A stretch of 64,000 nt of DNA from Armatimonadota bacterium (GTDB taxonomy: Bacteria; Armatimonadota; UBA5829; DTJY01): assembly GCA_017993055.1 (NCBI GenBank), contig JAGONM010000020.1:4075-68074 (forward strand), in the 5' to 3' direction. A program made the translations under genes and the position numbers. Under the pieces are notes generated by a model. It saw only the letters and a list, made by a program, of their open reading frames with translations. It made no database searches and had not been told where the DNA came from. Shown in pieces: positions 1 to 64,000 of the stretch; position 1 is the first letter of the stretch; every line of letters starts with the position of its first letter.

Positions 1-2279
1 CGGTCTACTGCGCCCCCCTGAGCCAGGAGGATTTCCATAACCTGGACTATGCCCTCTACCTCACGGCATTCCTGGAGGCAGACGGCATGGTGGTGAAGAA
101 GGTGCGCTGCCACGACAAGGCGTACGGGAACTACGGCGCCTACGAGTGGTGGAAGATGGCCTCGCCGTACTGGCTCCAGCACACCGGGTACCCGTGCACG
201 GTCTACGGCAGCTACAGTGGATGCACGCTCGGTGACGGCGCGACCGAGGTGAACGACGACATCCGCGCCAGGCCGCTCGCGTCCGACTACGACGGCACGG
301 ACATCTATATCTCCCTGCACACGAACGGCCTGAACGGCGACTGCTACGGGGGCACCTGCCCGTCCGGCACGATCACCTACTACGACTGCGGCTCCGAGCA
401 CAAGAAGTGGTGTACCGTCAGCACCAACCTCGCCAACGCCGTTCACGACACCTTGATATCAACGATTCACAACGAAGTCGGTGACTCGTCGTGGACGAAC
501 AGGGGCAAGTCGAACTCGAACGGGGCATACGGCGAAATCCGCATCCCTGACCGGGCAGCGATCCTGATCGAACTCGCGTTTCACGACACCTGCGAGAACG
601 ATGCCGTCAAGCTGCGCGACCCGTTCTGGACCTCCGGCGCGATGTGGGGAATCTACAAGGGCGTCTGCACCTACTTCGGAACAACGCCTACCTGGGGATT
701 CTACTCCGACGAGTACGTGAGCGACACCATCCCCGCGCAACTGGCTCCGGGCGAGACCCGACAGGTCAGCATCACGCTGAGGAACAGGGGTGTCAACTGG
801 AACGAAGACAAGTCGTTCAGGCTCGGCGCCGTCGGTGACTCGGATCCGTTCACGGCGGCCACCCGCCACGCCATCTCCGGCAACGTCGCTCCCGGCCAGA
901 CGTACACGTGGACGTTCAGCCTGACCGCGCCGACGGTCGAGGGGAACTACGTGACCGACTGGCAGATGGTTCGAGACGGCGTGCAGTGGTTCGGCGCCGC
1001 GGTCACTCGCAGCATACAGGTAGGAGGGGCCGGCGACACCGAGCCTCCCACCGTCCCGGCGAATCTCTCCGCCGCGGCGGTATCTTCGACGCGCATAGAC
1101 CTGACCTGGACGCCCTCCACCGACAACAGCGGAGTCGTCTCGGGCTACAAGGTCTTCCGCAACGGCGGCTACCTGGACACCACGAGTTCCGCCGGCTACT
1201 CGGACACGAACTGCGCGTCGAACACGACCTATACCTATGCCGTGAGCGCTTTCGACGGAGCCTTGAACGAGAGCGCGCAGAGCGCGCCCGCGCAGGCGAC
1301 CACCCCTGCGGTGACCGATTTCATCATTGACAACCCGCAGGCGGCGTTCACCGGCACATGGCTCACGGGCACGTCGTCCGTGGACAAGTACGGCGACAAC
1401 TACAACTACATCAGCACGTCCACCGGCGAGACCGGCACGGCCGTCTGGCGCCCTACGGTAGAGATCGCCGGAAACTACGATGTCTTCTGCTGGTACCCGC
1501 AGGGAGCTAACCGCACTACGGCCGCTCCCTACATAGTCTACTGGGACGGCGGAAGCCAACAGGTCAACGTCAACCAGCAGGCCGGCGGCGGCCAGTGGGT
1601 CGGCCTCGTCGCGGCCAAGCCGTTCGCCGCGGGCACTGCCGGATACCTGAAGCTCGGGAACGGTACCGGCGAGGCCAGCTTGGTGGTCATGGCCGATGCG
1701 GCCCGGTTCACGAAGGTCGCCGGCGGAGACACCCAGCCGCCCACCGTGCCGACGAACCTGAGCGCGACGGCAGTATCGGGCAGCCAGGTCAACCTGGCGT
1801 GGACGGCCTCGACCGACAACGTCGGCGTGGCGGGGTACAAGATCTTCCGCGGCGGCACGCAGATCGGCACCAGCGCGACCAACAGCTACTCGGACACGAC
1901 CTGTGCGCCGAACACGACCTACACCTACACGGTGAGCGCGTACGACGCGGCGGACAACGAGTCGGCTCAGAGCAGTCCCGCTCAGGCGACCACCCCTGGC
2001 GACACTACGCCGCCGGTGATCTCGGGCGTGTCTGCGAGCGCCGGAGCCGGGAACTTCACCGCGAGTTGGACGACCAATGAGCCCGCTACCAGCCAGGTCG
2101 AGTACGGGCTGACGACATCCTACGGAAACCTGACGACGCTCGACGCGAACCTGGTCACCAGCCACTCCATGCAGGTGACCGGTCTGGCGCGCAGGACGAC
2201 CTATCACTACAGGGTGAGGTCGAAGGACGCATCGGGCAACGAGGCGATATCCGGAGACTACACCATCAAGACGAAGTAA
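1..2279 (+). CDS. 5'-partial secreted multidomain protein: N-acetylmuramoyl-L-alanine amidase-like (Amidase_3-like) domain followed by two fibronectin type III repeats and beta-sandwich/CBM-like domains
   Basis: Frame is open from nt 3 with no upstream stop, so the 5' end lies outside the window. ISLHTNG and ILIELAFHD motifs resemble Amidase_3. There are two FN3-like blocks (PPTVP.NLSA..VS...LTW..STDN.GV.GYK.FR.G). Stop at 2277-2279. Confidence 0.45.
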   Translation, partial: VYCAPLSQEDFHNLDYALYLTAFLEADGMVVKKVRCHDKAYGNYGAYEWWKMASPYWLQHTGYPCTVYGSYSGCTLGDGATEVNDDIRARPLASDYDGTDIYISLHTNGLNGDCYGGTCPSGTITYYDCGSEHKKWCTVSTNLANAVHDTLISTIHNEVGDSSWTNRGKSNSNGAYGEIRIPDRAAILIELAFHDTCENDAVKLRDPFWTSGAMWGIYKGVCTYFGTTPTWGFYSDEYVSDTIPAQLAPGETRQVSITLRNRGVNWNEDKSFRLGAVGDSDPFTAATRHAISGNVAPGQTYTWTFSLTAPTVEGNYVTDWQMVRDGVQWFGAAVTRSIQVGGAGDTEPPTVPANLSAAAVSSTRIDLTWTPSTDNSGVVSGYKVFRNGGYLDTTSSAGYSDTNCASNTTYTYAVSAFDGALNESAQSAPAQATTPAVTDFIIDNPQAAFTGTWLTGTSSVDKYGDNYNYISTSTGETGTAVWRPTVEIAGNYDVFCWYPQGANRTTAAPYIVYWDGGSQQVNVNQQAGGGQWVGLVAAKPFAAGTAGYLKLGNGTGEASLVVMADAARFTKVAGGDTQPPTVPTNLSATAVSGSQVNLAWTASTDNVGVAGYKIFRGGTQIGTSATNSYSDTTCAPNTTYTYTVSAYDAADNESAQSSPAQATTPGDTTPPVISGVSASAGAGNFTASWTTNEPATSQVEYGLTTSYGNLTTLDANLVTSHSMQVTGLARRTTYHYRVRSKDASGNEAISGDYTIKTK

Positions 2280-2290
2280 CCATAGCGGCG

Positions 2291-2330
2291 AAAAGGGGGT
2301 CCGCGTCTACGCGGACCCCCTCAAAACGTT
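2291..2330. terminator. Bidirectional intrinsic terminator hairpin between convergent genes
   Basis: aaaaGGGGGTCCGCG-tcta-CGCGGACCCCCtcaaaacgttt: 11-bp GC stem with a 4-nt loop, A-run upstream and T-containing tail downstream. It lies between the + gene stop (2279) and the - gene stop (2347). Confidence 0.65.
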
Positions 2331-2346
2331 TCCCTTGCCCCGACTG

Positions 2347-3936
2347 CTACAGCTTCTCCAGCCCGAAACCGAACTTCGCGTATCCCGGAATCGAGACGGG
2401 CAGCTTGCCGACAGGTTGTATCCTGCCGAAAAGCATGTCCGCCGCGGCCTGAACTGTCGCGTCCGGGTAACCGTAGGTCGCCACGCTGGCCTTGGCGTCG
2501 GGGTAGTGGCAGAGGTCGTATGGCTCCCGCGCGGCGATGATCACCGCCGGCCTTCCGTTCCCGGTCTCGGACTTCGGGTCCGGCCGCACCAGTTCCCTGG
2601 TCCACGGTTCGGACTGGCAGGTGGTGAGGATGACGACCTTCGACTGCTTGATCAGCTCCCTGACCGCCGCGAGTTCCTTCTCCGTCGGCTCGTTGCTGAT
2701 CCGGGCAAGCCTGGTGTTGGGATGGTACTTCCTGAGCGCGGCGGCGAACTGCTCGGTCGCGGGATGCAGCCCCGCCACCAGGACCTGGTCGGTCTTCATG
2801 AGCTTGAGCGGGAGGACCGCCCCGTCGTTCCTCAGCACGGTGACCGAACTCTCGGCGATCTCGCGCTCGAGGCTTCGGTTGGTCTCCGTCCCGACCGATT
2901 CTCTGACCGTGGAGATGTCCGTTGTCCGCCGCTGATCGAGCCCGTACTCGCTCTTGACGGCCATAATGCGCGCGACCGACTCCTCGATGCGCTCTTCGGA
3001 TATCTCGCCGGACTCGACCGCCTTCAGAAGAGCGGTGCGGATCTGCGCCTGCGCCTCCAATGTGTGGCTCGCGAGCAGAATGTCGGTCCCGGCCTTCACG
3101 GCGAGCACCGACGCTTCCCCGACGCCGTAGTTGGCGGTGACCGCCTTCATCTCCATGCAGTCGGTAACGATCAGGCCGCCGAACCCCATGTGCTTTCGGA
3201 GGAGGCCGGTCAGAACGGCCGGAGAGAGCGTCGCCGGCATGCTGGGGTCGAGCGCGGTGAAGACTATGTGCGTGCTCATGACCATCGCGACTCCGGCCTT
3301 GATGCACGCCCTGAACGGGGCCAGCTCGACCTTGTTCAGCCGTTTGCGCTGATACGGTATGCTCGGCATCGAGAGGTGCGTGTCGGTGGACGTGTCGCCG
3401 TGGCCGGGGAAATGCTTCGCGCAGGCCATGATCCCGTTGGACTGGAAGCCCTCGACCGCCGCCGCCCCGAGTTCGGACACCATCTCGGGCGACTCGCCGT
3501 ACGACCTGATGCCGATGATCGGGTTCAGCGGGTTGTTGTTGACGTCCACGCACGGCGCGAAGTTTGTGTTCACGCCGACGGCGGCCAACTCGCGCGCGAT
3601 CGCCCCGGCGCATTCCCGCGCGAACTCGGCGGAGCGCGTCGCCCCCAGCGCCATGTTGCCCGGGAACGTCGTGAAGGGGTGCTTCATCCGGGTGATGAGG
3701 CCGCCCTCTTGGTCCGCCGCGATGAACATCGGAATGTCCGAGCGCCCCTGAAGCTCGTTCAGGGTGGATGCGATCTGCTCGGGCCCGCGAACGTTTCGGC
3801 CGAGCAGGATTATGCCTCCGACCTTGAAGTCGTCCGTCAGGATCTTGGAATGGGTGCACAGATTCTGGTTGTCGTGCTCGGTCTGTCCCTGCCAGCCGAA
3901 CATGAGCATCTGGCCGATCTTCTCCCTGATGTCCAA
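2347..3936 (-). CDS. Glycoside hydrolase family 3 beta-N-acetylhexosaminidase (NagZ-like) with C-terminal extension
   Basis: KHFPGHGDTSTDTH motif characteristic of the GH3 N-terminal domain. 529 aa. TTG start with GAGAGGTAAGGA RBS. Only 9 nt downstream of the dppA-like stop, so probably an operon. Confidence 0.7.
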   Translation of the reverse strand: MDIREKIGQMLMFGWQGQTEHDNQNLCTHSKILTDDFKVGGIILLGRNVRGPEQIASTLNELQGRSDIPMFIAADQEGGLITRMKHPFTTFPGNMALGATRSAEFARECAGAIARELAAVGVNTNFAPCVDVNNNPLNPIIGIRSYGESPEMVSELGAAAVEGFQSNGIMACAKHFPGHGDTSTDTHLSMPSIPYQRKRLNKVELAPFRACIKAGVAMVMSTHIVFTALDPSMPATLSPAVLTGLLRKHMGFGGLIVTDCMEMKAVTANYGVGEASVLAVKAGTDILLASHTLEAQAQIRTALLKAVESGEISEERIEESVARIMAVKSEYGLDQRRTTDISTVRESVGTETNRSLEREIAESSVTVLRNDGAVLPLKLMKTDQVLVAGLHPATEQFAAALRKYHPNTRLARISNEPTEKELAAVRELIKQSKVVILTTCQSEPWTRELVRPDPKSETGNGRPAVIIAAREPYDLCHYPDAKASVATYGYPDATVQAAADMLFGRIQPVGKLPVSIPGYAKFGFGLEKL

Positions 3937-3945
3937 CTTGCGTCC

Positions 3946-4761
3946 TTACCTCTCTGCGCCGGCGAGTCTCGTCATCGTCAGGAACCCGCGGTACGCTCCC
4001 AGGAAATCGTCCGAAGCGTAGCCGATGGTCGTCGCGTCTTCCCTGACCGCCCCCGGCATGATCCCGGCCGCGTCCGCGAGCCCGGTGTTCGTGAATGCCA
4101 GTTCAAATCTTATAGGCGGTTCCAGGCTGAACGGCTCGAACTCCGGCAGCCTGTCGAACAGTCCAGCCGCCGCCGTCCTGATCCGCTCCCTCGCGGCCTC
4201 CGGGTGAAGGCAGTCGGCCGCGTACCTCGTGATAGGCTCCTTGACCGCGACCGCTTCGACCGGGCCGAGGCTCGACAGCGCCTCCCTGCACGCGGTGGAA
4301 TCGCCGGTCACCATCACCACCGGCACGCCGAAGTATCCCGCCACCGCCGCGTTTATCGTGATCTCGCCCACCAGGCGCGAGTTGAGTTTCGCCGAATAGA
4401 TCGTCCCGTTGTACGTGTGGCTCAGGACCGCCGCCGTCCCGGCTCCCGCGTGATATCCCACGAAGACCGCCGCGTCGAACGTCTCGTCAATTCCCTGCAT
4501 CATCGAGAGCGGAGACCCTCCGCCCGTTATCAGGCGGACCCTCGGGTCGGCCTCCGCGATCTTGATGTTGCGCCCGTTCGCGTGCGAGTCGTTGACGAGA
4601 ATCTCGGTCGCGCCGCCGTCGTAGAGACCTTCCACCGCCGCGCGGAGTTCCCCGGCCATCAGAGCGCGGGCGTCCTCGTATGACGGGTTGCCCGCCGAGG
4701 TCTGTTCCCAGTTCACTACGCCGCTGATGCCTTCCATGTCAACGGAAACGAACACCTTCAC
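3946..4761 (-). CDS. D-aminopeptidase DppA family (peptidase M55)
   Basis: N-terminal KVFVSVDMEGISGV is the typical DppA/M55 start. ORF track gives 3946..4788; trimmed here to a GTG start at about 4761. Confidence 0.6.
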   Translation of the reverse strand: MKVFVSVDMEGISGVVNWEQTSAGNPSYEDARALMAGELRAAVEGLYDGGATEILVNDSHANGRNIKIAEADPRVRLITGGGSPLSMMQGIDETFDAAVFVGYHAGAGTAAVLSHTYNGTIYSAKLNSRLVGEITINAAVAGYFGVPVVMVTGDSTACREALSSLGPVEAVAVKEPITRYAADCLHPEAARERIRTAAAGLFDRLPEFEPFSLEPPIRFELAFTNTGLADAAGIMPGAVREDATTIGYASDDFLGAYRGFLTMTRLAGAER

Positions 4762-4802
4762 GAAACAGACCTCCGCGCGCCCAATCATTCACTGCTTATT
4801 CG

Positions 4803-4831
4803 ATTATATCCCCGCGGGGTTCTTTCGTCAA
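4803..4831 (-). promoter_or_regulatory. Near-consensus sigma70 promoter (-35 TTGACG, 17-bp spacer, -10 TATAAT) reading toward the dppA-nagZ operon
   Basis: Reverse complement of 4803-4831 reads TTGACGaaagaaccccgcggggaTATAAT. It sits in an AT-rich island about 35 nt upstream of the dppA-like start. Confidence 0.5.
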
Positions 4832-4975
4832 GAGTTTTATGTAAACGTTTACTATTTCTTTTCTGCGAGGCAAACGGTGCGTTTGGAGAGAAGCGGGCGA
4901 ATGTATGCTCGCACATCTCCCGCTGACTAAGCCCGTCCCATGCTCTTAACTCGGCATCTGAGATACGATCGGCGC

Positions 4976-6622
4976 CTACTCGTCCGTCGGGTCGTGGATC
5001 CGATAGGTCGCCGCCCCGAGCGTGATTCCCCCGGCAGCTACGGTAAGCGCGACGGCGATCACCGCCGAGGCCGTCATCGCGGGCGGTGCGTGGAGCAACC
5101 ACAAGATGGCGCCGACCGCCAGCGGAGGGCCTATGCTCAACACGCTGAACAGCATGCTCAGCAGGTTCGCTATCCACTGCTGGGACATGTCGCCCCAGTT
5201 GGGGTAGAGCACCGCCACTGTCGTCTGGGAGCAGATCGTTCCGTAGGCGACGAACGGAAGCGCGACACCGGATATGATCATCAGGTCGGAGGTGGGCGCT
5301 CCCAGCAGGAACACCGCCGATCCGAAAAGCAGCCAGATCAACGCCCAGACCATCAGTCCGGCGTTGGCGGTCTCGGCGACCATCAGCCACCACGGTGAGA
5401 TCGGCATCGGCTTGAGGATGTTCACCTGCTTGAGATCGGCCCTGAGCATCTGCCCCATGAACATGGCCAGCATATAGCTCATGTAGAGCGCAATGCCGGT
5501 CATAGCCTGGGGCGCGAGTGCGAGCAGTCCTCTGTCCCTGATGACCGCGCGGCCGAGCAGCGCGGCGACCGGGATGACAATCAGAGCGCCGATCATCGCC
5601 GACCGGCTCATGCGCAGCGAGAGCAGCATGTTCTTCCACAGGATGGCGGTCGCCCCGCGACCGAATGGAGTTACGATCGTGGCCGTCGAATGCTTCCGAC
5701 CGCGCGCCAGCTCAGTGCGAAGCCTGCTGACATCGCCTGACTTCTTTGCCTCTCTGATCAACGCGCTTCTCGTGCTTGCAGCCAGGGACGGCTCGTACGG
5801 GTTCTCCTTCCGTGCGAGCACCATCGCCATGGTCCCGATCGCCATGGTTCCGAGGGCCGCCAACTGCCACGCGTGAGCCGGCTGCCACCCGTTGATGCCG
5901 GCCAAGGCCAGCCCCGACACCCATACCGCGGGCGCCGCTAGCCAGACCAGTATCGGCTGGTGGATCAGCGCAGCGATGGCGGAAGCCGCATCGCCGGTGC
6001 GAGCATATGCCCCGTAGACGGTCGCTCCCGCCAGGACCAGGATGCCGAGTCCCAGCGCCTGCACGGATCTCTTCTGCCACCGCTTCTCCACCGTGCCGTG
6101 TGCCACGATCAGGTTGATGACTGTCGAAAGATTGATGATCGTGATCGCGTAGAGGACGATTGACAGCCAGGCGACCAGGTCCAGGATCGGGATGGACGCA
6201 ACCATTCGAGACGCCTGCATCCCGATGAACACGCCCATCAGGGCTAGCAACAGAGCGAACTTGGCGTATATGGCGCCCAGCTTCAGGCCCATGATGATCC
6301 GACGGTCGATCGGCATGGCGATCAGGACATCCATCTCCGCCTGGCTGTAGATGATCAGGCTGTTCGAGAACGCGTGGGCGATCGCGCCCAGCGAGATCCA
6401 GATCGTGACGAAGAGCAGAATGGACTGCATCATTTCCACGAGCTGTCCCACTATTGGCGGCTGTTGGTTCATTCCCCTGGTGGCAGCGAACGCCTGCATC
6501 AGCACGAAGAAACCTATCCAGACGATGAAGAGCACCGTCGGGATCAGGCGCTTCGGCGTCCGAAGGGTGATCCGGACCAGGTTCGCGAGTTGGCGGCACT
6601 CAAGGTACAGCAGGGGTCTCAA
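4976..6622 (-). CDS. ABC-2 type exporter permease (polytopic membrane protein)
   Basis: 548 aa, highly hydrophobic with many predicted TM segments. Overlaps the upstream ATPase gene by 23 nt. Confidence 0.5.
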   Translation of the reverse strand: MRPLLYLECRQLANLVRITLRTPKRLIPTVLFIVWIGFFVLMQAFAATRGMNQQPPIVGQLVEMMQSILLFVTIWISLGAIAHAFSNSLIIYSQAEMDVLIAMPIDRRIIMGLKLGAIYAKFALLLALMGVFIGMQASRMVASIPILDLVAWLSIVLYAITIINLSTVINLIVAHGTVEKRWQKRSVQALGLGILVLAGATVYGAYARTGDAASAIAALIHQPILVWLAAPAVWVSGLALAGINGWQPAHAWQLAALGTMAIGTMAMVLARKENPYEPSLAASTRSALIREAKKSGDVSRLRTELARGRKHSTATIVTPFGRGATAILWKNMLLSLRMSRSAMIGALIVIPVAALLGRAVIRDRGLLALAPQAMTGIALYMSYMLAMFMGQMLRADLKQVNILKPMPISPWWLMVAETANAGLMVWALIWLLFGSAVFLLGAPTSDLMIISGVALPFVAYGTICSQTTVAVLYPNWGDMSQQWIANLLSMLFSVLSIGPPLAVGAILWLLHAPPAMTASAVIAVALTVAAGGITLGAATYRIHDPTDE

Positions 6623-7391
6623 CTTGTTCGGCCTCTTCGGTGAGCTTGAGGAATACGTCTTCCAGTGTCGCGTCGGAGCGCATCTGAGCGCGCTCGTGCA
6701 GCTCGCCGAGTGTGCCCTCGGTCACGACGTGCCCCCGGTCAATGATAAGTATCCGGTCGCAGAGCCGCTCAGCCGTGTCGAGCATGTGCGTGCTGACCAG
6801 GATCGAGCACCCGGCCGCCTTCGCCTCGAGCATCATGTTCTTCAACTCGCGCGCGCCCTTGGGGTCGACGCCGATCAGCGGCTCGTCGAAAAGGACCACC
6901 TGGGCGTCGTGGATGAATGCGCATGCCACCGCGAGCTTCTGCTTCATGCCCTTCGAGAGCGTCGCCACAAGCTCATTCTTCTTCTCGTCGAGGTCGAACT
7001 TCTCGAGCAGAGAGTTCGCTCTCTCTTCGAACTTGTCGAGGGTGTCGTAGGCCATCGCGATGAATCTGAGGTGCTCGTGGACGGTGAGCATCTCGTAAGG
7101 GTTCGGCGTCTCGGGGACGAACGCGAGGTTCTTCTTCGCGCCGGTCTCGTCCTTCGCCAGGTCGTGCCCGGCGACTTCGATGCGCCCGGAGGTAGGCCGG
7201 ATTATGCCGGCGATGGAGCGCAGGATGGTCGTCTTCCCAGCGCCGTTCGGGCCGAGCAGCCCGAGGATCTCACCGTCGGCGACGGTGAAACTGATGCCGT
7301 CCACGGCGAGCGTGGTCTTGTACTGCTTCCTCAACTGGTCTACGATCAGCACGTGCTTGCTCCCTGTCGAGCGCATCAGTTCGCCGGGCAC
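6600..7391 (-). CDS. ABC transporter ATP-binding protein
   Basis: Walker A GPNGAGKTT, ABC signature LSKGMKQKL and Walker B VVLFDEP. Confidence 0.8.
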   Translation of the reverse strand: MPGELMRSTGSKHVLIVDQLRKQYKTTLAVDGISFTVADGEILGLLGPNGAGKTTILRSIAGIIRPTSGRIEVAGHDLAKDETGAKKNLAFVPETPNPYEMLTVHEHLRFIAMAYDTLDKFEERANSLLEKFDLDEKKNELVATLSKGMKQKLAVACAFIHDAQVVLFDEPLIGVDPKGARELKNMMLEAKAAGCSILVSTHMLDTAERLCDRILIIDRGHVVTEGTLGELHERAQMRSDATLEDVFLKLTEEAEQVETPAVP

Positions 7392-7403
7392 CGGTCACTT
7401 CCC

Positions 7404-8219
7404 CTACCGCATCTCCTGCCCGCCGGTGACGTTGATCGCCTGGCCCGTCATGTAGCTCGACTGCTCGGACGCCAGGAAGACCACCACGTTCGTCACATCA
7501 TCGTAGGCGCATCCTCGTCCGAGCGGCACCTGGCCGAGGTACTTCTCCTTCACCTGCTCGACGGTGATCCCCTGCGTGCGCGCGTACTGCTCGAAGAGGC
7601 TGTCCTGCCAGAGCGTGCCGTCGAGGAGGTTGCCGGGGCAGATCGCGTTCACCCGGACGCCGTGCGGCGCCATCTCAAGCGCGAGGCTCTGCGTCAAACC
7701 GATCCCGCCGAACTTGCTCGCGGCGTAGGCGGAGTTCTTGAAACTGCCCTTCTTGCCGGACTTCGAGTTGATCTGGATGATGTTTCCGCTCTTCTGCGCG
7801 ACCATCACCTTCGCCGCCTCGCGTGCGCAGATGAAGTAGCCGACGAGGTTTACATCTATCACCTTCCGCCAGTCGGCTGTCGAGAACTCGGTGACCTCCT
7901 CCGCCTTGAGGATTCCGGCGTTCGAGACCATGATGTCGAGCTTGCCGAACTCCCGGACGGCAAGTCGAACCATCTCGACGACCTGCTCGTCGTTCGTGAC
8001 GTCCACCTTGAAGCCGACGGCCTTACGACCGGTGGTCTTGACGATGTCCTCCGCGACCTTCTGCGCGTTCTCGAAGACGATGTCGCCCAGGAGGACATCG
8101 CATCCCTCGGCCGCGAGTCGCCGGGCAATCGCCTCGCCAAGCCCCTGCCCGGCGCCCGTCACGATGGCGGCCTGCCCCGCCAATGCCTTGCACTCAATCA
8201 CGCTCTTACTCCTCGTCAT
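7404..8219 (-). CDS. SDR family NAD(P)-dependent oxidoreductase (sorbitol-6-phosphate dehydrogenase-like)
   Basis: AIVTGAGQGLGEAIA glycine-rich motif, NAG, and YAASKFGG catalytic Y-x3-K. The ORF-track N-terminus (MGRMGHMGPM) is an artefact of the ATGGGAC repeat array, so trimmed to the ATG at 8217-8219. Confidence 0.75.
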   Translation of the reverse strand: MTRSKSVIECKALAGQAAIVTGAGQGLGEAIARRLAAEGCDVLLGDIVFENAQKVAEDIVKTTGRKAVGFKVDVTNDEQVVEMVRLAVREFGKLDIMVSNAGILKAEEVTEFSTADWRKVIDVNLVGYFICAREAAKVMVAQKSGNIIQINSKSGKKGSFKNSAYAASKFGGIGLTQSLALEMAPHGVRVNAICPGNLLDGTLWQDSLFEQYARTQGITVEQVKEKYLGQVPLGRGCAYDDVTNVVVFLASEQSSYMTGQAINVTGGQEMR

Positions 8220-8268
8220 AGGCCCCATATGTCCCATCCGTCCCATCCGTCTAATAGGACGAATGGGC
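8220..8268. repeat. Family B array of 9-bp periodic ATGGGAC/GTCCCAT units
   Basis: ggccccatatGTCCCATccGTCCCATccgtctaataggacgaATGGGCCtag. Fills the whole 49-nt spacer between the MDR stop and the SDR start. Confidence 0.55.
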
Positions 8269-9972
8269 CTAGCCGGCCATCACCCTCAGCAGCTCCGCCT
8301 CCGCCTCGCGGTTCCAGAACATGCCGTCGGTGAGTTTCGCGTAGACCGTCGGCAGCTTGTCCTTCAGATCGGGCACCGCCGTCAGCGGGAGGTCCTTGAT
8401 CTGCGGATAGATCACGACCTTGCCGGGATACGTCCCTTCCTTCGCCGCCTTCATGCCCTCCCACGACGCCTCGATCCCGCCGATCGCCGCCACCGACGTG
8501 TTTGTCGAGATCTTGCCCGACTCGGCCGCGTGGAGCGTGTCGAGCATGTCGCTTACCTTCGAGCCGCTGCTGCCCACGAACCGGACGTTGCTCATGAAGA
8601 CGCCGCTCAGGTCCATGCTCACGATCGTGCCGATCGGCACTCCCGCGAAGATGTTCATCAGGCCCTCGTCGGCGAGGTATCCCACCGCCTGCTCGATCAA
8701 TGCAGGCACGGGCGCGAGCATCACGATGTCGTCGAAGCAGTTGCCGTCCGTGAACGCCTCGATCAGCTTGTCGAAATCGTCCGCGCTCATCTCGTTCGGG
8801 TTCACGATAAGGAGCTCGATGCCGCGCCTCCGGGCTATCGGCTCGAACCGCTCGCGCAGGCTGTTCAGGCGCGCGGTGTCAATATCGGTGGCGAGCACCT
8901 TCTTCGGGCCGTCCTCCATTTCGAGCGCGCGCGGGAGGTGCATCTGCCCCATCGGTCCGCCCGTGCCTACGAACCACGCCGTCCCGCCGGCTCTCAACTC
9001 GCTCGGCATGCGGACCGGCTCGTAAGCGGATCCGATGTGCCTGCTCATCGTGCCGATGTAGGAGTGGTTCCAGTAGTGGACCTTGCCGACGTCTATGTTG
9101 ATCGGGCGGGTGAGCGGCTCCTCTGAGACGATGTTCATGATCCCCTGCTTGCCGAGGAGCGTCGCCGCCTTCTCGATCACATCCGGGTTCGCGCCGAGCA
9201 CGATTATGTCGTCGAAGCCGCCGTGCTTCTGCTCGAACGCCTCGAAGTCAATGGACTCGAAGGCGTCGGTCTCCCTCAGCTTGAAACGGCCGGCCTCCGA
9301 CCAGAACTTGAGCTGGTCCATCATCGGCCAGTCGAGTTCCGTCGCGACCACCAGCTCGGGCTCCACCTCGAAGTCGAGCGCGTAGTCGCCGTCGTCCATC
9401 GCCGCGCCGATGATCCAGAGCTTCCCGCCGGGCTTGATTGACTTCCGGCGGGTTATCTTGTAGCTCGCCACGACGCAAGCCCAGGGCTCGGCGAGAGCGG
9501 CCTCGGCGTATCCGGTCGAGTCGGCCATAGGTAGCAGGTAGCATCCCTCGTCGCCGTCGAGCATCTCCTTGCCGATCACCTGGTACTGGGTCTGCGCGCC
9601 GGGGAGGACGTACCCGAAGGCCATGCTCACGCCGTTCACGAAGACGTCGGCCTGGACGGTGAACCGCTGGCCGATCTTGAACCGGTCCGCCACCTTCTCG
9701 CCGACGCCCACGACGGTGACCGCCGCCTCGTGGCCGAGCGTAACGGGGTCATTCACCATATCGCGCCCGGTGATCCGGGGGTGCAGGTTGCCCTGGTTGA
9801 TCACCTTGATGTCGCTGAAGCAGATGCTCACGGCATCCACCCGGACCAGAAGCTCCTCCGGCCCGTACTCCGGCATCGGGTGCTCAACCGGCTTCCCGTC
9901 CTTGCCGAAGTTCTCCAGCCCCGCGCCGTAGAGATACCAGGTCAGTATCTTATCAGGAAGTGTATCGCTCAT
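8269..9972 (-). CDS. Zinc-binding alcohol dehydrogenase (MDR) family protein with C-terminal extension
   Basis: GHEAAVTVVGVG zinc-ADH signature in the N-terminal half. 567 aa. Confidence 0.5.
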   Translation of the reverse strand: MSDTLPDKILTWYLYGAGLENFGKDGKPVEHPMPEYGPEELLVRVDAVSICFSDIKVINQGNLHPRITGRDMVNDPVTLGHEAAVTVVGVGEKVADRFKIGQRFTVQADVFVNGVSMAFGYVLPGAQTQYQVIGKEMLDGDEGCYLLPMADSTGYAEAALAEPWACVVASYKITRRKSIKPGGKLWIIGAAMDDGDYALDFEVEPELVVATELDWPMMDQLKFWSEAGRFKLRETDAFESIDFEAFEQKHGGFDDIIVLGANPDVIEKAATLLGKQGIMNIVSEEPLTRPINIDVGKVHYWNHSYIGTMSRHIGSAYEPVRMPSELRAGGTAWFVGTGGPMGQMHLPRALEMEDGPKKVLATDIDTARLNSLRERFEPIARRRGIELLIVNPNEMSADDFDKLIEAFTDGNCFDDIVMLAPVPALIEQAVGYLADEGLMNIFAGVPIGTIVSMDLSGVFMSNVRFVGSSGSKVSDMLDTLHAAESGKISTNTSVAAIGGIEASWEGMKAAKEGTYPGKVVIYPQIKDLPLTAVPDLKDKLPTVYAKLTDGMFWNREAEAELLRVMAG

Positions 9973-10051
9973 ACTCGTGCTCCTACTCGTGATCGTACTC
10001 GGCGGCCGGTCCGACGGTCATGAATGTGCTCCACTCGCAGCACCGTCCAGT

Positions 10052-10150
10052 CCTGAGTGCGCGCTCTGGCGCGTGTATCGAAGGACGGCCTCCTGCAGCA
10101 AGAGCGCCCTTCGATACATGCCGTCATTCACCGGCATGCTCAGGGCTGTC
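10052..10150. repeat. Family R110 structured intergenic repeat (full copy)
   Basis: CCTGAGTGCGCGCTCTGGCGCGTGTATCGAAGGACGG...CCCTTCGATACATGCCGTCATTCACCGGCATGCTCAGGG, nested inverted repeats. Homologous copies at 62339-62450, 17528-17580 and 53159-53190. Confidence 0.6.
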
Positions 10151-10167
10151 GGTTACAGTTCCCCGCG

Positions 10168-10935
10168 CTAAAGGTTCTCTATCAGCTTCTTCCGCTGGAT
10201 CTCGTCCGGGCGCGTGCGGATGCGCTCCACCGTCTGCTCGCTCATGTAGTTCGGCCCGCCGAACGCAAGCGTCCCCGCCAGCACCTTCGCCGTCTTGTCC
10301 CACATCGCCGTGATGCTCTGGACTTCCTTCGCGGTCGCCCCGAGCGCGATCAGGCCGTGGTTCTGCATCAGGATTGCCTTCGGGCGTTCCCCATGCTCGC
10401 GGATGTAGTCCGTCACGACCGACTTGATCTTCCGCGCCAGCGTCACGCCCGGATCGGTGAACTCCACGTGCGCCGGGGCCGCCCCGCAGCACACGACCTC
10501 GTCCGGGAACAGCCGCCCCTGCGTCATGTCGCGCCACCCCTTCGAGCAGAGGATGCCGTTCACCGAGATCGGGTGCGTGTGCCCCACGAAGCTCACGCCG
10601 GGGATGCTCAGCAGGTAGCCGTGGAAGACGGTCTCGATCGAAGGGAGCAGCTTGCCGTCCGGGTCGACCATCGCCGCCCGGAGGTTCGCCTTGATCTCGT
10701 CGTCGGTCAGCTCCGGGCCGTCGAGCATCCGCAGGACCTTCGGCGCGCTGACCTCGACCAGCCCCTCCTCCTCGATCGTGCCGAGTTGGGTGCCGCTCGC
10801 CTTCACGTAGAACGTGTCGTCGTCTATCTTGGCCGAGGTGTTCCCCTCGCCCAGTATCACCAGCCCCCTGCGCTCCTTGCCGAGCCAGTGGGACATCTCG
10901 ATAAGCTGTTTCAGTGCTTCTTTCTTCGAACCCAT
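10168..10935 (-). CDS. Class II aldolase/adducin family protein (fuculose- or rhamnulose-1-phosphate aldolase-like)
   Basis: GEGNTS, HTHP and NHGL motifs of class II aldolases. 255 aa. Confidence 0.65.
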   Translation of the reverse strand: MGSKKEALKQLIEMSHWLGKERRGLVILGEGNTSAKIDDDTFYVKASGTQLGTIEEEGLVEVSAPKVLRMLDGPELTDDEIKANLRAAMVDPDGKLLPSIETVFHGYLLSIPGVSFVGHTHPISVNGILCSKGWRDMTQGRLFPDEVVCCGAAPAHVEFTDPGVTLARKIKSVVTDYIREHGERPKAILMQNHGLIALGATAKEVQSITAMWDKTAKVLAGTLAFGGPNYMSEQTVERIRTRPDEIQRKKLIENL

Positions 10936-11091
10936 ATCAGGTGCAGACCCCCCTCGCGTTTACAAGACGGGGTATTATATCACGGAAACGCCCCTGCGAC
11001 CAGAAGGCGACGTGACTTCCTGCTCGTAGTCGTACTCGAAGGGCTTCGCCGCCCGGAAGTCGAACGTACACAGTGAAGAAGGGCGGTCAAC

Positions 11092-12831
11092 ATGAAGGCA
11101 TCACTGACGGCAATCCTCCTTGCGCTGGTCCTCTCCGCATCCGCGGCGGGAGCGCGGAACGGACGTGATACGATGATCATCATCCCGGACGAGCCGAGCC
11201 CGGTTGTCACATACGCAGCGAAGGAACTCCAGTACTTTATCGCCAAGTCAACCGGAACCAGGCCGGCGATCGTGGCAGAAAAGCATGCGGTCGGACGGCA
11301 TGGATTCGTGCTCGGCCCGTGCAGGCGCAGCGGCGGCCCCGAGATCGAGAAGAGACTCGGTGAACTGCGCGAGGACGGCGTTCTCATCAAGACCGTCGGC
11401 GATGACGTCATCCTCCTCGGGCAGAACGACCGAGGCCAGCTCTACACGGTCTACGTCCTGCTCGAAAAGTACCTCGGCGTCAGGTTTCTCGCCCGTGACT
11501 GCACCATCATCCCGAAGCACGACAAGCTCGATCTCCCGGAGATAGACTACGCCTACACGCCTCCGTTCATGTACCGCGAGACGCTCTACTGGGACAGCTT
11601 CCCTAAGGAGATCGCGGCCCGTCAGCGCCTGAACGGCCCCTGGTCGAAGTGCGACGAGGAGGTCGGCGGGAATATTCGGATCGAGCCCTACGTCCACAGT
11701 TTCGCCAGGCTCGTGCCGCCGGAGAAGTACTTCGCCGAGCATCCAGAGTACTTCAGCCTCGTCGGGGGCAAGCGCACGAACCTGACCGTCCACGGCCAGC
11801 TATGCCTCACCAATCCCGACGTCCTCGAGATCGCGACCGAGCAGGTGCTCAAGTGGATCGCGGATAACCCGGAGGTCCCGATCTTCGACGTCTCCCAGAA
11901 CGACGGCAACGGCCCCTGCGAGTGCGACAAGTGCATGGCTGTCGTCAACGAGGAGGGCTCCCAGCACGGGCCGATCCTCCGGTTCGTCAACGCGATCGCC
12001 GATGAAGTGGCGAAGAAGTACCCCGACAAGTGGATCGAGACGCTCGCCTACGCCTACTCGACCAAGCCGCCGAGCATCACCAGGCCGCGCAGGAACGTCA
12101 TCATCCGCCTCTGCCACGCGGGCTGCTACTTCCACGGGTTCGAGGAGTGTGGCCTCGGCGCCAACCTTGCGGCGAACCTCGATGCGTGGAGCAAGGTGAC
12201 CGACAACATCTTCATCTGGCACTACGCCGCCAACTTCGCGCATTACATCGCGCCGTGCCAGAACCTCGACGGCCTCGTGAAGGATATCCGATACTACGCC
12301 GCGCACAACGTTCGGGGGCTGATGATCCAGGCCGACTACCAGAGTCCCGGCGGTGAGATGGCCGAGCTTCGGCAGTACCTCGCCGCCCGGTTGATGTGGG
12401 ACCCGAGCCGCAGTCCCGGGGTCATACGGCGGGAGTTCTGCAACGGCTACTACGGGGCCGCGGCGGGCGATGTACTCCGGTACGTCATGCTGCTCGACAG
12501 GGCGGCGCTCGACCCGGGCAGGCACGCGTTCGGCGCCTGGGACCCGAAGACGACCTTTGCGGACGCCTGGCTGGTCGAAGGCCTCAAGATACTCGAGAAG
12601 GCCCGGTCGAGGAAGCTCACGGCCGAGCAGGCTCAGCGCGTCGACCGGCTCTTCCTGCCGCTCTGGTACCTGCAGTTGACCTATCCCGACGCATACGGCT
12701 TCGACACCGCCAAGGCCCCCGCGCTCGTGCAGGAGTTCAAGCGGATCGCGCAGGCGAGCAAGATCACGCACATCAATGAGGGCGCTCTGGTTGATCAGTG
12801 GCTCGCGGGCATGGAGTCGAAGTATCACTAG
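11092..12831 (+). CDS. Secreted DUF4838-like protein (putative glycoside-hydrolase-like)
   Basis: Signal peptide. LCLTNPDV and CECDKCMAV motifs are shared with the paralog at 53656-55569. Confidence 0.4.
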   Translation: MKASLTAILLALVLSASAAGARNGRDTMIIIPDEPSPVVTYAAKELQYFIAKSTGTRPAIVAEKHAVGRHGFVLGPCRRSGGPEIEKRLGELREDGVLIKTVGDDVILLGQNDRGQLYTVYVLLEKYLGVRFLARDCTIIPKHDKLDLPEIDYAYTPPFMYRETLYWDSFPKEIAARQRLNGPWSKCDEEVGGNIRIEPYVHSFARLVPPEKYFAEHPEYFSLVGGKRTNLTVHGQLCLTNPDVLEIATEQVLKWIADNPEVPIFDVSQNDGNGPCECDKCMAVVNEEGSQHGPILRFVNAIADEVAKKYPDKWIETLAYAYSTKPPSITRPRRNVIIRLCHAGCYFHGFEECGLGANLAANLDAWSKVTDNIFIWHYAANFAHYIAPCQNLDGLVKDIRYYAAHNVRGLMIQADYQSPGGEMAELRQYLAARLMWDPSRSPGVIRREFCNGYYGAAAGDVLRYVMLLDRAALDPGRHAFGAWDPKTTFADAWLVEGLKILEKARSRKLTAEQAQRVDRLFLPLWYLQLTYPDAYGFDTAKAPALVQEFKRIAQASKITHINEGALVDQWLAGMESKYH

Positions 12832-12873
12832 TATTCGAGCGTCCCGATTCTTCAACTTGGCGATACTGCCGAT

Positions 12874-12953
12874 CCGGTGCCGTCATTCCGAACTCGATTC
12901 GGAATCCATCCGGTCGCGCGCTGGATGCTGAATCAAGTTCAGCATGACGGTGC
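12874..12953. repeat. Family C structured repeat (two hairpins inside a CCGTCA/TGACGG outer stem)
   Basis: gCCGTCAttccgaaCTCGAttcggaat...atgctgaaTCAAGttcagcaTGACGGtgc. Related copies at 53064-53136 and 56768-56868. Confidence 0.5.
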
Positions 12954-12991
12954 CCGCGAAACTGAACTTGATCGAGTAACAGGTGCAAGAT

Positions 12992-14026
12992 ATGACTTCG
13001 CGTGAACGCATACTCGCGGCAATGAGGTTCGAGAAGGTAGATCGCGTGCCCGTTTCTCCCTGGCATTTCTGCAGAGTTGATCGGGAGAGCCCGCTCGGTC
13101 GGGAGCTCCTGCGGAAGACCGATCTGTTCCAGGACGTCGGCTCCGGCGGCGACCCGATCCTCGGCGGTTCGGTGAACAGAGAGACGGAGCAGCAGGGCGA
13201 CACTACCGTCACGACCATTCATACCCCGAAGGGTGACCTTGTCAGCAGGTATCGGCGCACGGAGATCACCGGCGCGACCGTCGAGTTCTTCTTGAAGGGT
13301 CCGGATGACGTCGAGAAGATGCTCTCCATCCCATACGAGGAACCGGATTTCGACCTCTCCGGCTATTATGCGTGGCAGGACCATATCGGCAACGAGGGGC
13401 TCGTGCTGATCGGACTGATCAACGGTGTCGCGGTTCCTGCATCCTGGTTCTCGCCGGAGGGGTTCTGCCTCGCGTGGGCGGATGAGCCCGATCTGGTCGA
13501 GCGGCTCACGGCGATCATGACGGAGCGCCTGATCAGCTACGTCGAGCGCCTCTGCAAGGCCGGGGTGGATGCCTACCGCATCGTCGGGGGGGAATACGCC
13601 TCCGTCCAGCTCGGCCCGGATGCATTCGAGCGGCTCTGCGTCAAGTACGACCGGGAACTGGTCGCGGTGATGCACAAGTACGGCGCGGTCGCCCACTACC
13701 ACAATCACGGGCCGGTGATGCGCTACCTGGAGGATTTCGCGGCGATCGGGATGGACTGCGTTGACCCGCTCGAGGCGCCTCCTTGGGGGAATGCCGACCT
13801 CGGCGAGGCTCGACGGCGGCTCGGCGATCGGGTCTGCTTCCAGGGCAACCTCGACGACATGGAGGTCGTGGACAAACTGCCGACGGAAGAGGTGCTCGCC
13901 ATCGCCCGCGAGCGGCTCGAATCGGCCGGCGACCGGGGATTCATCCTCGGCGGGACGACCTCCGGTACCTTCGGCGAAAACGGCGCGCGCAACTTCATCG
14001 CCATGGCGGAGATGGTGGCCGGGTGA
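12992..14026 (+). CDS. Uroporphyrinogen decarboxylase (URO-D)/MtaA-like family protein
   Basis: N-terminal MTSRERILAAMRFEKVDRVPV is typical of the URO-D-like TIM-barrel family. AGGTG RBS sits before the second ATG (12992); the ORF track starts at 12983. Confidence 0.55.
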   Translation: MTSRERILAAMRFEKVDRVPVSPWHFCRVDRESPLGRELLRKTDLFQDVGSGGDPILGGSVNRETEQQGDTTVTTIHTPKGDLVSRYRRTEITGATVEFFLKGPDDVEKMLSIPYEEPDFDLSGYYAWQDHIGNEGLVLIGLINGVAVPASWFSPEGFCLAWADEPDLVERLTAIMTERLISYVERLCKAGVDAYRIVGGEYASVQLGPDAFERLCVKYDRELVAVMHKYGAVAHYHNHGPVMRYLEDFAAIGMDCVDPLEAPPWGNADLGEARRRLGDRVCFQGNLDDMEVVDKLPTEEVLAIARERLESAGDRGFILGGTTSGTFGENGARNFIAMAEMVAG

Positions 14027-14029
14027 CGT

Positions 14030-14067
14030 GTCATAGGTCCCATGTGTCTCATATGTCTTATGGTCCG
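14030..14067. repeat. Family B-like 9-bp periodic array
   Basis: CATAGGTCC CATGTGTCT CATATGTCT TATGGTCCG. Lies immediately after the 14026 stop and about 65 nt upstream of the TPP riboswitch. Confidence 0.5.
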
Positions 14068-14134
14068 CTGCCTCCTCGCGAAGTTTGACAGTCCCCGGTA
14101 CGGGTGGTATACTCCGAATAGACGCATGAACACA

Positions 14135-14235
14135 GCCGCTAGGGGTGCGTGGCGGAAACGCCCGCTGAGAGTCCCGCTCGACGGGACAACCCTCTGAACC
14201 TGATCCCGGATAATCCCGGCGTAGGGAAGCGGACG
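14135..14235 (+). promoter_or_regulatory. TPP (thiamine pyrophosphate) riboswitch / THI-box upstream of thiC
   Basis: aGGGGTGCgtggcggaaacgcccgCTGAGAgtcccgctcgacgggacaACCCTCTGAACCTGATCCCGGATAATCCCGGCGTAGGGAAgc matches the conserved THI-element cores (GGGGUGC, CUGAGA, ACCUGAUC.GGAUAAU.CCGGCG.AGGGA). Confidence 0.85.
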
Positions 14236-14446
14236 CGACGATCAGACGCCGTGTGCCCGCGATGAGGCCCACGGCGTTTTGTATGCGGAGAACACGGAAG
14301 CACGGAGGGAAACGGAACACACCGAGTTTCGCGAGGAAGCCATCAAAGCAGGAAAGGGAACTCCCGGTTTCCTGATACGGCACCCTTTTCCGTGACCTCC
14401 GCTTCCATCCGTTCAATCCGCGTTCTCCGAAAGAACGGTGAGGCAT

Positions 14447-15730
14447 ATGACACAACTCGAACACGCGCGGGCGGGGAAGATCACGCCCGAGATGAATATC
14501 ATCGCCGAGCAGGAACGGCTCGATCCCGAGGACATCCGGGCGGGCGTCGCCGCCGGGACGATCGTCGTGCCGGCGAATGTGAATCGCGAACTCGCCAAGC
14601 CCTGCGGGATCGGCGCGGGCCTCCGCACGAAGATCAACGCCAACATCGGCACGTCCGGCGACTTCCCCAGCGTCGCCGACGAGCTCGAGAAGCTCCGGGT
14701 CGCGGTCGAGGCCGGCGCCGACACGATGATGGACCTCAGCACCGGCGGTGATCTCGCCGCAGTCCGCAAGACGATCACAGACAACTGCCCCGTCCCCCTC
14801 GGCACCGTCCCGATATACGAGGTCGCGGTGAAGGCCGCGGACGAAGGCTCGGTCGTCGGCATGTCGGAGGACGACCTCTTTCGCGTGATCGAGCGCAACG
14901 CCGAGGACGGCGTGGACTTCGTCACTGTCCACTGCGGCATCACCCGGGAGTCGCTGTCCCGCCTCAGGGATCAGGGGCGCGTCGCTGATGTGGTCAGTCG
15001 CGGTGGCGCGTTTCTGATCTGCTGGATGCTCGGCAACGACCGCGAGAATCCGCTCTACGCGCGGTTCGACGACCTGCTCGACATCTGCCGCACGCACGAC
15101 GTCTGCCTGAGCCTCGGCGACGGCATGCGTCCCGGCTGCCTCGCCGACGCCACCGACCGCCCGCAGATCCAGGAGCTGATCATCCTTGGGGAACTGGTAG
15201 ACCGCGCTCGGACGGCTGGAGTCCAGGCGATGGTCGAAGGGCCCGGCCACGTGCCGATGCAGCAGATCGTGACCAACATCCAGATTCAGAAGACGCTCTG
15301 CAAGGGTGCGCCGTTCTACGTGCTCGGCCCGCTCGTCACCGATGTCGCGCCGGGGTACGACCATATCACCTCCGCGATCGGAGGCGCGATTGCCGCCGCC
15401 GCGGGTGTTGATTTCCTCTGCTACGTTACGCCGTCCGAGCATCTCGGCCTCCCAGGGCCGGATGAGGTCCGCCAGGGAGTCGCCGCATCCCGGATCGCCG
15501 CGCACGCGGGTGACATCGCCAAGGGGATCAAAGGCGCGATGGACTGGGACCGCGAGATGTCCGTCGCTCGCAAGAAGCTCGACTGGGAACGCCAGGCGGA
15601 GCTCTGCATTGATCCGATCATGTTCCGCAAGTTCCGCTCCGAGCGCGCGACCCACGAGGACGGCGTCTGCTCGATGTGCGGGAAATACTGCGCGATGAAG
15701 GTCGTGGACGAGTATCTGCATAAGGAGTGA
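14447..15730 (+). CDS. thiC: Phosphomethylpyrimidine synthase ThiC
   Basis: [16 protein letters not shown]... with full-length ThiC similarity. GGTGAGG RBS. Confidence 0.9.
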
Positions 15731-15878
15731 GTGTGCGGGCCTGATGTTGAAGCATCAGGCTAGTGGTGTGAGAAGCAGGCTGAAGCAAGCCGGTTCCGTC
15801 TGGGATACTGCGAGCTTGCTTCAGCTTGCTCTGCATGTCGCCAGCCTCGCCATTCGATGGTGAGGAGACGGAGTCAGC

Positions 15879-16886
15879 ATGAAACTCTCAGAACTCGGCG
15901 AGGAATCTCTGATAGACCGCATCGTCGCGGAGCATCTGCTCCCCACATCCGGGCCGGGACTGATCGTCGGCGTGGGCGACGATGCCGCCGTCCTCGACAC
16001 CGGCGGGAACGACTACACCGTCGTCACGACCGACATGCTCGTCGAGGGCCCGCACTTCCGGCTGGACATCAACACACCGTACCAGCTCGGCTGGAAGGCC
16101 GTCGCCGCCAACATCAGCGACGTCGCCGCGATGGGCGGCCTCCCGACTTGGACCTTCGTCTCGATCGCCCTCCGCGCCGATATGGATGCCGAGTTCGTGG
16201 ACGACCTGTACCAGGGTATGACCGAGTGCGCCCGGCGCTTCGGCAGCGAGGTGGTCGGCGGCGATACGAATGCGATCGAGGCCGGGTGCGCTATCAGCGT
16301 CGTCCAGATAGGCAGTGTCGAGCGTGGGATGGTCGTCCGCCGGACGGGCGCCCGCCCCGGTGACCGGGTGCTGGTGACGGGCTGGCTCGGCAAGTCGCTG
16401 GCGGGGCTGCAGCTGCTCCTTACGTACGGATTTCAGGAAGCGGCCGGGCGGAACGCCCGCGCCGTCGAAGCCCACCTCATGCCGATACCCCGCGTCCCGG
16501 AGGCCCGCGCGGCGGCTCAGACCGGCGGCCTGCGCGCGATGATGGACCTCAGCGACGGCCTCGCCGCCGACCTTCCGAAGCTCTGCAGGGCGAGCCGCGT
16601 GGGGGCGGTCGTCCGCGCCGACCTGCTCCCGATCAGCGACAACCTCGTCGAGGCGGCGGCGTACGTCGGCCGGGACCCGATTGACCTTGCGGCGGGCGGT
16701 GGCGAGGACTTCGAGCTTCTCATGGCGGTATCGCCTGATGCGGTCGAACAGGTTGTCTCGGCCGTCGAGGAGGCCGCGGGCGCCCGCGTAACCGATATCG
16801 GCGAGATTACCGACGGCCGCTCCGTCGAGATCGAGCGTGACGGCGCGAGGAAGCCGCTCAAAGGCGGCTGGGAGCATTTTGCGTGA
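15879..16886 (+). CDS. thiL: Thiamine-monophosphate kinase ThiL
   Basis: LIDRI...GVGDDAAVLD...TTDMLVEGPHF with AIR-synthase-related fold motifs. GGAGACGGAG RBS. Confidence 0.85.
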   Translation: MKLSELGEESLIDRIVAEHLLPTSGPGLIVGVGDDAAVLDTGGNDYTVVTTDMLVEGPHFRLDINTPYQLGWKAVAANISDVAAMGGLPTWTFVSIALRADMDAEFVDDLYQGMTECARRFGSEVVGGDTNAIEAGCAISVVQIGSVERGMVVRRTGARPGDRVLVTGWLGKSLAGLQLLLTYGFQEAAGRNARAVEAHLMPIPRVPEARAAAQTGGLRAMMDLSDGLAADLPKLCRASRVGAVVRADLLPISDNLVEAAAYVGRDPIDLAAGGGEDFELLMAVSPDAVEQVVSAVEEAAGARVTDIGEITDGRSVEIERDGARKPLKGGWEHFA

Positions 16887-16887
16887 T

Positions 16888-16926
16888 CGGTCAGACATGT
16901 CCGACGCGTCCGACCGGTCCAGACCG
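16888..16926. repeat. Family A array: four GTCNGAC heptamers at 9-bp spacing
   Basis: GTCAGAC(16890) GTCCGAC(16899) GTCCGAC(16908) GTCCAGAC(16917). Starts 2 nt after the thiL stop and overlaps the ATG of tsaE. Confidence 0.6.
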
Positions 16927-17397
16927 AAATGGGGCGCCAGCTTGAAGACCCTCGCCTTCCATACGACCGGCCCCGAGGAGACCGAGGCGCTCGGCGAGCG
17001 GATCGGGCGCGCGCTCGAGCCGGAGACCGTCGTCGCGCTGTTCGGCGGACTCGGCGCGGGGAAGACCACGCTTACCAAGGGGATCGCGCGCGGCCTCGAC
17101 GTGCCGGACCTCGTCCACAGCCCGACGTTCACGCTGATCCACGAGCACAAGGGCCGGATGTGGGTCTACCACTTCGACCTCTACCGGCTCGACGATCCGG
17201 CGCAGCTTCTCGACCTCGACTACGAGGACTACGTATACGGGCCGGGAGTCACCATCATCGAGTGGGCAGAGCGCGCCGGAAGCCTTCTGCCGTCCGACCG
17301 CCTCGAGGTCCGCATCACAGGCGAGGACGAAGAGCGCACCTTCGAACTGACTGCTACCGGCCCGCATGCCGAGGCGGTCATCGATAGGCTGGGTTAG
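16897..17397 (+). CDS. tsaE: tRNA threonylcarbamoyladenosine biosynthesis protein TsaE
   Basis: ALFGGLGAGKTTLTKGIARGL P-loop and HSPTFTLIHEH motifs. Start is uncertain: ATG 16897 or TTG 16932. Confidence 0.75.
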   Translation: MSDASDRSRPKWGASLKTLAFHTTGPEETEALGERIGRALEPETVVALFGGLGAGKTTLTKGIARGLDVPDLVHSPTFTLIHEHKGRMWVYHFDLYRLDDPAQLLDLDYEDYVYGPGVTIIEWAERAGSLLPSDRLEVRITGEDEERTFELTATGPHAEAVIDRLG

Positions 17398-17465
17398 CCT
17401 CTCGTTATGCCCTGCGGGCTACTCGAGGAGATCGGCGGTTATGCTCACGGGGAAAGAACCGCCTA

Positions 17466-17510
17466 GTCTCGAGTAGGTTTCTCCGGAAACCATATCGAGA
17501 GACGGTCAGG
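17466..17510. repeat. Family D repeat (GTCTCGAGTAGGtTTCTCCGGAAACCaTATCGAGAGACGGTCA)
   Basis: 45 of 47 nt identical to the copy at 55611-55657. Internal inverted repeat around the TCCGGA palindrome. Confidence 0.6.
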
Positions 17511-17527
17511 TATAGCCGATGGTTGTG

Positions 17528-17580
17528 CTGCAAGGCCGCCCTTCGATACGATGCTGTGCATCACTCAGGGCTGACGGGTT
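17528..17580. repeat. Partial Family R110 copy (right half)
   Basis: ctgcaaggccgcccttcgatacgatgctgtgcatcactcagggctg aligns to the right half of 10052-10150. Confidence 0.45.
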
Positions 17581-17599
17581 CCAGTACTTCACCACTACA

Positions 17600-18481
17600 T
17601 CACTCCAGCCCCAAGCCCAGCAGCCGGTTTGCGTTTCTCCAGCCGATCTTCTCGCACGCCTCGCGGGAGATCGTGCCGTCCCTGCGCGCGCCGCGGAGGA
17701 AGTCCGCCAGCGGCGTCTCCGTGTCCGGCGAGGCGATGTCCGTCCCGAAGTACAACCGGTCCTGGAACTCCTCCGTGAATGAGTAGCAGAACTCCGCGTC
17801 GCGGCTGAGGGCGTTGAACCCGCTGTTGGCCGACAGGTCTCCGTGCAGGTTCGGGTACTTCCGCATCAACTCGACGACTCGCCCGGGCGTAACCTTGCCC
17901 TTAGGGTAGCCGTTCCGCGTCTCATTCGTCACGTCGGCGCTGATCTCCGCCCAGAACGGCTGCGAGTGGCCGAGGAAGATCAGCTTCGGGAACTGCTTCA
18001 GCGTCTTCTCGAGCCGGGGGAGGCCGAGGTCGTCAATCAGCCCGTAGCACCCGCCGGCTCGCGGCCCGATGTGGAAGGTCAGCGGCATCCCGGCCTTCTC
18101 GCACTGGCCGAGCATGTTCCAGACCATCGCATCGTCGAACGGCATGTTCGCGGTGATCTCGCCGACGCCTCTGCACCCCGCCTTCTTGTAGTATTCGAGC
18201 AGAGGCATGAAGTCGGCGTCCGGCGAGTTCTTGACCATCCGGGGGTCGAGGTTGCAGAACGGTATGAACCGGTCCGGATGCCGCGCCGCGATCTCGATGA
18301 CGTCTTCCGGCGTCACCCTGCGGTGAGCGTACTCCGGGCTTATCGCGGGAAGCAGGACGGCCTTGTCAATCTTCGACTCGTCGAGCTTCTCGAGGAGCTG
18401 CTCCGGAGTGCAGTATGTCCTCCCGTTCGGCCTGGTGACGGTCGCGGTCGGCGTGACGTGGGTGTGGATGTCTATGAGCAT
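17600..18481 (-). CDS. Amidohydrolase family (TIM-barrel metal-dependent hydrolase) protein
   Basis: Starts MLIDIHTHV; GGAGG RBS 8 nt upstream of the ATG at 18481. The ORF-track N-terminal 52 aa look like a spurious extension. Confidence 0.6.
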   Translation of the reverse strand: MLIDIHTHVTPTATVTRPNGRTYCTPEQLLEKLDESKIDKAVLLPAISPEYAHRRVTPEDVIEIAARHPDRFIPFCNLDPRMVKNSPDADFMPLLEYYKKAGCRGVGEITANMPFDDAMVWNMLGQCEKAGMPLTFHIGPRAGGCYGLIDDLGLPRLEKTLKQFPKLIFLGHSQPFWAEISADVTNETRNGYPKGKVTPGRVVELMRKYPNLHGDLSANSGFNALSRDAEFCYSFTEEFQDRLYFGTDIASPDTETPLADFLRGARRDGTISREACEKIGWRNANRLLGLGLE

Positions 18482-18533
18482 GATGATGCCTCCTCTATCT
18501 ACTTCGACGCATCGGCGGCGAAACCTCGTGCTG

Positions 18534-18566
18534 CGTCTGATCCGACGCGTCCGACCGGTCTGATAC
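18534..18566. repeat. Family A array in a divergent intergenic region
   Basis: gcGTCTGATCCGACgcGTCCGACcgGTCTGAtac, between the amidohydrolase start (18481) and the URO-D-like start (18618). Confidence 0.55.
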
Positions 18567-18617
18567 AATGGAGGGGCAGGGCCCTCCGGCGGCGTACTAA
18601 GTCCTTGGAGAGCCTGC

Positions 18618-19757
18618 ATGAAATCCTGCGAACGCATACTTGCGGCGATCGAGAAGCGGCCCGCGGACCGCGTCCCGATCTACCACGCATCCATATCCTC
18701 CCGCACGGCATCCATGTTGCTGCAGAGGGAAGCCCACGTCGGTGGAGGGATTCAGCAGTACAGGGAGGCGGTCGCCCTCTGGAACGGCGAGGACGCCCAC
18801 CGCGAGTTCCTGGCGCGCACTCGCCGGGACACCATTGACGTCGCGGAAGCCCTCGACTGCGACCTCGTTCGCCCGACCTACTGGCGCATGAATGAGAAGC
18901 CGTCGCGCCGGATAGACGACAACACCTTCTTCTACGGCCGCGAGGATTCGGCGTGGCGCATCATGCGCTTCGATGCCGACAGCGAACTCTACCAGACCGT
19001 AGAGCACTCTCCCAGGGCCGAGTTGACCGAGGAGTCGCTCGAGGCGCAGATCGGCCGGATGTGGGAGCGCCTCGACGGCTATGACCCTGCGGACGAGACG
19101 CACCGCGACATCGTCGAGATCGTCCGGCGCTTCGAGGGACACCGCGCAGTCGCGCTGCAGGGCGGCGGTCTGGGCATCCCGAACCGCACGACAGAGTGGT
19201 TCGAGATGATCGCCTTGCGGCCCGACCTCATGAAGCGCTACATCGAGGTTCAGGCCGAGTACACGCTCAAGCGCATAGACTCCTTCGCCGGCGTCGCTGC
19301 CCGGATCATGCTCGGCGGCGGCGACATGGCGTCGAACGACGGGCCGATCTACTCGCCGAGGTTCTTCGCGGAGGTGATGGCCCCGGGTTTCGAGCGGCTG
19401 GCCGACCGGTGCCGCGAGCTGGGCAAGACGTACTGCTTCGCCAGCGACGGCAACCTCTGGCCGATTGCGGACGACCTCTTCCCGGTCGTAGACGGCTTCT
19501 ACGAGATAGACAGCCGCGCGGGCATGGACCTCCGGCGGCTCAGGGAGGCATACCCGCATCTGACCCTGATCGGCAACATCAGCTCCCACACGCTGCACAT
19601 GGGCTCGAAGGACGACGTAGTTGCCGAGACCCGGTCGTGCCTCGAGGCGGCGAAGGAACTCGGCGGCATCATCGTCGGCGTCTCGAACCTGATCGTCCCC
19701 GCGACGCCCGAGGAGAACTTCTTCGCCATGGTCGAAACGCTGGCGAATGAGAGGTAG
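18618..19757 (+). CDS. URO-D/MtaA-like family protein (paralog 2)
   Basis: MKSCERILAAIEKRPADRVPIYHAS. GGAGAG RBS. Confidence 0.5.
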   Translation: MKSCERILAAIEKRPADRVPIYHASISSRTASMLLQREAHVGGGIQQYREAVALWNGEDAHREFLARTRRDTIDVAEALDCDLVRPTYWRMNEKPSRRIDDNTFFYGREDSAWRIMRFDADSELYQTVEHSPRAELTEESLEAQIGRMWERLDGYDPADETHRDIVEIVRRFEGHRAVALQGGGLGIPNRTTEWFEMIALRPDLMKRYIEVQAEYTLKRIDSFAGVAARIMLGGGDMASNDGPIYSPRFFAEVMAPGFERLADRCRELGKTYCFASDGNLWPIADDLFPVVDGFYEIDSRAGMDLRRLREAYPHLTLIGNISSHTLHMGSKDDVVAETRSCLEAAKELGGIIVGVSNLIVPATPEENFFAMVETLANER

Positions 19758-19760
19758 TAC

Positions 19761-21704
19761 ATGGATTTCGCACGCATTCTCTGCATCGCAATGCTGGCCC
19801 TCGCCGCGGCGGCCTGCGCCGGCACGGTCGAACCCCTGCGGAAAGAGCACCCCTACCTCTTCATCGAGCGGTCGGATGTCCCCGGCATCAAGGACCGGGC
19901 CAGGCGGTTCGACTGGGCCGCCGGCACTCTCGACGCCCTGAAGACCCGCGCCGACGGGTGGCTCCGCCGGAAGATCGAAGTGCCGCCCTCGACTGGCAGG
20001 CACTCCGTCAGCTATGTCTGCAGCGAGTGTATGGAGCCTCTCGAGACGCTCTCTCCGACGGAGCATCGCTGCCCGAAGTGCAGGAAGGTCTACTCCGGCC
20101 TTCCATACGATGCCCATCTCTATAACGGTCGGCACGACGAACTCGCTGCGGCCGCGCGCGATCTCGGTCTGGCGGCCCTGTTCTTCGACAACAAGGCCTA
20201 CGCGAGCAGGTCTCTCCGGATACTGCTGGGGTACGCGGATACATACGACAGCTACCCACTGCTCGACAACCGGGGAGGGCAGGCCGTATCCGCCGCAAGG
20301 GTTTTCGATCAGACGCTGAACGAGGCGATCTGGCTGATTGACATCGCCTGGGCCTACGACCTCGTGCTCGGCGCGGGAGTCGGCAGTCCCGCCGAGCGCG
20401 CCAAGGTAGAAGGCTTGCTTCGGAAATCGGCCGAGACCGTTCAGCGCTACAACCCTCTCAAGAGCAACTGGCAGAGCTGGCACAACGCCGGGCTGATCTG
20501 CGTCGCGCTATGCCTGCGAGACGAAAAGCTGCTCGACAAGGTGCTGAACGGCGACGGCGGGTTCTACTACCAGATGGAGCACAGCGTCCTCTCCGACGGA
20601 GCATGGTACGAGGGGTCCTGGTCCTACCATGCCTACACGATGTCCGCCCTGCTGAGGACCTCCGAGGCCGCCGTGCGCTCCGGCATTGACCTCTACAAGT
20701 CTCCACAGCTCAAGAAGATGCTGGAGGCGCCGCTCAGGTGCCTGATGCCGAACGGCAGGGCCCCCGCGACTAACGACGGGATGGAGCAGGGCGCGAGCGC
20801 CGGCCACTACGAGGTCGCCGCCGCCCGATACGGCGGCCCGATGTTCGAAGACGTCGTCGCCAGGGGGAAACGCGCCGGGTACGATGCGCTCTTTATCGGC
20901 CTGGAGAACCCGAAACGCCGCCCGAGCGCGCTCGGGAGCGACGTCATGGAGGGCATCGGCCTTGCGCTGCTGCGCCGGGGCGATCAGTTCGTCTCTCTCG
21001 ATTTCGGCCCTCACGGCGGAGGTCACGGACATCTGGACAAGCTCGCGGTCAACTACTTTACGCTGGGACGGACCGTCGCGCCCGATCTCGGCCGTGGATG
21101 GCCGTACAACCTACCGATCCATGTGCAGTGGTATAAGAAGACGCTCTCCCACAACACCGTCACCGTTGACGAGATGCCTCAGAAGGAATGTGAGGGCAAG
21201 CTCGAATCACGCGACTTCGAAGGCGACTGCCACACCGCGACGGCCTCCGCCGATGCGGCCTACGACGGCGTCAGCCTGCGCCGGACGGTCGCTCTCGGCG
21301 ACACCTGGCTGCTCGATATCTACGAGGCCTTGAGCGACGCCGAGCACACCTACGACTGGGTGTGGCACGGCCGTGGGGATTTCTCCACCGCGTTGCCGAA
21401 TGCTCCCGCCGAGATGGAGTTCACCCAGCCGAGCTACTCATACCTCAGCAACATTCGGCAGGGCGACGGCTCGAATGACTGGCGCGCGGCGTGGAAGCCG
21501 GAGGGCGGCACGGTCTACGGGCTGTTCAGGGGTGCGTCGGGCCGGGACGTCATCCTCTGCGACGCGCCCGACAACCCGCGGACGAACACGCTCCACAGCG
21601 TGATACTTCGCGACCGGGCGAAGCGGTCGGTCTTCGTCTCGCTGTTCTCCACGAGGCCGATGGACTGGCAGGATCTACCCGCCGAACTGCGGCGGAATCT
21701 CTAG
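19761..21704 (+). CDS. Secreted heparinase II/III-like (alginate-lyase-superfamily) protein with Cys4 cluster
   Basis: Signal peptide. CSECMEPL...CPKCRKVY Cys4 motif. Alpha/alpha-toroid-like region followed by beta-sandwich, 647 aa. Family assignment is tentative. Confidence 0.3.
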   Translation: MDFARILCIAMLALAAAACAGTVEPLRKEHPYLFIERSDVPGIKDRARRFDWAAGTLDALKTRADGWLRRKIEVPPSTGRHSVSYVCSECMEPLETLSPTEHRCPKCRKVYSGLPYDAHLYNGRHDELAAAARDLGLAALFFDNKAYASRSLRILLGYADTYDSYPLLDNRGGQAVSAARVFDQTLNEAIWLIDIAWAYDLVLGAGVGSPAERAKVEGLLRKSAETVQRYNPLKSNWQSWHNAGLICVALCLRDEKLLDKVLNGDGGFYYQMEHSVLSDGAWYEGSWSYHAYTMSALLRTSEAAVRSGIDLYKSPQLKKMLEAPLRCLMPNGRAPATNDGMEQGASAGHYEVAAARYGGPMFEDVVARGKRAGYDALFIGLENPKRRPSALGSDVMEGIGLALLRRGDQFVSLDFGPHGGGHGHLDKLAVNYFTLGRTVAPDLGRGWPYNLPIHVQWYKKTLSHNTVTVDEMPQKECEGKLESRDFEGDCHTATASADAAYDGVSLRRTVALGDTWLLDIYEALSDAEHTYDWVWHGRGDFSTALPNAPAEMEFTQPSYSYLSNIRQGDGSNDWRAAWKPEGGTVYGLFRGASGRDVILCDAPDNPRTNTLHSVILRDRAKRSVFVSLFSTRPMDWQDLPAELRRNL

Positions 21705-21736
21705 GTGACAAAATCGGATCCGGAGGTGATCGCGGC

Positions 21737-22960
21737 ATGGCCGAACTCACGAGTGTTTCCCCGAACGAGAGGATCAGGATCGGATGTATCGGAGTCGGCG
21801 GGATGGGCACCGGCAACATGAAGAGCTTCATGAACCATCCAGAGGTCGAGGTGGTCGCCGTCTGCGATGTGGACTCGGACAATCTCAGAAAAGCCTCGGC
21901 GACGGTCTTGAAGAAGTCCGGCAGGCTCCCGAGGGCGGTCAAGGACTTCCGCGACGTTCTCGATATGAAGGAGGTAGACGCGGTGGTGATCGCCACGCCC
22001 GACCACTGGCATGCGCTGCCCTTCATCATGGCGTGCGAGGCGGGCAAGGACGTCTTCTGCGAGAAGCCGATCTCGCACGACATCTGGGAGGGCCGCCAGA
22101 TGGTCGGGGCGGCGAAGCACCACAAGCGTGTCGTGCAGATCAACACCTGGCAGCGTAGCGTTCCTCACTTCAGGGATGCGATAGACTTCGTACGCGAGGG
22201 CGGAGCCGGCAGGATCAGGGTATGCCGCGCATGGATCACGAGTATCGGCGGGCTGGGCAGGAACCCGATCAAGGACCCGCCGGAGAACCTCGACTGGGAC
22301 TTCTGGTGCGGGCCTGCGCCGAGGGTGCCCTACCACGATACCTACCATCCGCGCTGGTGGCGGCTCTACTACGACTTCGGCACCGGACTCGCCGGCGACT
22401 GGGGCGTGCACATGGTTGATATCGCGCTCCTCGGCATGAACGCTACTAGTCCGCTCGAGGTCTCCTCAGTCGGCGGGAAGATCGTCGCGGGCGAGGACGA
22501 CGATCGCACCACCCCGGACACCCAGATGGCGGTCTACAAGTTCGACGGCTGGGTGATGAACTGGGAGCTTCACGTCGGCGGCGAGGGGCTCGACGGGAGC
22601 AAGAACTCCCACGGTACGGAGTTCGTCGGCGAGAAGGGCAAGCTGATCGTAGACCGCGGCGGCATCAATTGGACCCCGTTCGGCGATCACCCCGGCCCCG
22701 AGGCGAAGAACCCGAAGCGCGACCACATCGGCGAGTTCCTGGCCAACATGAAGACCCGTGAAAAGTGCGTCTCGGACATCGAGTCCATGTACTACACGAC
22801 GACGGCCTGCCACCTCGCTAACCTGTCGTACCAGGCGGGACGGAGCATCAAGTGGGACGGCGCGAAGGGTGAGGTCGTCGGCGACCGGAAGGCGATGGAT
22901 TTCCCGGCCTATCGGCGCGAGTACAGGAAACCTTGGAAACTGCCGGTGTACAAGGCATGA
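21737..22960 (+). CDS. Gfo/Idh/MocA family oxidoreductase (cytoplasmic paralog A)
   Basis: IRIGCIGVGGMGTGNM Rossmann motif and EKPISHDIWEG. GGAGG RBS before the ATG at 21737. The ORF-track start at 21491 overlaps the upstream gene and is rejected. Confidence 0.7.
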   Translation: MAELTSVSPNERIRIGCIGVGGMGTGNMKSFMNHPEVEVVAVCDVDSDNLRKASATVLKKSGRLPRAVKDFRDVLDMKEVDAVVIATPDHWHALPFIMACEAGKDVFCEKPISHDIWEGRQMVGAAKHHKRVVQINTWQRSVPHFRDAIDFVREGGAGRIRVCRAWITSIGGLGRNPIKDPPENLDWDFWCGPAPRVPYHDTYHPRWWRLYYDFGTGLAGDWGVHMVDIALLGMNATSPLEVSSVGGKIVAGEDDDRTTPDTQMAVYKFDGWVMNWELHVGGEGLDGSKNSHGTEFVGEKGKLIVDRGGINWTPFGDHPGPEAKNPKRDHIGEFLANMKTREKCVSDIESMYYTTTACHLANLSYQAGRSIKWDGAKGEVVGDRKAMDFPAYRREYRKPWKLPVYKA

Positions 22961-22966
22961 GGAAAC

Positions 22967-23021
22967 GGTGGAGTAGTGGAGTGATAGAGAACCCGGAAGC
23001 CCGGCGCTCCACCACTCCACC
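22967..23021. terminator. Candidate bidirectional terminator / long inverted repeat between convergent genes
   Basis: GGTGGAGTAGTGGAG ...25 nt... CTCCACCACTCCACC (14 of 15 bp complementary). Confidence 0.4.
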
Positions 23022-23032
23022 ATTCCATTCGC

Positions 23033-23548
23033 TTACGTATTCATCCAGTTCCAGACGTGAATCTCCTCGGAGGCGAACCAGTCTCCGGTGTGCTGAAGGT
23101 AGTTGTAGACGTTCTCCAGCGCCGTCAGGTGCTTGAGTTCCTCCTTGAGCAGGGCCCGGAAGAACACGCGCTCGGCCTCCGATTCGGCCTCTTCCGCGAA
23201 CTTGGTGTAAAGGGCATGGCCCTCGCGCTCGAGGTTCGTCGCGTACTCGTAGGCTTCAGCGTTGTCCAGCGTCCAGGCGTCGCGCTCGGTCCACTCCGAG
23301 CCTTCGAATATCCGGCGGACGGCGTCCTCAAGGGATCCCGCGGGCGCCGAGAGCGATTCGCCCGCTCCGGTCTCCTCGGACAACTCCCGGATGCGGTCCA
23401 TGTGATAGAGCTCTTCCTGCGCGAGTCCGGCGAATACCCCCTTCGTCAATGGGTTCTCCGACTGGTCGGCGATTCGTTTGTAGTAGTCATGCCCTCTCTG
23501 CTCGAACTCCAGGGCCGCTCTCAGCGCTTCCGACTGCACGGTGCTCAT
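23033..23548 (-). CDS. Rubrerythrin-like ferritin-fold diiron protein (no rubredoxin domain)
   Basis: E..H motifs: ELYHMDRI and ELKHLTALE paired helices. 171 aa. Confidence 0.55.
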   Translation of the reverse strand: MSTVQSEALRAALEFEQRGHDYYKRIADQSENPLTKGVFAGLAQEELYHMDRIRELSEETGAGESLSAPAGSLEDAVRRIFEGSEWTERDAWTLDNAEAYEYATNLEREGHALYTKFAEEAESEAERVFFRALLKEELKHLTALENVYNYLQHTGDWFASEEIHVWNWMNT

Positions 23549-23556
23549 ATTTCACC

Positions 23557-24072
23557 TCATTCCGCAGCGGCGGCGGGCGGTGTGAACACCCGCTGCCCAA
23601 GCTCGCGATCGATCATAAACATACCGTTTGGAGCGTCCTTCAGCAGCTTGATCTGCTCGAGAATGCCGCTCGCGTTCTTCTCTTCCTCGACCTGCTCCGT
23701 CACGAACCACTGAAGCACCGAGTTGGTCGCGTGGTCGCGCTCCTCGATCGCCAGGTTCACGAGGTCGTTTATCAGCGCCGTCACCTTCTGCTCGTGCTTG
23801 TACGTGTCTTCGAACGGCGCGATCGGCGACTTCCAGTCGGTCGGCGGCTTCTCGATCGCGGTCAGGATGGCTCTCCCCCCGCGAGCGTTGATGTAGTCGT
23901 ATATCTTCATCGCGTGAAAGGTCTCTTCCTGGTACTGAACGCGCATCCAGTTGGCGAAACCCGGCAGGTTGACTGACTCGTAGTAGGCGGACATTGACAG
24001 GTAGAAGTACGCCGAGTACAACTCCGCGTTCACCTGCTTGTTCAGTGCGTCCTGCATCTTCTTGCTCAGCAT
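23557..24072 (-). CDS. Non-haem ferritin
   Basis: [17 protein letters not shown]...[13 protein letters not shown] is classic Ftn. Confidence 0.75.
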
Positions 24073-24177
24073 GATTGTCTTCTCCTTCGGTGGTGCGTGA
24101 CCACGCTGATTGATGATTGCGCCGGTTTCCCCGGCAAGTTGTTCTTACCCCGCCGGGTCGGTATCTACACATGGGGC

Positions 24178-24243
24178 GGGCGGGAGTACAACTCCCGCCC
24201 TGGCATGCTCTCTACGTTGGGGCAGGAGTTGTACTCCTGCCCC
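24178..24243. repeat. Family H hairpins x2 (GGGnnGGAG-pentaloop-CTCCnnCCC)
   Basis: GGGCGGGAG-TACAA-CTCCCGCCC (24178-24200) and GGGGCAGGAG-TTGTA-CTCCTGCCCC (24219-24243). Confidence 0.6.
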
Positions 24244-24303
24244 GTCGGTCATCTCCCATCTTCGTCCATCCGTGTTCTTCGGCGGCTGACGTTCCGCCCG
24301 GCG

Positions 24304-25668
24304 CTAGCTCCACTCGTACTTCGGGAGCTTCCACGGCCTGCGGTAGTCCCTCTTGTATGCCCTGCAGCTCATAGCCTTGCGGTCGCCGATTACCTCGCCC
24401 TTCGCGCCGTCCCACTTGATGCTCCGGCCGGCCTGGTACGCCAGGTTCGAGAGATGGCAGGCGGTCGTCGTGTAGTACATGGACTCGATGTCCGACCGGC
24501 ACTTGCCGCGCGTCTTCACGTTCTCCAGGAAGTCGCCGATGTGGTTCGCATCCGACCAGCGGTTAGGCGCGTCCCCGCCCTGGTCCTTGCCGGCATCCTG
24601 AGGGCCGGGGTTGTCGCCGTACGGGGTCCAGTCAATGCCCTCTCGGGTGACGATCATCTTGCCCTTCTCGCCGATGAACTCGGCGCCGTGTCCGACCTTG
24701 CTCCCGTCGAGACCCTCGCCGCCGCACTTGATCTCCCAGTTCATGACCCAGTCCGGGAACCTGTAGACGGCCATCATAGTGTCGGGGCTGTCCCGGTCGT
24801 CGTCCGGGTCGCAGAACAGCTTGCCGCCGACCGCCGCCACTTCCAGCGGAGAAGTCGCATTCATGCCGAGAAGGATGATGTCAATCATGTGGACGCCCCA
24901 GTCGCCGCTCATGCCGGTGCCGTAGTCGTAGTAGAGCCGCCACATGCCGGGGTGATAGGTGTCGTGATACGGGTTCTTCGGCGCGGGTCCGCACCAGAAG
25001 TCCCAGTCGAGATTTGCGGGCGGGTCCTTGATCGGGTTCTTGCCGAGTCCTCCGGGGCCGTTGACCCATGCGCGGCAGACGCGGACCTTGCCCATGCCGC
25101 CGGACCGCACGAAGTCGATCGCCTGGCGGAAGAAGCCGACGCTCCGCTGCCAGGTGTTGATCTGGCTGACTCGTCCGAATCGCTTGGCCGCCCCGACCAT
25201 CTGTCGGCCTTCCCATATGTCATGGGATATCGGCTTCTCGCAGAAAACGTCCTTGCCCGCCTCGCAGGCCGTGATGAACGGCAGCGCATGCCAGTGGTCG
25301 GGCGTGCCGATCATGACGGCGTCGATCTCCTTCATGTCGAGCAGCTCGCGGAAGTCCTTGAAAGCCTTCGGTTTCCGGCCGTACTTGCCTTCGACCATGC
25401 CGGCGGCTCTGTTCAGGAAGTTCGAGTCAACGTCGCACACGGCGACCACCTCGACCTCCGGCTGCTCCATGAACGCATTCATGTTGCCGGTGCCCATGCC
25501 GCCCACTCCGATCGCTCCCATCAGGATCTTGTCGTTCGCGCCGACCCTCGGGGCCTGCGCCCGGGCCGGGGTCGCGAGTGCGCCGGCCACGGTCACTCCG
25601 AGTCCCACTCCGAGCGCCGCTTTTCCGCTCGTTTCCAGAAACTCTCTCCTGTTCATCCGATCTTTCAT
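24304..25668 (-). CDS. Gfo/Idh/MocA family oxidoreductase with Tat signal peptide (periplasmic paralog B, GH109-like architecture)
   Basis: MKDRMNRREFLETSG...ARA Tat motif. About 70% identical to paralog A over the catalytic core. ORF-track start at 25749 trimmed to 25668. Confidence 0.65.
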   Translation of the reverse strand: MKDRMNRREFLETSGKAALGVGLGVTVAGALATPARAQAPRVGANDKILMGAIGVGGMGTGNMNAFMEQPEVEVVAVCDVDSNFLNRAAGMVEGKYGRKPKAFKDFRELLDMKEIDAVMIGTPDHWHALPFITACEAGKDVFCEKPISHDIWEGRQMVGAAKRFGRVSQINTWQRSVGFFRQAIDFVRSGGMGKVRVCRAWVNGPGGLGKNPIKDPPANLDWDFWCGPAPKNPYHDTYHPGMWRLYYDYGTGMSGDWGVHMIDIILLGMNATSPLEVAAVGGKLFCDPDDDRDSPDTMMAVYRFPDWVMNWEIKCGGEGLDGSKVGHGAEFIGEKGKMIVTREGIDWTPYGDNPGPQDAGKDQGGDAPNRWSDANHIGDFLENVKTRGKCRSDIESMYYTTTACHLSNLAYQAGRSIKWDGAKGEVIGDRKAMSCRAYKRDYRRPWKLPKYEWS

Positions 25669-25753
25669 AGTCCCGGCTACCTCCGATAAAGGTTCGTGGT
25701 CGTGTTGCAGCGATACTGCTTTCCGCATGTGATCGAGGGATTCCTGCACCTGT

Positions 25754-25789
25754 GAGTCCCATCGGTCGCATGAGTCCTATAGGACCTAT
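25754..25789. repeat. Family B array
   Basis: GAGTCCCAT CGGTCGCAT GAGTCCTAT AGGACCTAT, 9-bp period, between the sulfatase stop and the Gfo-B start. Confidence 0.55.
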
Positions 25790-27171
25790 GCGCCCAGCGA
25801 CTTCTGCCACTTCTGTACCGCAGCTGTCAATTCGGATGTCAGTTCCGGATGCTCGTCGGCGAGATTCGTCCTCTCGCCCGGATCGGCCTCCAGGTCAGAC
25901 AGGTGTACGTCATCCGCCGCGCCTTTCTCGAAGTCAATCCTGCCGTTGAGCACCAGCTTCCACTTCCCCTGGCGGACGGCGAGCTGGCCGTTGTAGTCCC
26001 AGAAGACCCGCTCGTGCGGGCTCGGAGCACCGGATGTCACCATCGGAAGGACGTCGGCCCCGTCAACGTCCTCCGCTTCTCCGCCCGCAATCCCGAGGAA
26101 CGTCGGGAAGATGTCCATCATCGCGCCGACCTTCCCGCAGGTCTGCCCCGCCTCGATGCGCGCGGGCCAGGTCATGATCGCCGGCATGCGGATTCCGCCC
26201 TCGAACAGGCTGCCCTTTTGCCCGCGGAAGATGCCCGTGCTGCCGCCGTAGTACGGGTCCTCCGTGCCGTCGAGCCAGTTGCGGGTCTCCACGGACGGCC
26301 CGTTGTCGCTGGAGAAGAAGATGACGGTGTCCTCGTATTGCCCCGACTTCTTGAGCGCCTTGATTGTCTCGCCGACGCCGTCGTCCACCGCGGAGATCAT
26401 CGCGGCCATGATCCGCTTGTCCCACGGCAGGTCGGGGTAGCGGTCGAGGTACTTCTGAGGCGCGTGCATCGGGTAGTGCGGTGCGCTGTACGGCACGTAC
26501 AGGAAGAACGGCTCTTCGCGCTTCTGCTCGATGAACTTGACCGACTTTTCGGTGATGGCCTCGGTCAGATACCTCCCGTTGTCCCATACCTCCCGCTCGT
26601 TGTGCCAGAGATCATGGGTCGGGTTGTTGCCCTTGCCGACCCCCCAGTAGAAGATGTGCGAGTAGTAGTCTACGCACCCGGCCAGGAAGCCGTAGAACTC
26701 GTCGAACCCGTGGTCGTTCGGGCGGCATCCGCCCGCGAGGCCGAGGTGCCACTTGCCGAACATCGCCGTCCGGTACCCGAGCGGCCTGAGCGCCTTCGCA
26801 ATCGTGGTCTGATCGGGCTTGAGGCCGGGTGTGTCCCTCCGGCCCGCGAGGATGCTCGTCACCCCGGCGTTCTGGGGGTACTTTCCGGTCAGCAGCGACG
26901 CCCTCGACGGCGAGCAGACCGGGCAGTTCGAGTACCAGTTCGTGAACCGCGCGCCGTCCTTCGCCAGCGCATCGAGGTGCGGCGTCTTGATGTACTCCGA
27001 GCCGAAGCAGCCCAGGTCGCCGTACCCGAGGTCGTCGCAGTAGATCACGACGAGGTTCGGCTTCTTCCCGCGCTCACTCGCGCCGATCGCCTCAGACATA
27101 CTCATCCCTCCCAGCGCGGCCGCCGCCGCCGATGTCTTCAGGAACGTTCTTCTGTCCAAAGTCATCCCCAT
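25786..27171 (-). CDS. Cys-type sulfatase with Tat signal
   Basis: MGMTLDRRTFLKTSAAAAALGG Tat signal. CSPSRASLLTGKYP sulfatase signature. The ORF-track N-terminal Arg-rich 200 aa is spurious. Confidence 0.85.
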   Translation of the reverse strand: MGMTLDRRTFLKTSAAAAALGGMSMSEAIGASERGKKPNLVVIYCDDLGYGDLGCFGSEYIKTPHLDALAKDGARFTNWYSNCPVCSPSRASLLTGKYPQNAGVTSILAGRRDTPGLKPDQTTIAKALRPLGYRTAMFGKWHLGLAGGCRPNDHGFDEFYGFLAGCVDYYSHIFYWGVGKGNNPTHDLWHNEREVWDNGRYLTEAITEKSVKFIEQKREEPFFLYVPYSAPHYPMHAPQKYLDRYPDLPWDKRIMAAMISAVDDGVGETIKALKKSGQYEDTVIFFSSDNGPSVETRNWLDGTEDPYYGGSTGIFRGQKGSLFEGGIRMPAIMTWPARIEAGQTCGKVGAMMDIFPTFLGIAGGEAEDVDGADVLPMVTSGAPSPHERVFWDYNGQLAVRQGKWKLVLNGRIDFEKGAADDVHLSDLEADPGERTNLADEHPELTSELTAAVQKWQKSLGA

Positions 27172-27201
27172 CCTGTCCGACCGGTCAGACAAGTCGGACT
27201 C
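27172..27201. repeat. Family A array bridging a stop codon and a start codon
   Basis: GTCCGACcgGTCAGACaaGTCGGAC at 9-bp spacing. Overlaps the stop of the 27185 gene and ends 1 nt before the sulfatase ATG (27171). Confidence 0.6.
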
Positions 27202-29116
27202 CCTGCGAAATCCACACGGGGCTGAGCCAGGCGATCTGGTTGTCCTCCTGGGTGACCCTGATGTAGTAGAACGTGAACGGCGCCGCCGAGTACTCTGCAG
27301 GCGGCAGGTTGATCCCCCCGAGCGGCTCGGAGTCGAGCCATTCGAACTCCGCGTCCGGTCCGTCCGGACGGACCGTGTGGACATCGGCGTTGTTGCGGAC
27401 GATCTCGATCGTCTTGATCTTGGACGTGCCGTGGACAGACACCTTGATCCGCCGCTCGTCCGCGAGTCCCGGGTGCTCCGAGAGGCTGACCTCCGAGCCC
27501 ATCGGGTGGCCGCTGACCGAGAAGTCCGCGATGATCCGCGCTCCTGTCGTCCCATAGCAGCGCCGGTCGTAGAGAGCCTCGAATATCGCCTCGCGAGTGT
27601 TCTCACGCGCGTACACCGCCGCCAGTCCGCCGGTGTACGTGCCCGTCGGTTTGATGCGGACCGTGCCGTCGCTCGGATGGCCTGAGTGGTCGTCGCTCGC
27701 GGCGATGAAACCGACGCGCCACCCCATCGCCAGCGCGCGCTGGACGTAGCCGAGCGGGTTGATCCCCGAGTTCGGGTTGCGCTCATTCACCGGCGACCCC
27801 GGAAGGATGTTCCCGTCCTCGATGCTCCGCTCGGAGCACCCCCAGTAAGAGTATATCTCGACGAGCCGCTCCTTCGAGGGGTTGTGGTCCTTCCAGTCGT
27901 TGTGGTTGCCGATGTGCGCCGGGTGGTGCGGGATGACGAGCGCCTCCTCTTCCTTGAGCGCTCGGAAGAGGTCCGGCGGACTGGGATAGGCGTCGTCGTC
28001 CGACCGGTACATCGGCCGCCGGTCGCGCAGGTAGTAGACGTTCCGGTCGCCGTCGCCCCTCTTTCGCCACTTTGCCCACTCGTAACCGAGGAACGCGGTG
28101 AACCGCCCCGGCTCATTGTATCTTGCGACGGCCTCCTGGCTGAGCGCCCATATCTCGTCGGTGATCTGCTCGCCGTGATCATGGTCGGCGGTCGAGCCGA
28201 AGTCGATCGCGCACTCGTCGCGCATCTGCGAGAAGTACCGGTCGAGCGAGCCGGTGCCGTCGGAGACCTGCGTGTGCCCGTGGATCGAGCCCCAGAGCAC
28301 TTGCGGCGCGCCGTCCGCGGGGACTCGGATCGGGTTCGCGGTTGCCCTGAAGCCGTTCGACGTGTCCGCGACCTCGAGCCGGTAGACGCCCTCTCCCGGC
28401 AGGGCGATCCCTTCGAGTCGGCAGCAGTTCGATCCCTCGACCGCGATGCGCTCTGCGGGGATCTCCAGACCGTCCAGCTGGACGAGCAGCTCTCCGGGAG
28501 CGGCGCAGGCGAGGTTGTAGTTCTTGTCCTCGGGCCTGACCAGCAGGGCAATGCTCTCACCGTGAGAGGCGGTGCTGGGCGCGTGAACGCGGATCGAGAT
28601 CGGATCGCTCCCGGAGACGTCCATCATGCAGAGGCCGATCAGTTCCTCCGGCCGTTCGCCGTAGAGCAGGGGATGCCTCAACTCCGTGCCCGCCGGGACC
28701 TTGTGCAGGAGGAAGAATCTGCTTGAGACCGAGAACTTCGGCGCTGGGATTCCCGCAGGCCCGCCGAGTTCGGCGCGCAGCCTGTCGCCCTGCTTGAGGC
28801 CGACCGGCGGCGTCTCGAAGCAGAACACTCCCCCGTCGTCGGTCGCCCCCCTCGGTGTGAGCGTTCCGGACTCCGAGCGGAGCGACAGATAACCCTCGGC
28901 GGATTCGTCCTGCGCCTGGAAGCCCGGCCAGCGGCTCGCCCCGTTTCGCCCGCCGTGGACGTGCAGCCACAGGTCCTCCCCCGGCGAGACGTCCTGCGCA
29001 AGCACGAACGAGAGCGTCCATGATCCTCGCTCGTCCGCCTTGGCACAGGGTGGATCGGCGGCGCACATCTCGATGTATTCAGGAACTCTCAGGGGGCGAC
29101 TTGGTTTGTTGATCAT
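27185..29116 (-). CDS. DUF3604-like PHP-type metal-dependent phosphoesterase family protein
   Basis: LWGSIHGHTQVSDGTG and ADHDH motifs (PHP-like) in the C-terminal half. 643 aa. Confidence 0.4.
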   Translation of the reverse strand: MINKPSRPLRVPEYIEMCAADPPCAKADERGSWTLSFVLAQDVSPGEDLWLHVHGGRNGASRWPGFQAQDESAEGYLSLRSESGTLTPRGATDDGGVFCFETPPVGLKQGDRLRAELGGPAGIPAPKFSVSSRFFLLHKVPAGTELRHPLLYGERPEELIGLCMMDVSGSDPISIRVHAPSTASHGESIALLVRPEDKNYNLACAAPGELLVQLDGLEIPAERIAVEGSNCCRLEGIALPGEGVYRLEVADTSNGFRATANPIRVPADGAPQVLWGSIHGHTQVSDGTGSLDRYFSQMRDECAIDFGSTADHDHGEQITDEIWALSQEAVARYNEPGRFTAFLGYEWAKWRKRGDGDRNVYYLRDRRPMYRSDDDAYPSPPDLFRALKEEEALVIPHHPAHIGNHNDWKDHNPSKERLVEIYSYWGCSERSIEDGNILPGSPVNERNPNSGINPLGYVQRALAMGWRVGFIAASDDHSGHPSDGTVRIKPTGTYTGGLAAVYARENTREAIFEALYDRRCYGTTGARIIADFSVSGHPMGSEVSLSEHPGLADERRIKVSVHGTSKIKTIEIVRNNADVHTVRPDGPDAEFEWLDSEPLGGINLPPAEYSAAPFTFYYIRVTQEDNQIAWLSPVWISQGVRLV

Positions 29117-29139
29117 TCATCCAACCTCGAGTATCTGTT

Positions 29140-29619
29140 CCGGGCGACTGAAGTCACGGCAACAAAGGCGCGAAGTCCACCTCCGTGGACTGAGGTATCC
29201 AGTGTCCGAAGGGACACTTCGTGCAGTGGTTGCCGCGGTTTCAACCGCCGGGTTTCATCTCACTTACTTTCTTGTACGGCTCCGGCACGGTGACGAACCT
29301 GAATCCCCGCGCCTTCAGCGCCGCCGACGTGGCAGATGCATGTATGTACCGGGCGACTGAAGTCACGGCAACAAGGGCGCGAAGTCCACCTCCGTGGACT
29401 GAGGTATCCAGTGTCCGAAGGGACACTTCGTGCCGTGGTTGCCGCGGTTTCAACCGCCGGGTTTCATTTCACTTACTTCCTTGTACAGGTCCGGCACCGT
29501 GACGAACCTGTCACCCTCAGCTATGTACCGGGCGACTGAAGTCACGGCAACAAGGGCGCGAAGTCCACCTCCGTGGACTGAGGTATCCAGTGTCCGAAGG
29601 GACACTTCGTGCCGTGGTT
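29140..29619. repeat. Tandem triplication (about 209 + 179 + 92 bp) of the 3' coding end of gene 29620-31323 plus a two-hairpin 3'UTR element
   Basis: Unit is ccgggcgactgaagtcacggcaacaagggcgcgaagtccacctccgtggactgaggtatccagtgtccgaagggacacttcgtgc... plus gene-3' remnants encoding LKARGFRFVTVPE(L/P/D)YK(E/K)VSEMKPGG. Hairpins GTCCAC-CTCC-GTGGAC and AGTGTCC-GAAG-GGACACT. Confidence 0.7.
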
Positions 29620-31323
29620 TCAACCGCCGGGTTTCATCTCACTTACTTCCTTGTACAGCTCCGGTACCGTGACGAACCTGAATCCCCGCGCCTTCAGTTC
29701 CGGGATCAGCGTTTTCAGCGCCGCGGGAACCGACGGTCCGCCGACGTGGCAGATGCACGTGCTGTAACCCGTCCGATCGGCGATCTCCGCCATCGCAAGC
29801 ACCCGAGCCCGCACGCCCTCGACCTGCCGGTCGTCGAGGAACAGGTCCTGCTGGAGGCACGGTACGCCCATCGCCCGCGCGACGTTCGCTCCGATCGCGA
29901 CCGGAGACGTGTTCGAGTCGTAGAACATCAGCCCGTGTTTCTTCGCCACTGAGAGAACGCTCTTCATCGTCTCCGGGTCGCTCGTCACCTTCGACCCGCG
30001 GTGGTTGCTGATTCCGACCTCGTGCGTCACCAGCACCATCCAGCTCTCCAGAAGCTCCCTGATCTCAGACTCGGTCTGCCCGACGGTGATCTCCTCGCTG
30101 CGGTAGTTCGCCTGCCCGAGCGCCTCCATCGGCGCGTGCAGGAAGATCGCGCAGCCCGCCGACCTGATCGCCTCGACGCAGGCCGGGGTCGCCCACGGCA
30201 TCACCGCGAACGTCATCGGTATCCCCAGGTCGAGAAGCGGCTTCACCTGCTCGACCTCCCGCCCATCGTCCACCATGATCGCGAGCAGTTTCTCCGGCCC
30301 GGTCCACTTCGAGGCAAACGGCTCCAGTCCCAGCCCACCGCCGCCGACACCCAGGTATGAGGAATAGAGCGGTGCCCCGTCGGACGTGTTCAGCCGCGCG
30401 GTGAAGTAGTCCCTGGAGCCGTTGTGCTCCGTCTTGTAAGCCTTTGCTGTCACGGGGAAGTCGTCGGAGCGCGTGAACCCCGTCACATATACCGCGCTGC
30501 TCCGGTCAACCGATACCGCGTCGGCGGTGTCTTCCGCCTTCCCGCCGAGCAGAGCGATCCAGGCGAGCTTCCCGGGGCTGTCAACCCGCGCTACGAAGCA
30601 ATCCGCGCCGGGGGAGCATACCGTGCCCGACAGGAATGCGTTGTTACTCGAGTCGTACATCACCCGCTTGCCTCTCGCGAGCGGCCACCCGCGTCCGAGC
30701 GCTTCCGAGAGAAGCTTCCCGGCCTCGTCCGGCGTCAGGCTCTTCGCGGCGGATTCGATCTTGACGCGGGTGATGTCAGTTCCCACTGCGGCGCAGGTGA
30801 CCTTGCCGCCGTCCACCGTGAATGTCAGGGTCACACCCGGCCACAGGTCCCGGTATGCGACTCCCTTGAACGTTGGGACGTCGGCAGTCCACTTCGAAGG
30901 ATCGTTCCCGATGATGTACCGGGCCTTCGCGGGCTGCTCCTCGAGACCCTCTATCTTCGCGCCGGAGCCCGTCTCCCGGAAGCTGATGCGGACGGTCTCG
31001 ACCTCAACCGCGGGGATCGGCCTTCGCCTCTCCGCGACCGCGTCGCGCAGGTCGGCGGGGACCTCCGAGTCGTTCTTGGCCGGGGAGGCGGCGCCGGTCT
31101 TGCGGCAGAGGGTGATCGAATCCCTGGTGACGAGCGCAGATCCTTCCGGCCCCGGGATGATGAACAGAACGTCCCTGTCTGATTGGCCCTCGTTCCGGAT
31201 GACCGGAGGCGAGAGCGGCGGGAGCGCGACCTGAGCCGGCCGTTGGCCGTACTCCTGGGCTGCCGACGGGATGGGGACAAAGAGCAATGCGAAGAGCAGC
31301 AGTCGTGCGCGGTGACCCGTCAT
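29620..31323 (-). CDS. Secreted protein: SBBP beta-propeller repeats plus divergent polysaccharide deacetylase (YibQ-like) domain
   Basis: YVTGFTRSDDFPVT SBBP-like repeat. C-terminal LAIMVDDG...MTFAVMPW...ICHVG resembles PF04748. Signal peptide. ATG 31323 with AAAGGTAAG RBS; ORF-track GTG at 31329. Confidence 0.45.
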   Translation of the reverse strand: MTGHRARLLLFALLFVPIPSAAQEYGQRPAQVALPPLSPPVIRNEGQSDRDVLFIIPGPEGSALVTRDSITLCRKTGAASPAKNDSEVPADLRDAVAERRRPIPAVEVETVRISFRETGSGAKIEGLEEQPAKARYIIGNDPSKWTADVPTFKGVAYRDLWPGVTLTFTVDGGKVTCAAVGTDITRVKIESAAKSLTPDEAGKLLSEALGRGWPLARGKRVMYDSSNNAFLSGTVCSPGADCFVARVDSPGKLAWIALLGGKAEDTADAVSVDRSSAVYVTGFTRSDDFPVTAKAYKTEHNGSRDYFTARLNTSDGAPLYSSYLGVGGGGLGLEPFASKWTGPEKLLAIMVDDGREVEQVKPLLDLGIPMTFAVMPWATPACVEAIRSAGCAIFLHAPMEALGQANYRSEEITVGQTESEIRELLESWMVLVTHEVGISNHRGSKVTSDPETMKSVLSVAKKHGLMFYDSNTSPVAIGANVARAMGVPCLQQDLFLDDRQVEGVRARVLAMAEIADRTGYSTCICHVGGPSVPAALKTLIPELKARGFRFVTVPELYKEVSEMKPGG

Positions 31324-31518
31324 TGACACTTACCTTTCCGGAAGGCAAAGAGGAACGCGGGGATGAATCGTCCCGCGCTCCTCCCTATGTTCGCTACCCG
31401 CTCTACGGTTTCCTCATCGCGGAAGAAGCACGATCTGCTCAGTAGGGGCGAAGCATTGGCTATCGGGCTCAGAGAGCCATCCGCGCCAAACGCCAATGCT
31501 TCGCCCCCACAGTGACCT

Positions 31519-32802
31519 CTACTTCAGGAACAACTCCACCACCGGCACCGCGACGCCCGGCTTCTTCTGCGGCAGCTCCAGGGTCAGAGCGCCCGCCTGG
31601 CCCTGCATGGTCGTGTTCTGCGCCTGCGCGTGCGGGTCAATCTCCGTCATCTTCACCTCGGACGCATCGTTCAGAAGCTGCGCGTACTCCACCTTGCCCG
31701 CGAGCCCATCGAGGTGGACATGCTTGTACGGCCATGCGAAGAGATGCAGGTAGAGCCGCTTGCCGTTCTGCGTGAACCGCGCGTCCTGCGGTGCTGTGAA
31801 CTCGCTCTGGGAGCACCCGTAGATCGAGCGGTTGTGCAGGCGCATCCATTCGCCGATCGCCCGCAGCCGCTCTATGGCCCTCGGATCTATCTCGCCCCGC
31901 GCGTTCGGGCCGACGTTGAGCAGGAGGTTGCCGCCCTTCGAGACGGTGTCTATCAGCGTGCGGATCAACTCGTCCGGCTCGCGCCAGCTGTGCTCGTCGC
32001 GGTAGTATCCCCAACTCCCGCTGAAGGTCTGGCACGCCTCCCAGATCACCGGCTTGCCGTCCACCTTCACCCACTCCCGCGGCTGATACTGCTCGGGCGT
32101 CTTGATGTCCCAGGCGTCCGGCAGATCGAGTCGGTCGTCCAGCAGGACGTGCGGCTGAAGCTCGCGGATCATCTTCACGAGCCTCTCGGACTGCCAGTCG
32201 TCGCGTCCCTTGCCCTTTGACCAGCCGTAGTCCGCGTGAGGGTAGGAGAAATCGAACCACATGATGTCCACGCGTCCGAACCTGGTGAGCAGTTCGCGCG
32301 CCTGGCCGTGGAGGTACTCGACGTACTTGCTCATGTCGCGTCCCTTGTTTGCCTCGCGGAACTCCTCGTTGTTGCGCATCGGATGCAGGCCGTCAACTGT
32401 GAACTCGGGGTGATGCCAGTCAATGAGCGAGTGGTAGAACCCGACCTTCAGTCCCTCCTCGCGGAATGCCTCGACCATGGGGCTCAGGAGATCCCGCCCG
32501 GCGGGGGTGTTCGGCGCCTTGTAGTCAGTCAGGTAGGAGTCCCAGAGGCAGAAGCCGTCGTGATGCTTTGAGGTCACGACGAAGTACTTCATGCCGGCGT
32601 TCCTCGCCTCCTGCGCCCAGACTCCGGGGTCGTAGAGGTCGGGATCGAAGTGCTCGAAGTACTTCTGGTAGGCCTCGTCCGGAATCTGCTCGTAGTGCTT
32701 GATCCACTCGTGCCGGGCCGCCGCGGAATAGATCCCCCAGTGGATGAACATGCCGAACCGGTCTCGCACGAACCATTCCGAGTCGCCTTTTGCGTATTCC
32801 AT
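31519..32802 (-). CDS. Alpha-L-fucosidase, glycoside hydrolase family 29
   Basis: FGMFIHWGIYS...KYFVVTSKHHDGFCLWDS is the GH29 catalytic core. Trimmed to ATG 32802 (GGAGAGG RBS). The ORF-track N-terminus MGPMSPTGPM is a repeat-array artefact. Confidence 0.85.
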   Translation of the reverse strand: MEYAKGDSEWFVRDRFGMFIHWGIYSAAARHEWIKHYEQIPDEAYQKYFEHFDPDLYDPGVWAQEARNAGMKYFVVTSKHHDGFCLWDSYLTDYKAPNTPAGRDLLSPMVEAFREEGLKVGFYHSLIDWHHPEFTVDGLHPMRNNEEFREANKGRDMSKYVEYLHGQARELLTRFGRVDIMWFDFSYPHADYGWSKGKGRDDWQSERLVKMIRELQPHVLLDDRLDLPDAWDIKTPEQYQPREWVKVDGKPVIWEACQTFSGSWGYYRDEHSWREPDELIRTLIDTVSKGGNLLLNVGPNARGEIDPRAIERLRAIGEWMRLHNRSIYGCSQSEFTAPQDARFTQNGKRLYLHLFAWPYKHVHLDGLAGKVEYAQLLNDASEVKMTEIDPHAQAQNTTMQGQAGALTLELPQKKPGVAVPVVELFLK

Positions 32803-32820
32803 AGGTTGTTCCTCTCCAGG

Positions 32821-32856
32821 CATAGGTCCCGTGGGACTCATGGGCCCCATGCCGGC
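32821..32856. repeat. Family B array
   Basis: CATAGGTCC CGTGGGACT CATGGGCCC CATGCCGGC, between the esterase stop (32866) and the fucosidase start (32802). Confidence 0.55.
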
Positions 32857-32865
32857 CTCCGCGGT

Positions 32866-34389
32866 CTACTTCTTGTCCGCCGTTACTCCGGGCCAGTCGT
32901 CCGTGCGGAAAGGCGACGCGGGGAGGCCCGCCTTGTTGTACAGGTTGCCGTCCGGGTTGATCGCCCACGAGTACCGGACCGCCGCCGGCTTCTTCACGTC
33001 CGGGCTGCTGACGACGACGTTCCTGCCGACGATCTTCGCCTCGGCCGGGACGAACTTCCTGTCCTCACCCGCGATCGTGAAGCCCTTCAGGTCGCCGTCC
33101 TTCGCCATGAGGCCGCCGTCCACATGGTCGAAGACGAGGATGATAGTGCCGTACTCCGGCTCCATCGCGCGGTACATCGGACCCGAGTAGACGAGCTTCC
33201 GGCCGTAGGTCTTGGCGAGCGCGTTCAGGGCGAGCCTCCGCCCGACCTCCTGCTTATTGGTGGGATGTATGCTGACCGGGTCGCCGATGTCTATCGCCAC
33301 CGCCATGCCCGTGTTCTTCAGCGAGAGCGTCATCGTCTGCGCCTCGCGAAGCTCCGCCCAGGTGTCGTTGTATTCCGGCGGGCTCGGCGCCCAGTTCGCG
33401 AGCTGGACGAACAGGAAGGGGAAGTCGCCCTGCCCCCAGTCTCTGCGCCAGTTCTTGATCATGTCCGGGAAGAGCTTTCGGTACTGGTACGCCTTGCCAG
33501 CGTTCGATTCGCCCTGATACCAGATCGCGCCCCTGATGCCGTATGGTATGACCGGCGTAATCATCGCGTTGTAGAGGCTGGAGGGAATCCACGGGTTGTA
33601 GGCGGCCTCCTTGGGCTTCTCCGGGGCCTCATTGCCCTCCGCCTTCGCCTTCTCTGCGTCCTTTTCCCACTGCGCCAGCGCGGCGGGGTACTCCGCCTTG
33701 ACCTTCTCGTAGCCGGCGATCTGTTCGTCGTACCGCTTCACGATGGCATCGTAGTCCGGGTCGGACTTCAGGGTCGCGAGGCTCGTCCACGACTCCGCCG
33801 GGGTGCCGCCCCAGGATGTGTGGATCAGCCCGATCGGGACGCCCAGCGCCTTGTGTAGCTCTCGTCCGAAGTAGTAAGCCGCCGCGGAGAAACCCGGAAC
33901 CGTCTCGGGGCTGCACTCGACCCACTTGCCGTCGAGATCGCTCATCGGCTCGGCGGCCATCTTCTGCGGCACGGTGAACAGCCGGATGTTCGGGTGATTC
34001 GCGTTTGCGATCTCCTCTTCCGCATTCGCGGAAAGCTTGACCGTCCACCACATGTTCGACTGGCCGGAGCCGACCCAGACCTCGCCGATCATCACGTTCT
34101 CGAACAGGACGTTGTTGCTGCCGACGATGAGCATCTTGAACGGCCCGCCGGCCTTCATCGGCTCGAGCGCGATCCTCCACCTCCCGTCCGCGTCCGCCGA
34201 CGTATTCACGGTCTGGCCGTTGAAATGCAGGCGAATCCTCTCGCCGGGGTCCGCAGCGCCCCATACGGGCACCTTCATGCCCTGCTGCAGCACCATGTTG
34301 TCGCTGAACATGCCGTGAACCTGCACGTTCGCGAGCGTCGGGATACAGCCTAGAAAGATCAACAGAACCATCATGGAAATCGCACGCAT
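32866..34389 (-). CDS. Sialate O-acetylesterase (SASA/SGNH) family protein, secreted
   Basis: Signal peptide. GEVWVGSGQSNM and HTSWGGTPAESW motifs of the SIAE domain. ATG 34389 with GGAGGAG RBS. Confidence 0.7.
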   Translation of the reverse strand: MRAISMMVLLIFLGCIPTLANVQVHGMFSDNMVLQQGMKVPVWGAADPGERIRLHFNGQTVNTSADADGRWRIALEPMKAGGPFKMLIVGSNNVLFENVMIGEVWVGSGQSNMWWTVKLSANAEEEIANANHPNIRLFTVPQKMAAEPMSDLDGKWVECSPETVPGFSAAAYYFGRELHKALGVPIGLIHTSWGGTPAESWTSLATLKSDPDYDAIVKRYDEQIAGYEKVKAEYPAALAQWEKDAEKAKAEGNEAPEKPKEAAYNPWIPSSLYNAMITPVIPYGIRGAIWYQGESNAGKAYQYRKLFPDMIKNWRRDWGQGDFPFLFVQLANWAPSPPEYNDTWAELREAQTMTLSLKNTGMAVAIDIGDPVSIHPTNKQEVGRRLALNALAKTYGRKLVYSGPMYRAMEPEYGTIILVFDHVDGGLMAKDGDLKGFTIAGEDRKFVPAEAKIVGRNVVVSSPDVKKPAAVRYSWAINPDGNLYNKAGLPASPFRTDDWPGVTADKK

Positions 34390-34420
34390 AGTCACTCTCC
34401 TCCGTTATTAGAGCCCGAAA

Positions 34421-35794
34421 TCACTTCACCGGCGCGAATACGATGGTCTCGATCGCGTCCGTTATCTCGCCCTCCGTCTTGACGACGATGCACGCCGAGG
34501 CCGTTCCCTCGGGCGCCGCGAAGACGGTATCCTTTCGATCCTGCGTCACCGGCGCTTCACTCTGCGACCGGGCCAGTCCCGGTGACAGGTTCGTGTGCCA
34601 GCGAACCGCCGCGCTTCCCTTGCCGCCCTTCTTCCATCGAATGGTCAACTGATACTTGTCGCCCGCCGTGACGGGCACGACGTCGCTCTCCCAACCTGCG
34701 GCGGTCTTCAGCCAGCAGTCCGGCGCGCCGGGCGTCTTCCACTCGATCCTGAGGTCGGGGTTTCGCAGGAGGTTTCCGGCGGGTTTCAGCGTCACCATCA
34801 TGATGTTCAGGTTGCGCGTTTCGCCGGGCTCCAGCCTCAGCGTGAAGCGGTTCATCCGGCAGCCGGGCGTGAGTATCCGGCCCATGTAGGTGCCCGGCGT
34901 GAGGTTGTGGAGAGCAAACTTCCCGTCAGCTTCGGCGAGGGTCGAGAGGTTGCTGCCGTCCATCATTATCTTCGCCGTCCGACCGTCCGCGGGGGCGTCT
35001 GCTTTGGTCAGGGTGGTTCCGCGGAAGACCGCGGCGTCCGGGGTCGGCGACAGCGCTATCCGCCCCAGCGTGTAGAGTAGGTCAGCGGCGACTCGGCTGC
35101 ACTCGTTCGCGCACTCCAGGGCGATCGGTTCGACCGCCGGGCGGTTGTCCGCCTTGACGAATGGGGCCATCTTCTCCGCGCGCTCGACGGAGTAGGCTAT
35201 CAGCCCGTCCATACGTTTCAGATAGCCCGCCAGCGCCTCGTCCTCGGTCTTGCCCAGCAGTCTCGGCTCGTAGCCGGCGATGCCGATGCTTTCGCCGTCC
35301 ACCCAGTTCTCCATCTTGCCGTGGTCTGCGACGCCGGGCCGCGCGTGCGGAGGGGCCCCCGAGTCCTCGGTGTAGTGCAGCAGGGAGCCGATCCACCGGG
35401 CGGCGTTGACAGGCGTCTCGTGCCGAAGGGCTTGAACGCTTCGCCGGAAGAACGGCTCCAGCGCGCTCCTCACTCCCGGCATGGCGTGCGCCGCGTGCTT
35501 CTGGATCTCCGGAAAGAGCAGGTAGTCGTCCGCGTAGTACAGGCTGCCGTCCGTGTCCTTTCTGATGCTGCGATCGTAGTCGGGCATCCAGCAGTACGTG
35601 GCGAGCTGGTCGAACGAGTCGACCAGATGCCTCGCCAGCGGGTCGTTCGCGTCCAGCACGTCGAGCGCCGCCTGGGTGATCTGCGTGTGCGGCCCCCATG
35701 CGGACGCCGGGGCTGCCGGAAGGACCATCAGCGCCGCCGTCAGCGCGCAAATCGCATGCGTCATGTACTTCCTGTAGGTCAACTCCATCCTCAT
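34421..35794 (-). CDS. Secreted metallohydrolase-like protein (S1/P1 nuclease or zinc phospholipase C-like N-domain) with beta-sandwich C-domain
   Basis: AWGPHTQITQAALDVL N-terminus. Signal peptide. The ATG overlaps the upstream stop in an ATGA arrangement (35791-35794). Confidence 0.3.
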   Translation of the reverse strand: MRMELTYRKYMTHAICALTAALMVLPAAPASAWGPHTQITQAALDVLDANDPLARHLVDSFDQLATYCWMPDYDRSIRKDTDGSLYYADDYLLFPEIQKHAAHAMPGVRSALEPFFRRSVQALRHETPVNAARWIGSLLHYTEDSGAPPHARPGVADHGKMENWVDGESIGIAGYEPRLLGKTEDEALAGYLKRMDGLIAYSVERAEKMAPFVKADNRPAVEPIALECANECSRVAADLLYTLGRIALSPTPDAAVFRGTTLTKADAPADGRTAKIMMDGSNLSTLAEADGKFALHNLTPGTYMGRILTPGCRMNRFTLRLEPGETRNLNIMMVTLKPAGNLLRNPDLRIEWKTPGAPDCWLKTAAGWESDVVPVTAGDKYQLTIRWKKGGKGSAAVRWHTNLSPGLARSQSEAPVTQDRKDTVFAAPEGTASACIVVKTEGEITDAIETIVFAPVK

Positions 35795-38004
35795 CTTGCC
35801 ACCTCGAATCTGATCTCGAATCTTCCCGTCATGCCCGTGATGTCCGCCGCGCCCGTCGAGTCCACGGGAACGGGCTTCCCGCCTGCGGACGCCGACTTCA
35901 CTCTCCAGCCGTCGGGCACCCTGGCCCGGATGAGCATCTTCTGCGGCGATTCCCTGGGGGCGCTGACCTCCGCCGTCACCTCTCCTTTGTCGAGGCGCGA
36001 GGTCATCGCGGCCGACACCTCGCCGAACGCCGTCGGGGCACGCTCTATCTTAACCGATTTGCCGCGTTCGAGCCAACGCCGCGGAGCAGCGTACATCAGC
36101 CGCAGGGTCTCCGGGCGGCCGTCGCCGTCCATGTCCCAGTCCTGCACCAGCAGGTTTCTCAGCATCGAGAGGAAGAAAGCGTTCGAAGCGCTGTTCGGCG
36201 GGAGGTAGAACTGCCGGCCGAACTCGTCCAGCGGCACGGGGCAGGATCCCTCGCCGCCGATGAACGTGTCTCGCGTGAGCCCCTGGGCCAGCTTGCCGTA
36301 GAAGCTCACCAGCGCGCGGTCCACCTCATCGCGCTGCAGGAGTACCAGTGTGTACCTGAGCGTGTAGAGATCGTCTATGTTCTGGTTGACCGCCCAGAAG
36401 TCGTTCAGAGGGTGCGTCCGCACCATGCCCATCATCAGTCCGCCCATCTTCTCGAGGTAGTCGGTGATCCAGTGGGCTTCCTGCGAGTCATAGGGGAAGA
36501 AGCCGCATGCCAGTACATAGGGCGCGACCAGATCCCAATACCCTCCGAGGTTGGTCGCGGTGAGAGGGTCGTAGGGCTGCTCCTCGCCGAAGAGCGCCAT
36601 GGGGACGAAAGGCGGATTCACGTCCGTGCGGACGCTCTTCCGGACGGCGTCCATCAGGCGGGGATGCCACTCCTTCGCCGAATCCGCAAGCAGCTGGGCC
36701 TGCGCATGGTCGCCCATATCATCCAGGGCCGCCGAGAAGTGATGCAGGCCCGACCAGCCGTTCGCGTTGGAGTTCAGCGAGTACACCTGCGTGTGGATAT
36801 CGCCGCAGTAGCTCTCCCTGGGTGCGAGGCCGGTGTCTTTTTCCCGGCCGTCCACCAGCCGGTTGACCTGCACCGCCACGCGCGCCTTCTGCTCGTCGAA
36901 CCAGGACTTGTCGTGGGTGAGCCAGTAGTAGTCGGAGAGAAGCTGAAGCTTCTTGCCCGCCTGATGGAAGAGCAGGTCGTCGCGCTTGTAGTCCATGAGC
37001 GGAACGAGCAGCCGTCGGGCGACATCCGTCTGTCCCCAGAGCGCGAGCGCCTTGATGGCATCGCCCCCCTCGCCGACGTACATCTTCGCATACTGGTTGC
37101 CCACACTATAGTTGACGTTGTCGCCCTTCATGATCTCGAGCGTCCCTATGATGAGCGACTTCCAGGCATTGTTGACGATCGGCTCGGGGACTTCCACCTG
37201 CATCCCCTTGTCAAGGATCGCCTCCCAGGTCCGGATGCACTTGGCGCGCTGGGCGTCATAGATGGAGGCGTCGAGCTTCGGGAGTTCGCCGGTCGCCGGC
37301 TTGGCTGGAATAGCAAGGTAGACCGGCTTGTCGGGCCGCATGATCGTTGAGAGCCTCTGAGCCCCGGGACCCCATTTCCAGTTCTCGTCGAACCAAAGGA
37401 GCGCGCCTCCCTGCAGATCATGGACGATGCCATCCTTAGTCGGGAGGACCGCGTTTGCCTCGTATGCAATCTGGGCCATGAGCTTGCCCTTGCCAGTGAA
37501 GCGCACGAAGATCATGCCGCTGTCCGCATAGTCAATGGGGGCGAAGGCCTCCTGGGAGGCGACCAAGTCCCCTCGTCGGTAGGTGTTTTGGACGATGGGC
37601 AGGTAGCCTTGCTCGTACTTCGGCCCTTGAAGGTCCTCCAGGTCAGCGCCAAAGACCGAGCCCCATTCGCCGAAGTAGAAGGTCACGGGATTGCCGACTT
37701 CGCCGATCCAGTTGAGCGCACGGGCGCGAGCATTGACCATGCCGCCGTTGCTGACGAACCGGCCTTTGACCTGGGCCGAGGGCGCACTGAGCACGATTGG
37801 ATATTGGAGGAAAGATGTGTCTACATATCGGAGCGGCGGCATCAGCTTGGCGAAGTACTCGTAGCTCGGCCCGTTCGGCTTGCGCATCGAGATTTCGCCC
37901 CAGACGTCGGTCTTCGATGCGATCGCCTGCTCGACCGTCGGCATCTTCTCGGCCATGGATGTCGCTGCGGTGAGCAGTACTATTGCTGCAAGGACGTATC
38001 GCAA
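35791..38004 (-). CDS. Large secreted hypothetical protein (possibly alpha/alpha-toroid glycoside-hydrolase-like)
   Basis: TTG start with GGAGG RBS, giving signal peptide MRYVLAAIVLLTAATSMA. 738 aa, no confidently recognised family. Confidence 0.35.
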   Translation of the reverse strand: MRYVLAAIVLLTAATSMAEKMPTVEQAIASKTDVWGEISMRKPNGPSYEYFAKLMPPLRYVDTSFLQYPIVLSAPSAQVKGRFVSNGGMVNARARALNWIGEVGNPVTFYFGEWGSVFGADLEDLQGPKYEQGYLPIVQNTYRRGDLVASQEAFAPIDYADSGMIFVRFTGKGKLMAQIAYEANAVLPTKDGIVHDLQGGALLWFDENWKWGPGAQRLSTIMRPDKPVYLAIPAKPATGELPKLDASIYDAQRAKCIRTWEAILDKGMQVEVPEPIVNNAWKSLIIGTLEIMKGDNVNYSVGNQYAKMYVGEGGDAIKALALWGQTDVARRLLVPLMDYKRDDLLFHQAGKKLQLLSDYYWLTHDKSWFDEQKARVAVQVNRLVDGREKDTGLAPRESYCGDIHTQVYSLNSNANGWSGLHHFSAALDDMGDHAQAQLLADSAKEWHPRLMDAVRKSVRTDVNPPFVPMALFGEEQPYDPLTATNLGGYWDLVAPYVLACGFFPYDSQEAHWITDYLEKMGGLMMGMVRTHPLNDFWAVNQNIDDLYTLRYTLVLLQRDEVDRALVSFYGKLAQGLTRDTFIGGEGSCPVPLDEFGRQFYLPPNSASNAFFLSMLRNLLVQDWDMDGDGRPETLRLMYAAPRRWLERGKSVKIERAPTAFGEVSAAMTSRLDKGEVTAEVSAPRESPQKMLIRARVPDGWRVKSASAGGKPVPVDSTGAADITGMTGRFEIRFEVAR

Positions 38005-38023
38005 GGTGTGCCTCCAGTCAAAT

Positions 38024-38059
38024 GCCCGACGCGTCCGACGTGTCTGACGTGTCGGAGAC
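38024..38059. repeat. Family A array (four units, 9-bp spacing)
   Basis: CCCGAC gc GTCCGAC gt GTCTGAC gt GTCGGAGAC, 20 nt upstream of the RBS/TTG start at 38004. Confidence 0.6.
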
Positions 38060-38211
38060 TCAAGAGGGGGTATTCGACGCTGCGCGAGAGAACTCATACT
38101 TCAGTACCTGTCTGGAGCTGTGGCATCAAGCCTCATGCCGGCCGCTGGTGGGGCAAGCTAGACGACGAGGCCTGCGGAACGGTTGCCCGCTGAGGCCGAA
38201 CGGCAGTCGGG

Positions 38212-39720
38212 TCACTGATCCTTCTTCCAGCCCTGCTCGACCTGCGACAGTATCTTCTCGGTGTCGAACGGATCGTGGGCCTTCTCGAGCAGCGACTGAA
38301 GCGTCTTTTCCATCTGCTCCTGCAGGTCCTTGTGCTCGGGGTCGTTCACCAGGTTCTTCACCTGCTGCGGGTCTTTCTTGTTGTCGAAGAGCAGCCACGG
38401 CCCGCCCTTCTGCAGCTTCGCATAGGTGTGAGTCTTCGTGCGGACCCCCCGCCACTCGGTCGCCGCGTTCGCGATCCACGGGTTGCCGCCCGGTACCATC
38501 TTCATGAGCAGGAGCGCCTCGTGCTCCTCGCAGTCCTGCCTCATCGCCGCGCTCGCCAGGCTGATCCCCTCGACCTCCTCCGGGCACTCGAGCCCGGCCA
38601 GTTCGAGGATCGTCGGCATGATGTCCATCGGCGAGAGCAGAGCGTCCGTCGCGGACAGCTTCGGTATCACCCTCGGGTAGCGGATGATGAACGGGATCGA
38701 GATCGCCTCCTCGAACGGCTCCTGCTTGCTGCCCATCCGGTGCGAGCCGAGCATGTCCCCGTGGTCCGAGGTGAAGATCAGTATCGTGTCTTCCTCTATC
38801 CCCGCCTTCCTGATCGCCCGGGTGAGCGTGCCCATGCAGTCGTCGAGCGCGGTCGCCGCCGCGTAGTACGATGCCATGTTCCTGCGGACGCCGTCGTCGG
38901 AGTCGAGCCACTTGCGCCACTCGGCCCTCTTCTTCCCGGGCGCGGACTCCGGGTCGAGCGGGTTCTTCTCGATCTGCTCGCCCACCATCGCCGACTCGGA
39001 CACGTTCTCGCGAAGCTCCATCTTCTCGGCGGGGAAGCGCTTTTCATATTCCTCCGGCGCGTTGTACGGATCGTGCGGTGGCCCCCAGGACATGAACAGG
39101 CAGAACGGTTTGTCCTTTTTGCTCTCGATGTACTTCACGGCGAGGTCGGTCTGCGCAACGGGCTCATATCCCGGCAGAGGGACATGCTCCGGCGTGTCGC
39201 CGCAGTAGAAGGATTCGAAGTAGTTATGGTTCAGGTTGCGGACGGCCCAGTAGTCGAATCCCTGGCGGTTCTCCTTCGCGACGAAGGGTTCGGTGTGGCT
39301 CTCGAGGTGCCACTTGCCGATGTAGCCCGTCGCGTAGCCGTTCTCCTTCAGCACGGTGGCGATCGTCTTCTGCCCCGGGAAGGGCGCACGACCGTTGCTG
39401 ATCACCCCGTTCGACATCGGGCAGCGCCCGGTGAGCAGCATCCCGCGGAACGGCGAGCAGACCGGCCACGTGCTTATCGCGTTGAAGAACCTCGCGCCCT
39501 GGAATGCGAGCCTGTCGAGATTCGGGGTCTTTGCCTGCGCGTCGCCGTAGCACGCGAGCGACTGCGACCTGAGCTGGTCCGCGAAGACGACGATCACGTT
39601 CGGCTTCCGCCGCGTCACCGGCGGCGCCTGAGCCCCCGCTTCCGGCAGAGATGCCGCAATGCCTGCGCCGACTATCGCCGCGCTCGCCGCACTCTTGATG
39701 AACTCCCGTCGCGTCTGCAT
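38212..39720 (-). CDS. Cys-type sulfatase with Tat signal
   Basis: MQTRREFIKSAASAAIVGAG Tat signal. CSPFRGMLLTGR signature. Confidence 0.85.
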   Translation of the reverse strand: MQTRREFIKSAASAAIVGAGIAASLPEAGAQAPPVTRRKPNVIVVFADQLRSQSLACYGDAQAKTPNLDRLAFQGARFFNAISTWPVCSPFRGMLLTGRCPMSNGVISNGRAPFPGQKTIATVLKENGYATGYIGKWHLESHTEPFVAKENRQGFDYWAVRNLNHNYFESFYCGDTPEHVPLPGYEPVAQTDLAVKYIESKKDKPFCLFMSWGPPHDPYNAPEEYEKRFPAEKMELRENVSESAMVGEQIEKNPLDPESAPGKKRAEWRKWLDSDDGVRRNMASYYAAATALDDCMGTLTRAIRKAGIEEDTILIFTSDHGDMLGSHRMGSKQEPFEEAISIPFIIRYPRVIPKLSATDALLSPMDIMPTILELAGLECPEEVEGISLASAAMRQDCEEHEALLLMKMVPGGNPWIANAATEWRGVRTKTHTYAKLQKGGPWLLFDNKKDPQQVKNLVNDPEHKDLQEQMEKTLQSLLEKAHDPFDTEKILSQVEQGWKKDQ

Positions 39721-39724
39721 GGCG

Positions 39725-41221
39725 TTACTCTTCCTCCCCGCGGGCCTCTCGCGGCTTCATCCTGAGGTTCGTCCTGCTCCTTCGGGCGATCTGCTGCTTG
39801 ATCTTGCCCGAGTCGAAGGGATCATTCGCCTTCTTGAGGAGCTTCTGCATCGTCGCTTCCATCTCGTCCTGAAGCTTCTTGTGCGCCGGGTCGCCGATCA
39901 GGTTCTTCATCTGATAGGGATCGTTCTTGTTGTCGAAAAGTATCCAAGGCCCGTCGTACTCCAGACGAGCATACGTGTGTGTCTTCGTCCGGACGCCGCG
40001 CCATGGGGTCGCCGCGTTGCAGACCCACGGGCCGCCGCCGGGCTGCATCTTCATGATCAGCACGGCGTCCTGCTGGTCGGAACGCTTGCCGAGCGCCGCC
40101 TGGTCGAGGCTGATCCCCTCGACGCTCTTCGGAACCGGCGCGCCGGCGAGGGAGAGCAGCGTCGGCATGATGTCAATCGGTGAGAGGAGGGCGTCCGTCA
40201 CCGTGCCCTTGGGGATGCGCTTCGGATAGCGGACTATGAACGGGATCGAGATGGACTCCTCGAACGGCTCCTGCTTCAGGCACATCCGGTGCGAGCCGAG
40301 CATGTCGCCGTGATCCGACGAGAAGACCAGGATCGTGTCGTCGGCGATCCCGAGGTCATCGAGCGTCTTCATGATCCTCCCTACGAGCACGTCGAGCCCG
40401 TGGGTCGCCGAGTAGTAGCCCCAGAGGATCTCCCGCACGCCGTCGTCCGAATCGAGGTCCTTTCTCCACTTCGCGCGTTTCGGCGTCGGGCCCGATGCCT
40501 CGTCGGTCGGATGCTTCTCGAGTTGCTCGTCCACCAGCGCGCGCTCGGCCACATTCGTACGGAACTCCATCTTGTCCTTCTCGAAGCTCTTCATGTACCT
40601 GTCGGGCGCGATGTACGGGTTGTGCGGCGGGTTCCATGACATGAAGAGGCAGAACGGCTTGTCCTTGTTGGACTTGATGTACTCGACCGCCTTGTCCGTC
40701 TGAACCTCCGGGCGCCAGGTCTGCTTGCCGTCCGCCGAAGTCGAGATCATCTCGACCTGGGAAGGCTCCCAGTAGTCGAATCCGAGCCGCCGCCCGGGAA
40801 GGCGGTCCGGGATTCCCCCGCTCAGGTGCCACTTGCCGATGTAGCCGGTCGCGTACCCCTGAGCCTTCAGCGCGTCGGCGATGCACGTCTGGCCGTCCCA
40901 GATGGGCAGGTCGTTGTAGACTACGCCGTTGGTCATCGGGTAGCAGCCGGTCATCAGCATCGCGCGGAACGGCGAGCAGACCGGCCACGTGCTGATGGCG
41001 TTCGTGAACCGCGCGCCCTGCGACGCCAGCCTGTCAATGTTCGGCGTGACGGCCTGCTTGTCGCCATAGCATCCGAGCGCCTGTGCCCGGAGCTGGTCCG
41101 CGAAGACGAAGATCACGTTCGGCTTGCGCCCGGAATCGGCTGCCAGGCACTCCAGCCCGCCGAGCGCCATCCCGGCGGCGACGGCGCCTGTCCTCTTCAG
41201 AAACTCACGTCTGGTCTGCAT
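39725..41221 (-). CDS. Cys-type sulfatase with Tat signal
   Basis: MQTRREFLKRTGAVAAGMALGG Tat signal. CSPFRAMLMTGCYP signature. Confidence 0.85.
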   Translation of the reverse strand: MQTRREFLKRTGAVAAGMALGGLECLAADSGRKPNVIFVFADQLRAQALGCYGDKQAVTPNIDRLASQGARFTNAISTWPVCSPFRAMLMTGCYPMTNGVVYNDLPIWDGQTCIADALKAQGYATGYIGKWHLSGGIPDRLPGRRLGFDYWEPSQVEMISTSADGKQTWRPEVQTDKAVEYIKSNKDKPFCLFMSWNPPHNPYIAPDRYMKSFEKDKMEFRTNVAERALVDEQLEKHPTDEASGPTPKRAKWRKDLDSDDGVREILWGYYSATHGLDVLVGRIMKTLDDLGIADDTILVFSSDHGDMLGSHRMCLKQEPFEESISIPFIVRYPKRIPKGTVTDALLSPIDIMPTLLSLAGAPVPKSVEGISLDQAALGKRSDQQDAVLIMKMQPGGGPWVCNAATPWRGVRTKTHTYARLEYDGPWILFDNKNDPYQMKNLIGDPAHKKLQDEMEATMQKLLKKANDPFDSGKIKQQIARRSRTNLRMKPREARGEEE

Positions 41222-41497
41222 GGTGACACTCCAATCACGATCATCTGTTGCAGGAGCGGATTCCGCTCCGCGATTGGTTGTACTGCACGGACGCTTCTCG
41301 ATATGCTGCGCTACTCGAAGCTGTCGGTTCCGGCTGCGAAACAGAGCAACCGATCTCCCCGAGCAGCCGCTCTGGTGGCATAACGAGAGGCTAACCCAGC
41401 CCTTCGCGGACAGGAGTCAGCTCCTGCAGCGTGGTTCGGGAGGCCGTTGCAGGTCATGCCGACAGCATACTGCGCAGCGACATGCGGAAGGCCTCGC

Positions 41498-43036
41498 CTA
41501 CGGTCTCGCCGCCCTCCAGCCGTCCTTGAGCTGCCCGGCGAGCTTCGCGACGAGTCCCTTGCTCTCCGGCAGGCCGGCGATGTTCACGTTTCCCTGCGGA
41601 TCGGTCTTGTAGTCGTACAGCTCGACCCCGACCGGCGGCTCCCCGGAGCCCCTCTTGACCCACTCCGTGTAGCGGTACCTGTCCGTCCGCATTGAGTAAC
41701 CCATCACGCCGTCCGGGCGCGGGTACTGGCTGAAGGCCGCCCTTTTCCATGGGCGGTTGGGATGCTCTATGATCGGCACCAGGCTCGTTCCTTCGAGATC
41801 CCTCGGCACCGGCAGACCGGCGAGGTCGCAGAGGGTCGGGTAGATGTCCACGAACTCCGCGAGGGCCTCGGGTTTCGCTCCCTGGTGTTTCTGGCCGGGA
41901 ACGCTGATGATCAGCGGCGCGCGCGTGGCCTCCTCGAAGTTCGTGTGCTTGCACCAGATGTCGTGCTCGCCGAGTTGCCAGCCGTGATCGCCCCAGAGGA
42001 CGATAATGGTCTTCTCCCGCAGGCCGAGCCTCTCCAACTCGCCAATGACCCGACCGATCTGCGCGTCCGTGTAGCTCACGCACGCATAGTAGGCATGGAT
42101 CAGCTCGCGTGCCTTCGTGCGGTCAATCGGCCCGACGTCCGGGATATCCGTGTAGGCCCGCATCTCCGCCGAGTTGTAGAACGCCACCTCGGGCATGTCC
42201 TTCGGCTTGAACGGGTTCGGCGCGAGCTTGATCTCCGACGGGTCGTAGAGGTCGTGATACTTCTTCGGCGCGACCAACGGGAGGTGCGGCTTGTGGAAAC
42301 CGACCGCCAGGAAGAACGGCTTGTCCTTGATCTCGCGCAGGCACTCGATCGCCTTGTCCGCGGTCATGCCGTCCGCGAGCGCGTTGTCCGGGCAGTCGGG
42401 GCTCTCCCACGCCGGCCCCTTGAGCTTCACGTCGGCTCTGTCAACCTTGAGCGGCATCCCGGTCTCAGGATCGGTCTCGACTACGTGCTCCTTGTAGTCC
42501 TTCCCTTCGGCTATGAGCTGCTCCTCGAGCTTCTTCCTCGCCCTGATGCTTTCGGGTTTGAGATAGGTCGGAGCTTTCGGGTTCCAGTGCGGGACCGACC
42601 ACGAGGCCGCGTCGTCGAGTCCGGAGTGGTATATCTTGCTCAGCCCCTGCGCGAAGTACCCGTGCTTCATGAACTGCTGAGGAAGCGTCACGGCATCTGG
42701 CATGAACTTGCGGAAGTGGTACTGCAGGTTGTATATGCCGGTGGTATCCGGCCGCTTCCCGGTCATGAGCGAGGTGCGCGACGGGCTGCAGAGCGCCTGC
42801 TGGCAGTAGGCGCGCTTGAAGAGCGTCCCGCTCGCGGCCAGCTTGTCCATGTTCGGCGTCTTGATGATCGGCGCGCCGTAGCATCCCAGCGTCGTGCGCA
42901 TGTCGTCTCCGACGATGAACAGCACGTTGTACTTCTGGTCGGCCGCCCCGAAGGCGAACCGCGGCAGAACGCTCGACAACCCCGCGCATGCCCCGGCCAT
43001 CATTCCCGCCTTGATGAACTCCCGTCTTGATAACAT
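41498..43036 (-). CDS. Cys-type sulfatase with Tat signal
   Basis: MLSRREFIKAGMMAGA Tat signal. CSPSRTSLMTGKRPD signature. Confidence 0.85.
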   Translation of the reverse strand: MLSRREFIKAGMMAGACAGLSSVLPRFAFGAADQKYNVLFIVGDDMRTTLGCYGAPIIKTPNMDKLAASGTLFKRAYCQQALCSPSRTSLMTGKRPDTTGIYNLQYHFRKFMPDAVTLPQQFMKHGYFAQGLSKIYHSGLDDAASWSVPHWNPKAPTYLKPESIRARKKLEEQLIAEGKDYKEHVVETDPETGMPLKVDRADVKLKGPAWESPDCPDNALADGMTADKAIECLREIKDKPFFLAVGFHKPHLPLVAPKKYHDLYDPSEIKLAPNPFKPKDMPEVAFYNSAEMRAYTDIPDVGPIDRTKARELIHAYYACVSYTDAQIGRVIGELERLGLREKTIIVLWGDHGWQLGEHDIWCKHTNFEEATRAPLIISVPGQKHQGAKPEALAEFVDIYPTLCDLAGLPVPRDLEGTSLVPIIEHPNRPWKRAAFSQYPRPDGVMGYSMRTDRYRYTEWVKRGSGEPPVGVELYDYKTDPQGNVNIAGLPESKGLVAKLAGQLKDGWRAARP

Positions 43037-43060
43037 TATTTCGCCCCCATTCCTGGATTC

Positions 43061-44596
43061 CTACGGCCTCGCCGGCTTCCAGCCGGCTCTAAGCTGCTTG
43101 CTTAGCTGCGCAACGACCTCCCTGCTCTCCGGCAGGCCGGCGACGTTGATGTTTCCGCCGGGGTCGGTCTTGTAGTCGTAGAGCTCGACGGCCGCAGCCT
43201 CGCCGGTGTCTCTATTCTGCCACTCGGTGTAGCGGTAGCGGTCGGTCCGCATCGAGTAGCCCATGATGTTTCCGGGACGCGGATACTGGCTGAACGCGGC
43301 CTTCTTCCACTCGCGCGTCGGTTTGTCCATGACAGGTCTGAGACTGATCCCCTCGCAGTGCTTGGGGACCGGCACGCCCGCAAGGTCGCAGATCGTCGGG
43401 TAGATGTCCACGAACTCCGCGAGCGCGTCCGTTTTGGCGCCCCTGTTCTTCTGTCCCGGCGCGCTTATGATGAGCGGCGCGCGGGTTGCGATCTCGAAGT
43501 TGGTGTGCTTGCACCAGAGGCTGTGCTCGCCGAGGTGCCATCCATGATCGCCCCAGAGCACGATCACCGTCTTGTCGCGCAGGCCGAGCCTGTCGAGTTC
43601 GTCCACGACCCGGCCGATCTGAGCGTCCGAGTAGCTGGTGGCCGCGTAGTACGCGCGAATCAGCTCGCGCGCCCTGGCGTTGTCCATCGGGCCTACGTCC
43701 GGGATGTCGGTGTATGCTCGAAGCTCCGCCCAGTTGGTGAGCGCCTGAGACGGCGCGTCCTTCGGCGGAAAGCGGTTCGGCGCGAGTTTGATGTCCTTCG
43801 GGTCGTAGAGATCGAAGTACTTCTTCGGCGCGTTGAACGGCAGGTGCGGTTTCAGGAAGCCGCACGCGAGGAAGAACTTCTGATCTTTGACCCCTCGCAG
43901 GGTCTCGATGACCTTGTCCGCGGTGACGCCGTCCGGGTACGCGTTGTCCGGCACGTCGGCGTCCTCCCACGCCGGGCCCTTCAGCTTCGCGGCGTTCGTG
44001 GCGATTCTCAGCGCGAGACCTGTCTCGGGATCCCTCTCGACCACTTCGTCCTTGAGGTTGGCTCCCCTGGCCTTGAGCTGCGCCGCCATCTCCTTGCGGG
44101 CGGCGATGCTCTCAGGCTTGAGGTAGTGAGGCGCGCCGGGATTCCAGTGCGGCTCAGACCATGAAGCCGGGTCGTCGAGGCCCGGGTGGTATATCTTGCT
44201 GAACCCGAGTGACCGGTAACCGCGCTCTTTAAACAGTTGCGACAGGGTGACCGCGTCCGGCAGGAACTTGCGGAAGTGGTCCTCCAGGTTGTAGATCTTG
44301 GTGGTGTCGGGACGGCATCCCGTCATCACGGAAGTTCGCGACGGGCTGCACACCGCCTGCTGGCAGTATGCCCGGTTGAAGAGCGTCCCGCTAGCGGCCA
44401 GCTTGTCTATGTTCGGCGTCTTGATGGTCGGCGCGCCGTAGCATCCGAGCGTCGGCCGCAGATCGTCCACGACGATGAAGAGCACGTTGTACCTGCCCTG
44501 TTCCGCCGCTTCCGCCAGTCCGGATGCGAGCCCGGCCATCCCTGCGTAAGCCCCGGCCATCATCCCCGTCCTCAGGAAATCACGCCTCGTCAGCAT
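43061..44596 (-). CDS. Cys-type sulfatase with Tat signal (close paralog of 41498-43036)
   Basis: MLTRRDFLRTGMMAGA Tat signal. CSPSRTSVMTGCRPD signature. Confidence 0.85.
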   Translation of the reverse strand: MLTRRDFLRTGMMAGAYAGMAGLASGLAEAAEQGRYNVLFIVVDDLRPTLGCYGAPTIKTPNIDKLAASGTLFNRAYCQQAVCSPSRTSVMTGCRPDTTKIYNLEDHFRKFLPDAVTLSQLFKERGYRSLGFSKIYHPGLDDPASWSEPHWNPGAPHYLKPESIAARKEMAAQLKARGANLKDEVVERDPETGLALRIATNAAKLKGPAWEDADVPDNAYPDGVTADKVIETLRGVKDQKFFLACGFLKPHLPFNAPKKYFDLYDPKDIKLAPNRFPPKDAPSQALTNWAELRAYTDIPDVGPMDNARARELIRAYYAATSYSDAQIGRVVDELDRLGLRDKTVIVLWGDHGWHLGEHSLWCKHTNFEIATRAPLIISAPGQKNRGAKTDALAEFVDIYPTICDLAGVPVPKHCEGISLRPVMDKPTREWKKAAFSQYPRPGNIMGYSMRTDRYRYTEWQNRDTGEAAAVELYDYKTDPGGNINVAGLPESREVVAQLSKQLRAGWKPARP

Positions 44597-44606
44597 GGTG
44601 TCGCTC

Positions 44607-45599
44607 CTACTTCGTCCTCTGAACCAGAGGCAGGACGTTCGCCTCGATCGCCGCGTCGCCCTTCGACGGCTTGACGCCCTTGAACAGGTGCCAGCTCTCT
44701 ACCAGAGTGGCGCTCTCGCCCGGATCGAGTTTCGTGAGCGGCCCGAGGTCCTCCACCTCCATGAAGTTGCCGTCGGTGTAGGTCTCGAAGTTGCATCCGA
44801 AGTCCGGGTAAGCCGCGCCTTCGACATACGGGAAACTCTTGACGAACAGCAAATCGCCGAGTTGATACGCCGCCCAGCCCTGCTTGTTCGCCACGCCGAT
44901 CTTCTGCGGGATGCCGGCGCGCTTCTCGTCGGTGCTGAGCGTGACGTACTTCGCCCCGAACCCCCAGCGCGGGTCGCTCAGGTCGGTATAGTGCCAGAGC
45001 GTCATCGGCCTTGCCGGGAGCAGCTCGTCGTCGTGCGATATGAAAGGCTCCTGCGGGATGATCGTAGTGCCGCCGCCCGCGACTATCGTGAGACCCCACG
45101 GCGCGAGTTCTATCGGCCAGTGGCAGGCGTTGGTCAGCTTCTGAGTCAGGGTGACCTTCGTGCCCTCGGGGTCGAGCCGCACCAGCATCTCCCGCTGGAC
45201 GCGCGCCGGGCCGAGCTTGGGAGTGAGTCGGATCGAGTCGCCGCCGACTATCTCGAAGGCGACCGGCTCGTCGTCCGGCTCGTAGGTGCGGGGGAGCGAC
45301 TCGGGCGCGTGCCAGAGCCGGTGCCCTCCCCACGGGTGCCATTCCCCGAACTCGGTCTTGTTGACCGCGTCTTTGGTCATCTCGGCCAGGATGTTCTTTC
45401 CTCCGGCGAACCGGTAGCCGATCACCCTCGGGCCGATGTCCGTCGTCACGATGACGTCCACCGTGCCGTTGGAGAGCTTGTAGCAGTTGGGTTGGTTGAA
45501 ATACGGTATCTTCTCGATGTTCACCTTTGAGGCTCCTGTCGTGGGGATCGCGGCCAGCGCCGCCAACGCTCCCAGTAATACAGACACGCGAAAACGCAT
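44607..45599 (-). CDS. Secreted hypothetical protein
   Basis: ATG 45599 with GGGAGGGACGACA RBS. Signal peptide MRFRVSVLLGALAALAAIP. The ORF-track extension to 45746 is rejected. Confidence 0.4.
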   Translation of the reverse strand: MRFRVSVLLGALAALAAIPTTGASKVNIEKIPYFNQPNCYKLSNGTVDVIVTTDIGPRVIGYRFAGGKNILAEMTKDAVNKTEFGEWHPWGGHRLWHAPESLPRTYEPDDEPVAFEIVGGDSIRLTPKLGPARVQREMLVRLDPEGTKVTLTQKLTNACHWPIELAPWGLTIVAGGGTTIIPQEPFISHDDELLPARPMTLWHYTDLSDPRWGFGAKYVTLSTDEKRAGIPQKIGVANKQGWAAYQLGDLLFVKSFPYVEGAAYPDFGCNFETYTDGNFMEVEDLGPLTKLDPGESATLVESWHLFKGVKPSKGDAAIEANVLPLVQRTK

Positions 45600-45709
45600 T
45601 GTCGTCCCTCCCTCGATCGGTTCAGAGTTCGACGTTTCAAGGCCATTTTCGCCGCGTCGGATCGTCTGTCCTTTCTCGCTGCTCAAGACGCGCCGGCCGC
45701 CGAGATTGT

Positions 45710-46591
45710 TCAGGCGGTCTTCTCGGGGAAGAACGGGTTCGTCCACGCCCGGTTCCCGTTCCCGTCCACGACCTCCACGCGCAGGTAGTCGAGCATCGGG
45801 CTGAACTGCGCCTCGGCGGAGGTGAGCGGCTCGCCGTCAGCGTAGAACACCCGGCCGGTGGAGCGCCTTCCCACGAAGTGAATCTCCTTCGCCGGGGAGC
45901 ACCTTACCTTCAGCCTGCCGTCCTCCAGCCGCGCGTCCTCTATGGTCGGGCCGGTGGATGCGTAGAAGCATCCTTTCCTCAGCGCATCCATTACCGGCCC
46001 GACGGCGAGGCTCTCCGCCTTGATCATGGTCCATCCCATGAAGATGTCGCGTCCCCGATGGCAGTCGTCCACCGCCACCGCCGGGAGGAGCTTGCCCGCG
46101 TCCAGCAGGTCGTCCCACTGCACCGAGCTGAACCCCTTGCCGATCTTGGTGCAGGTGGCGTTGTAGACCTCGACGGCGATCGCGCCCTCTATCGGCATCA
46201 GGTGGCTGATGTTGTGGCCGCACCAGTACGGGTGGGCGATGATGACCTCTCCGCCGGCCTCGCGGACCATGTTGATGCGGGCCTGAGGGTCCGGCTCCTC
46301 CTGGAGTTCCAGCCCGTGCGGGACGTTCAGGCAGACGAAGTGGTACGGGTCGGCGTCCGGGCAGAGGGGGTGCGTCTCCATCCCGCTGATGACCAGCAGG
46401 CCGTCGCATGAGAGGCCGGCCACATCGTTCGTCTTGTTGTGGTCGGTGATCGCGAGGACATCGTATCCTCTCTCGCGGTACCGGCCGATCCGCTCCGCGG
46501 CGCAGGCATCCCCGTCGGAGATGGTGGTGTGCGTGTGAAGATTGGCCTTGTACCAGTTGCCGGGCGCGTCGAACGGGTTCGTGAACTGCAT
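45710..46591 (-). CDS. PHP domain (CehA/McbA-like) metal-dependent phosphoesterase
   Basis: ANLHTHTTISDGD and AITDHN PHP motifs. Confidence 0.6.
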   Translation of the reverse strand: MQFTNPFDAPGNWYKANLHTHTTISDGDACAAERIGRYRERGYDVLAITDHNKTNDVAGLSCDGLLVISGMETHPLCPDADPYHFVCLNVPHGLELQEEPDPQARINMVREAGGEVIIAHPYWCGHNISHLMPIEGAIAVEVYNATCTKIGKGFSSVQWDDLLDAGKLLPAVAVDDCHRGRDIFMGWTMIKAESLAVGPVMDALRKGCFYASTGPTIEDARLEDGRLKVRCSPAKEIHFVGRRSTGRVFYADGEPLTSAEAQFSPMLDYLRVEVVDGNGNRAWTNPFFPEKTA

Positions 46592-47617
46592 CTATCTCCT
46601 CTTTGTCGGCGGCGCCGATGCCAGAAAGACGCAGGCCTCGCGCACGCGGGTAATCTGATCGGGGGTCACCGTCAGGTAGCGGTGCCTGCCCTTCTCGTCG
46701 GCTGTGAATCTCGTGACGTTCTTCTCGTCCATCGTGATCCTGCCGTTCGGCGAGACTCCGAAGTAGCCCCTGTCCGGGCGGACGGCATAGAGGACCGCCG
46801 TCAGGTCCCAGGTCGGGCGGTCGTACGGCATCTTCATGTACGCCCGGTAAGCCTCGGCGACCGGGTGGTTCTTCACCCACCCGTAGTCCTTCTCGATGCT
46901 CTCGGCAGGGTAGAGTATCGCCGCCCCGATCTCGAACCCGCTCGCGGCGATCGGCGTAGGCCAGCGCTCGAAGACCCGGCGCGCGGACTCGGCGTCCTGC
47001 ACCACGTTGTACTCCCCGCCCGGGTCCGGCCCGAAGGCCCCCGCCATCATCACGTACTCCCGAACCTTCGCCTTCACGAGTTCCATGCCGGTGAGCGGCG
47101 ACGCCTTGTCCGGCTTCGAGTCGAGCAGCCGCGCGAGGTTCGTCATGAAACCGACGCTCACGATGACAACCGACCCGTCCGGCTGGGCGGCGAGGGTCTT
47201 GCGGAGAAGGCTCACCGCCTCCGGGGCGTCCGCGCCCGACCCGAGCCTACGGGGGTACGCGAACGCCTTTCCGTCCCTGCGCTCCGCCACGACCCTTGCG
47301 TATCCGTCGTCGGGAGTCTTGCCGTCTCGCACCGTGCCGATCGGCGTCCTCGGCCTGCCGTAGAAACGGTTGACCACGTCCACGTAGACCCCCGCCCACG
47401 GGTTGTCCTTGCTCACCGTCACGGCCAGCAGCTCGACCTCGCCCCGGTCAGCCAGCGTGTGGATCATCGCCAGAGCGAGCGCGTCGTCTATGTCGTTGCC
47501 GATGTCGGTGTCGAATATCATCTTCACGGGCGCGCCCGCCGCTCCCTCACAGCAGTTCATCGTCAGACCTCCCAGGGCGAGGATTCCCAACACGAGGCAC
47601 GTCGCTCTCATCCCCAA
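46592..47617 (-). CDS. Nucleoside hydrolase (IU-NH family)-like protein, secreted
   Basis: IFDTDIGNDIDDALAL aspartate-cluster motif. Signal peptide. Confidence 0.55.
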   Translation of the reverse strand: MGMRATCLVLGILALGGLTMNCCEGAAGAPVKMIFDTDIGNDIDDALALAMIHTLADRGEVELLAVTVSKDNPWAGVYVDVVNRFYGRPRTPIGTVRDGKTPDDGYARVVAERRDGKAFAYPRRLGSGADAPEAVSLLRKTLAAQPDGSVVIVSVGFMTNLARLLDSKPDKASPLTGMELVKAKVREYVMMAGAFGPDPGGEYNVVQDAESARRVFERWPTPIAASGFEIGAAILYPAESIEKDYGWVKNHPVAEAYRAYMKMPYDRPTWDLTAVLYAVRPDRGYFGVSPNGRITMDEKNVTRFTADEKGRHRYLTVTPDQITRVREACVFLASAPPTKRR

Positions 47618-47624
47618 CCGCCTT

Positions 47625-48257
47625 TCAGACCCTTTCCGGCTTCGGCTCGGCCGGGCCGTGCGCGTGCTCCCAGAGGTGGCCCGGACGCTTCGCGCCTTCC
47701 ATCGTCGTCTCGAAGAAGACCGCCGCCCCCGGCTCGATCACCCTCTGCACGTCGTGGTGATGGCCCATCCCGGTCGCCACGCAGTCCCCGGGCCCGACCT
47801 CGAAGGACTTCCCCTCCGACACCGCGACGCACCGCCCGCTGAAGAAGATCCAGTACTCGTCGCAGTCGTGGAAGTGGTTGTCGAAGCTGGTCGTCTTCGG
47901 GTACTCGGTCTTGTCGCCCCGCTCGACCGGGTTTTCGTCGTTCCACACGGGGAAAATGCCCGAGCCGCCGACTTCGTCGCCCCACCGTCCGCACATGCGG
48001 ATGAGGACGGCCTCCTCGGTGACGTCGGTCACCTCGAAATGAGCGCCGGGCGCAAGGTCGAGGTTCGCGTTGGGTTCGGCGTCAACCGCCCGGCCGCCGG
48101 ACGACACCCTGCACTTCCCGCCGCAGACGATGAGCTTTTCCCTCTCGCCGACCCGCTCGAAGACCTTCGTCTCGCCGGGAGCGAGACGAGTGACGTCGAA
48201 ATACTCCATCTCGCACCACGAGGGCGCGAGTCCCTTCCCGGACCTGAATACCGGCAT
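47625..48257 (-). CDS. Cupin domain protein
   Basis: Two cupin-like beta-barrel segments. HHHD metal-ligand-like motif. Confidence 0.4.
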   Translation of the reverse strand: MPVFRSGKGLAPSWCEMEYFDVTRLAPGETKVFERVGEREKLIVCGGKCRVSSGGRAVDAEPNANLDLAPGAHFEVTDVTEEAVLIRMCGRWGDEVGGSGIFPVWNDENPVERGDKTEYPKTTSFDNHFHDCDEYWIFFSGRCVAVSEGKSFEVGPGDCVATGMGHHHDVQRVIEPGAAVFFETTMEGAKRPGHLWEHAHGPAEPKPERV

Positions 48258-48299
48258 GTGCTGCCTCCATCTGGATTCGCGGCGATCATCCGCCGCCGG

Positions 48300-49400
48300 T
48301 CAGTATACGCATTCCCTCAAGGCGTCCGCGAATGCCTGCAGGTTCTCCGGGTCGCCGTGGAAGAAGTGGTCGCTCGGACAGCAGATGTACCCGCCGTTCG
48401 GGCATGCCGCGTGCAGTTCATGGACCATCTCCCTGACGATCTCCGGCGTCCCGTGCTCGAAGCCGCGGTTCTGGTCGAACCCCCCGACGAAGAACAGCCT
48501 GTCGCCCACCAGCTTTTCGGCCAGCGCCAGATCGCAGTCGGCCCCCATGCTCGGCGGAGTCATCGTCTCCAGCCCGTCCGAGCCGTTCGCGGCGACGAGG
48601 TCGAGCATCTTCATCAGCCCGCCGCAGAGGTGGTAGACGACCTTGTACCCCGCCGCGTGGAGCGCGTCAACCTGCTGTCTGTCGTAAGGCAGGCAGAACT
48701 CCTCGTGGAGCTTCGGGCTTATGACCGTATTCGATCCCGCGCCGCCGCCAAGCTCGATCAGGTCGAGAGGGACCTCGCCGGCCATCATTTCGACGACCTT
48801 CAACTGCTTTGCGACTATCGCCTGCTCGACGTGATGCACCCACTCCGGCTCGTCCACCGCGAACATGATCGCCTCCTGGGTGCCGACCATGAAGCAGAAG
48901 CTCTGCCACGCCCCGACCTGCCCGTAGCTCCACAGGCCGCCCCTCACGATCCCCCTGTCGCCGAGCCTCTCCAGGCACGCCTTCACCGGCGAGCCGTCCA
49001 CGCCGCTGGGCACGGGGAAGTACCGGTCGAACAGCTCGAAGTCCCGCTTCGTCTTGATCAGCGGCTCGGTCGTCCACGGCGTGATCTCGCTGGCAGCCCC
49101 CGCGGTGTGCAGTTCGCCGCCGGGCGTCCTGATCGTCTGGGTCCAACTCCGGACGCCGTCCGCGTCCGTGCCGAGGTCGGTGTGCTCGACCTGCCAGTTC
49201 GCAAGGTCGCGCTCGTCGTACGACCATTTCGGCCCGACGTAGATCGCCATGTCGAGCCCGAACCGCTCGTAGGCTTCGAACTGGTCAACGCCGCCGAGGT
49301 AGTGCTGCAGGTAGTGCGCCATCCAGCCGTGAACCTGCCCCGGCAGGCGGTCGGGCTTGCCGTTGTTGATGGCGGTGAGCATTCGTTCCCGCGGACTCAT
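48300..49400 (-). CDS. URO-D/MtaA-like family protein (paralog 3)
   Basis: MSPRERMLTAINNGKPDRLPGQVHGW. Confidence 0.5.
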   Translation of the reverse strand: MSPRERMLTAINNGKPDRLPGQVHGWMAHYLQHYLGGVDQFEAYERFGLDMAIYVGPKWSYDERDLANWQVEHTDLGTDADGVRSWTQTIRTPGGELHTAGAASEITPWTTEPLIKTKRDFELFDRYFPVPSGVDGSPVKACLERLGDRGIVRGGLWSYGQVGAWQSFCFMVGTQEAIMFAVDEPEWVHHVEQAIVAKQLKVVEMMAGEVPLDLIELGGGAGSNTVISPKLHEEFCLPYDRQQVDALHAAGYKVVYHLCGGLMKMLDLVAANGSDGLETMTPPSMGADCDLALAEKLVGDRLFFVGGFDQNRGFEHGTPEIVREMVHELHAACPNGGYICCPSDHFFHGDPENLQAFADALRECVY

Positions 49401-49415
49401 GGTTCGTCGTCCTTC

Positions 49416-50183
49416 CTAGAGTGCGTGGTCGTCCGCCTCAGCGTCAATATGGCCGATGACCTTGTCGCCGTTCAGGAACTCGATGCGGCCGTCCTTGTAG
49501 CGCACGCGGACCTTGCCGTCGTCGTCGAGAGCGATATCGTGCCCGTGCATGTGGATGCCGGTGCCGTACTTGCCTGCCACGTCGAGGCCGGTTTCACCGA
49601 CCCCGTTCAGTCCGATGCCTTTGTCCACATGCCCCTCGCCGTGGACCTGGATGCCGTACTGCATCGGCTCTCCCGGGAGCATCTGGATGTTCAGCCCGAT
49701 CATCTGGGTCGAGTCGGGCCCGGTGTAGCGGTTCGTCATCTCGATGTTCATGCCGAGCGCGACCGCCCGCCCGTGATTGAAGACCTCCGAGTGCAGACCG
49801 CACGACCACCCCGGCCCGTTCTTGGTCAGGCGGGAGCAGAGGACGCACGCGTCGCCGCCCGTGTGGTGGGTGGTCAGGTGCGAATAGATCGTCCAGGGAT
49901 AGGAGGTGCCGTTCCCCTTCTGCTCGTGCATCAGCGAGAGAATCTCCTGGGTGCCGACGGTCCCGGTGGTCTCGTCGGACCGCTCGAAGCGTATCATGGT
50001 GTCGAGCGGCTCCATCGGCGGGCGTCCCTTGTAGACGCTGCTCTTGAGCACCTGGCCCTCGGTCGTGAGCGGGCCTTCCTCGGTCTGCGGTGTGTCGGCG
50101 GCGAGCGCCTTCCGTCCGAGCAGCCCTCCCGCGAGTGCGAGCAGCCCTCTCACGATGAAGTTCCTGCGGCGTGACGTGTCCAT
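49416..50183 (-). CDS. Tat-secreted hypothetical protein, His/Gly-rich
   Basis: MDTSRRRNFIVRGLLALAGG Tat motif. Repeated GxHxxGxG segments. GGAGGTACCA RBS. Confidence 0.4.
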   Translation of the reverse strand: MDTSRRRNFIVRGLLALAGGLLGRKALAADTPQTEEGPLTTEGQVLKSSVYKGRPPMEPLDTMIRFERSDETTGTVGTQEILSLMHEQKGNGTSYPWTIYSHLTTHHTGGDACVLCSRLTKNGPGWSCGLHSEVFNHGRAVALGMNIEMTNRYTGPDSTQMIGLNIQMLPGEPMQYGIQVHGEGHVDKGIGLNGVGETGLDVAGKYGTGIHMHGHDIALDDDGKVRVRYKDGRIEFLNGDKVIGHIDAEADDHAL

Positions 50184-50194
50184 TGGTACCTCCA

Positions 50195-50230
50195 GTCAGA
50201 CGAGTCATAAATATCGGACGGGTCTGACTA
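50195..50230. repeat. Family A array (degenerate)
   Basis: GTCAGAC ga GTCATAA at ATCGGAC gg GTCTGAC with 9-bp spacing. Overlaps the GH2 stop (50228-50230) and lies 12 nt upstream of the 49416 gene start. Confidence 0.45.
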
Positions 50231-52920
50231 CCGAATCGGTGATCCGCACCTCCGCACGGTCGGAAGCGGCGCATCCTCCGGCCAGGGGACCTCGTACGGG
50301 ATGCCCGGCAGGAGGTCGAAGACGTCGTCCGCGGCGGGCGAATCGCAATCCGGGTCGAGGCAGACCGCCCAGACGAAGGTCGGCGACGCGAACACCGCCC
50401 GATCTCCCCGTCGCTCGATCTCGATCTTCGGCTCGGCAAACTTCAGATCCTTGAATCGCGTGACGAAGACCCTGTTCTGGCTGACGGTGATTCCGTCCTT
50501 CAGCAGGATGGCGAACGCGCCGGACGAGTCCTCTCCCAGTGACCTCCAACTCTCCATCGGTATCTCGCCAATGATTGTCGAGGCGTTCGGCGCGAGCGTG
50601 ACCTTCACCTCCCCCAGCCCCTCCTTGTCAAGGAGGGGAGCAGCGCTGTCCCCCTTGATAAGGGGGACCGGCCTCTGGGCCGAGGGGGTCTCCCCACCGT
50701 CGAGCCGGAAGAGCCCGAAGCGGACCTCGCCGGTCCACGGTTCGGGCGTGTCGTTGACCCCGAAAATGAGTACCTTTTCGCCGTCCGTAACCGGTATCAC
50801 GTGCACCGGCGCGAAGGCCCGGCGGACCGGGTGGTATGCGAGCTTCCGGCGCAGGTAGTAGTCCACGATCGTCCACCCGTGGCTCGCGGGCCAGCAGTCG
50901 TTGTACATCCAGAAGATCGCCGACGACGAGCTGAACATCCGCCGGCGGAAGTTGTTCGAGTACTCTTGAAGCCCCTCGGCCTGAAGGATCCCGCTGTAGA
51001 AGCAGTAGTCCTCGAACGAGAGGTCGTCCGGCGTCTTCCCGAGCCACCGCTCCAGGATGTCGTAGCACACCCCCGAATCCTGCCAGTAGTTGCAGGCGTT
51101 GTCGTGGAACTCCCAGGATGGCGAGAAGACGCGCCGCTGGTCCTCGGGGAGGAACTGCCTGAGGGTCGCCATCCCGGACGCGCCCAGCACTCCGCCCTCG
51201 TTCGGGAAGCGGCTCACGTCCTTCCGGTACTCCCAGAAGTCTCCCTTGCCCGCGCCGAGCGAGACGTGCCAGGGATGCTGGTCGCCGGTCGTCGGGTCGG
51301 TCGGGTGGCGGCCCTCGGTGGAGTAGGGCGAGCTCGGCCAGTAAGGGCGCGACGGGTCCTCCTGCTTCACGATGCGCGGGATCTCCAGGTGATAGAGCGC
51401 GTAGTCCGGGTGCGGGTGATTGCGGTCGAACCCCCACGACCACGCCGCCCACTCGAGCTCGTTGTTCCCGCACCAGACGAGCAGGCTCGGGTGGGGGGAG
51501 AGGTCGCGCACCTGATGGGTTATCTCCCGGCGGACGTTCTGCAGGAACCCCGCGTCGTCGCTCGGGTACTTCGCGCAGGCGAAGATGAAATCGTGCCAGA
51601 CGAGCACCCCCATCTCGTCGCAGGCGTCCAGGAAGGCGTGGTCCGCGTAGAGCCCTCCGCCCCAGACGCGCAGGGCGTTGACGTTCGCCTCGACAGCGAG
51701 CCGGACGAGCTTCCGGTAGTGGTCGGCGTCCGGCCGCGCGTAGATCATGTCGGCCGGCACCCAGTTGCCGCCCTTGGCGAAGATCGGCCTGCCGTTCACC
51801 TCGAGTATGAAGTGCTCCCCCACCACCGGATGCTTGTCCTGGTTGATGCGGATGTTCCGGATGCCGGTGCGCCTGGCCGCCGCGTCAACCACCTCTCCGT
51901 CAACGAGCAGCTCGATCTCGACGGTGTAGAGCGGCTGTCCCCCGTGGGGGATCGGCCACCACAGCTCCGGGTCCGCGATCTCGACCGAGACGTCCTGGCG
52001 GGAGATGCCGGCCGGGAGTTCGACCTCAAGCTGTCCCCCTTGCCAAGGGGGACCGGCTTCCGGGCCGAGGGGGTTCTGTGTCGCGCGGCCTTCCGAAACC
52101 TCCCCCAACCCCTCCTTGATAAGGAGGGGAGCGTCCCGGCTGTCCCCCTTGCCAAGGGGGACCGGCCTCCGGGCCGAGGGGGTCTGGGGTCCGGACACCC
52201 GCACCTTCACGACCGCCTTCCGTTCGTCCGGGCTGTCCACGAAGACCCGCGCGTTGACGACCGCGCTCCTGCGGTCGTCCGAAAGCTCCGGGAACACCGC
52301 GACCGCGTCAATCCTCGGGGCGGAGGTCCACTCGAGTCGCACCGGCCGCCAGATGCCGACGTTGATCAGCCTCGGGCTCCAGTCCCAGGAGAACGAGTTC
52401 TGCGGCTTCCGGAGCCAGGGGCGCTTCGTCAGCCGGTTCTCGAGGCCGCCCGCGTACCCTTCCGCCTGCTTCTCCGCCACGGAGTAGAGGCCGCTCTCGA
52501 TCCGCACCGCTAGGACGTTCTCCCCCGCCTTCAGTTTCCCGGTGACGTCGAGCCTGCACGGTACGAAGCAGTTGTCGTGCTTCCCGATCTCCTCGCCGTT
52601 CAGGTAGATAACCGCGTCGAGGTCGAGGCCCTCGAAGACGAGCCATGCGCGCCGGGAGAGCGACTCCTCCGGCGCGTCGAACCGCGTGCGGTAGACCCAC
52701 ACCTGCTCCTCGACCCATCGGGCGGCCTGCGCGTTCAGGCCGAAATTGCAGTCCCCGATCAGCCCCTCGCGCTCGAGGTCCAGGTGGACCTCGCCGGGGA
52801 CGCGGGCTTCGATGAATATGCGCTCGTCGGCGTCCGGGCCGAGGTAGCTCTCCGGGCGGCCGTGCTGGCCGTCGAACCCTCTCAGCTTCCAGGCGCCGTT
52901 CAGACTCAATGTTGACAGCA
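50228..52920 (-). CDS. Glycoside hydrolase family 2 (beta-mannosidase/beta-galactosidase-like) containing in-frame repeat-derived insertions
   Basis: MLSTLSLNGAWKL... GH2 N-terminal sugar-binding and TIM-barrel regions. ATG 52920 with GAGGAG RBS; ORF-track start 52978. Insertions encode PVPL(G/I)KGDS..APLL(I/D)KEGLGEV. Confidence 0.65.
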
Positions 52921-53003
52921 TTGGGACTCCTCTGGTGGTTGCTGGGGAGATTGTACTCCGTGGGGCGAGCGCGCGCAAGGGGGCGGCTCGCCCCTGCTCG
53001 CAA

Positions 53004-53036
53004 TCGTACTCGTACTCCTACTCGTACTCGTACTCG
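53004..53036. repeat. (TACTCG)n hexanucleotide microsatellite, about 5.5 units
   Basis: cgTACTCGTACTCcTACTCGTACTCGTACTCGaa, about 90 nt upstream of the GH2 start. Confidence 0.7.
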
Positions 53037-53063
53037 AACCCGGGCTGGCCTACCGCCGTCACC

Positions 53064-53136
53064 TTGCCGTCATGCCGGACTCGATCCGGCATCCAGGAAG
53101 GCGCTTGATCCTGAACCGAGTTCAGGATGACGTGGT
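53064..53136. repeat. Family C structured repeat
   Basis: gCCGTCAtgccggaCTCGAtccggcat...atcctgaacCGAgttcaggaTGACGtgg. Confidence 0.5.
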
Positions 53137-53339
53137 CGTTGCGCGACGGAGACCGTGAGCCCTGAGTGCGCGCTCCGGCGCGTGCCCTGAACTCGTTTCA
53201 GGGGAAGGGCGGCTGGGGCCGCAATCCCCCGCATTTCGCCAAGACACATGGGCCGTTTACGCAGGCCCGCCCACAAAGCGGGCCTGCAAACGTGGCCTTC
53301 CGTGAAATGCATCTTCGCCCTTATCAGATTCGCGCTCGG

Positions 53340-53640
53340 AACTTGTGCAGTTGCGCAACACTATATACTGCGCAAGTTCTTGCGCAACTCGGTTCACGCT
53401 CAGACCTTCGGAAGTACGGCAACACTATATAGTGCCGAAGGTCTGCCGAACCTGGTCGCGGCCTCTGAGGTTTCGCGTTTTCGCCAGACACTATATGGCG
53501 AAGAGCTTGGCGAAAACCATCTAGCGCCGCCACCTTCTGCAGATGCACCCATATAGTGCAAAGGGTTCTGCAAGAGGTATATCTTCCGCCCGGGCGAACA
53601 TCCGCCATCCGCCGAACCATATATGGCGGACGTCCTGGCG
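53340..53640. repeat. Array of five palindromic modules (about 60-68 bp period), each with a (C)CAcTATATAgTG(G) core flanked by module-specific inverted words
   Basis: Cores are CACTATATACTG (53359), CACTATATAGTG (53423), CACTATATGG (53489), CCATATAGTG (53548) and CCATATATGG (53617). Flanking words are TTGCGCAA, CTTCGG/CCGAAG, TTCGCCA/TGGCGAA, TGCAC/GTGCA and CCGCC/GGCGG. Confidence 0.6.
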
Positions 53641-53655
53641 GACGTTGTCGTTCGG

Positions 53656-55569
53656 TCACTTCCCCCCGTCCGACGCCAGCCGGTCCCGGTGGAACTGGAC
53701 GCGCTTCTGCGCTTCACCCGGCTCCCATGTCTCGCGAAAGACCGTGACCTTCTCCTCCGCCACCGTCCGGGCGAACTGCTCGACGAGTGCCGCGTAGTCC
53801 ACGCCCTCGCGCCTCGTCCCCGGCACGAGCTCGCCCCCGTCGGTGTTGAACCCGAGGCCCCGGCACAGCTCCGTGTAGATGACCGGGAGCTTCGCCAGCC
53901 TCACCCTCCGCGCGGTCTCGGGCGTCCGGGCCAGCTTCTCCGCCGCCTCGAAGAGCGCGAGCGACTTCTCCCGGAACCCCGTCGAGAGGAAGCCGATGTC
54001 CGGCGTGTACCGGATGCTCGCCATCAGCGGGTTGTCGTCAGTGTGCGGCCTGCCGTGGTAGTCCTCCCAGATGTCCCACAGCAGGTCGTTGTACTCCCAT
54101 ATCGGCCCGGCGGCCGCCCCGTAGTAGCCGAATACAAAGTCCCTCATCAGCGCGCGCGTGTCGAGCGAGGGGTCCCAGAGCTGTTTCGCCCAGACCCAGC
54201 TTCGGAGGATGCCGTTGTCCGATCCGGGGCTCTGATAGGAGCCCTGGAGCATGACCCCCTTTGCGTTGTGCTCGATGTACCAGCGGATGTCCGGCGTCAC
54301 GACCTGCATATTCGGCATCGGGAGCGAGTAGTGGCTGAAGTTCGTCGTGTAGTCCCAGATGTGCGTCGTCGCGCCGAGCGCCGCCCAGGCCTTCATCGCC
54401 GCTTGGAACTTCTCGGTCTCGGTGACGAGTAGGAACGGCCTGCTCCAGGCGTGGCTGTCGGTGCACAGCTGGATGGCGACGTTGTCACGCGGCTTGATGG
54501 TCTTCGGCGGCATGAACGTGCCGAGGTAGGCGAGGGTGGATACCTTCACGCCCGAGAACTCGCCGCGGATCGCGTCGGCGACCTCGTTGCAGAACTTGAT
54601 GAGCGTGCCGGACTTCGAGCCCTCGGCGTCGTCTATCGCCCTGCACTGCGCGCACTCGCAGTAGCCCGTGGTGTCGTTCGGGGAGACGCTGATGATCTCG
54701 CTGTGCGGCATCTCCCTGAGCTTCGCCTTGACGCCCTCGACGACGATCCTCAGCACGTCGGGGTTCGTGAGGCAGAGCTGGACGGGCTTGCGCTCGCCGT
54801 TCAGCTCGGAGTAGTACTCGGGATGGTCCTTGAAGTACTTCGCCTGCGGGACGAGCGCCTCGTAGGTGTGGACGAACATGGCGTAGTCAATGTATCCGCC
54901 GAACTCCTCCGGTACGGCCGCCCACGGGGAATTCGTGCGGTTCATAAGCGACCACGCGCCGTCGAATGCGTCCCAGTAGAAGGGGTCGCGTATCTCCAGC
55001 ACGGGCGCGAACCGCCTCGGCACGGGCCGGAACCTCAGGTCGGGGGTCTTCGGGACCGAGGCGTAGTCGGCTGCCGCGGCCGACTGCCGATCATACCAGC
55101 GGCACCCCAGGTCCTCCTCCAGCAGCGCGAGTACGGCGTTGATCGGGCCGCGCGTCTTCCCGCCGAGCAGGAAGAGCGTCCTGCCCCTGACCGCGATCTC
55201 GTACCCCTCGTTCCCGAGGTCGGACGGCGGGATGCCCGACTTCTCGAGGAGCGACGTGCGCCCGATGCTGATCGCCCTGCCGGATGGCTTGTACCCGTCC
55301 ACCTCCACCGCGATCGGGAACTCCGCCCCGGTCATCTCGCCGAGCCACTTCCTCAACTCGGTCGCCGCCTTTTCCTCCTGGGAGGTCGGGCTCGAGGGGA
55401 GGACTATGGTGTAGGCGGTCTTCCCGCCGGATGCGAGGGTCAGCTCCGGGCCGGGCTTCCCCTTGGGCTTGAGGGCGTTCTTCCACTCGGGATGGGGGCT
55501 CGCGCAGGCGCATATTCCGGCGGCCACGAGCGTAAGTACGGTAAGCCGTATCAGGTCCGTGCAGTTCAT
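53656..55569 (-). CDS. Secreted DUF4838-like protein (paralog of 11092-12831)
   Basis: Signal peptide. LCLTNPDVLRIV and CECAQCRAI motifs shared with the other paralog. Confidence 0.4.
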   Translation of the reverse strand: MNCTDLIRLTVLTLVAAGICACASPHPEWKNALKPKGKPGPELTLASGGKTAYTIVLPSSPTSQEEKAATELRKWLGEMTGAEFPIAVEVDGYKPSGRAISIGRTSLLEKSGIPPSDLGNEGYEIAVRGRTLFLLGGKTRGPINAVLALLEEDLGCRWYDRQSAAAADYASVPKTPDLRFRPVPRRFAPVLEIRDPFYWDAFDGAWSLMNRTNSPWAAVPEEFGGYIDYAMFVHTYEALVPQAKYFKDHPEYYSELNGERKPVQLCLTNPDVLRIVVEGVKAKLREMPHSEIISVSPNDTTGYCECAQCRAIDDAEGSKSGTLIKFCNEVADAIRGEFSGVKVSTLAYLGTFMPPKTIKPRDNVAIQLCTDSHAWSRPFLLVTETEKFQAAMKAWAALGATTHIWDYTTNFSHYSLPMPNMQVVTPDIRWYIEHNAKGVMLQGSYQSPGSDNGILRSWVWAKQLWDPSLDTRALMRDFVFGYYGAAAGPIWEYNDLLWDIWEDYHGRPHTDDNPLMASIRYTPDIGFLSTGFREKSLALFEAAEKLARTPETARRVRLAKLPVIYTELCRGLGFNTDGGELVPGTRREGVDYAALVEQFARTVAEEKVTVFRETWEPGEAQKRVQFHRDRLASDGGK

Positions 55570-55610
55570 GTATCACCTCGTCTGTTTGGGTCTCGGGTCC
55601 AGGAGCCGTC

Positions 55611-55657
55611 AGTCTCGAGTAGGCTTCTCCGGAAACCGTATCGAGAGACGGTCATGC
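55611..55657. repeat. Family D repeat (second copy)
   Basis: GTCTCGAGTAGGCTTCTCCGGAAACCGTATCGAGAGACGGTCA. Confidence 0.6.
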
Positions 55658-55759
55658 AGTCACGATGGTATCACGTCCGATCGGGAGGGTCAAACCGCGG
55701 TTGAACCGAGGCCACGGAGTGTGGGACAATGGCCTGGAGACTAAGCACGGAGCCCTGCC

Positions 55760-56785
55760 TTGGACGATTGTCGTACGATACTCAACGACCCCGATCTGAT
55801 CGCCGCGCGCGAGGCCCACTTCGCGCGGCTCCGGTCGCTGTTCGCCGGCGGCGCGCTCCCGACCGCCTTCGTCCTTCACGGCGTTCCGGGCGTCGGGGCG
55901 TCGAACCCCTACACGGAGACCGAAAGGTGGATGCGCGAGGCCGCCGCCGATCTCGCCGCGAAAGCCGGCTGCCTCCGGGACGCCGAGGTGTTCCGCCCGC
56001 CGGTGATCGGGTTCGGGCCGTACGGGGTGCATTTCGTTGACCGGATGTTCGGGGCGCATGTGTACGAGTTGCACGAGAACAACTGGCAGGTGAGGCCGCT
56101 CGATCAGCCGATCGGTATGTTGGCGACACCGGATATGGACGGGGATGACACATGGGCGCTTGCGAGGAGAGCGGCGGAGGCGTTCCTCGGCCTGGGGGTG
56201 TCGGTCCCTCTGTTCGGGCTGCCGACTATCGCCAGCGCGCTGAACGTGGCCCTCAACCTCTACGGGCAGGAGATCCTGCTCGCCCTGCACGAGCGCCCGG
56301 AAGCGGCGAGGCGCGACCTGAAGATCATCAACGATCTCCTGTGCTTCATGCACACGTGGTTCATCGAGCGCCTGCCGTTCGAGCAGCTTCAGCCGGTGGT
56401 GGCGGGATTTCGGACTCAGCCGCCGGGGCACGGGCAGTTGTGCGGGTGCTCCACCCAGCTTCTTCCGCCGGGACTCTACCGGGACTTCGTCGCGGAGTTG
56501 GACGATGCGCTCCTCGGCGCCTACCCGTACGGCGGGATGATCCACCTCTGCGGGACGCACACACAGCACATCCCCGTGTGGAAGGAGATGCGGTCCCTGA
56601 AGTGCCTCCAACTCAACGACCGCGCGGCGGAGGACCTGCAGCCCTATTTCGAGGGCCTGCGCGACGACCAGGTGTTCTACGTCAACCCGTGCCCCGGCAT
56701 GACGGTCGAGCGGATCATGGAGATCACCGGCGGGCGGAGAGTCGTGATCGTGGCGGACATCGAGCCGCCGTCATGCCGAACCTGA
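55760..56785 (+). CDS. Hypothetical protein
   Basis: 341-aa ORF with a TTG start and weak RBS. No recognised family. Coding status is moderately supported by length and codon usage only. Confidence 0.3.
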   Translation: MDDCRTILNDPDLIAAREAHFARLRSLFAGGALPTAFVLHGVPGVGASNPYTETERWMREAAADLAAKAGCLRDAEVFRPPVIGFGPYGVHFVDRMFGAHVYELHENNWQVRPLDQPIGMLATPDMDGDDTWALARRAAEAFLGLGVSVPLFGLPTIASALNVALNLYGQEILLALHERPEAARRDLKIINDLLCFMHTWFIERLPFEQLQPVVAGFRTQPPGHGQLCGCSTQLLPPGLYRDFVAELDDALLGAYPYGGMIHLCGTHTQHIPVWKEMRSLKCLQLNDRAAEDLQPYFEGLRDDQVFYVNPCPGMTVERIMEITGGRRVVIVADIEPPSCRT

Positions 56786-56868
56786 TTCGGCGCGCACCGG
56801 TCCGACCGTCATGCTGGACTCGTTTCAGCATCCGGACCGCGGACCCCGAGCCAAGTTCAGGGTGACGC
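56768..56868. repeat. Family C structured repeats (two tandem units) between convergent genes
   Basis: gCCGTCAtgccgaaCCTGAttcggc... aCCGTCAtgctggaCTCGTTtcagcat... Also carries a single GTCCGAC unit (56801). Confidence 0.5.
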
Positions 56869-56869
56869 C

Positions 56870-58534
56870 TCAGGCCTCTTCCGCCGCCAGGTTCGTCTTC
56901 GACGCAGGGAAGAATAGGCTGACGATGTAGGCCGAGATCAGGCTCGCGGCGAGTGCGGCGGGCAGGATGAACGTGAACGACATATAGACAGGCTGGTAGT
57001 TCGCCTGGTGCAGGACCGCCGCGTGGTACCAGGTCGTGATCTCCGTGTAGTAGGAGATTAGTCCCGCCACCAGGAAGCCGACGACGATCGAGACCCACGC
57101 GCCCTGCCGGTTGCACCGTTTCATGAAGAACGCCATGATGAACAGGGCCGCGAGCGGGGCGACGAAGAACCCGTTGATCTTCTGCGCGACTTCCATGAAG
57201 TTGCCGGGGATCAGCCTCTGCAGGAAGCTCACCCCGATGCTGGCCGCGCCGATCACCACGGCCATGATCTTCGCGCGCCTGAGCTGGGCGTCCGGGTCGA
57301 GGCCCCGGGCGAACACCTTCTCGAAGTCAACCATCAGCACCGTGCTGATCGAGCTGATGCCGGACGAGATGCTCGACATCGCGGCGGCGAAGAGGGCCGC
57401 GAGCAGGAGCCCGGAAACTCCCGGAGGCAGTACGTGCGCGATGAACCAGGGGAACACCTTGTCCGCCGCGTGGGTCAGGGTGTAGTACTGCTTTGCCATC
57501 CCCCCGAGCGACATCCAATGCTGAAGTTCGTCGGGCTTGACGTCGGGCTTCAGGACGTTCAGCGCCGGAACGACGTTAAGGTTCGCCTGGAAGAACCCGA
57601 GCAGGGCAAACCCGCATAGCGCGAGCACCGCTCCGAGCACGAGGTTGGCGAAGGAGTTCGTCAGGAAGCTCTTCCTGGCGACGGCCGCGTTTCGGGTGCT
57701 CAGGTAGCGCTGGATCGCCATCTGGTCGGAGCTGGCGGTGCAGATCCACCAGATCACGTAGTACACGATGATCCCCAGAACGGTGATGCGCTGAGACATG
57801 TCGGTGAGCGGCCTCGTGATCGCGCTGGGATACGCGGGGACCTTCGGCCAGTTCAGCAGCGGCTTGACCTCCGGGCTGCCGAGGTCCGGCCACCATCCGG
57901 TGAAGCTGTGCGCGTGAACCATCGCATAGATGGTGACCAGCGCCGCCCCGACTATCAGTATGACCGCCTGGGTGGAGTCCGTGATCATCACGGCGCGGAT
58001 GCCCCCGGCTGTCGTGTATACGGTCGTCACGACGCCGACCGCGATGAGGATGTACTCGATCGGCCAGCCCGTCATCGCGGCCAGGGCGACGCTGCAAGTG
58101 TAGATCACGAGCCCCGACCACGCGAGCCTGGTCAGCACGAACAGTACGGCGGCGGCCTTCCGGATGCCCGGGCCGAACTGCGCCTCCAGAAGTTGGTAGC
58201 CGGAGACGATTCGGTGGGCCATGATGCGCGGGATGATCACGTAGCCTATCGGGACGAACGCGATCCAGACGGCCAGCGACCCCCACAGCACGCCGTACCC
58301 GTTCTTGATGATCTCGCCGGGGGTCGTCAGGTAAGTGATCGTGCTGACGAGGGTCGCCATCGTCGAGAGTCCGACGATGAACCACGGCATGCTCCGCCCG
58401 CCGAGGTAGTACTCCTCGGTGCTGGTCTGCCTGCGCGAGCAGATCCACCCGATGCCGAGCATCGCTGCCCCGTATGCAAGGACGACCAGGTAGTCCCAGA
58501 TCGTCAGTCCGCCGATTACTGTCTCAGATGACAC
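56870..58534 (-). CDS. Sodium:solute symporter (SSS/SLC5) family transporter
   Basis: Polytopic membrane protein, 550 aa, with an SSS-like TM pattern. GTG 58534 with GGAGG RBS is preferred over the ORF-track TTG at 58549. Confidence 0.6.
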   Translation of the reverse strand: MSSETVIGGLTIWDYLVVLAYGAAMLGIGWICSRRQTSTEEYYLGGRSMPWFIVGLSTMATLVSTITYLTTPGEIIKNGYGVLWGSLAVWIAFVPIGYVIIPRIMAHRIVSGYQLLEAQFGPGIRKAAAVLFVLTRLAWSGLVIYTCSVALAAMTGWPIEYILIAVGVVTTVYTTAGGIRAVMITDSTQAVILIVGAALVTIYAMVHAHSFTGWWPDLGSPEVKPLLNWPKVPAYPSAITRPLTDMSQRITVLGIIVYYVIWWICTASSDQMAIQRYLSTRNAAVARKSFLTNSFANLVLGAVLALCGFALLGFFQANLNVVPALNVLKPDVKPDELQHWMSLGGMAKQYYTLTHAADKVFPWFIAHVLPPGVSGLLLAALFAAAMSSISSGISSISTVLMVDFEKVFARGLDPDAQLRRAKIMAVVIGAASIGVSFLQRLIPGNFMEVAQKINGFFVAPLAALFIMAFFMKRCNRQGAWVSIVVGFLVAGLISYYTEITTWYHAAVLHQANYQPVYMSFTFILPAALAASLISAYIVSLFFPASKTNLAAEEA

Positions 58535-58556
58535 GTATACCTCCGCCAAACCGCAG

Positions 58557-58592
58557 AATGGGACGCATGGGACCCATAGGACCTATGCGCTG
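58557..58592. repeat. Family B array
   Basis: AATGGGACG CATGGGACC CATAGGACC TATGCGCTG. Overlaps the stop of the 58583 gene and lies 20-60 nt upstream of the symporter start. Confidence 0.6.
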
Positions 58593-59488
58593 ACATCCAC
58601 CCACCGGCCGCCCCTCGCCTTCGATTCCTGCGCGGCCACGATGACCGAGACCATCTCGAGCGTCTCCTCGTGCGGGAAGGGCGGGATGCCGCTTTCTGCG
58701 AACCTCACGAAGTCCTCGAGTTGGGCCTTGAACATGCTGAACGTGTCGAAGCTGTCCACTCGGACCCACTTATCGGCCCCGTAGAAGTTGAACGCGATCG
58801 GCCCGGCAAGCCCGGTCACGACCTCCAGTTGTGCCGACCGCCCGTCGAGCCAACTGAGCTGAACCTGCGCCCGGCTGCCCGGGCCTACATCCCTCACGGC
58901 CTTGAAGCCCCCGCCCATCACCGCGCGGACCCCCTCCAGGATGTGGATGCCGTAGGTCCGCCAGTACTTCGGGGAGACCGCGCTCGCGTACGTCCACTCG
59001 TCACCCGCGAGGGACAGAAGTTCCATGCAGTACCGGAAGCACGAGGTGGAGACGATCGGCTGACCGCCGGCATACCGTTCGCGGAAGGCGGCGAGGTCGC
59101 GCGCGTTGTCGGTCAGCGGCTTGTCTATGAAGACCGGGATGCCATTGTCGAGGAACGGCGCGGCCGTCGCGAGGTGTTTCTCGCCGTCGTCGCGGGCGAG
59201 CAGCAGGGCGTCCACCTCGCCGATCATGTCCTTGAGGTTCGGCGCTACCTTCTCGATCCTCGAGGCGCGGGCGACGTCGCGGGAGACCGCCTCGTCCTGG
59301 GTCCAGATATGCGTTACCCGCGCGTCCTCGATGCCGAAGTCTCTCTCCGGGCGCGCGCCGAGATATTGCGGGATGACCGGGAACGGACAGGAGTCCATCG
59401 CCGCGCGGTCGTAGCCGTTGATGATCGCCGCCCAGGAGTACGGGTGGCCGTTTCCTTCGCTCAGTCCGACGATGCCGAGTTTGAGCAT
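58583..59488 (-). CDS. Gfo/Idh/MocA family oxidoreductase
   Basis: MLKLGIVGLSEGNGHPYSW..., NAD-binding N-domain, 301 aa. Confidence 0.6.
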   Translation of the reverse strand: MLKLGIVGLSEGNGHPYSWAAIINGYDRAAMDSCPFPVIPQYLGARPERDFGIEDARVTHIWTQDEAVSRDVARASRIEKVAPNLKDMIGEVDALLLARDDGEKHLATAAPFLDNGIPVFIDKPLTDNARDLAAFRERYAGGQPIVSTSCFRYCMELLSLAGDEWTYASAVSPKYWRTYGIHILEGVRAVMGGGFKAVRDVGPGSRAQVQLSWLDGRSAQLEVVTGLAGPIAFNFYGADKWVRVDSFDTFSMFKAQLEDFVRFAESGIPPFPHEETLEMVSVIVAAQESKARGGRWVDVSA

Positions 59489-59498
59489 CTCACACCTC

Positions 59499-59666
59499 TA
59501 TGGGACATATGCAACGTTCGGGCTGGAGTTGCACTCCAGCCCGCGATACCAGTTGGGGAGTTCAACTCCCCATCCAGCCGCGCGGGAAGGAGTACAACTC
59601 CTTCCCGAACGTGTGTCTATCGGTAGGGCGTACAACATGGGACTCATGGGACGGATGGGACGGCTG
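59499..59666. repeat. Composite intergenic region: one ATGGGAC unit, three Family H hairpins, then an ATGGGAC x3 array
   Basis: TATGGGACATATG; GGGCTGGAG-TTGCA-CTCCAGCCC; GGGGAG-TTCAA-CTCCCC; GGGAAGGAG-TACAA-CTCCTTCCC; ACATGGGAC TCATGGGAC GGATGGGAC GGCTGTCAG. Confidence 0.65.
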
Positions 59667-60449
59667 TCAGAATATCGTCCAGCCGCCGTCCACGATCAGG
59701 TTCTGGCCGGTCACGTACGCCGAGGCATCAGATGCCAGGAACACGAGCGCGCCCTTCACGTCGTCCTCGCTCGCCATCCGTCCCATCGGGCATCGGCCCT
59801 CGTAGAACGCTCGCGTCTTCTCAGGCACGCTCGACTCCATGAGCCCGCCGGGACTGAGCGCATTCACGCGCACGCCGAACCGGGCGAAGCGCATCGCCAT
59901 CGCCCGCGTGAAGTTGATCACCCCGCTGCGGTGGAACATGTAGTCCGGCGGGAAGTCGTCGCCCTCGCGCCCGTAAGCCCGCAGGTCGGGGCTGACGACG
60001 CCGTATATCGAGCTGATGTTGATCATCGAGCCGGACCGCCGCTTCTCCATGGCCTCGCCGAAGATGCGGGTCGGCGCGAAGATGCCGGTCGAGTTGACGT
60101 CCACCGACTCGCGCCAGTGATCGAGGTCGTCGTCGTAGGACTTCATCGGCCGGATTACGGCATTGTTGACGAGCACGTCGAGCCGCCCGTCCTCGGCTAG
60201 GATGCGGTCGCGCACCCGGCGGAGGTCGTCCTCGTCGGTCATGTCCATCGAGTCCGAGTCGGCGGCGTACCCATCGGCGCGGAGTTCTTCGGCGAACCCG
60301 GCGCACTTTACCCCGTCGCGGGAGACGATCCAGACCTTCGCGCCGGCCTCAGCGAGTCCCCGGCAGAACACCCTGCCGTATCTCCCCGCGCCGCCGGTGA
60401 CGAGGGCGGTCTTGCCGTCGAGAGTCAGAAGCGAGCGAACGTCAGTCAT
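59667..60449 (-). CDS. SDR family oxidoreductase
   Basis: TALVTGGAGRYGRVF glycine motif. NNAV. ATG 60449 with GGAGAG RBS. The ORF-track start 60467 overlaps the upstream gene. Confidence 0.7.
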   Translation of the reverse strand: MTDVRSLLTLDGKTALVTGGAGRYGRVFCRGLAEAGAKVWIVSRDGVKCAGFAEELRADGYAADSDSMDMTDEDDLRRVRDRILAEDGRLDVLVNNAVIRPMKSYDDDLDHWRESVDVNSTGIFAPTRIFGEAMEKRRSGSMINISSIYGVVSPDLRAYGREGDDFPPDYMFHRSGVINFTRAMAMRFARFGVRVNALSPGGLMESSVPEKTRAFYEGRCPMGRMASEDDVKGALVFLASDASAYVTGQNLIVDGGWTIF

Positions 60450-61416
60450 GTTGGCTCTCCAGCACATTCAGGCACAGGCGGAGGGTGTGCGCCGCGTCGC
60501 GGATGCTCGTGAGAAGCGCCGGGCCGCCGTCTATCACATCTACGAACGCCTGCGCCTGACGCCTCATTGCCTCCAGGTAGTCGGCCTGTTCGACCTCAAA
60601 GTCCTCCCAATCGGCGGCGCCTTTGCGGAATATCCGGCACGTGAACTCCGGCTCGACGATCCGCAGGAAACCCTCCGTCCCCGCGAACTCGATGATGCCC
60701 TCGTTGTGCGGCTGAAACTGGTTGGTGTTCATCGTGCCGAGCGCGCCGTTCCGAGAGAAATCGAAGGAGAGCGCAACGGCATCCTCGACTTCGACGCCTT
60801 CGAGCGCGAGGTGGCGGATGAACCCGGTCATATCGCGGATAGGCCCCATGTACGACTGCACCAGGTCTATGTGGTGGCTCGCCGCGTCGAGCAGGCACCC
60901 GCCGCCCATGTCCCGGCGGGCGTAATAGATCTCTTTGTAGTCCGGCCGGTAGGTCGTGAACGGCTGGCCGGTGTTGACCCGGCAGACGAGCATCTCGCCC
61001 AAGTCGCCGGATGCAATCAGCTCGGCGGCCTTACGATGGAGTGGATGATACCGGCGGACGTATGCGACGCCCGACGAAGGCGCTCCCGGCTGCTCAGAAA
61101 GAGCGATCAGTTCGTCGACGCCGTCCCACGCGTGGGAGAGCGGTTTCTCGGAGAGCACCGGGATGCCCTCTCGGAGACATCGGGCGGCCATCGGGACGTG
61201 GAACGGAGCGGGGGCGCAGATCACGACCCCGTCGAACCCCGAGAGGTCGAGCGAATCCAATCCGGCGGCCAGCGGCTCGACGCCGAGTTCGGCGGCGCGC
61301 TCGAGCGACTCCCTGCGCGGGTCGGTGGCGAAGAGCTTCGGTCTCGGTTCGACCCCGTTGAACGCGCGGATGTGCTTGAGGCCGATGCCTCCCGCCCCGA
61401 CGATCAGTATCTTCAT
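60442..61416 (-). CDS. Gfo/Idh/MocA family oxidoreductase
   Basis: MKILIVGAGGIGLKHIRAF. Strong RBS GGAGTCAGGAGTCAGA. Trimmed from the ORF-track start at 61470. Confidence 0.7.
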   Translation of the reverse strand: MKILIVGAGGIGLKHIRAFNGVEPRPKLFATDPRRESLERAAELGVEPLAAGLDSLDLSGFDGVVICAPAPFHVPMAARCLREGIPVLSEKPLSHAWDGVDELIALSEQPGAPSSGVAYVRRYHPLHRKAAELIASGDLGEMLVCRVNTGQPFTTYRPDYKEIYYARRDMGGGCLLDAASHHIDLVQSYMGPIRDMTGFIRHLALEGVEVEDAVALSFDFSRNGALGTMNTNQFQPHNEGIIEFAGTEGFLRIVEPEFTCRIFRKGAADWEDFEVEQADYLEAMRRQAQAFVDVIDGGPALLTSIRDAAHTLRLCLNVLESQHD

Positions 61417-61435
61417 TCTGACTCCTGACTCCTGG

Positions 61436-62299
61436 CTACTGCCTTCTCCCCAGGATCGCATCCATCGCACGCGAGGTGTTCTCGATCAGCACCTCCGGAT
61501 GGTGGCGGTACGGCGGGATCATCTCGGCGGTGACAGGGCCGTCGTAGCCGACGTCCTCGAGCGCCCGGACTACCTCCGGCCAGTCCACGTCGCCGCTGAG
61601 CAGGTCCACGAACCCGTTCATGTTGCCGACGCTCCTGCGGAAGTCCTTGATGTGCACGCGCTTGATCCGCTTGCCGAGCACGCGTATCCAGTCCTGCGGG
61701 AAGCCGCTGACGACGCAGTTGCCGACGTCGAAGTACGCCCGTACCCACGGGCTGTCGAGCCGGTCTATGAACGCGGCGATCTCCAGCGGGCTGAGCAGGA
61801 ACTTGTTCCACACGTTCTCGGCGCAGATGACGACGCCCGCCGCCTCGGCATCCGGGATCAGCTCGCCGAAGCACTCGGCCGCGCGGGCGTATGCGTCGTC
61901 GTACCGGACCTTCGGGAAAGCGGGGTCCCAGGGGACGTCCACCGCCCCGGGCACGATCAGGACGGCGTCGGTGCCGAGTTCGCGGGCGGCGGCGAGCGCC
62001 TTGCGGGCGACCCCCATCGCCTTCGAGCGGATACCCGGGTCGTCGGACGTGAACGGCCACTGGAAATGCAGGGCGCATCCGAGGCTGGCGATCTCGATGC
62101 CGATGTCCTTCGACGCCTGGCGGACCTTCGCCAGTCGAGCGTCTGACGATTCGAGCGAGACCTCGCCGGTGACGCCGTACCCCAACTCGATCGCTTCGAA
62201 ACCGGCGGCCTTCGCCTCCTTCATCGCTTCGGCGGCGGGTTTCGCGCCGTCGAGTCCGCCGGGGAAAGACCAGTAGCTGATGCTCTTCTTCATACTCAT
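61436..62299 (-). CDS. Sugar phosphate isomerase/epimerase (xylose-isomerase-like TIM barrel)
   Basis: SYWSFPGG...AGFEAIEL... AP-endonuclease-2/TIM-barrel family pattern. GGAGTACGAGT precedes the ATG (TACTCG-type repeat). Confidence 0.6.
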   Translation of the reverse strand: MSMKKSISYWSFPGGLDGAKPAAEAMKEAKAAGFEAIELGYGVTGEVSLESSDARLAKVRQASKDIGIEIASLGCALHFQWPFTSDDPGIRSKAMGVARKALAAARELGTDAVLIVPGAVDVPWDPAFPKVRYDDAYARAAECFGELIPDAEAAGVVICAENVWNKFLLSPLEIAAFIDRLDSPWVRAYFDVGNCVVSGFPQDWIRVLGKRIKRVHIKDFRRSVGNMNGFVDLLSGDVDWPEVVRALEDVGYDGPVTAEMIPPYRHHPEVLIENTSRAMDAILGRRQ

Positions 62300-62338
62300 A
62301 CTCGTACTCCTGCTCTCAGGCGAAGCCCCACCCCGTCA

Positions 62339-62450
62339 GCCCTGAGTGCGCCTCTGGGCGTGTATCGAAGGGCGGCCTACGGAGTGCCAACCCTCGTGTA
62401 GATGCGACCGTCCTTCGATACACGCCGTCATTCACCGGCGCACTCAGGAC
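62339..62450. repeat. Family R110 structured repeat (full copy, 11-bp outer stem and 15-bp inner stem)
   Basis: agCCCTGAGTGCGCCtctgGGCGTGTATCGAAGGGCGG...CCGTCCTTCGATACAcGCCGTCATTCACCGGCGCACTCAGGac. Confidence 0.6.
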
Positions 62451-62468
62451 TAGCGGATCGCATCTCGG

Positions 62469-63146
62469 TTACCTCTCCAGAGCCCTCACGAACCGCTCGG
62501 TGACGATGTGAGGCCTCGTTATCGCCGTGCCGACTACGACCGCGTGCGCCCCGAGATCGAGCGCCCTGCGCGCCTCCTCGGGCGTCCAGATCTTCCCCTC
62601 GGCGATTACGGGAACGCCGACGCGCGCGGCCAGCCCCTCGATCAGAGCGAAATCAGGACCCTCCTGCCTGGGGCTGTAGGGCGTGTAGCCGCTCATCGTC
62701 GTCGCCACGATATCCGCGCCGGCATCGGCGGCGGCGATTCCCTCCTCGAGCGTCGAGATGTCCGCCATGACGGCGACCCCGAGCGCCTTGACTAGTGCGA
62801 TCAGATCGGCGGGACGGATGCCGGTCTTCCTTGGTCGGAGGGTCGCGTCGAGCGCGATGATGTCCGCCCCGGCGTCGAGTATCTCCTCTGCGGCGTCGAG
62901 AGTGGGGGTGATGTAAGGCTCGGTGTCAGAGCGGCCGATCTTGTTGATTCCGATCACGGGGAGATTGACGGACTGCTTGATTGCGCGGATGTCGCTCGGG
63001 CCGTCGGCTCGGATGCCGACCGCCCCTCCGATCTCGGCGGCGCGCGCCATCGCCGCCATGATGTGGCTGCCGTGGAGCGGTGTGCCCTCTGCCGCCTGGC
63101 ATGACACGATGAGGCCGCCCCTGAGGCTCTCGATGAGGTCGTTCAT
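62469..63146 (-). CDS. nanE: N-acetylmannosamine-6-phosphate 2-epimerase
   Basis: MNDLIESLRGGLIVSCQA...PVIGINK...IAEGKI, about 225 aa, typical NanE. Trimmed from the ORF-track start at 63329. Confidence 0.7.
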   Translation of the reverse strand: MNDLIESLRGGLIVSCQAAEGTPLHGSHIMAAMARAAEIGGAVGIRADGPSDIRAIKQSVNLPVIGINKIGRSDTEPYITPTLDAAEEILDAGADIIALDATLRPRKTGIRPADLIALVKALGVAVMADISTLEEGIAAADAGADIVATTMSGYTPYSPRQEGPDFALIEGLAARVGVPVIAEGKIWTPEEARRALDLGAHAVVVGTAITRPHIVTERFVRALER

Positions 63147-63336
63147 TGGCCCCCCCCCTTGCGGGAAGGTTATACGCCGGCGCGGGTTCTTCCTCTGGGA
63201 GAAAGCACGACGGCCGCCTCCCCTCTGACGAGAGGAAGCGGCCGGTGAAAAGGGAGTCCGTGGCCAACGGGGGTGTGGCTCTAGTGCGCCGCCGGGCGCG
63301 TTTGGCCTGATCGCGGCGACCGCGTTCACGTCGAGA

Positions 63337-63516
63337 TCAGGTGCGGTTGTACGTACTCGTCGCGGCCGCAGTCTGCGTACGGGCGCCCATCAGGCATCCG
63401 AGCGACGGTCGCAGGATGGCCTGCAGGAACGGCGACCACTGCAGAGCGCGGCGGCAGGACGGACATTCGCTGTCCGTTCCGTTGGTCCAGGTGCCACAGT
63501 AAAAACATTTGATCAT
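63337..63516 (-). CDS. Small zinc-ribbon protein
   Basis: MIKCFYCGTW...SECPSCRR has two CxxC pairs. GGGAGGAG RBS before the ATG at 63516. Confidence 0.45.
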   Translation of the reverse strand: MIKCFYCGTWTNGTDSECPSCRRALQWSPFLQAILRPSLGCLMGARTQTAAATSTYNRT

Positions 63517-63769
63517 GTGGCATACTCCTCCCTGGGATGGCGGCTTCCCGCCAACCCCTGCATTACCTTGCATCTCGGCCGATGAACCCAAGGTCTCTAC
63601 TCCTGCGGGCTCGGGCCGATCCCCCGCCGCAAGGGCGAAGGAGAGGCATCTACTGGTAACATCACCTGCAAGATTCGTGCCAGTAATGCTAACAGGGAGG
63701 AATTCAGGTAAATTTACTGGGTAGACATTTGTACAGGGGTGACTGATGCCGTGACGACCGGCTGAGTTC

Positions 63770-63985
63770 TCATGGTGTATCCTCGTTCCTCAGGATCATC
63801 GTTGTGATGAATGCGGCTGTGACGGGGTCATCCAACTCGATGCCGATCCGAGTGGGCTTGATCGGGGAGTCCTCGGTGATCTGCTCGGTCTTGATTGAGA
63901 ACGACGAGCCGCCGCAGTCTATCTCGACCCTCACCTTCTCCTCGGCGTTGGTGATGAGAAGCGTTCGCTCATCAACTCGTCTCAC
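63770..63985 (-). CDS. Hypothetical small protein
   Basis: 71-aa ORF at the window edge with no recognised family. Confidence 0.2.
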   Translation of the reverse strand: MRRVDERTLLITNAEEKVRVEIDCGGSSFSIKTEQITEDSPIKPTRIGIELDDPVTAAFITTMILRNEDTP

Positions 63986-64000
63986 CTCTCCGGTCGTGAT

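Follow-up and report, generated by a model that had tools for sequence, protein, structure and literature searches.

Palindromic repeat modules in two loops of a beta-mannosidase gene and a REP/RPE-like family in Armatimonadota

In-frame colonization of genes by palindromic repeats is textbook knowledge for Rickettsia. The repeated palindromes within a GH2 gene of an Armatimonadota bacterium raise the question of whether a comparable element family is at work in this phylum, and we asked what these repeats are, where else they occur and whether the gene that carries them is still intact. The locus lies in a 64-kb stretch of DNA that was analysed as a whole and is referred to as the window.

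Two composite inserts in a beta-mannosidase gene

The first-pass annotation had claimed five palindromes in the GH2 ORF and a preserved reading frame. All five are indeed present, and the stop-to-stop ORF (50228-52978) spans them without a break. The coordinates given for the CCCCTCCTTGnnAAGGAGGGG palindrome were off by 1-3 nt. The repeats had been described as separate units of ~45 nt; they are real, but are modules of two in-frame composite inserts of 87 nt and 156 nt, both multiples of 3, built from two modules, X and Y. Module X (~48 nt) consists of GCT/GAT, GTCCCCCTTGnnAAGGGGGAC, CGGCCTCnGGGCCG and AGGGGGTCTG, and module Y of ACCTCCCCC and CCCCTCCTTnnnAAGGAGGGG. The features are as follows.

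50228-52921, minus strand: host GH2 beta-mannosidase gene, 897 aa from the ATG at 52921
50606-50692, minus strand: C-site composite insert, 87 nt, 29 codons, aa 744-772, ETPSAQRPVPLIKGDS-AAPLLDKEGLGEV
50607-50641: Y copy 1, head ACCTCCCCCAG, palindrome CCCCTCCTTGTCAAGGAGGGG (50618-50638), then AGC
50645-50692: X copy A, GCT, palindrome 50648-50668, hairpin CGGCCTCTGGGCCG (50669-50682), tail AGGGGGTCTC
52031-52186, minus strand: N-site composite insert, 156 nt, 52 codons, aa 246-297
52030-52077: X copy C, palindrome 52033-52053, hairpin 52054-52067; third reverse frame, NPLGPEAGPPWQGGQ
52097-52132: Y copy 2, AACCTCCCCCAA, palindrome 52109-52129, then AGC
52139-52186: X copy B, palindrome 52142-52162, hairpin 52163-52176; peptide QTPSARRPVPLGKGDS

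On the plus strand, the module order is Y-X in the C-site insert and X-spacer-Y-X in the N-site insert. Palindrome GTCCCCCTTGnnAAGGGGGAC is followed in each of the three X copies by CGGC(C/T)TC(T/C)GGGCCGAGGGGGT, each X unit also has a third small hairpin (CGGCC-nnnn-GGCCG), and palindrome CCCCTCCTTGnnAAGGAGGGG lies in both Y copies. For either palindrome, the number of matches expected from dinucleotide-preserving shuffles was 0.00. No further X or Y copies were found in the 64-kb window, so that all three X copies lie inside the mannosidase gene. Copies A and B are ~90% alike and both have the GCT variant. As RNA, the C-site insert has a predicted fold of -51.8 kcal/mol (z = -2.9), and a short stretch of pairing is possible between the Y head ACCTCCCCC and the X tail GGGGGT.

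The N-site insert encodes QTPSARRPVPLGKGDS-RDAPLLIKEGLGEV-SEGRATQ-NPLGPEAGPPWQGGQ, and the insert-encoded peptides include TPSAQRPVPLIK and EGLGEVK. The two X copies at this site are 109 nt apart (1 mod 3), and copy C is therefore read in another frame, giving NPLGPEAGPPWQGGQ and not TPSA.RPVPL.KGDS. The repeated peptides quoted in the first-pass annotation are thus correct except for the third copy. A phmmer search of 1.84 billion representatives with the 52-aa N-site insert gave no matches, and a word-index protein search with a synthetic concatenation of X and Y peptides returned two candidates, none of them scoring, such short and biased peptides being poorly retrievable. Because protein-database searches with the insert peptides were empty, the in-frame cases described below rest on the metagenome and genome contigs examined. 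In Rfam, there was no family for the inserts, the single match (whalefall-1, E = 0.13) being at chance level.

The host protein has both the domain set and the conserved catalytic Glu motifs of a GH2 beta-mannosidase. Pfam assigned Glyco_hydro_2_N2 (6e-45), Glyco_hydro_2_N, Glyco_hydro_2 and Mannosidase_ig, the closest solved structure is beta-mannosidase 5n6u (4.7e-123), and Foldseek matched the structure model to GH2 beta-mannosidases/exo-beta-mannanases. The C-terminal 197 aa alone had no sequence matches in the PDB. The motifs WCGNNELEW and FPNEGG are invariant in an alignment of 18 homologues. Compared with L076, a 98%-identical strain from an independent assembly, dN/dS was 0.098 (64 differences in 1692 nt), and this sequence comparison indicates that the gene is still under purifying selection. 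Given the open ORF, the conserved catalytic motifs and the low dN/dS, the mannosidase is predicted to be still functional.

When mapped on the structure model, which is mediocre (mean pLDDT 69) and makes the loop assignment correspondingly weak, both inserts were modelled as disordered loops between beta-strands of Ig-like domains. In the C-site insert, pLDDT is <50 at 745-747 and 755-768, with strands 729-739 and 770-776 on either side; in the N-site insert the values <50 cover 247-291, flanked by strands 234-246 and 294-302. PDB alignments of the mannosidase break at ~243-297.

Loop variation among homologues and in a sister strain

The first-pass annotation had taken the repeated segments for possible lineage-specific insertions, and the alignment of homologues bears this out. 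Most orthologues are ~826-845 aa long (~830) and have short loops of 7-8 residues at both insert sites, with a ~7-aa LP.D.T. loop in most homologues at the C-site and 'PEA...' loops of ~7 aa at the N-site. Among the aligned homologues, the C-site insert is shared only with P0012, a 98%-identical fragment. The three closest orthologues (P0001, P0002 and P0003) carry other, unrelated palindromic or hairpin inserts in the same two loops. At the N-site, P0001 and P0002 have an unrelated ~46-nt segment between flanks that match those of the mannosidase, and the hairpin type of P0002 was found again on other contigs. This segment was compared by eye with X as a potential decayed copy and showed no convincing similarity. 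The resident loop residues are gone at both insert sites, showing that the events were replacements, or insertions combined with deletion, and not simple insertions. From the repeated hits on the same loops, we infer either that these loops are permissive or that resident hairpins draw further insertions.

In L076 the C-site insert is the same letter for letter and the N-site also holds an X, so the inserts are not an assembly artefact. Over the 87 nt of the C-site insert there were no differences between the two strains, where ~3.3 were expected from 64/1692 nt (P ~0.04). At the N-site, L076 has one X (copy B) where the window has X-Y-X, and the next 109 nt are absent, which places the N- and C-terminal parts of its protein in different frames. 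The shorter N-site of L076 may reflect a deletion that took place recently between the direct X repeats, or a collapse introduced during assembly.

The broken frame in L076, with its single X and the 109 nt missing, and the presence of all three X copies of the window in one gene would both fit a mannosidase gene in decay, in which repeats pile up and the open frame is a coincidence aided by stop-free elements. We consider this highly unlikely, since the 897-codon ORF is intact with both inserts in multiples of 3, the catalytic motifs are invariant and dN/dS has stayed low since the L076 split, while the L076 difference itself could be of the recent or artefactual kind just described. As the mannosidase is under purifying selection, its inserts are best read as tolerated passengers.

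A dispersed, mosaic repeat family within and between genes

Other genomic copies of the palindromes had been named in the first-pass annotation as a check on mobility, and such copies were found. Within OY970325.1, a complete 5.37-Mb Armatimonadetes MAG, 8 separate loci contain an exact 25-mer of X, which was also found in one other bin; the genes that this MAG has in common with the window are only ~72-77% identical at the nucleotide level. Copies of X were likewise found on 64 metagenome contigs, of which 35 come from a single sample; this sample holds a relative ~78-90% identical to the window in long collinear matches. The first of these figures is a lower bound on copy number per genome (at least 8 exact 25-mer copies in 5.37 Mb). 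Viral contigs scanned for X gave no matches. Since their flanking sequences differ, the copies on metagenome contigs are not pieces of the GH2 gene of the window.

Near-identical units of 46-48 nt with unrelated flanks occur at >70 loci from several samples and one complete genome, and composites of the window type (GCT variant, Y-X) are found in non-coding DNA in L013, L023 and L053. Both observations contradict a local origin of the Pro/Gly-rich loops, through slippage or duplication on the spot, that would involve no mobile family; the likeness of copies A and B means that one could derive from the other by intragenic duplication, but as an account of the inserts such an origin is hardly credible.

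X consists of two hairpins and a G5 tail, and Y of a C5 head and one or two hairpins; the modules measure 36-52 nt, contain 21-nt palindromes and are ~70% GC. The majority of X copies (51 of 64) were not classed as coding. In non-coding DNA, X and Y form clusters of the types X-Y, X-Y-Y and Y-X with variable linkers (9-13 nt in Y-X), and X-Y-X is also seen. Y-related modules adjoin X in L001, L002, L003, L007, L013, L024, L051 and L053, among others, and clusters lie after stop codons in L004 and L009 and just upstream of a start codon in L007.

X copies were also found in coding DNA. Outside the window, 10 of 61 sit in ORFs whose GC3 pattern is that of coding DNA to either side of the copy; both orientations are represented among these ten, and three of the six reading frames are used. 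Seven of the host genes were confirmed by Pfam (FGGY glycerol kinase, two GHMP kinases, an M16 peptidase, Pyr_redox_2, a URO-D-like protein and another GH2). Together with the three copies of the mannosidase, this gives 13 in-frame copies in three of six frames, 8 of which use the TPSAQRPVPL.KGD frame. The consensus of X is free of stop codons in all six frames over a conserved span of ~16 codons, so that insertion into a loop can add a peptide instead of truncating the protein, and the unrelated genes that hold X in frame stay open.

Taken together, the dispersed copies and the lineage-specific insertion favour the mobile palindromic element family that the first-pass annotation had put forward: the inserts very probably belong to a family of palindromic repeats, modular and GC-rich, that is of the REP/BIME or RPE type and is dispersed in one Armatimonadota lineage. 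X and Y normally lie between genes in mosaic clusters and occasionally land in coding sequence. There, an X inserted into a tolerant surface loop would add a Pro/Gly-rich hydrophilic peptide without truncation, and selection would retain only those insertions that keep frame and fold. In the mannosidase, two beta-hairpin loops, in Ig-like domains 2 and 4, would have been colonized in this way.

A selected flexible loop, the alternative offered in the first-pass annotation, is not needed to account for the inserts. More broadly, they could have been exapted, either as peptides that give the Ig-like domains flexible or binding loops, or as mRNA or DNA hairpins acting in translation pausing, mRNA stability or recombination. 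The strong predicted hairpins, the preference for one frame among the 13 in-frame copies and the unchanged C-site insert in L076 are consistent with such a role. The last of these is marginal, however, and gene conversion would give the same result; the in-frame copies are not independent, and their frame bias can be explained by selection against alternative frames rich in Cys, Trp and Arg. As the element also occurs in unrelated enzymes and mostly between genes, and orthologues have short loops or unrelated inserts, we regard exaptation as distinctly unlikely.

Across 76 aligned X copies, the left limit of conservation lies at (G)AT and the right limit at GGGGGTyTG, and no target-site duplication is visible in the flanks. 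No clean empty/filled pair was found, and the ends and 48-nt length of X are therefore estimates from these conservation edges. Two candidate empty-site comparisons were set aside: at the X copy of L043 the window has a different intergenic sequence, which leaves the boundaries unreadable, and the homologues compared with the GH2 of L015 are only ~55% identical, with an ambiguous gap of 12-16 aa. By analogy with REPs, we infer that the elements move by transposition, perhaps as single-stranded hairpins handled by a Y1/HUH-type enzyme. In the 482 kb of contigs examined, no RAYT/Y1-HUH gene was flanked by X or Y. One Y1_Tnp-like gene, in L066, was found by tblastn with an approximate E. coli RAYT query; it scores 22 bits against a Pfam cut-off of 23, the arrays on its flanks are made of a repeat unrelated to X, and it was rejected as the X mobilizer. 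ORFs between pairs of X (L037 and L068) were considered as transposase candidates and are ordinary genes.

Spread without a transposase, by recombination, gene conversion or template switching between hairpin-bearing sites, would agree with the replacement, not interruption, of resident loop sequence, the different hairpin families in the same loops of sister lineages, the variable Y-X linkers, the X versus X-Y-X polymorphism and the lack of both a target-site duplication and a linked transposase in the material searched. Copies at many unrelated sites without homology to recombine speak against it, as do the conserved edges, which resemble defined element ends, and we give this route a real if modest chance of being right. 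A bolder extension of the insertion model, which we regard as doubtful, is that X is shaped for intragenic life, being exactly 16 codons long, open in six frames and coding for loop-friendly peptides. Its new copies would then land by preference in or beside resident hairpin inserts, a few permissive enzyme loops would be hypervariable cassettes swapped between unrelated palindromic families within a genus, and direct repeats would silence genes by deletion, as may be the case in L076.

Relation to known repeat families

X and Y are a new REP/RPE-like family with behaviour that is already known. The case is unusually clean, in that the element lies both between genes and in at least 8 different enzymes, two loops of one enzyme hold unrelated hairpin inserts in sister lineages, and a host gene under purifying selection shows a natural X versus X-Y-X polymorphism that breaks the frame in a sister strain. 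The mannosidase loops thus offer a usable system for how small repeats make protein loop variation. For annotation, they are a warning that Pro/Gly-rich 'linkers' in MAG genes can be repeat elements.

Like the BIMEs of E. coli, X and Y form mosaics of a few hairpin modules and linkers in variable order and orientation, and they share with REPs and BIMEs the short imperfect palindromes (21 nt in X and Y), the mostly extragenic location and the mosaic clusters. BIMEs are extragenic, whereas X and Y modules also occur in coding sequence.

According to Di Nocera et al. (2013, PMC3733652), GTAG/CGTC REPs are 20-40-nt hairpins that lie mostly outside genes, on their downstream side, and frequently in clusters. 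A minority are intragenic, as singles, dimers or groups encoding ~20-30 aa, with examples in Opitutus terrae, R. conorii and Xanthomonas recB; a single ORF can hold two of them, and different REPs are found at about the same recB site in two Xanthomonas species (PMC3733652). X and Y resemble these intragenic REPs as short, clustered and mostly extragenic hairpins that occupy two sites in one ORF, and the unrelated hairpins in the same mannosidase loops of sister lineages parallel those of Xanthomonas recB. In contrast to GTAG/CGTC REPs, no REPtron or RAYT was found linked to X and Y in the 482 kb of contigs examined, and the host phylum lies outside the survey of Di Nocera et al. (PMC3733652). 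The consensus sequences of X and Y lack both tags, GTAG and CGTC, on both strands.

MITEs with in-frame fusions (ERIC, BOX, QMITE1 and Anabaena MITEs) are non-autonomous and translatable within host ORFs (reviewed in PMC10969869). X and Y are likewise small, non-autonomous and translatable inside host ORFs, but no clear 15-30-bp terminal inverted repeats, target-site duplication or parent IS were seen, and X alone is shorter than typical MITEs.

The first-pass annotation had likened the inserts to Rickettsia palindromic elements. RPE-1 to RPE-10 (Ogata et al. 2000, summarized in PMC10969869 and PMC3733652) are a dispersed palindromic family with many in-frame copies, ~100-150 bp long, AT-rich and confined to Rickettsia (PMC10969869). 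The likeness holds for behaviour: X is dispersed in >70 copies with predicted hairpins, lies in frame in unrelated and apparently functional genes, adds a conserved peptide and also occurs between genes. Its inserts may also be compatible with the host fold, being low-confidence loops between beta-strands in a weak model. The likeness does not extend to membership, as sequence, size and host phylum differ. The X/Y modules, at 36-52 nt and ~70% GC, are mosaic and belong to Armatimonadota, a distinction drawn by description and not by sequence alignment. A phenomenon known for Rickettsia and the REPs of a few other bacteria is thereby extended to Armatimonadota, a phylum that has received little study and whose members are mostly uncultured.

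Composite palindromic inserts in a beta-mannosidase gene

All the palindromic repeats that the first-pass annotation listed inside a GH2 open reading frame are present in the sequence. GTCCCCCTTGnnAAGGGGGAC occurs at 50648, 52033 and 52142, followed at each copy by CGGCyTCyGGGCCGAGGGGGT, and CCCCTCCTTGnnAAGGAGGGG at 50618 and 52109. Matches to either palindrome expected in shuffled sequence were 0.00, and no further copies were found elsewhere in the 64-kb window. The repeat units are modules, here X and Y, of two composite inserts located in two loops of the encoded enzyme (N-site and C-site):

50228-52978, minus strand: GH2 beta-mannosidase, stop to stop, ATG at 52921 (897 aa, 2.7-kb ORF)
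50606-50692: C-site insert, Y-X order on the + strand (87 nt, 29 codons, aa 744-772)
52031-52186: N-site insert, X-spacer-Y-X order on the + strand (156 nt, 52 codons, aa 246-297)

On the + strand, X (~48 nt) consists of GCT, a 21-nt palindrome, the 14-nt hairpin CGGCC-nnnn-GGCCG and AGGGGGTCTG, and Y of (A)ACCTCCCCCAr, a 21-nt palindrome and AGC. The N-site X copies lie 109 nt from each other and so fall in different reading frames (QTPSARRPVPLGKGDS versus NPLGPEAGPPWQGGQ). The C-site composite is predicted to fold as RNA into three hairpins, with the Y head paired to the X tail to close the structure (-51.8 kcal/mol, z = -2.9).

The host protein carries GH2 N-terminal, Ig-like and Mannosidase_ig domains (Pfam). 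Its closest solved structures are GH2 beta-mannosidases (5n6u at 4.7e-123), its predicted model matches GH2 beta-mannosidase/exo-beta-mannanase structures, and the catalytic motifs WCGNNELEW and FPNEGG are invariant in an alignment with 18 homologues. In an AlphaFold model built from a 19-sequence alignment, which is mediocre (mean pLDDT 69), both inserts lie between beta-strands, with pLDDT <50 at aa 247-291, 745-747 and 755-768. From the Pfam hits and the published architecture of BtMan2A, the insert-bearing domains are Ig-like domains 2 and 4.

Just 5' of the mannosidase start lies a hexamer tandem, (TCGTAC) x 5.5 (53004-53036). A similar run, of TACTCG type (9960-10000), precedes the minus-strand gene that ends at 9972 and is kept in the relative L043; the two runs may represent a promoter-proximal motif.

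The two loops in orthologues

Full-length homologues are mostly 826-845 aa (among 120 listed), and the N-site and C-site loops comprise ~7 residues in nearly all of the 18 aligned ones, which identifies the mannosidase segments as lineage-specific insertions. Long loops are limited to the closest relatives, and their DNA is unlike that of the window. At the C-site, P0001 (85% identical in the alignment; L074:5800-5900) carries a nested palindrome, near-perfect and ~88 nt long, and P0002 (79%; L075:12110-12250) holds four tandem CTCCCC-n-GGGGAG hairpins, a type found again on other contigs. In P0003 (74%; L077:1400-1560), only the N-site is occupied, by PLSLEGEG-type CCCTCTCCC-n-GGAGAGGG hairpins. 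P0001 and P0002 also have in common a ~46-nt N-site segment, whose flanks are exactly those bounding the window's X-Y-X. The presence of unrelated hairpin inserts in the same loops of sister orthologues points to repeated colonisation of both loops by unrelated hairpin repeats. In every case the loop's own sequence was replaced, not merely interrupted, and this keeps spread of the elements by recombination or template switching a live alternative to transposition. Pro-rich inserts at other positions in two more orthologues, P0065 (alignment columns 139-157; LSTPISAPPSLNPQLSTLN) and P0041 (columns 680-698; IPPPTIPPATIPPGILPGG), show that further loops of this enzyme family also take insertions.

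In an independently assembled close strain from another metagenome (L076), the encoded mannosidase has 98% amino-acid identity to that of the window. Across the 1692 nt in common, dN/dS was 0.098 (dS 0.13), which indicates that the gene has stayed under purifying selection ever since insertion. The C-site insert shows 0 differences in 87 nt, versus 64/1692 nt overall (3.8% of sites), possibly reflecting hairpin constraint, gene conversion or chance (P ~0.04). At the N-site, L076:1-340 has a single X in place of the X-Y-X at 52030-52186 and is 109 nt shorter, so that the two gene halves lie in different frames and the gene is frameshifted; the gene caller splits it there. Either a deletion has recently taken place between the direct X repeats, or the assembly collapsed them.

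X outside the mannosidase and other repeats of the window

X is a dispersed element. The exact X 25-mer occurs at 8 loci of OY970325.1, a complete Armatimonadetes MAG (5.37 Mb) whose common genes have only ~72-77% nucleotide identity to the window. With a slightly relaxed pattern, X was found on 64 metagenome contigs, 35 of them from sample Ga0315273, which contains a relative of the window (~78-90% identical in long collinear matches); a scan of viral contigs found none. Among 76 aligned copies, the conserved span runs from a (G)AT start to a GGGGGTyTG end, and copies share no flanking sequence. In OY970325.1, copies lie after stop codons (L004, L009) or just 5' of a start codon (L007) and form X-Y or X-Y-Y arrangements with Y modules and further motifs. 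Non-coding DNA of L013, L023 and L053 contains composites of the window type, with the GCT variant, a short Y, Y-X order and 9-13-nt linkers; X subfamilies with a different third hairpin also exist.

Outside the window, 10 of 61 X copies fall within ORFs that show a coding-type GC1/GC2/GC3 pattern to either side of the copy. Seven host proteins of in-frame X were confirmed by Pfam:

FGGY glycerol kinase: X-Y-X composite between N and C domains
Two GHMP kinases: in-frame X
M16 peptidase: in-frame X
Pyridine-nucleotide-disulphide oxidoreductase: in-frame X
URO-D-like protein: two X copies in opposite orientation
Second GH2: in-frame X

Three translations are used: QTPSAQRPVPLrKGDi (8/13 in-frame copies), DVPLaKGDRPLGRGGL (3/13) and DPLGPEAGPPsQGG (2/13). 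Consensus X is open in 6/6 frames, as are ~10% of random 48-mers of the same base composition.

The window holds further features:

14131-14244, + strand: TPP riboswitch (68.2 bits, gathering score 54.3)
29120-29640: three tandem units of ~180-209 nt each
10050-10118, 12885-12945, 17538-17550, 24178-24243, 53072-53182, 59519-59607, 62361-62422: other REP-like modules

Each tandem unit includes an imperfect palindrome of ~110 nt and a duplicate of the 3'-terminal 20-25 codons of minus-strand gene 29620-31329 (...RFVTVPELYKEVSEMKPGG). The repeat matched no Rfam family and no tRNA, and a 53-nt stretch of it matches L009:31-83 of OY970325.1 at 96% identity; the arrangement suggests a further mobile hairpin element that inserted repeatedly at a gene 3' end. 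The REP-like modules, part of them directly 5' of the mannosidase gene, comprise GTCCTGAGTGCGCGCTCyGGCGCG (also in L053), inverted pairs of GCCCTTCGATACA, CCGTCATkCCGrACTCGATyCGGmAT-type palindromes and clusters of GGAGTnnnnACTCC hairpins.

Spread of X/Y and likeness to known repeats

The evidence best supports a selfish family of REP/RPE-like repeats, with selection acting as a filter on its copies: intergenic copies would persist freely, and intragenic ones would survive only if frame-preserving and in tolerant loops. By analogy with REPs and RAYTs (PMC3733652), X/Y may move as single-stranded hairpins transposed by a Y1/HUH enzyme. No target-site duplication was visible in the 76 aligned X copies with flanks, no clean empty site was found in the window versus the L043 locus or among homologues of the L015 GH2, and no transposase linked to X was found in 482 kb. 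A weak RAYT-like gene (L066:6950-8090) scores 22 bits for Y1_Tnp, slightly below the cut-off. Tandem arrays of a different, unrelated repeat border it on either side, a REPtron-like layout that does not involve X.

A full-text search found no literature linking Armatimonadota with repetitive extragenic palindromes. The earlier interpretation of in-frame, Rickettsia-like palindromic elements in the GH2 gene is supported by the dispersal of X and the lineage specificity of the inserts. Unlike REPs, X/Y carry no GTAG or CGTC tag, no REPtron was found for them in the 482 kb, and they differ from RPEs in size and in a host that is not Rickettsia; they are thus members of neither family. In behaviour, X/Y match both the Rickettsia palindromic elements (PMC10969869) and the intragenic REPs of Di Nocera et al., which occur as singles, dimers or groups encoding 20-30 aa, sometimes twice per ORF, with different REPs at about the same recB site in two Xanthomonas species (PMC3733652).
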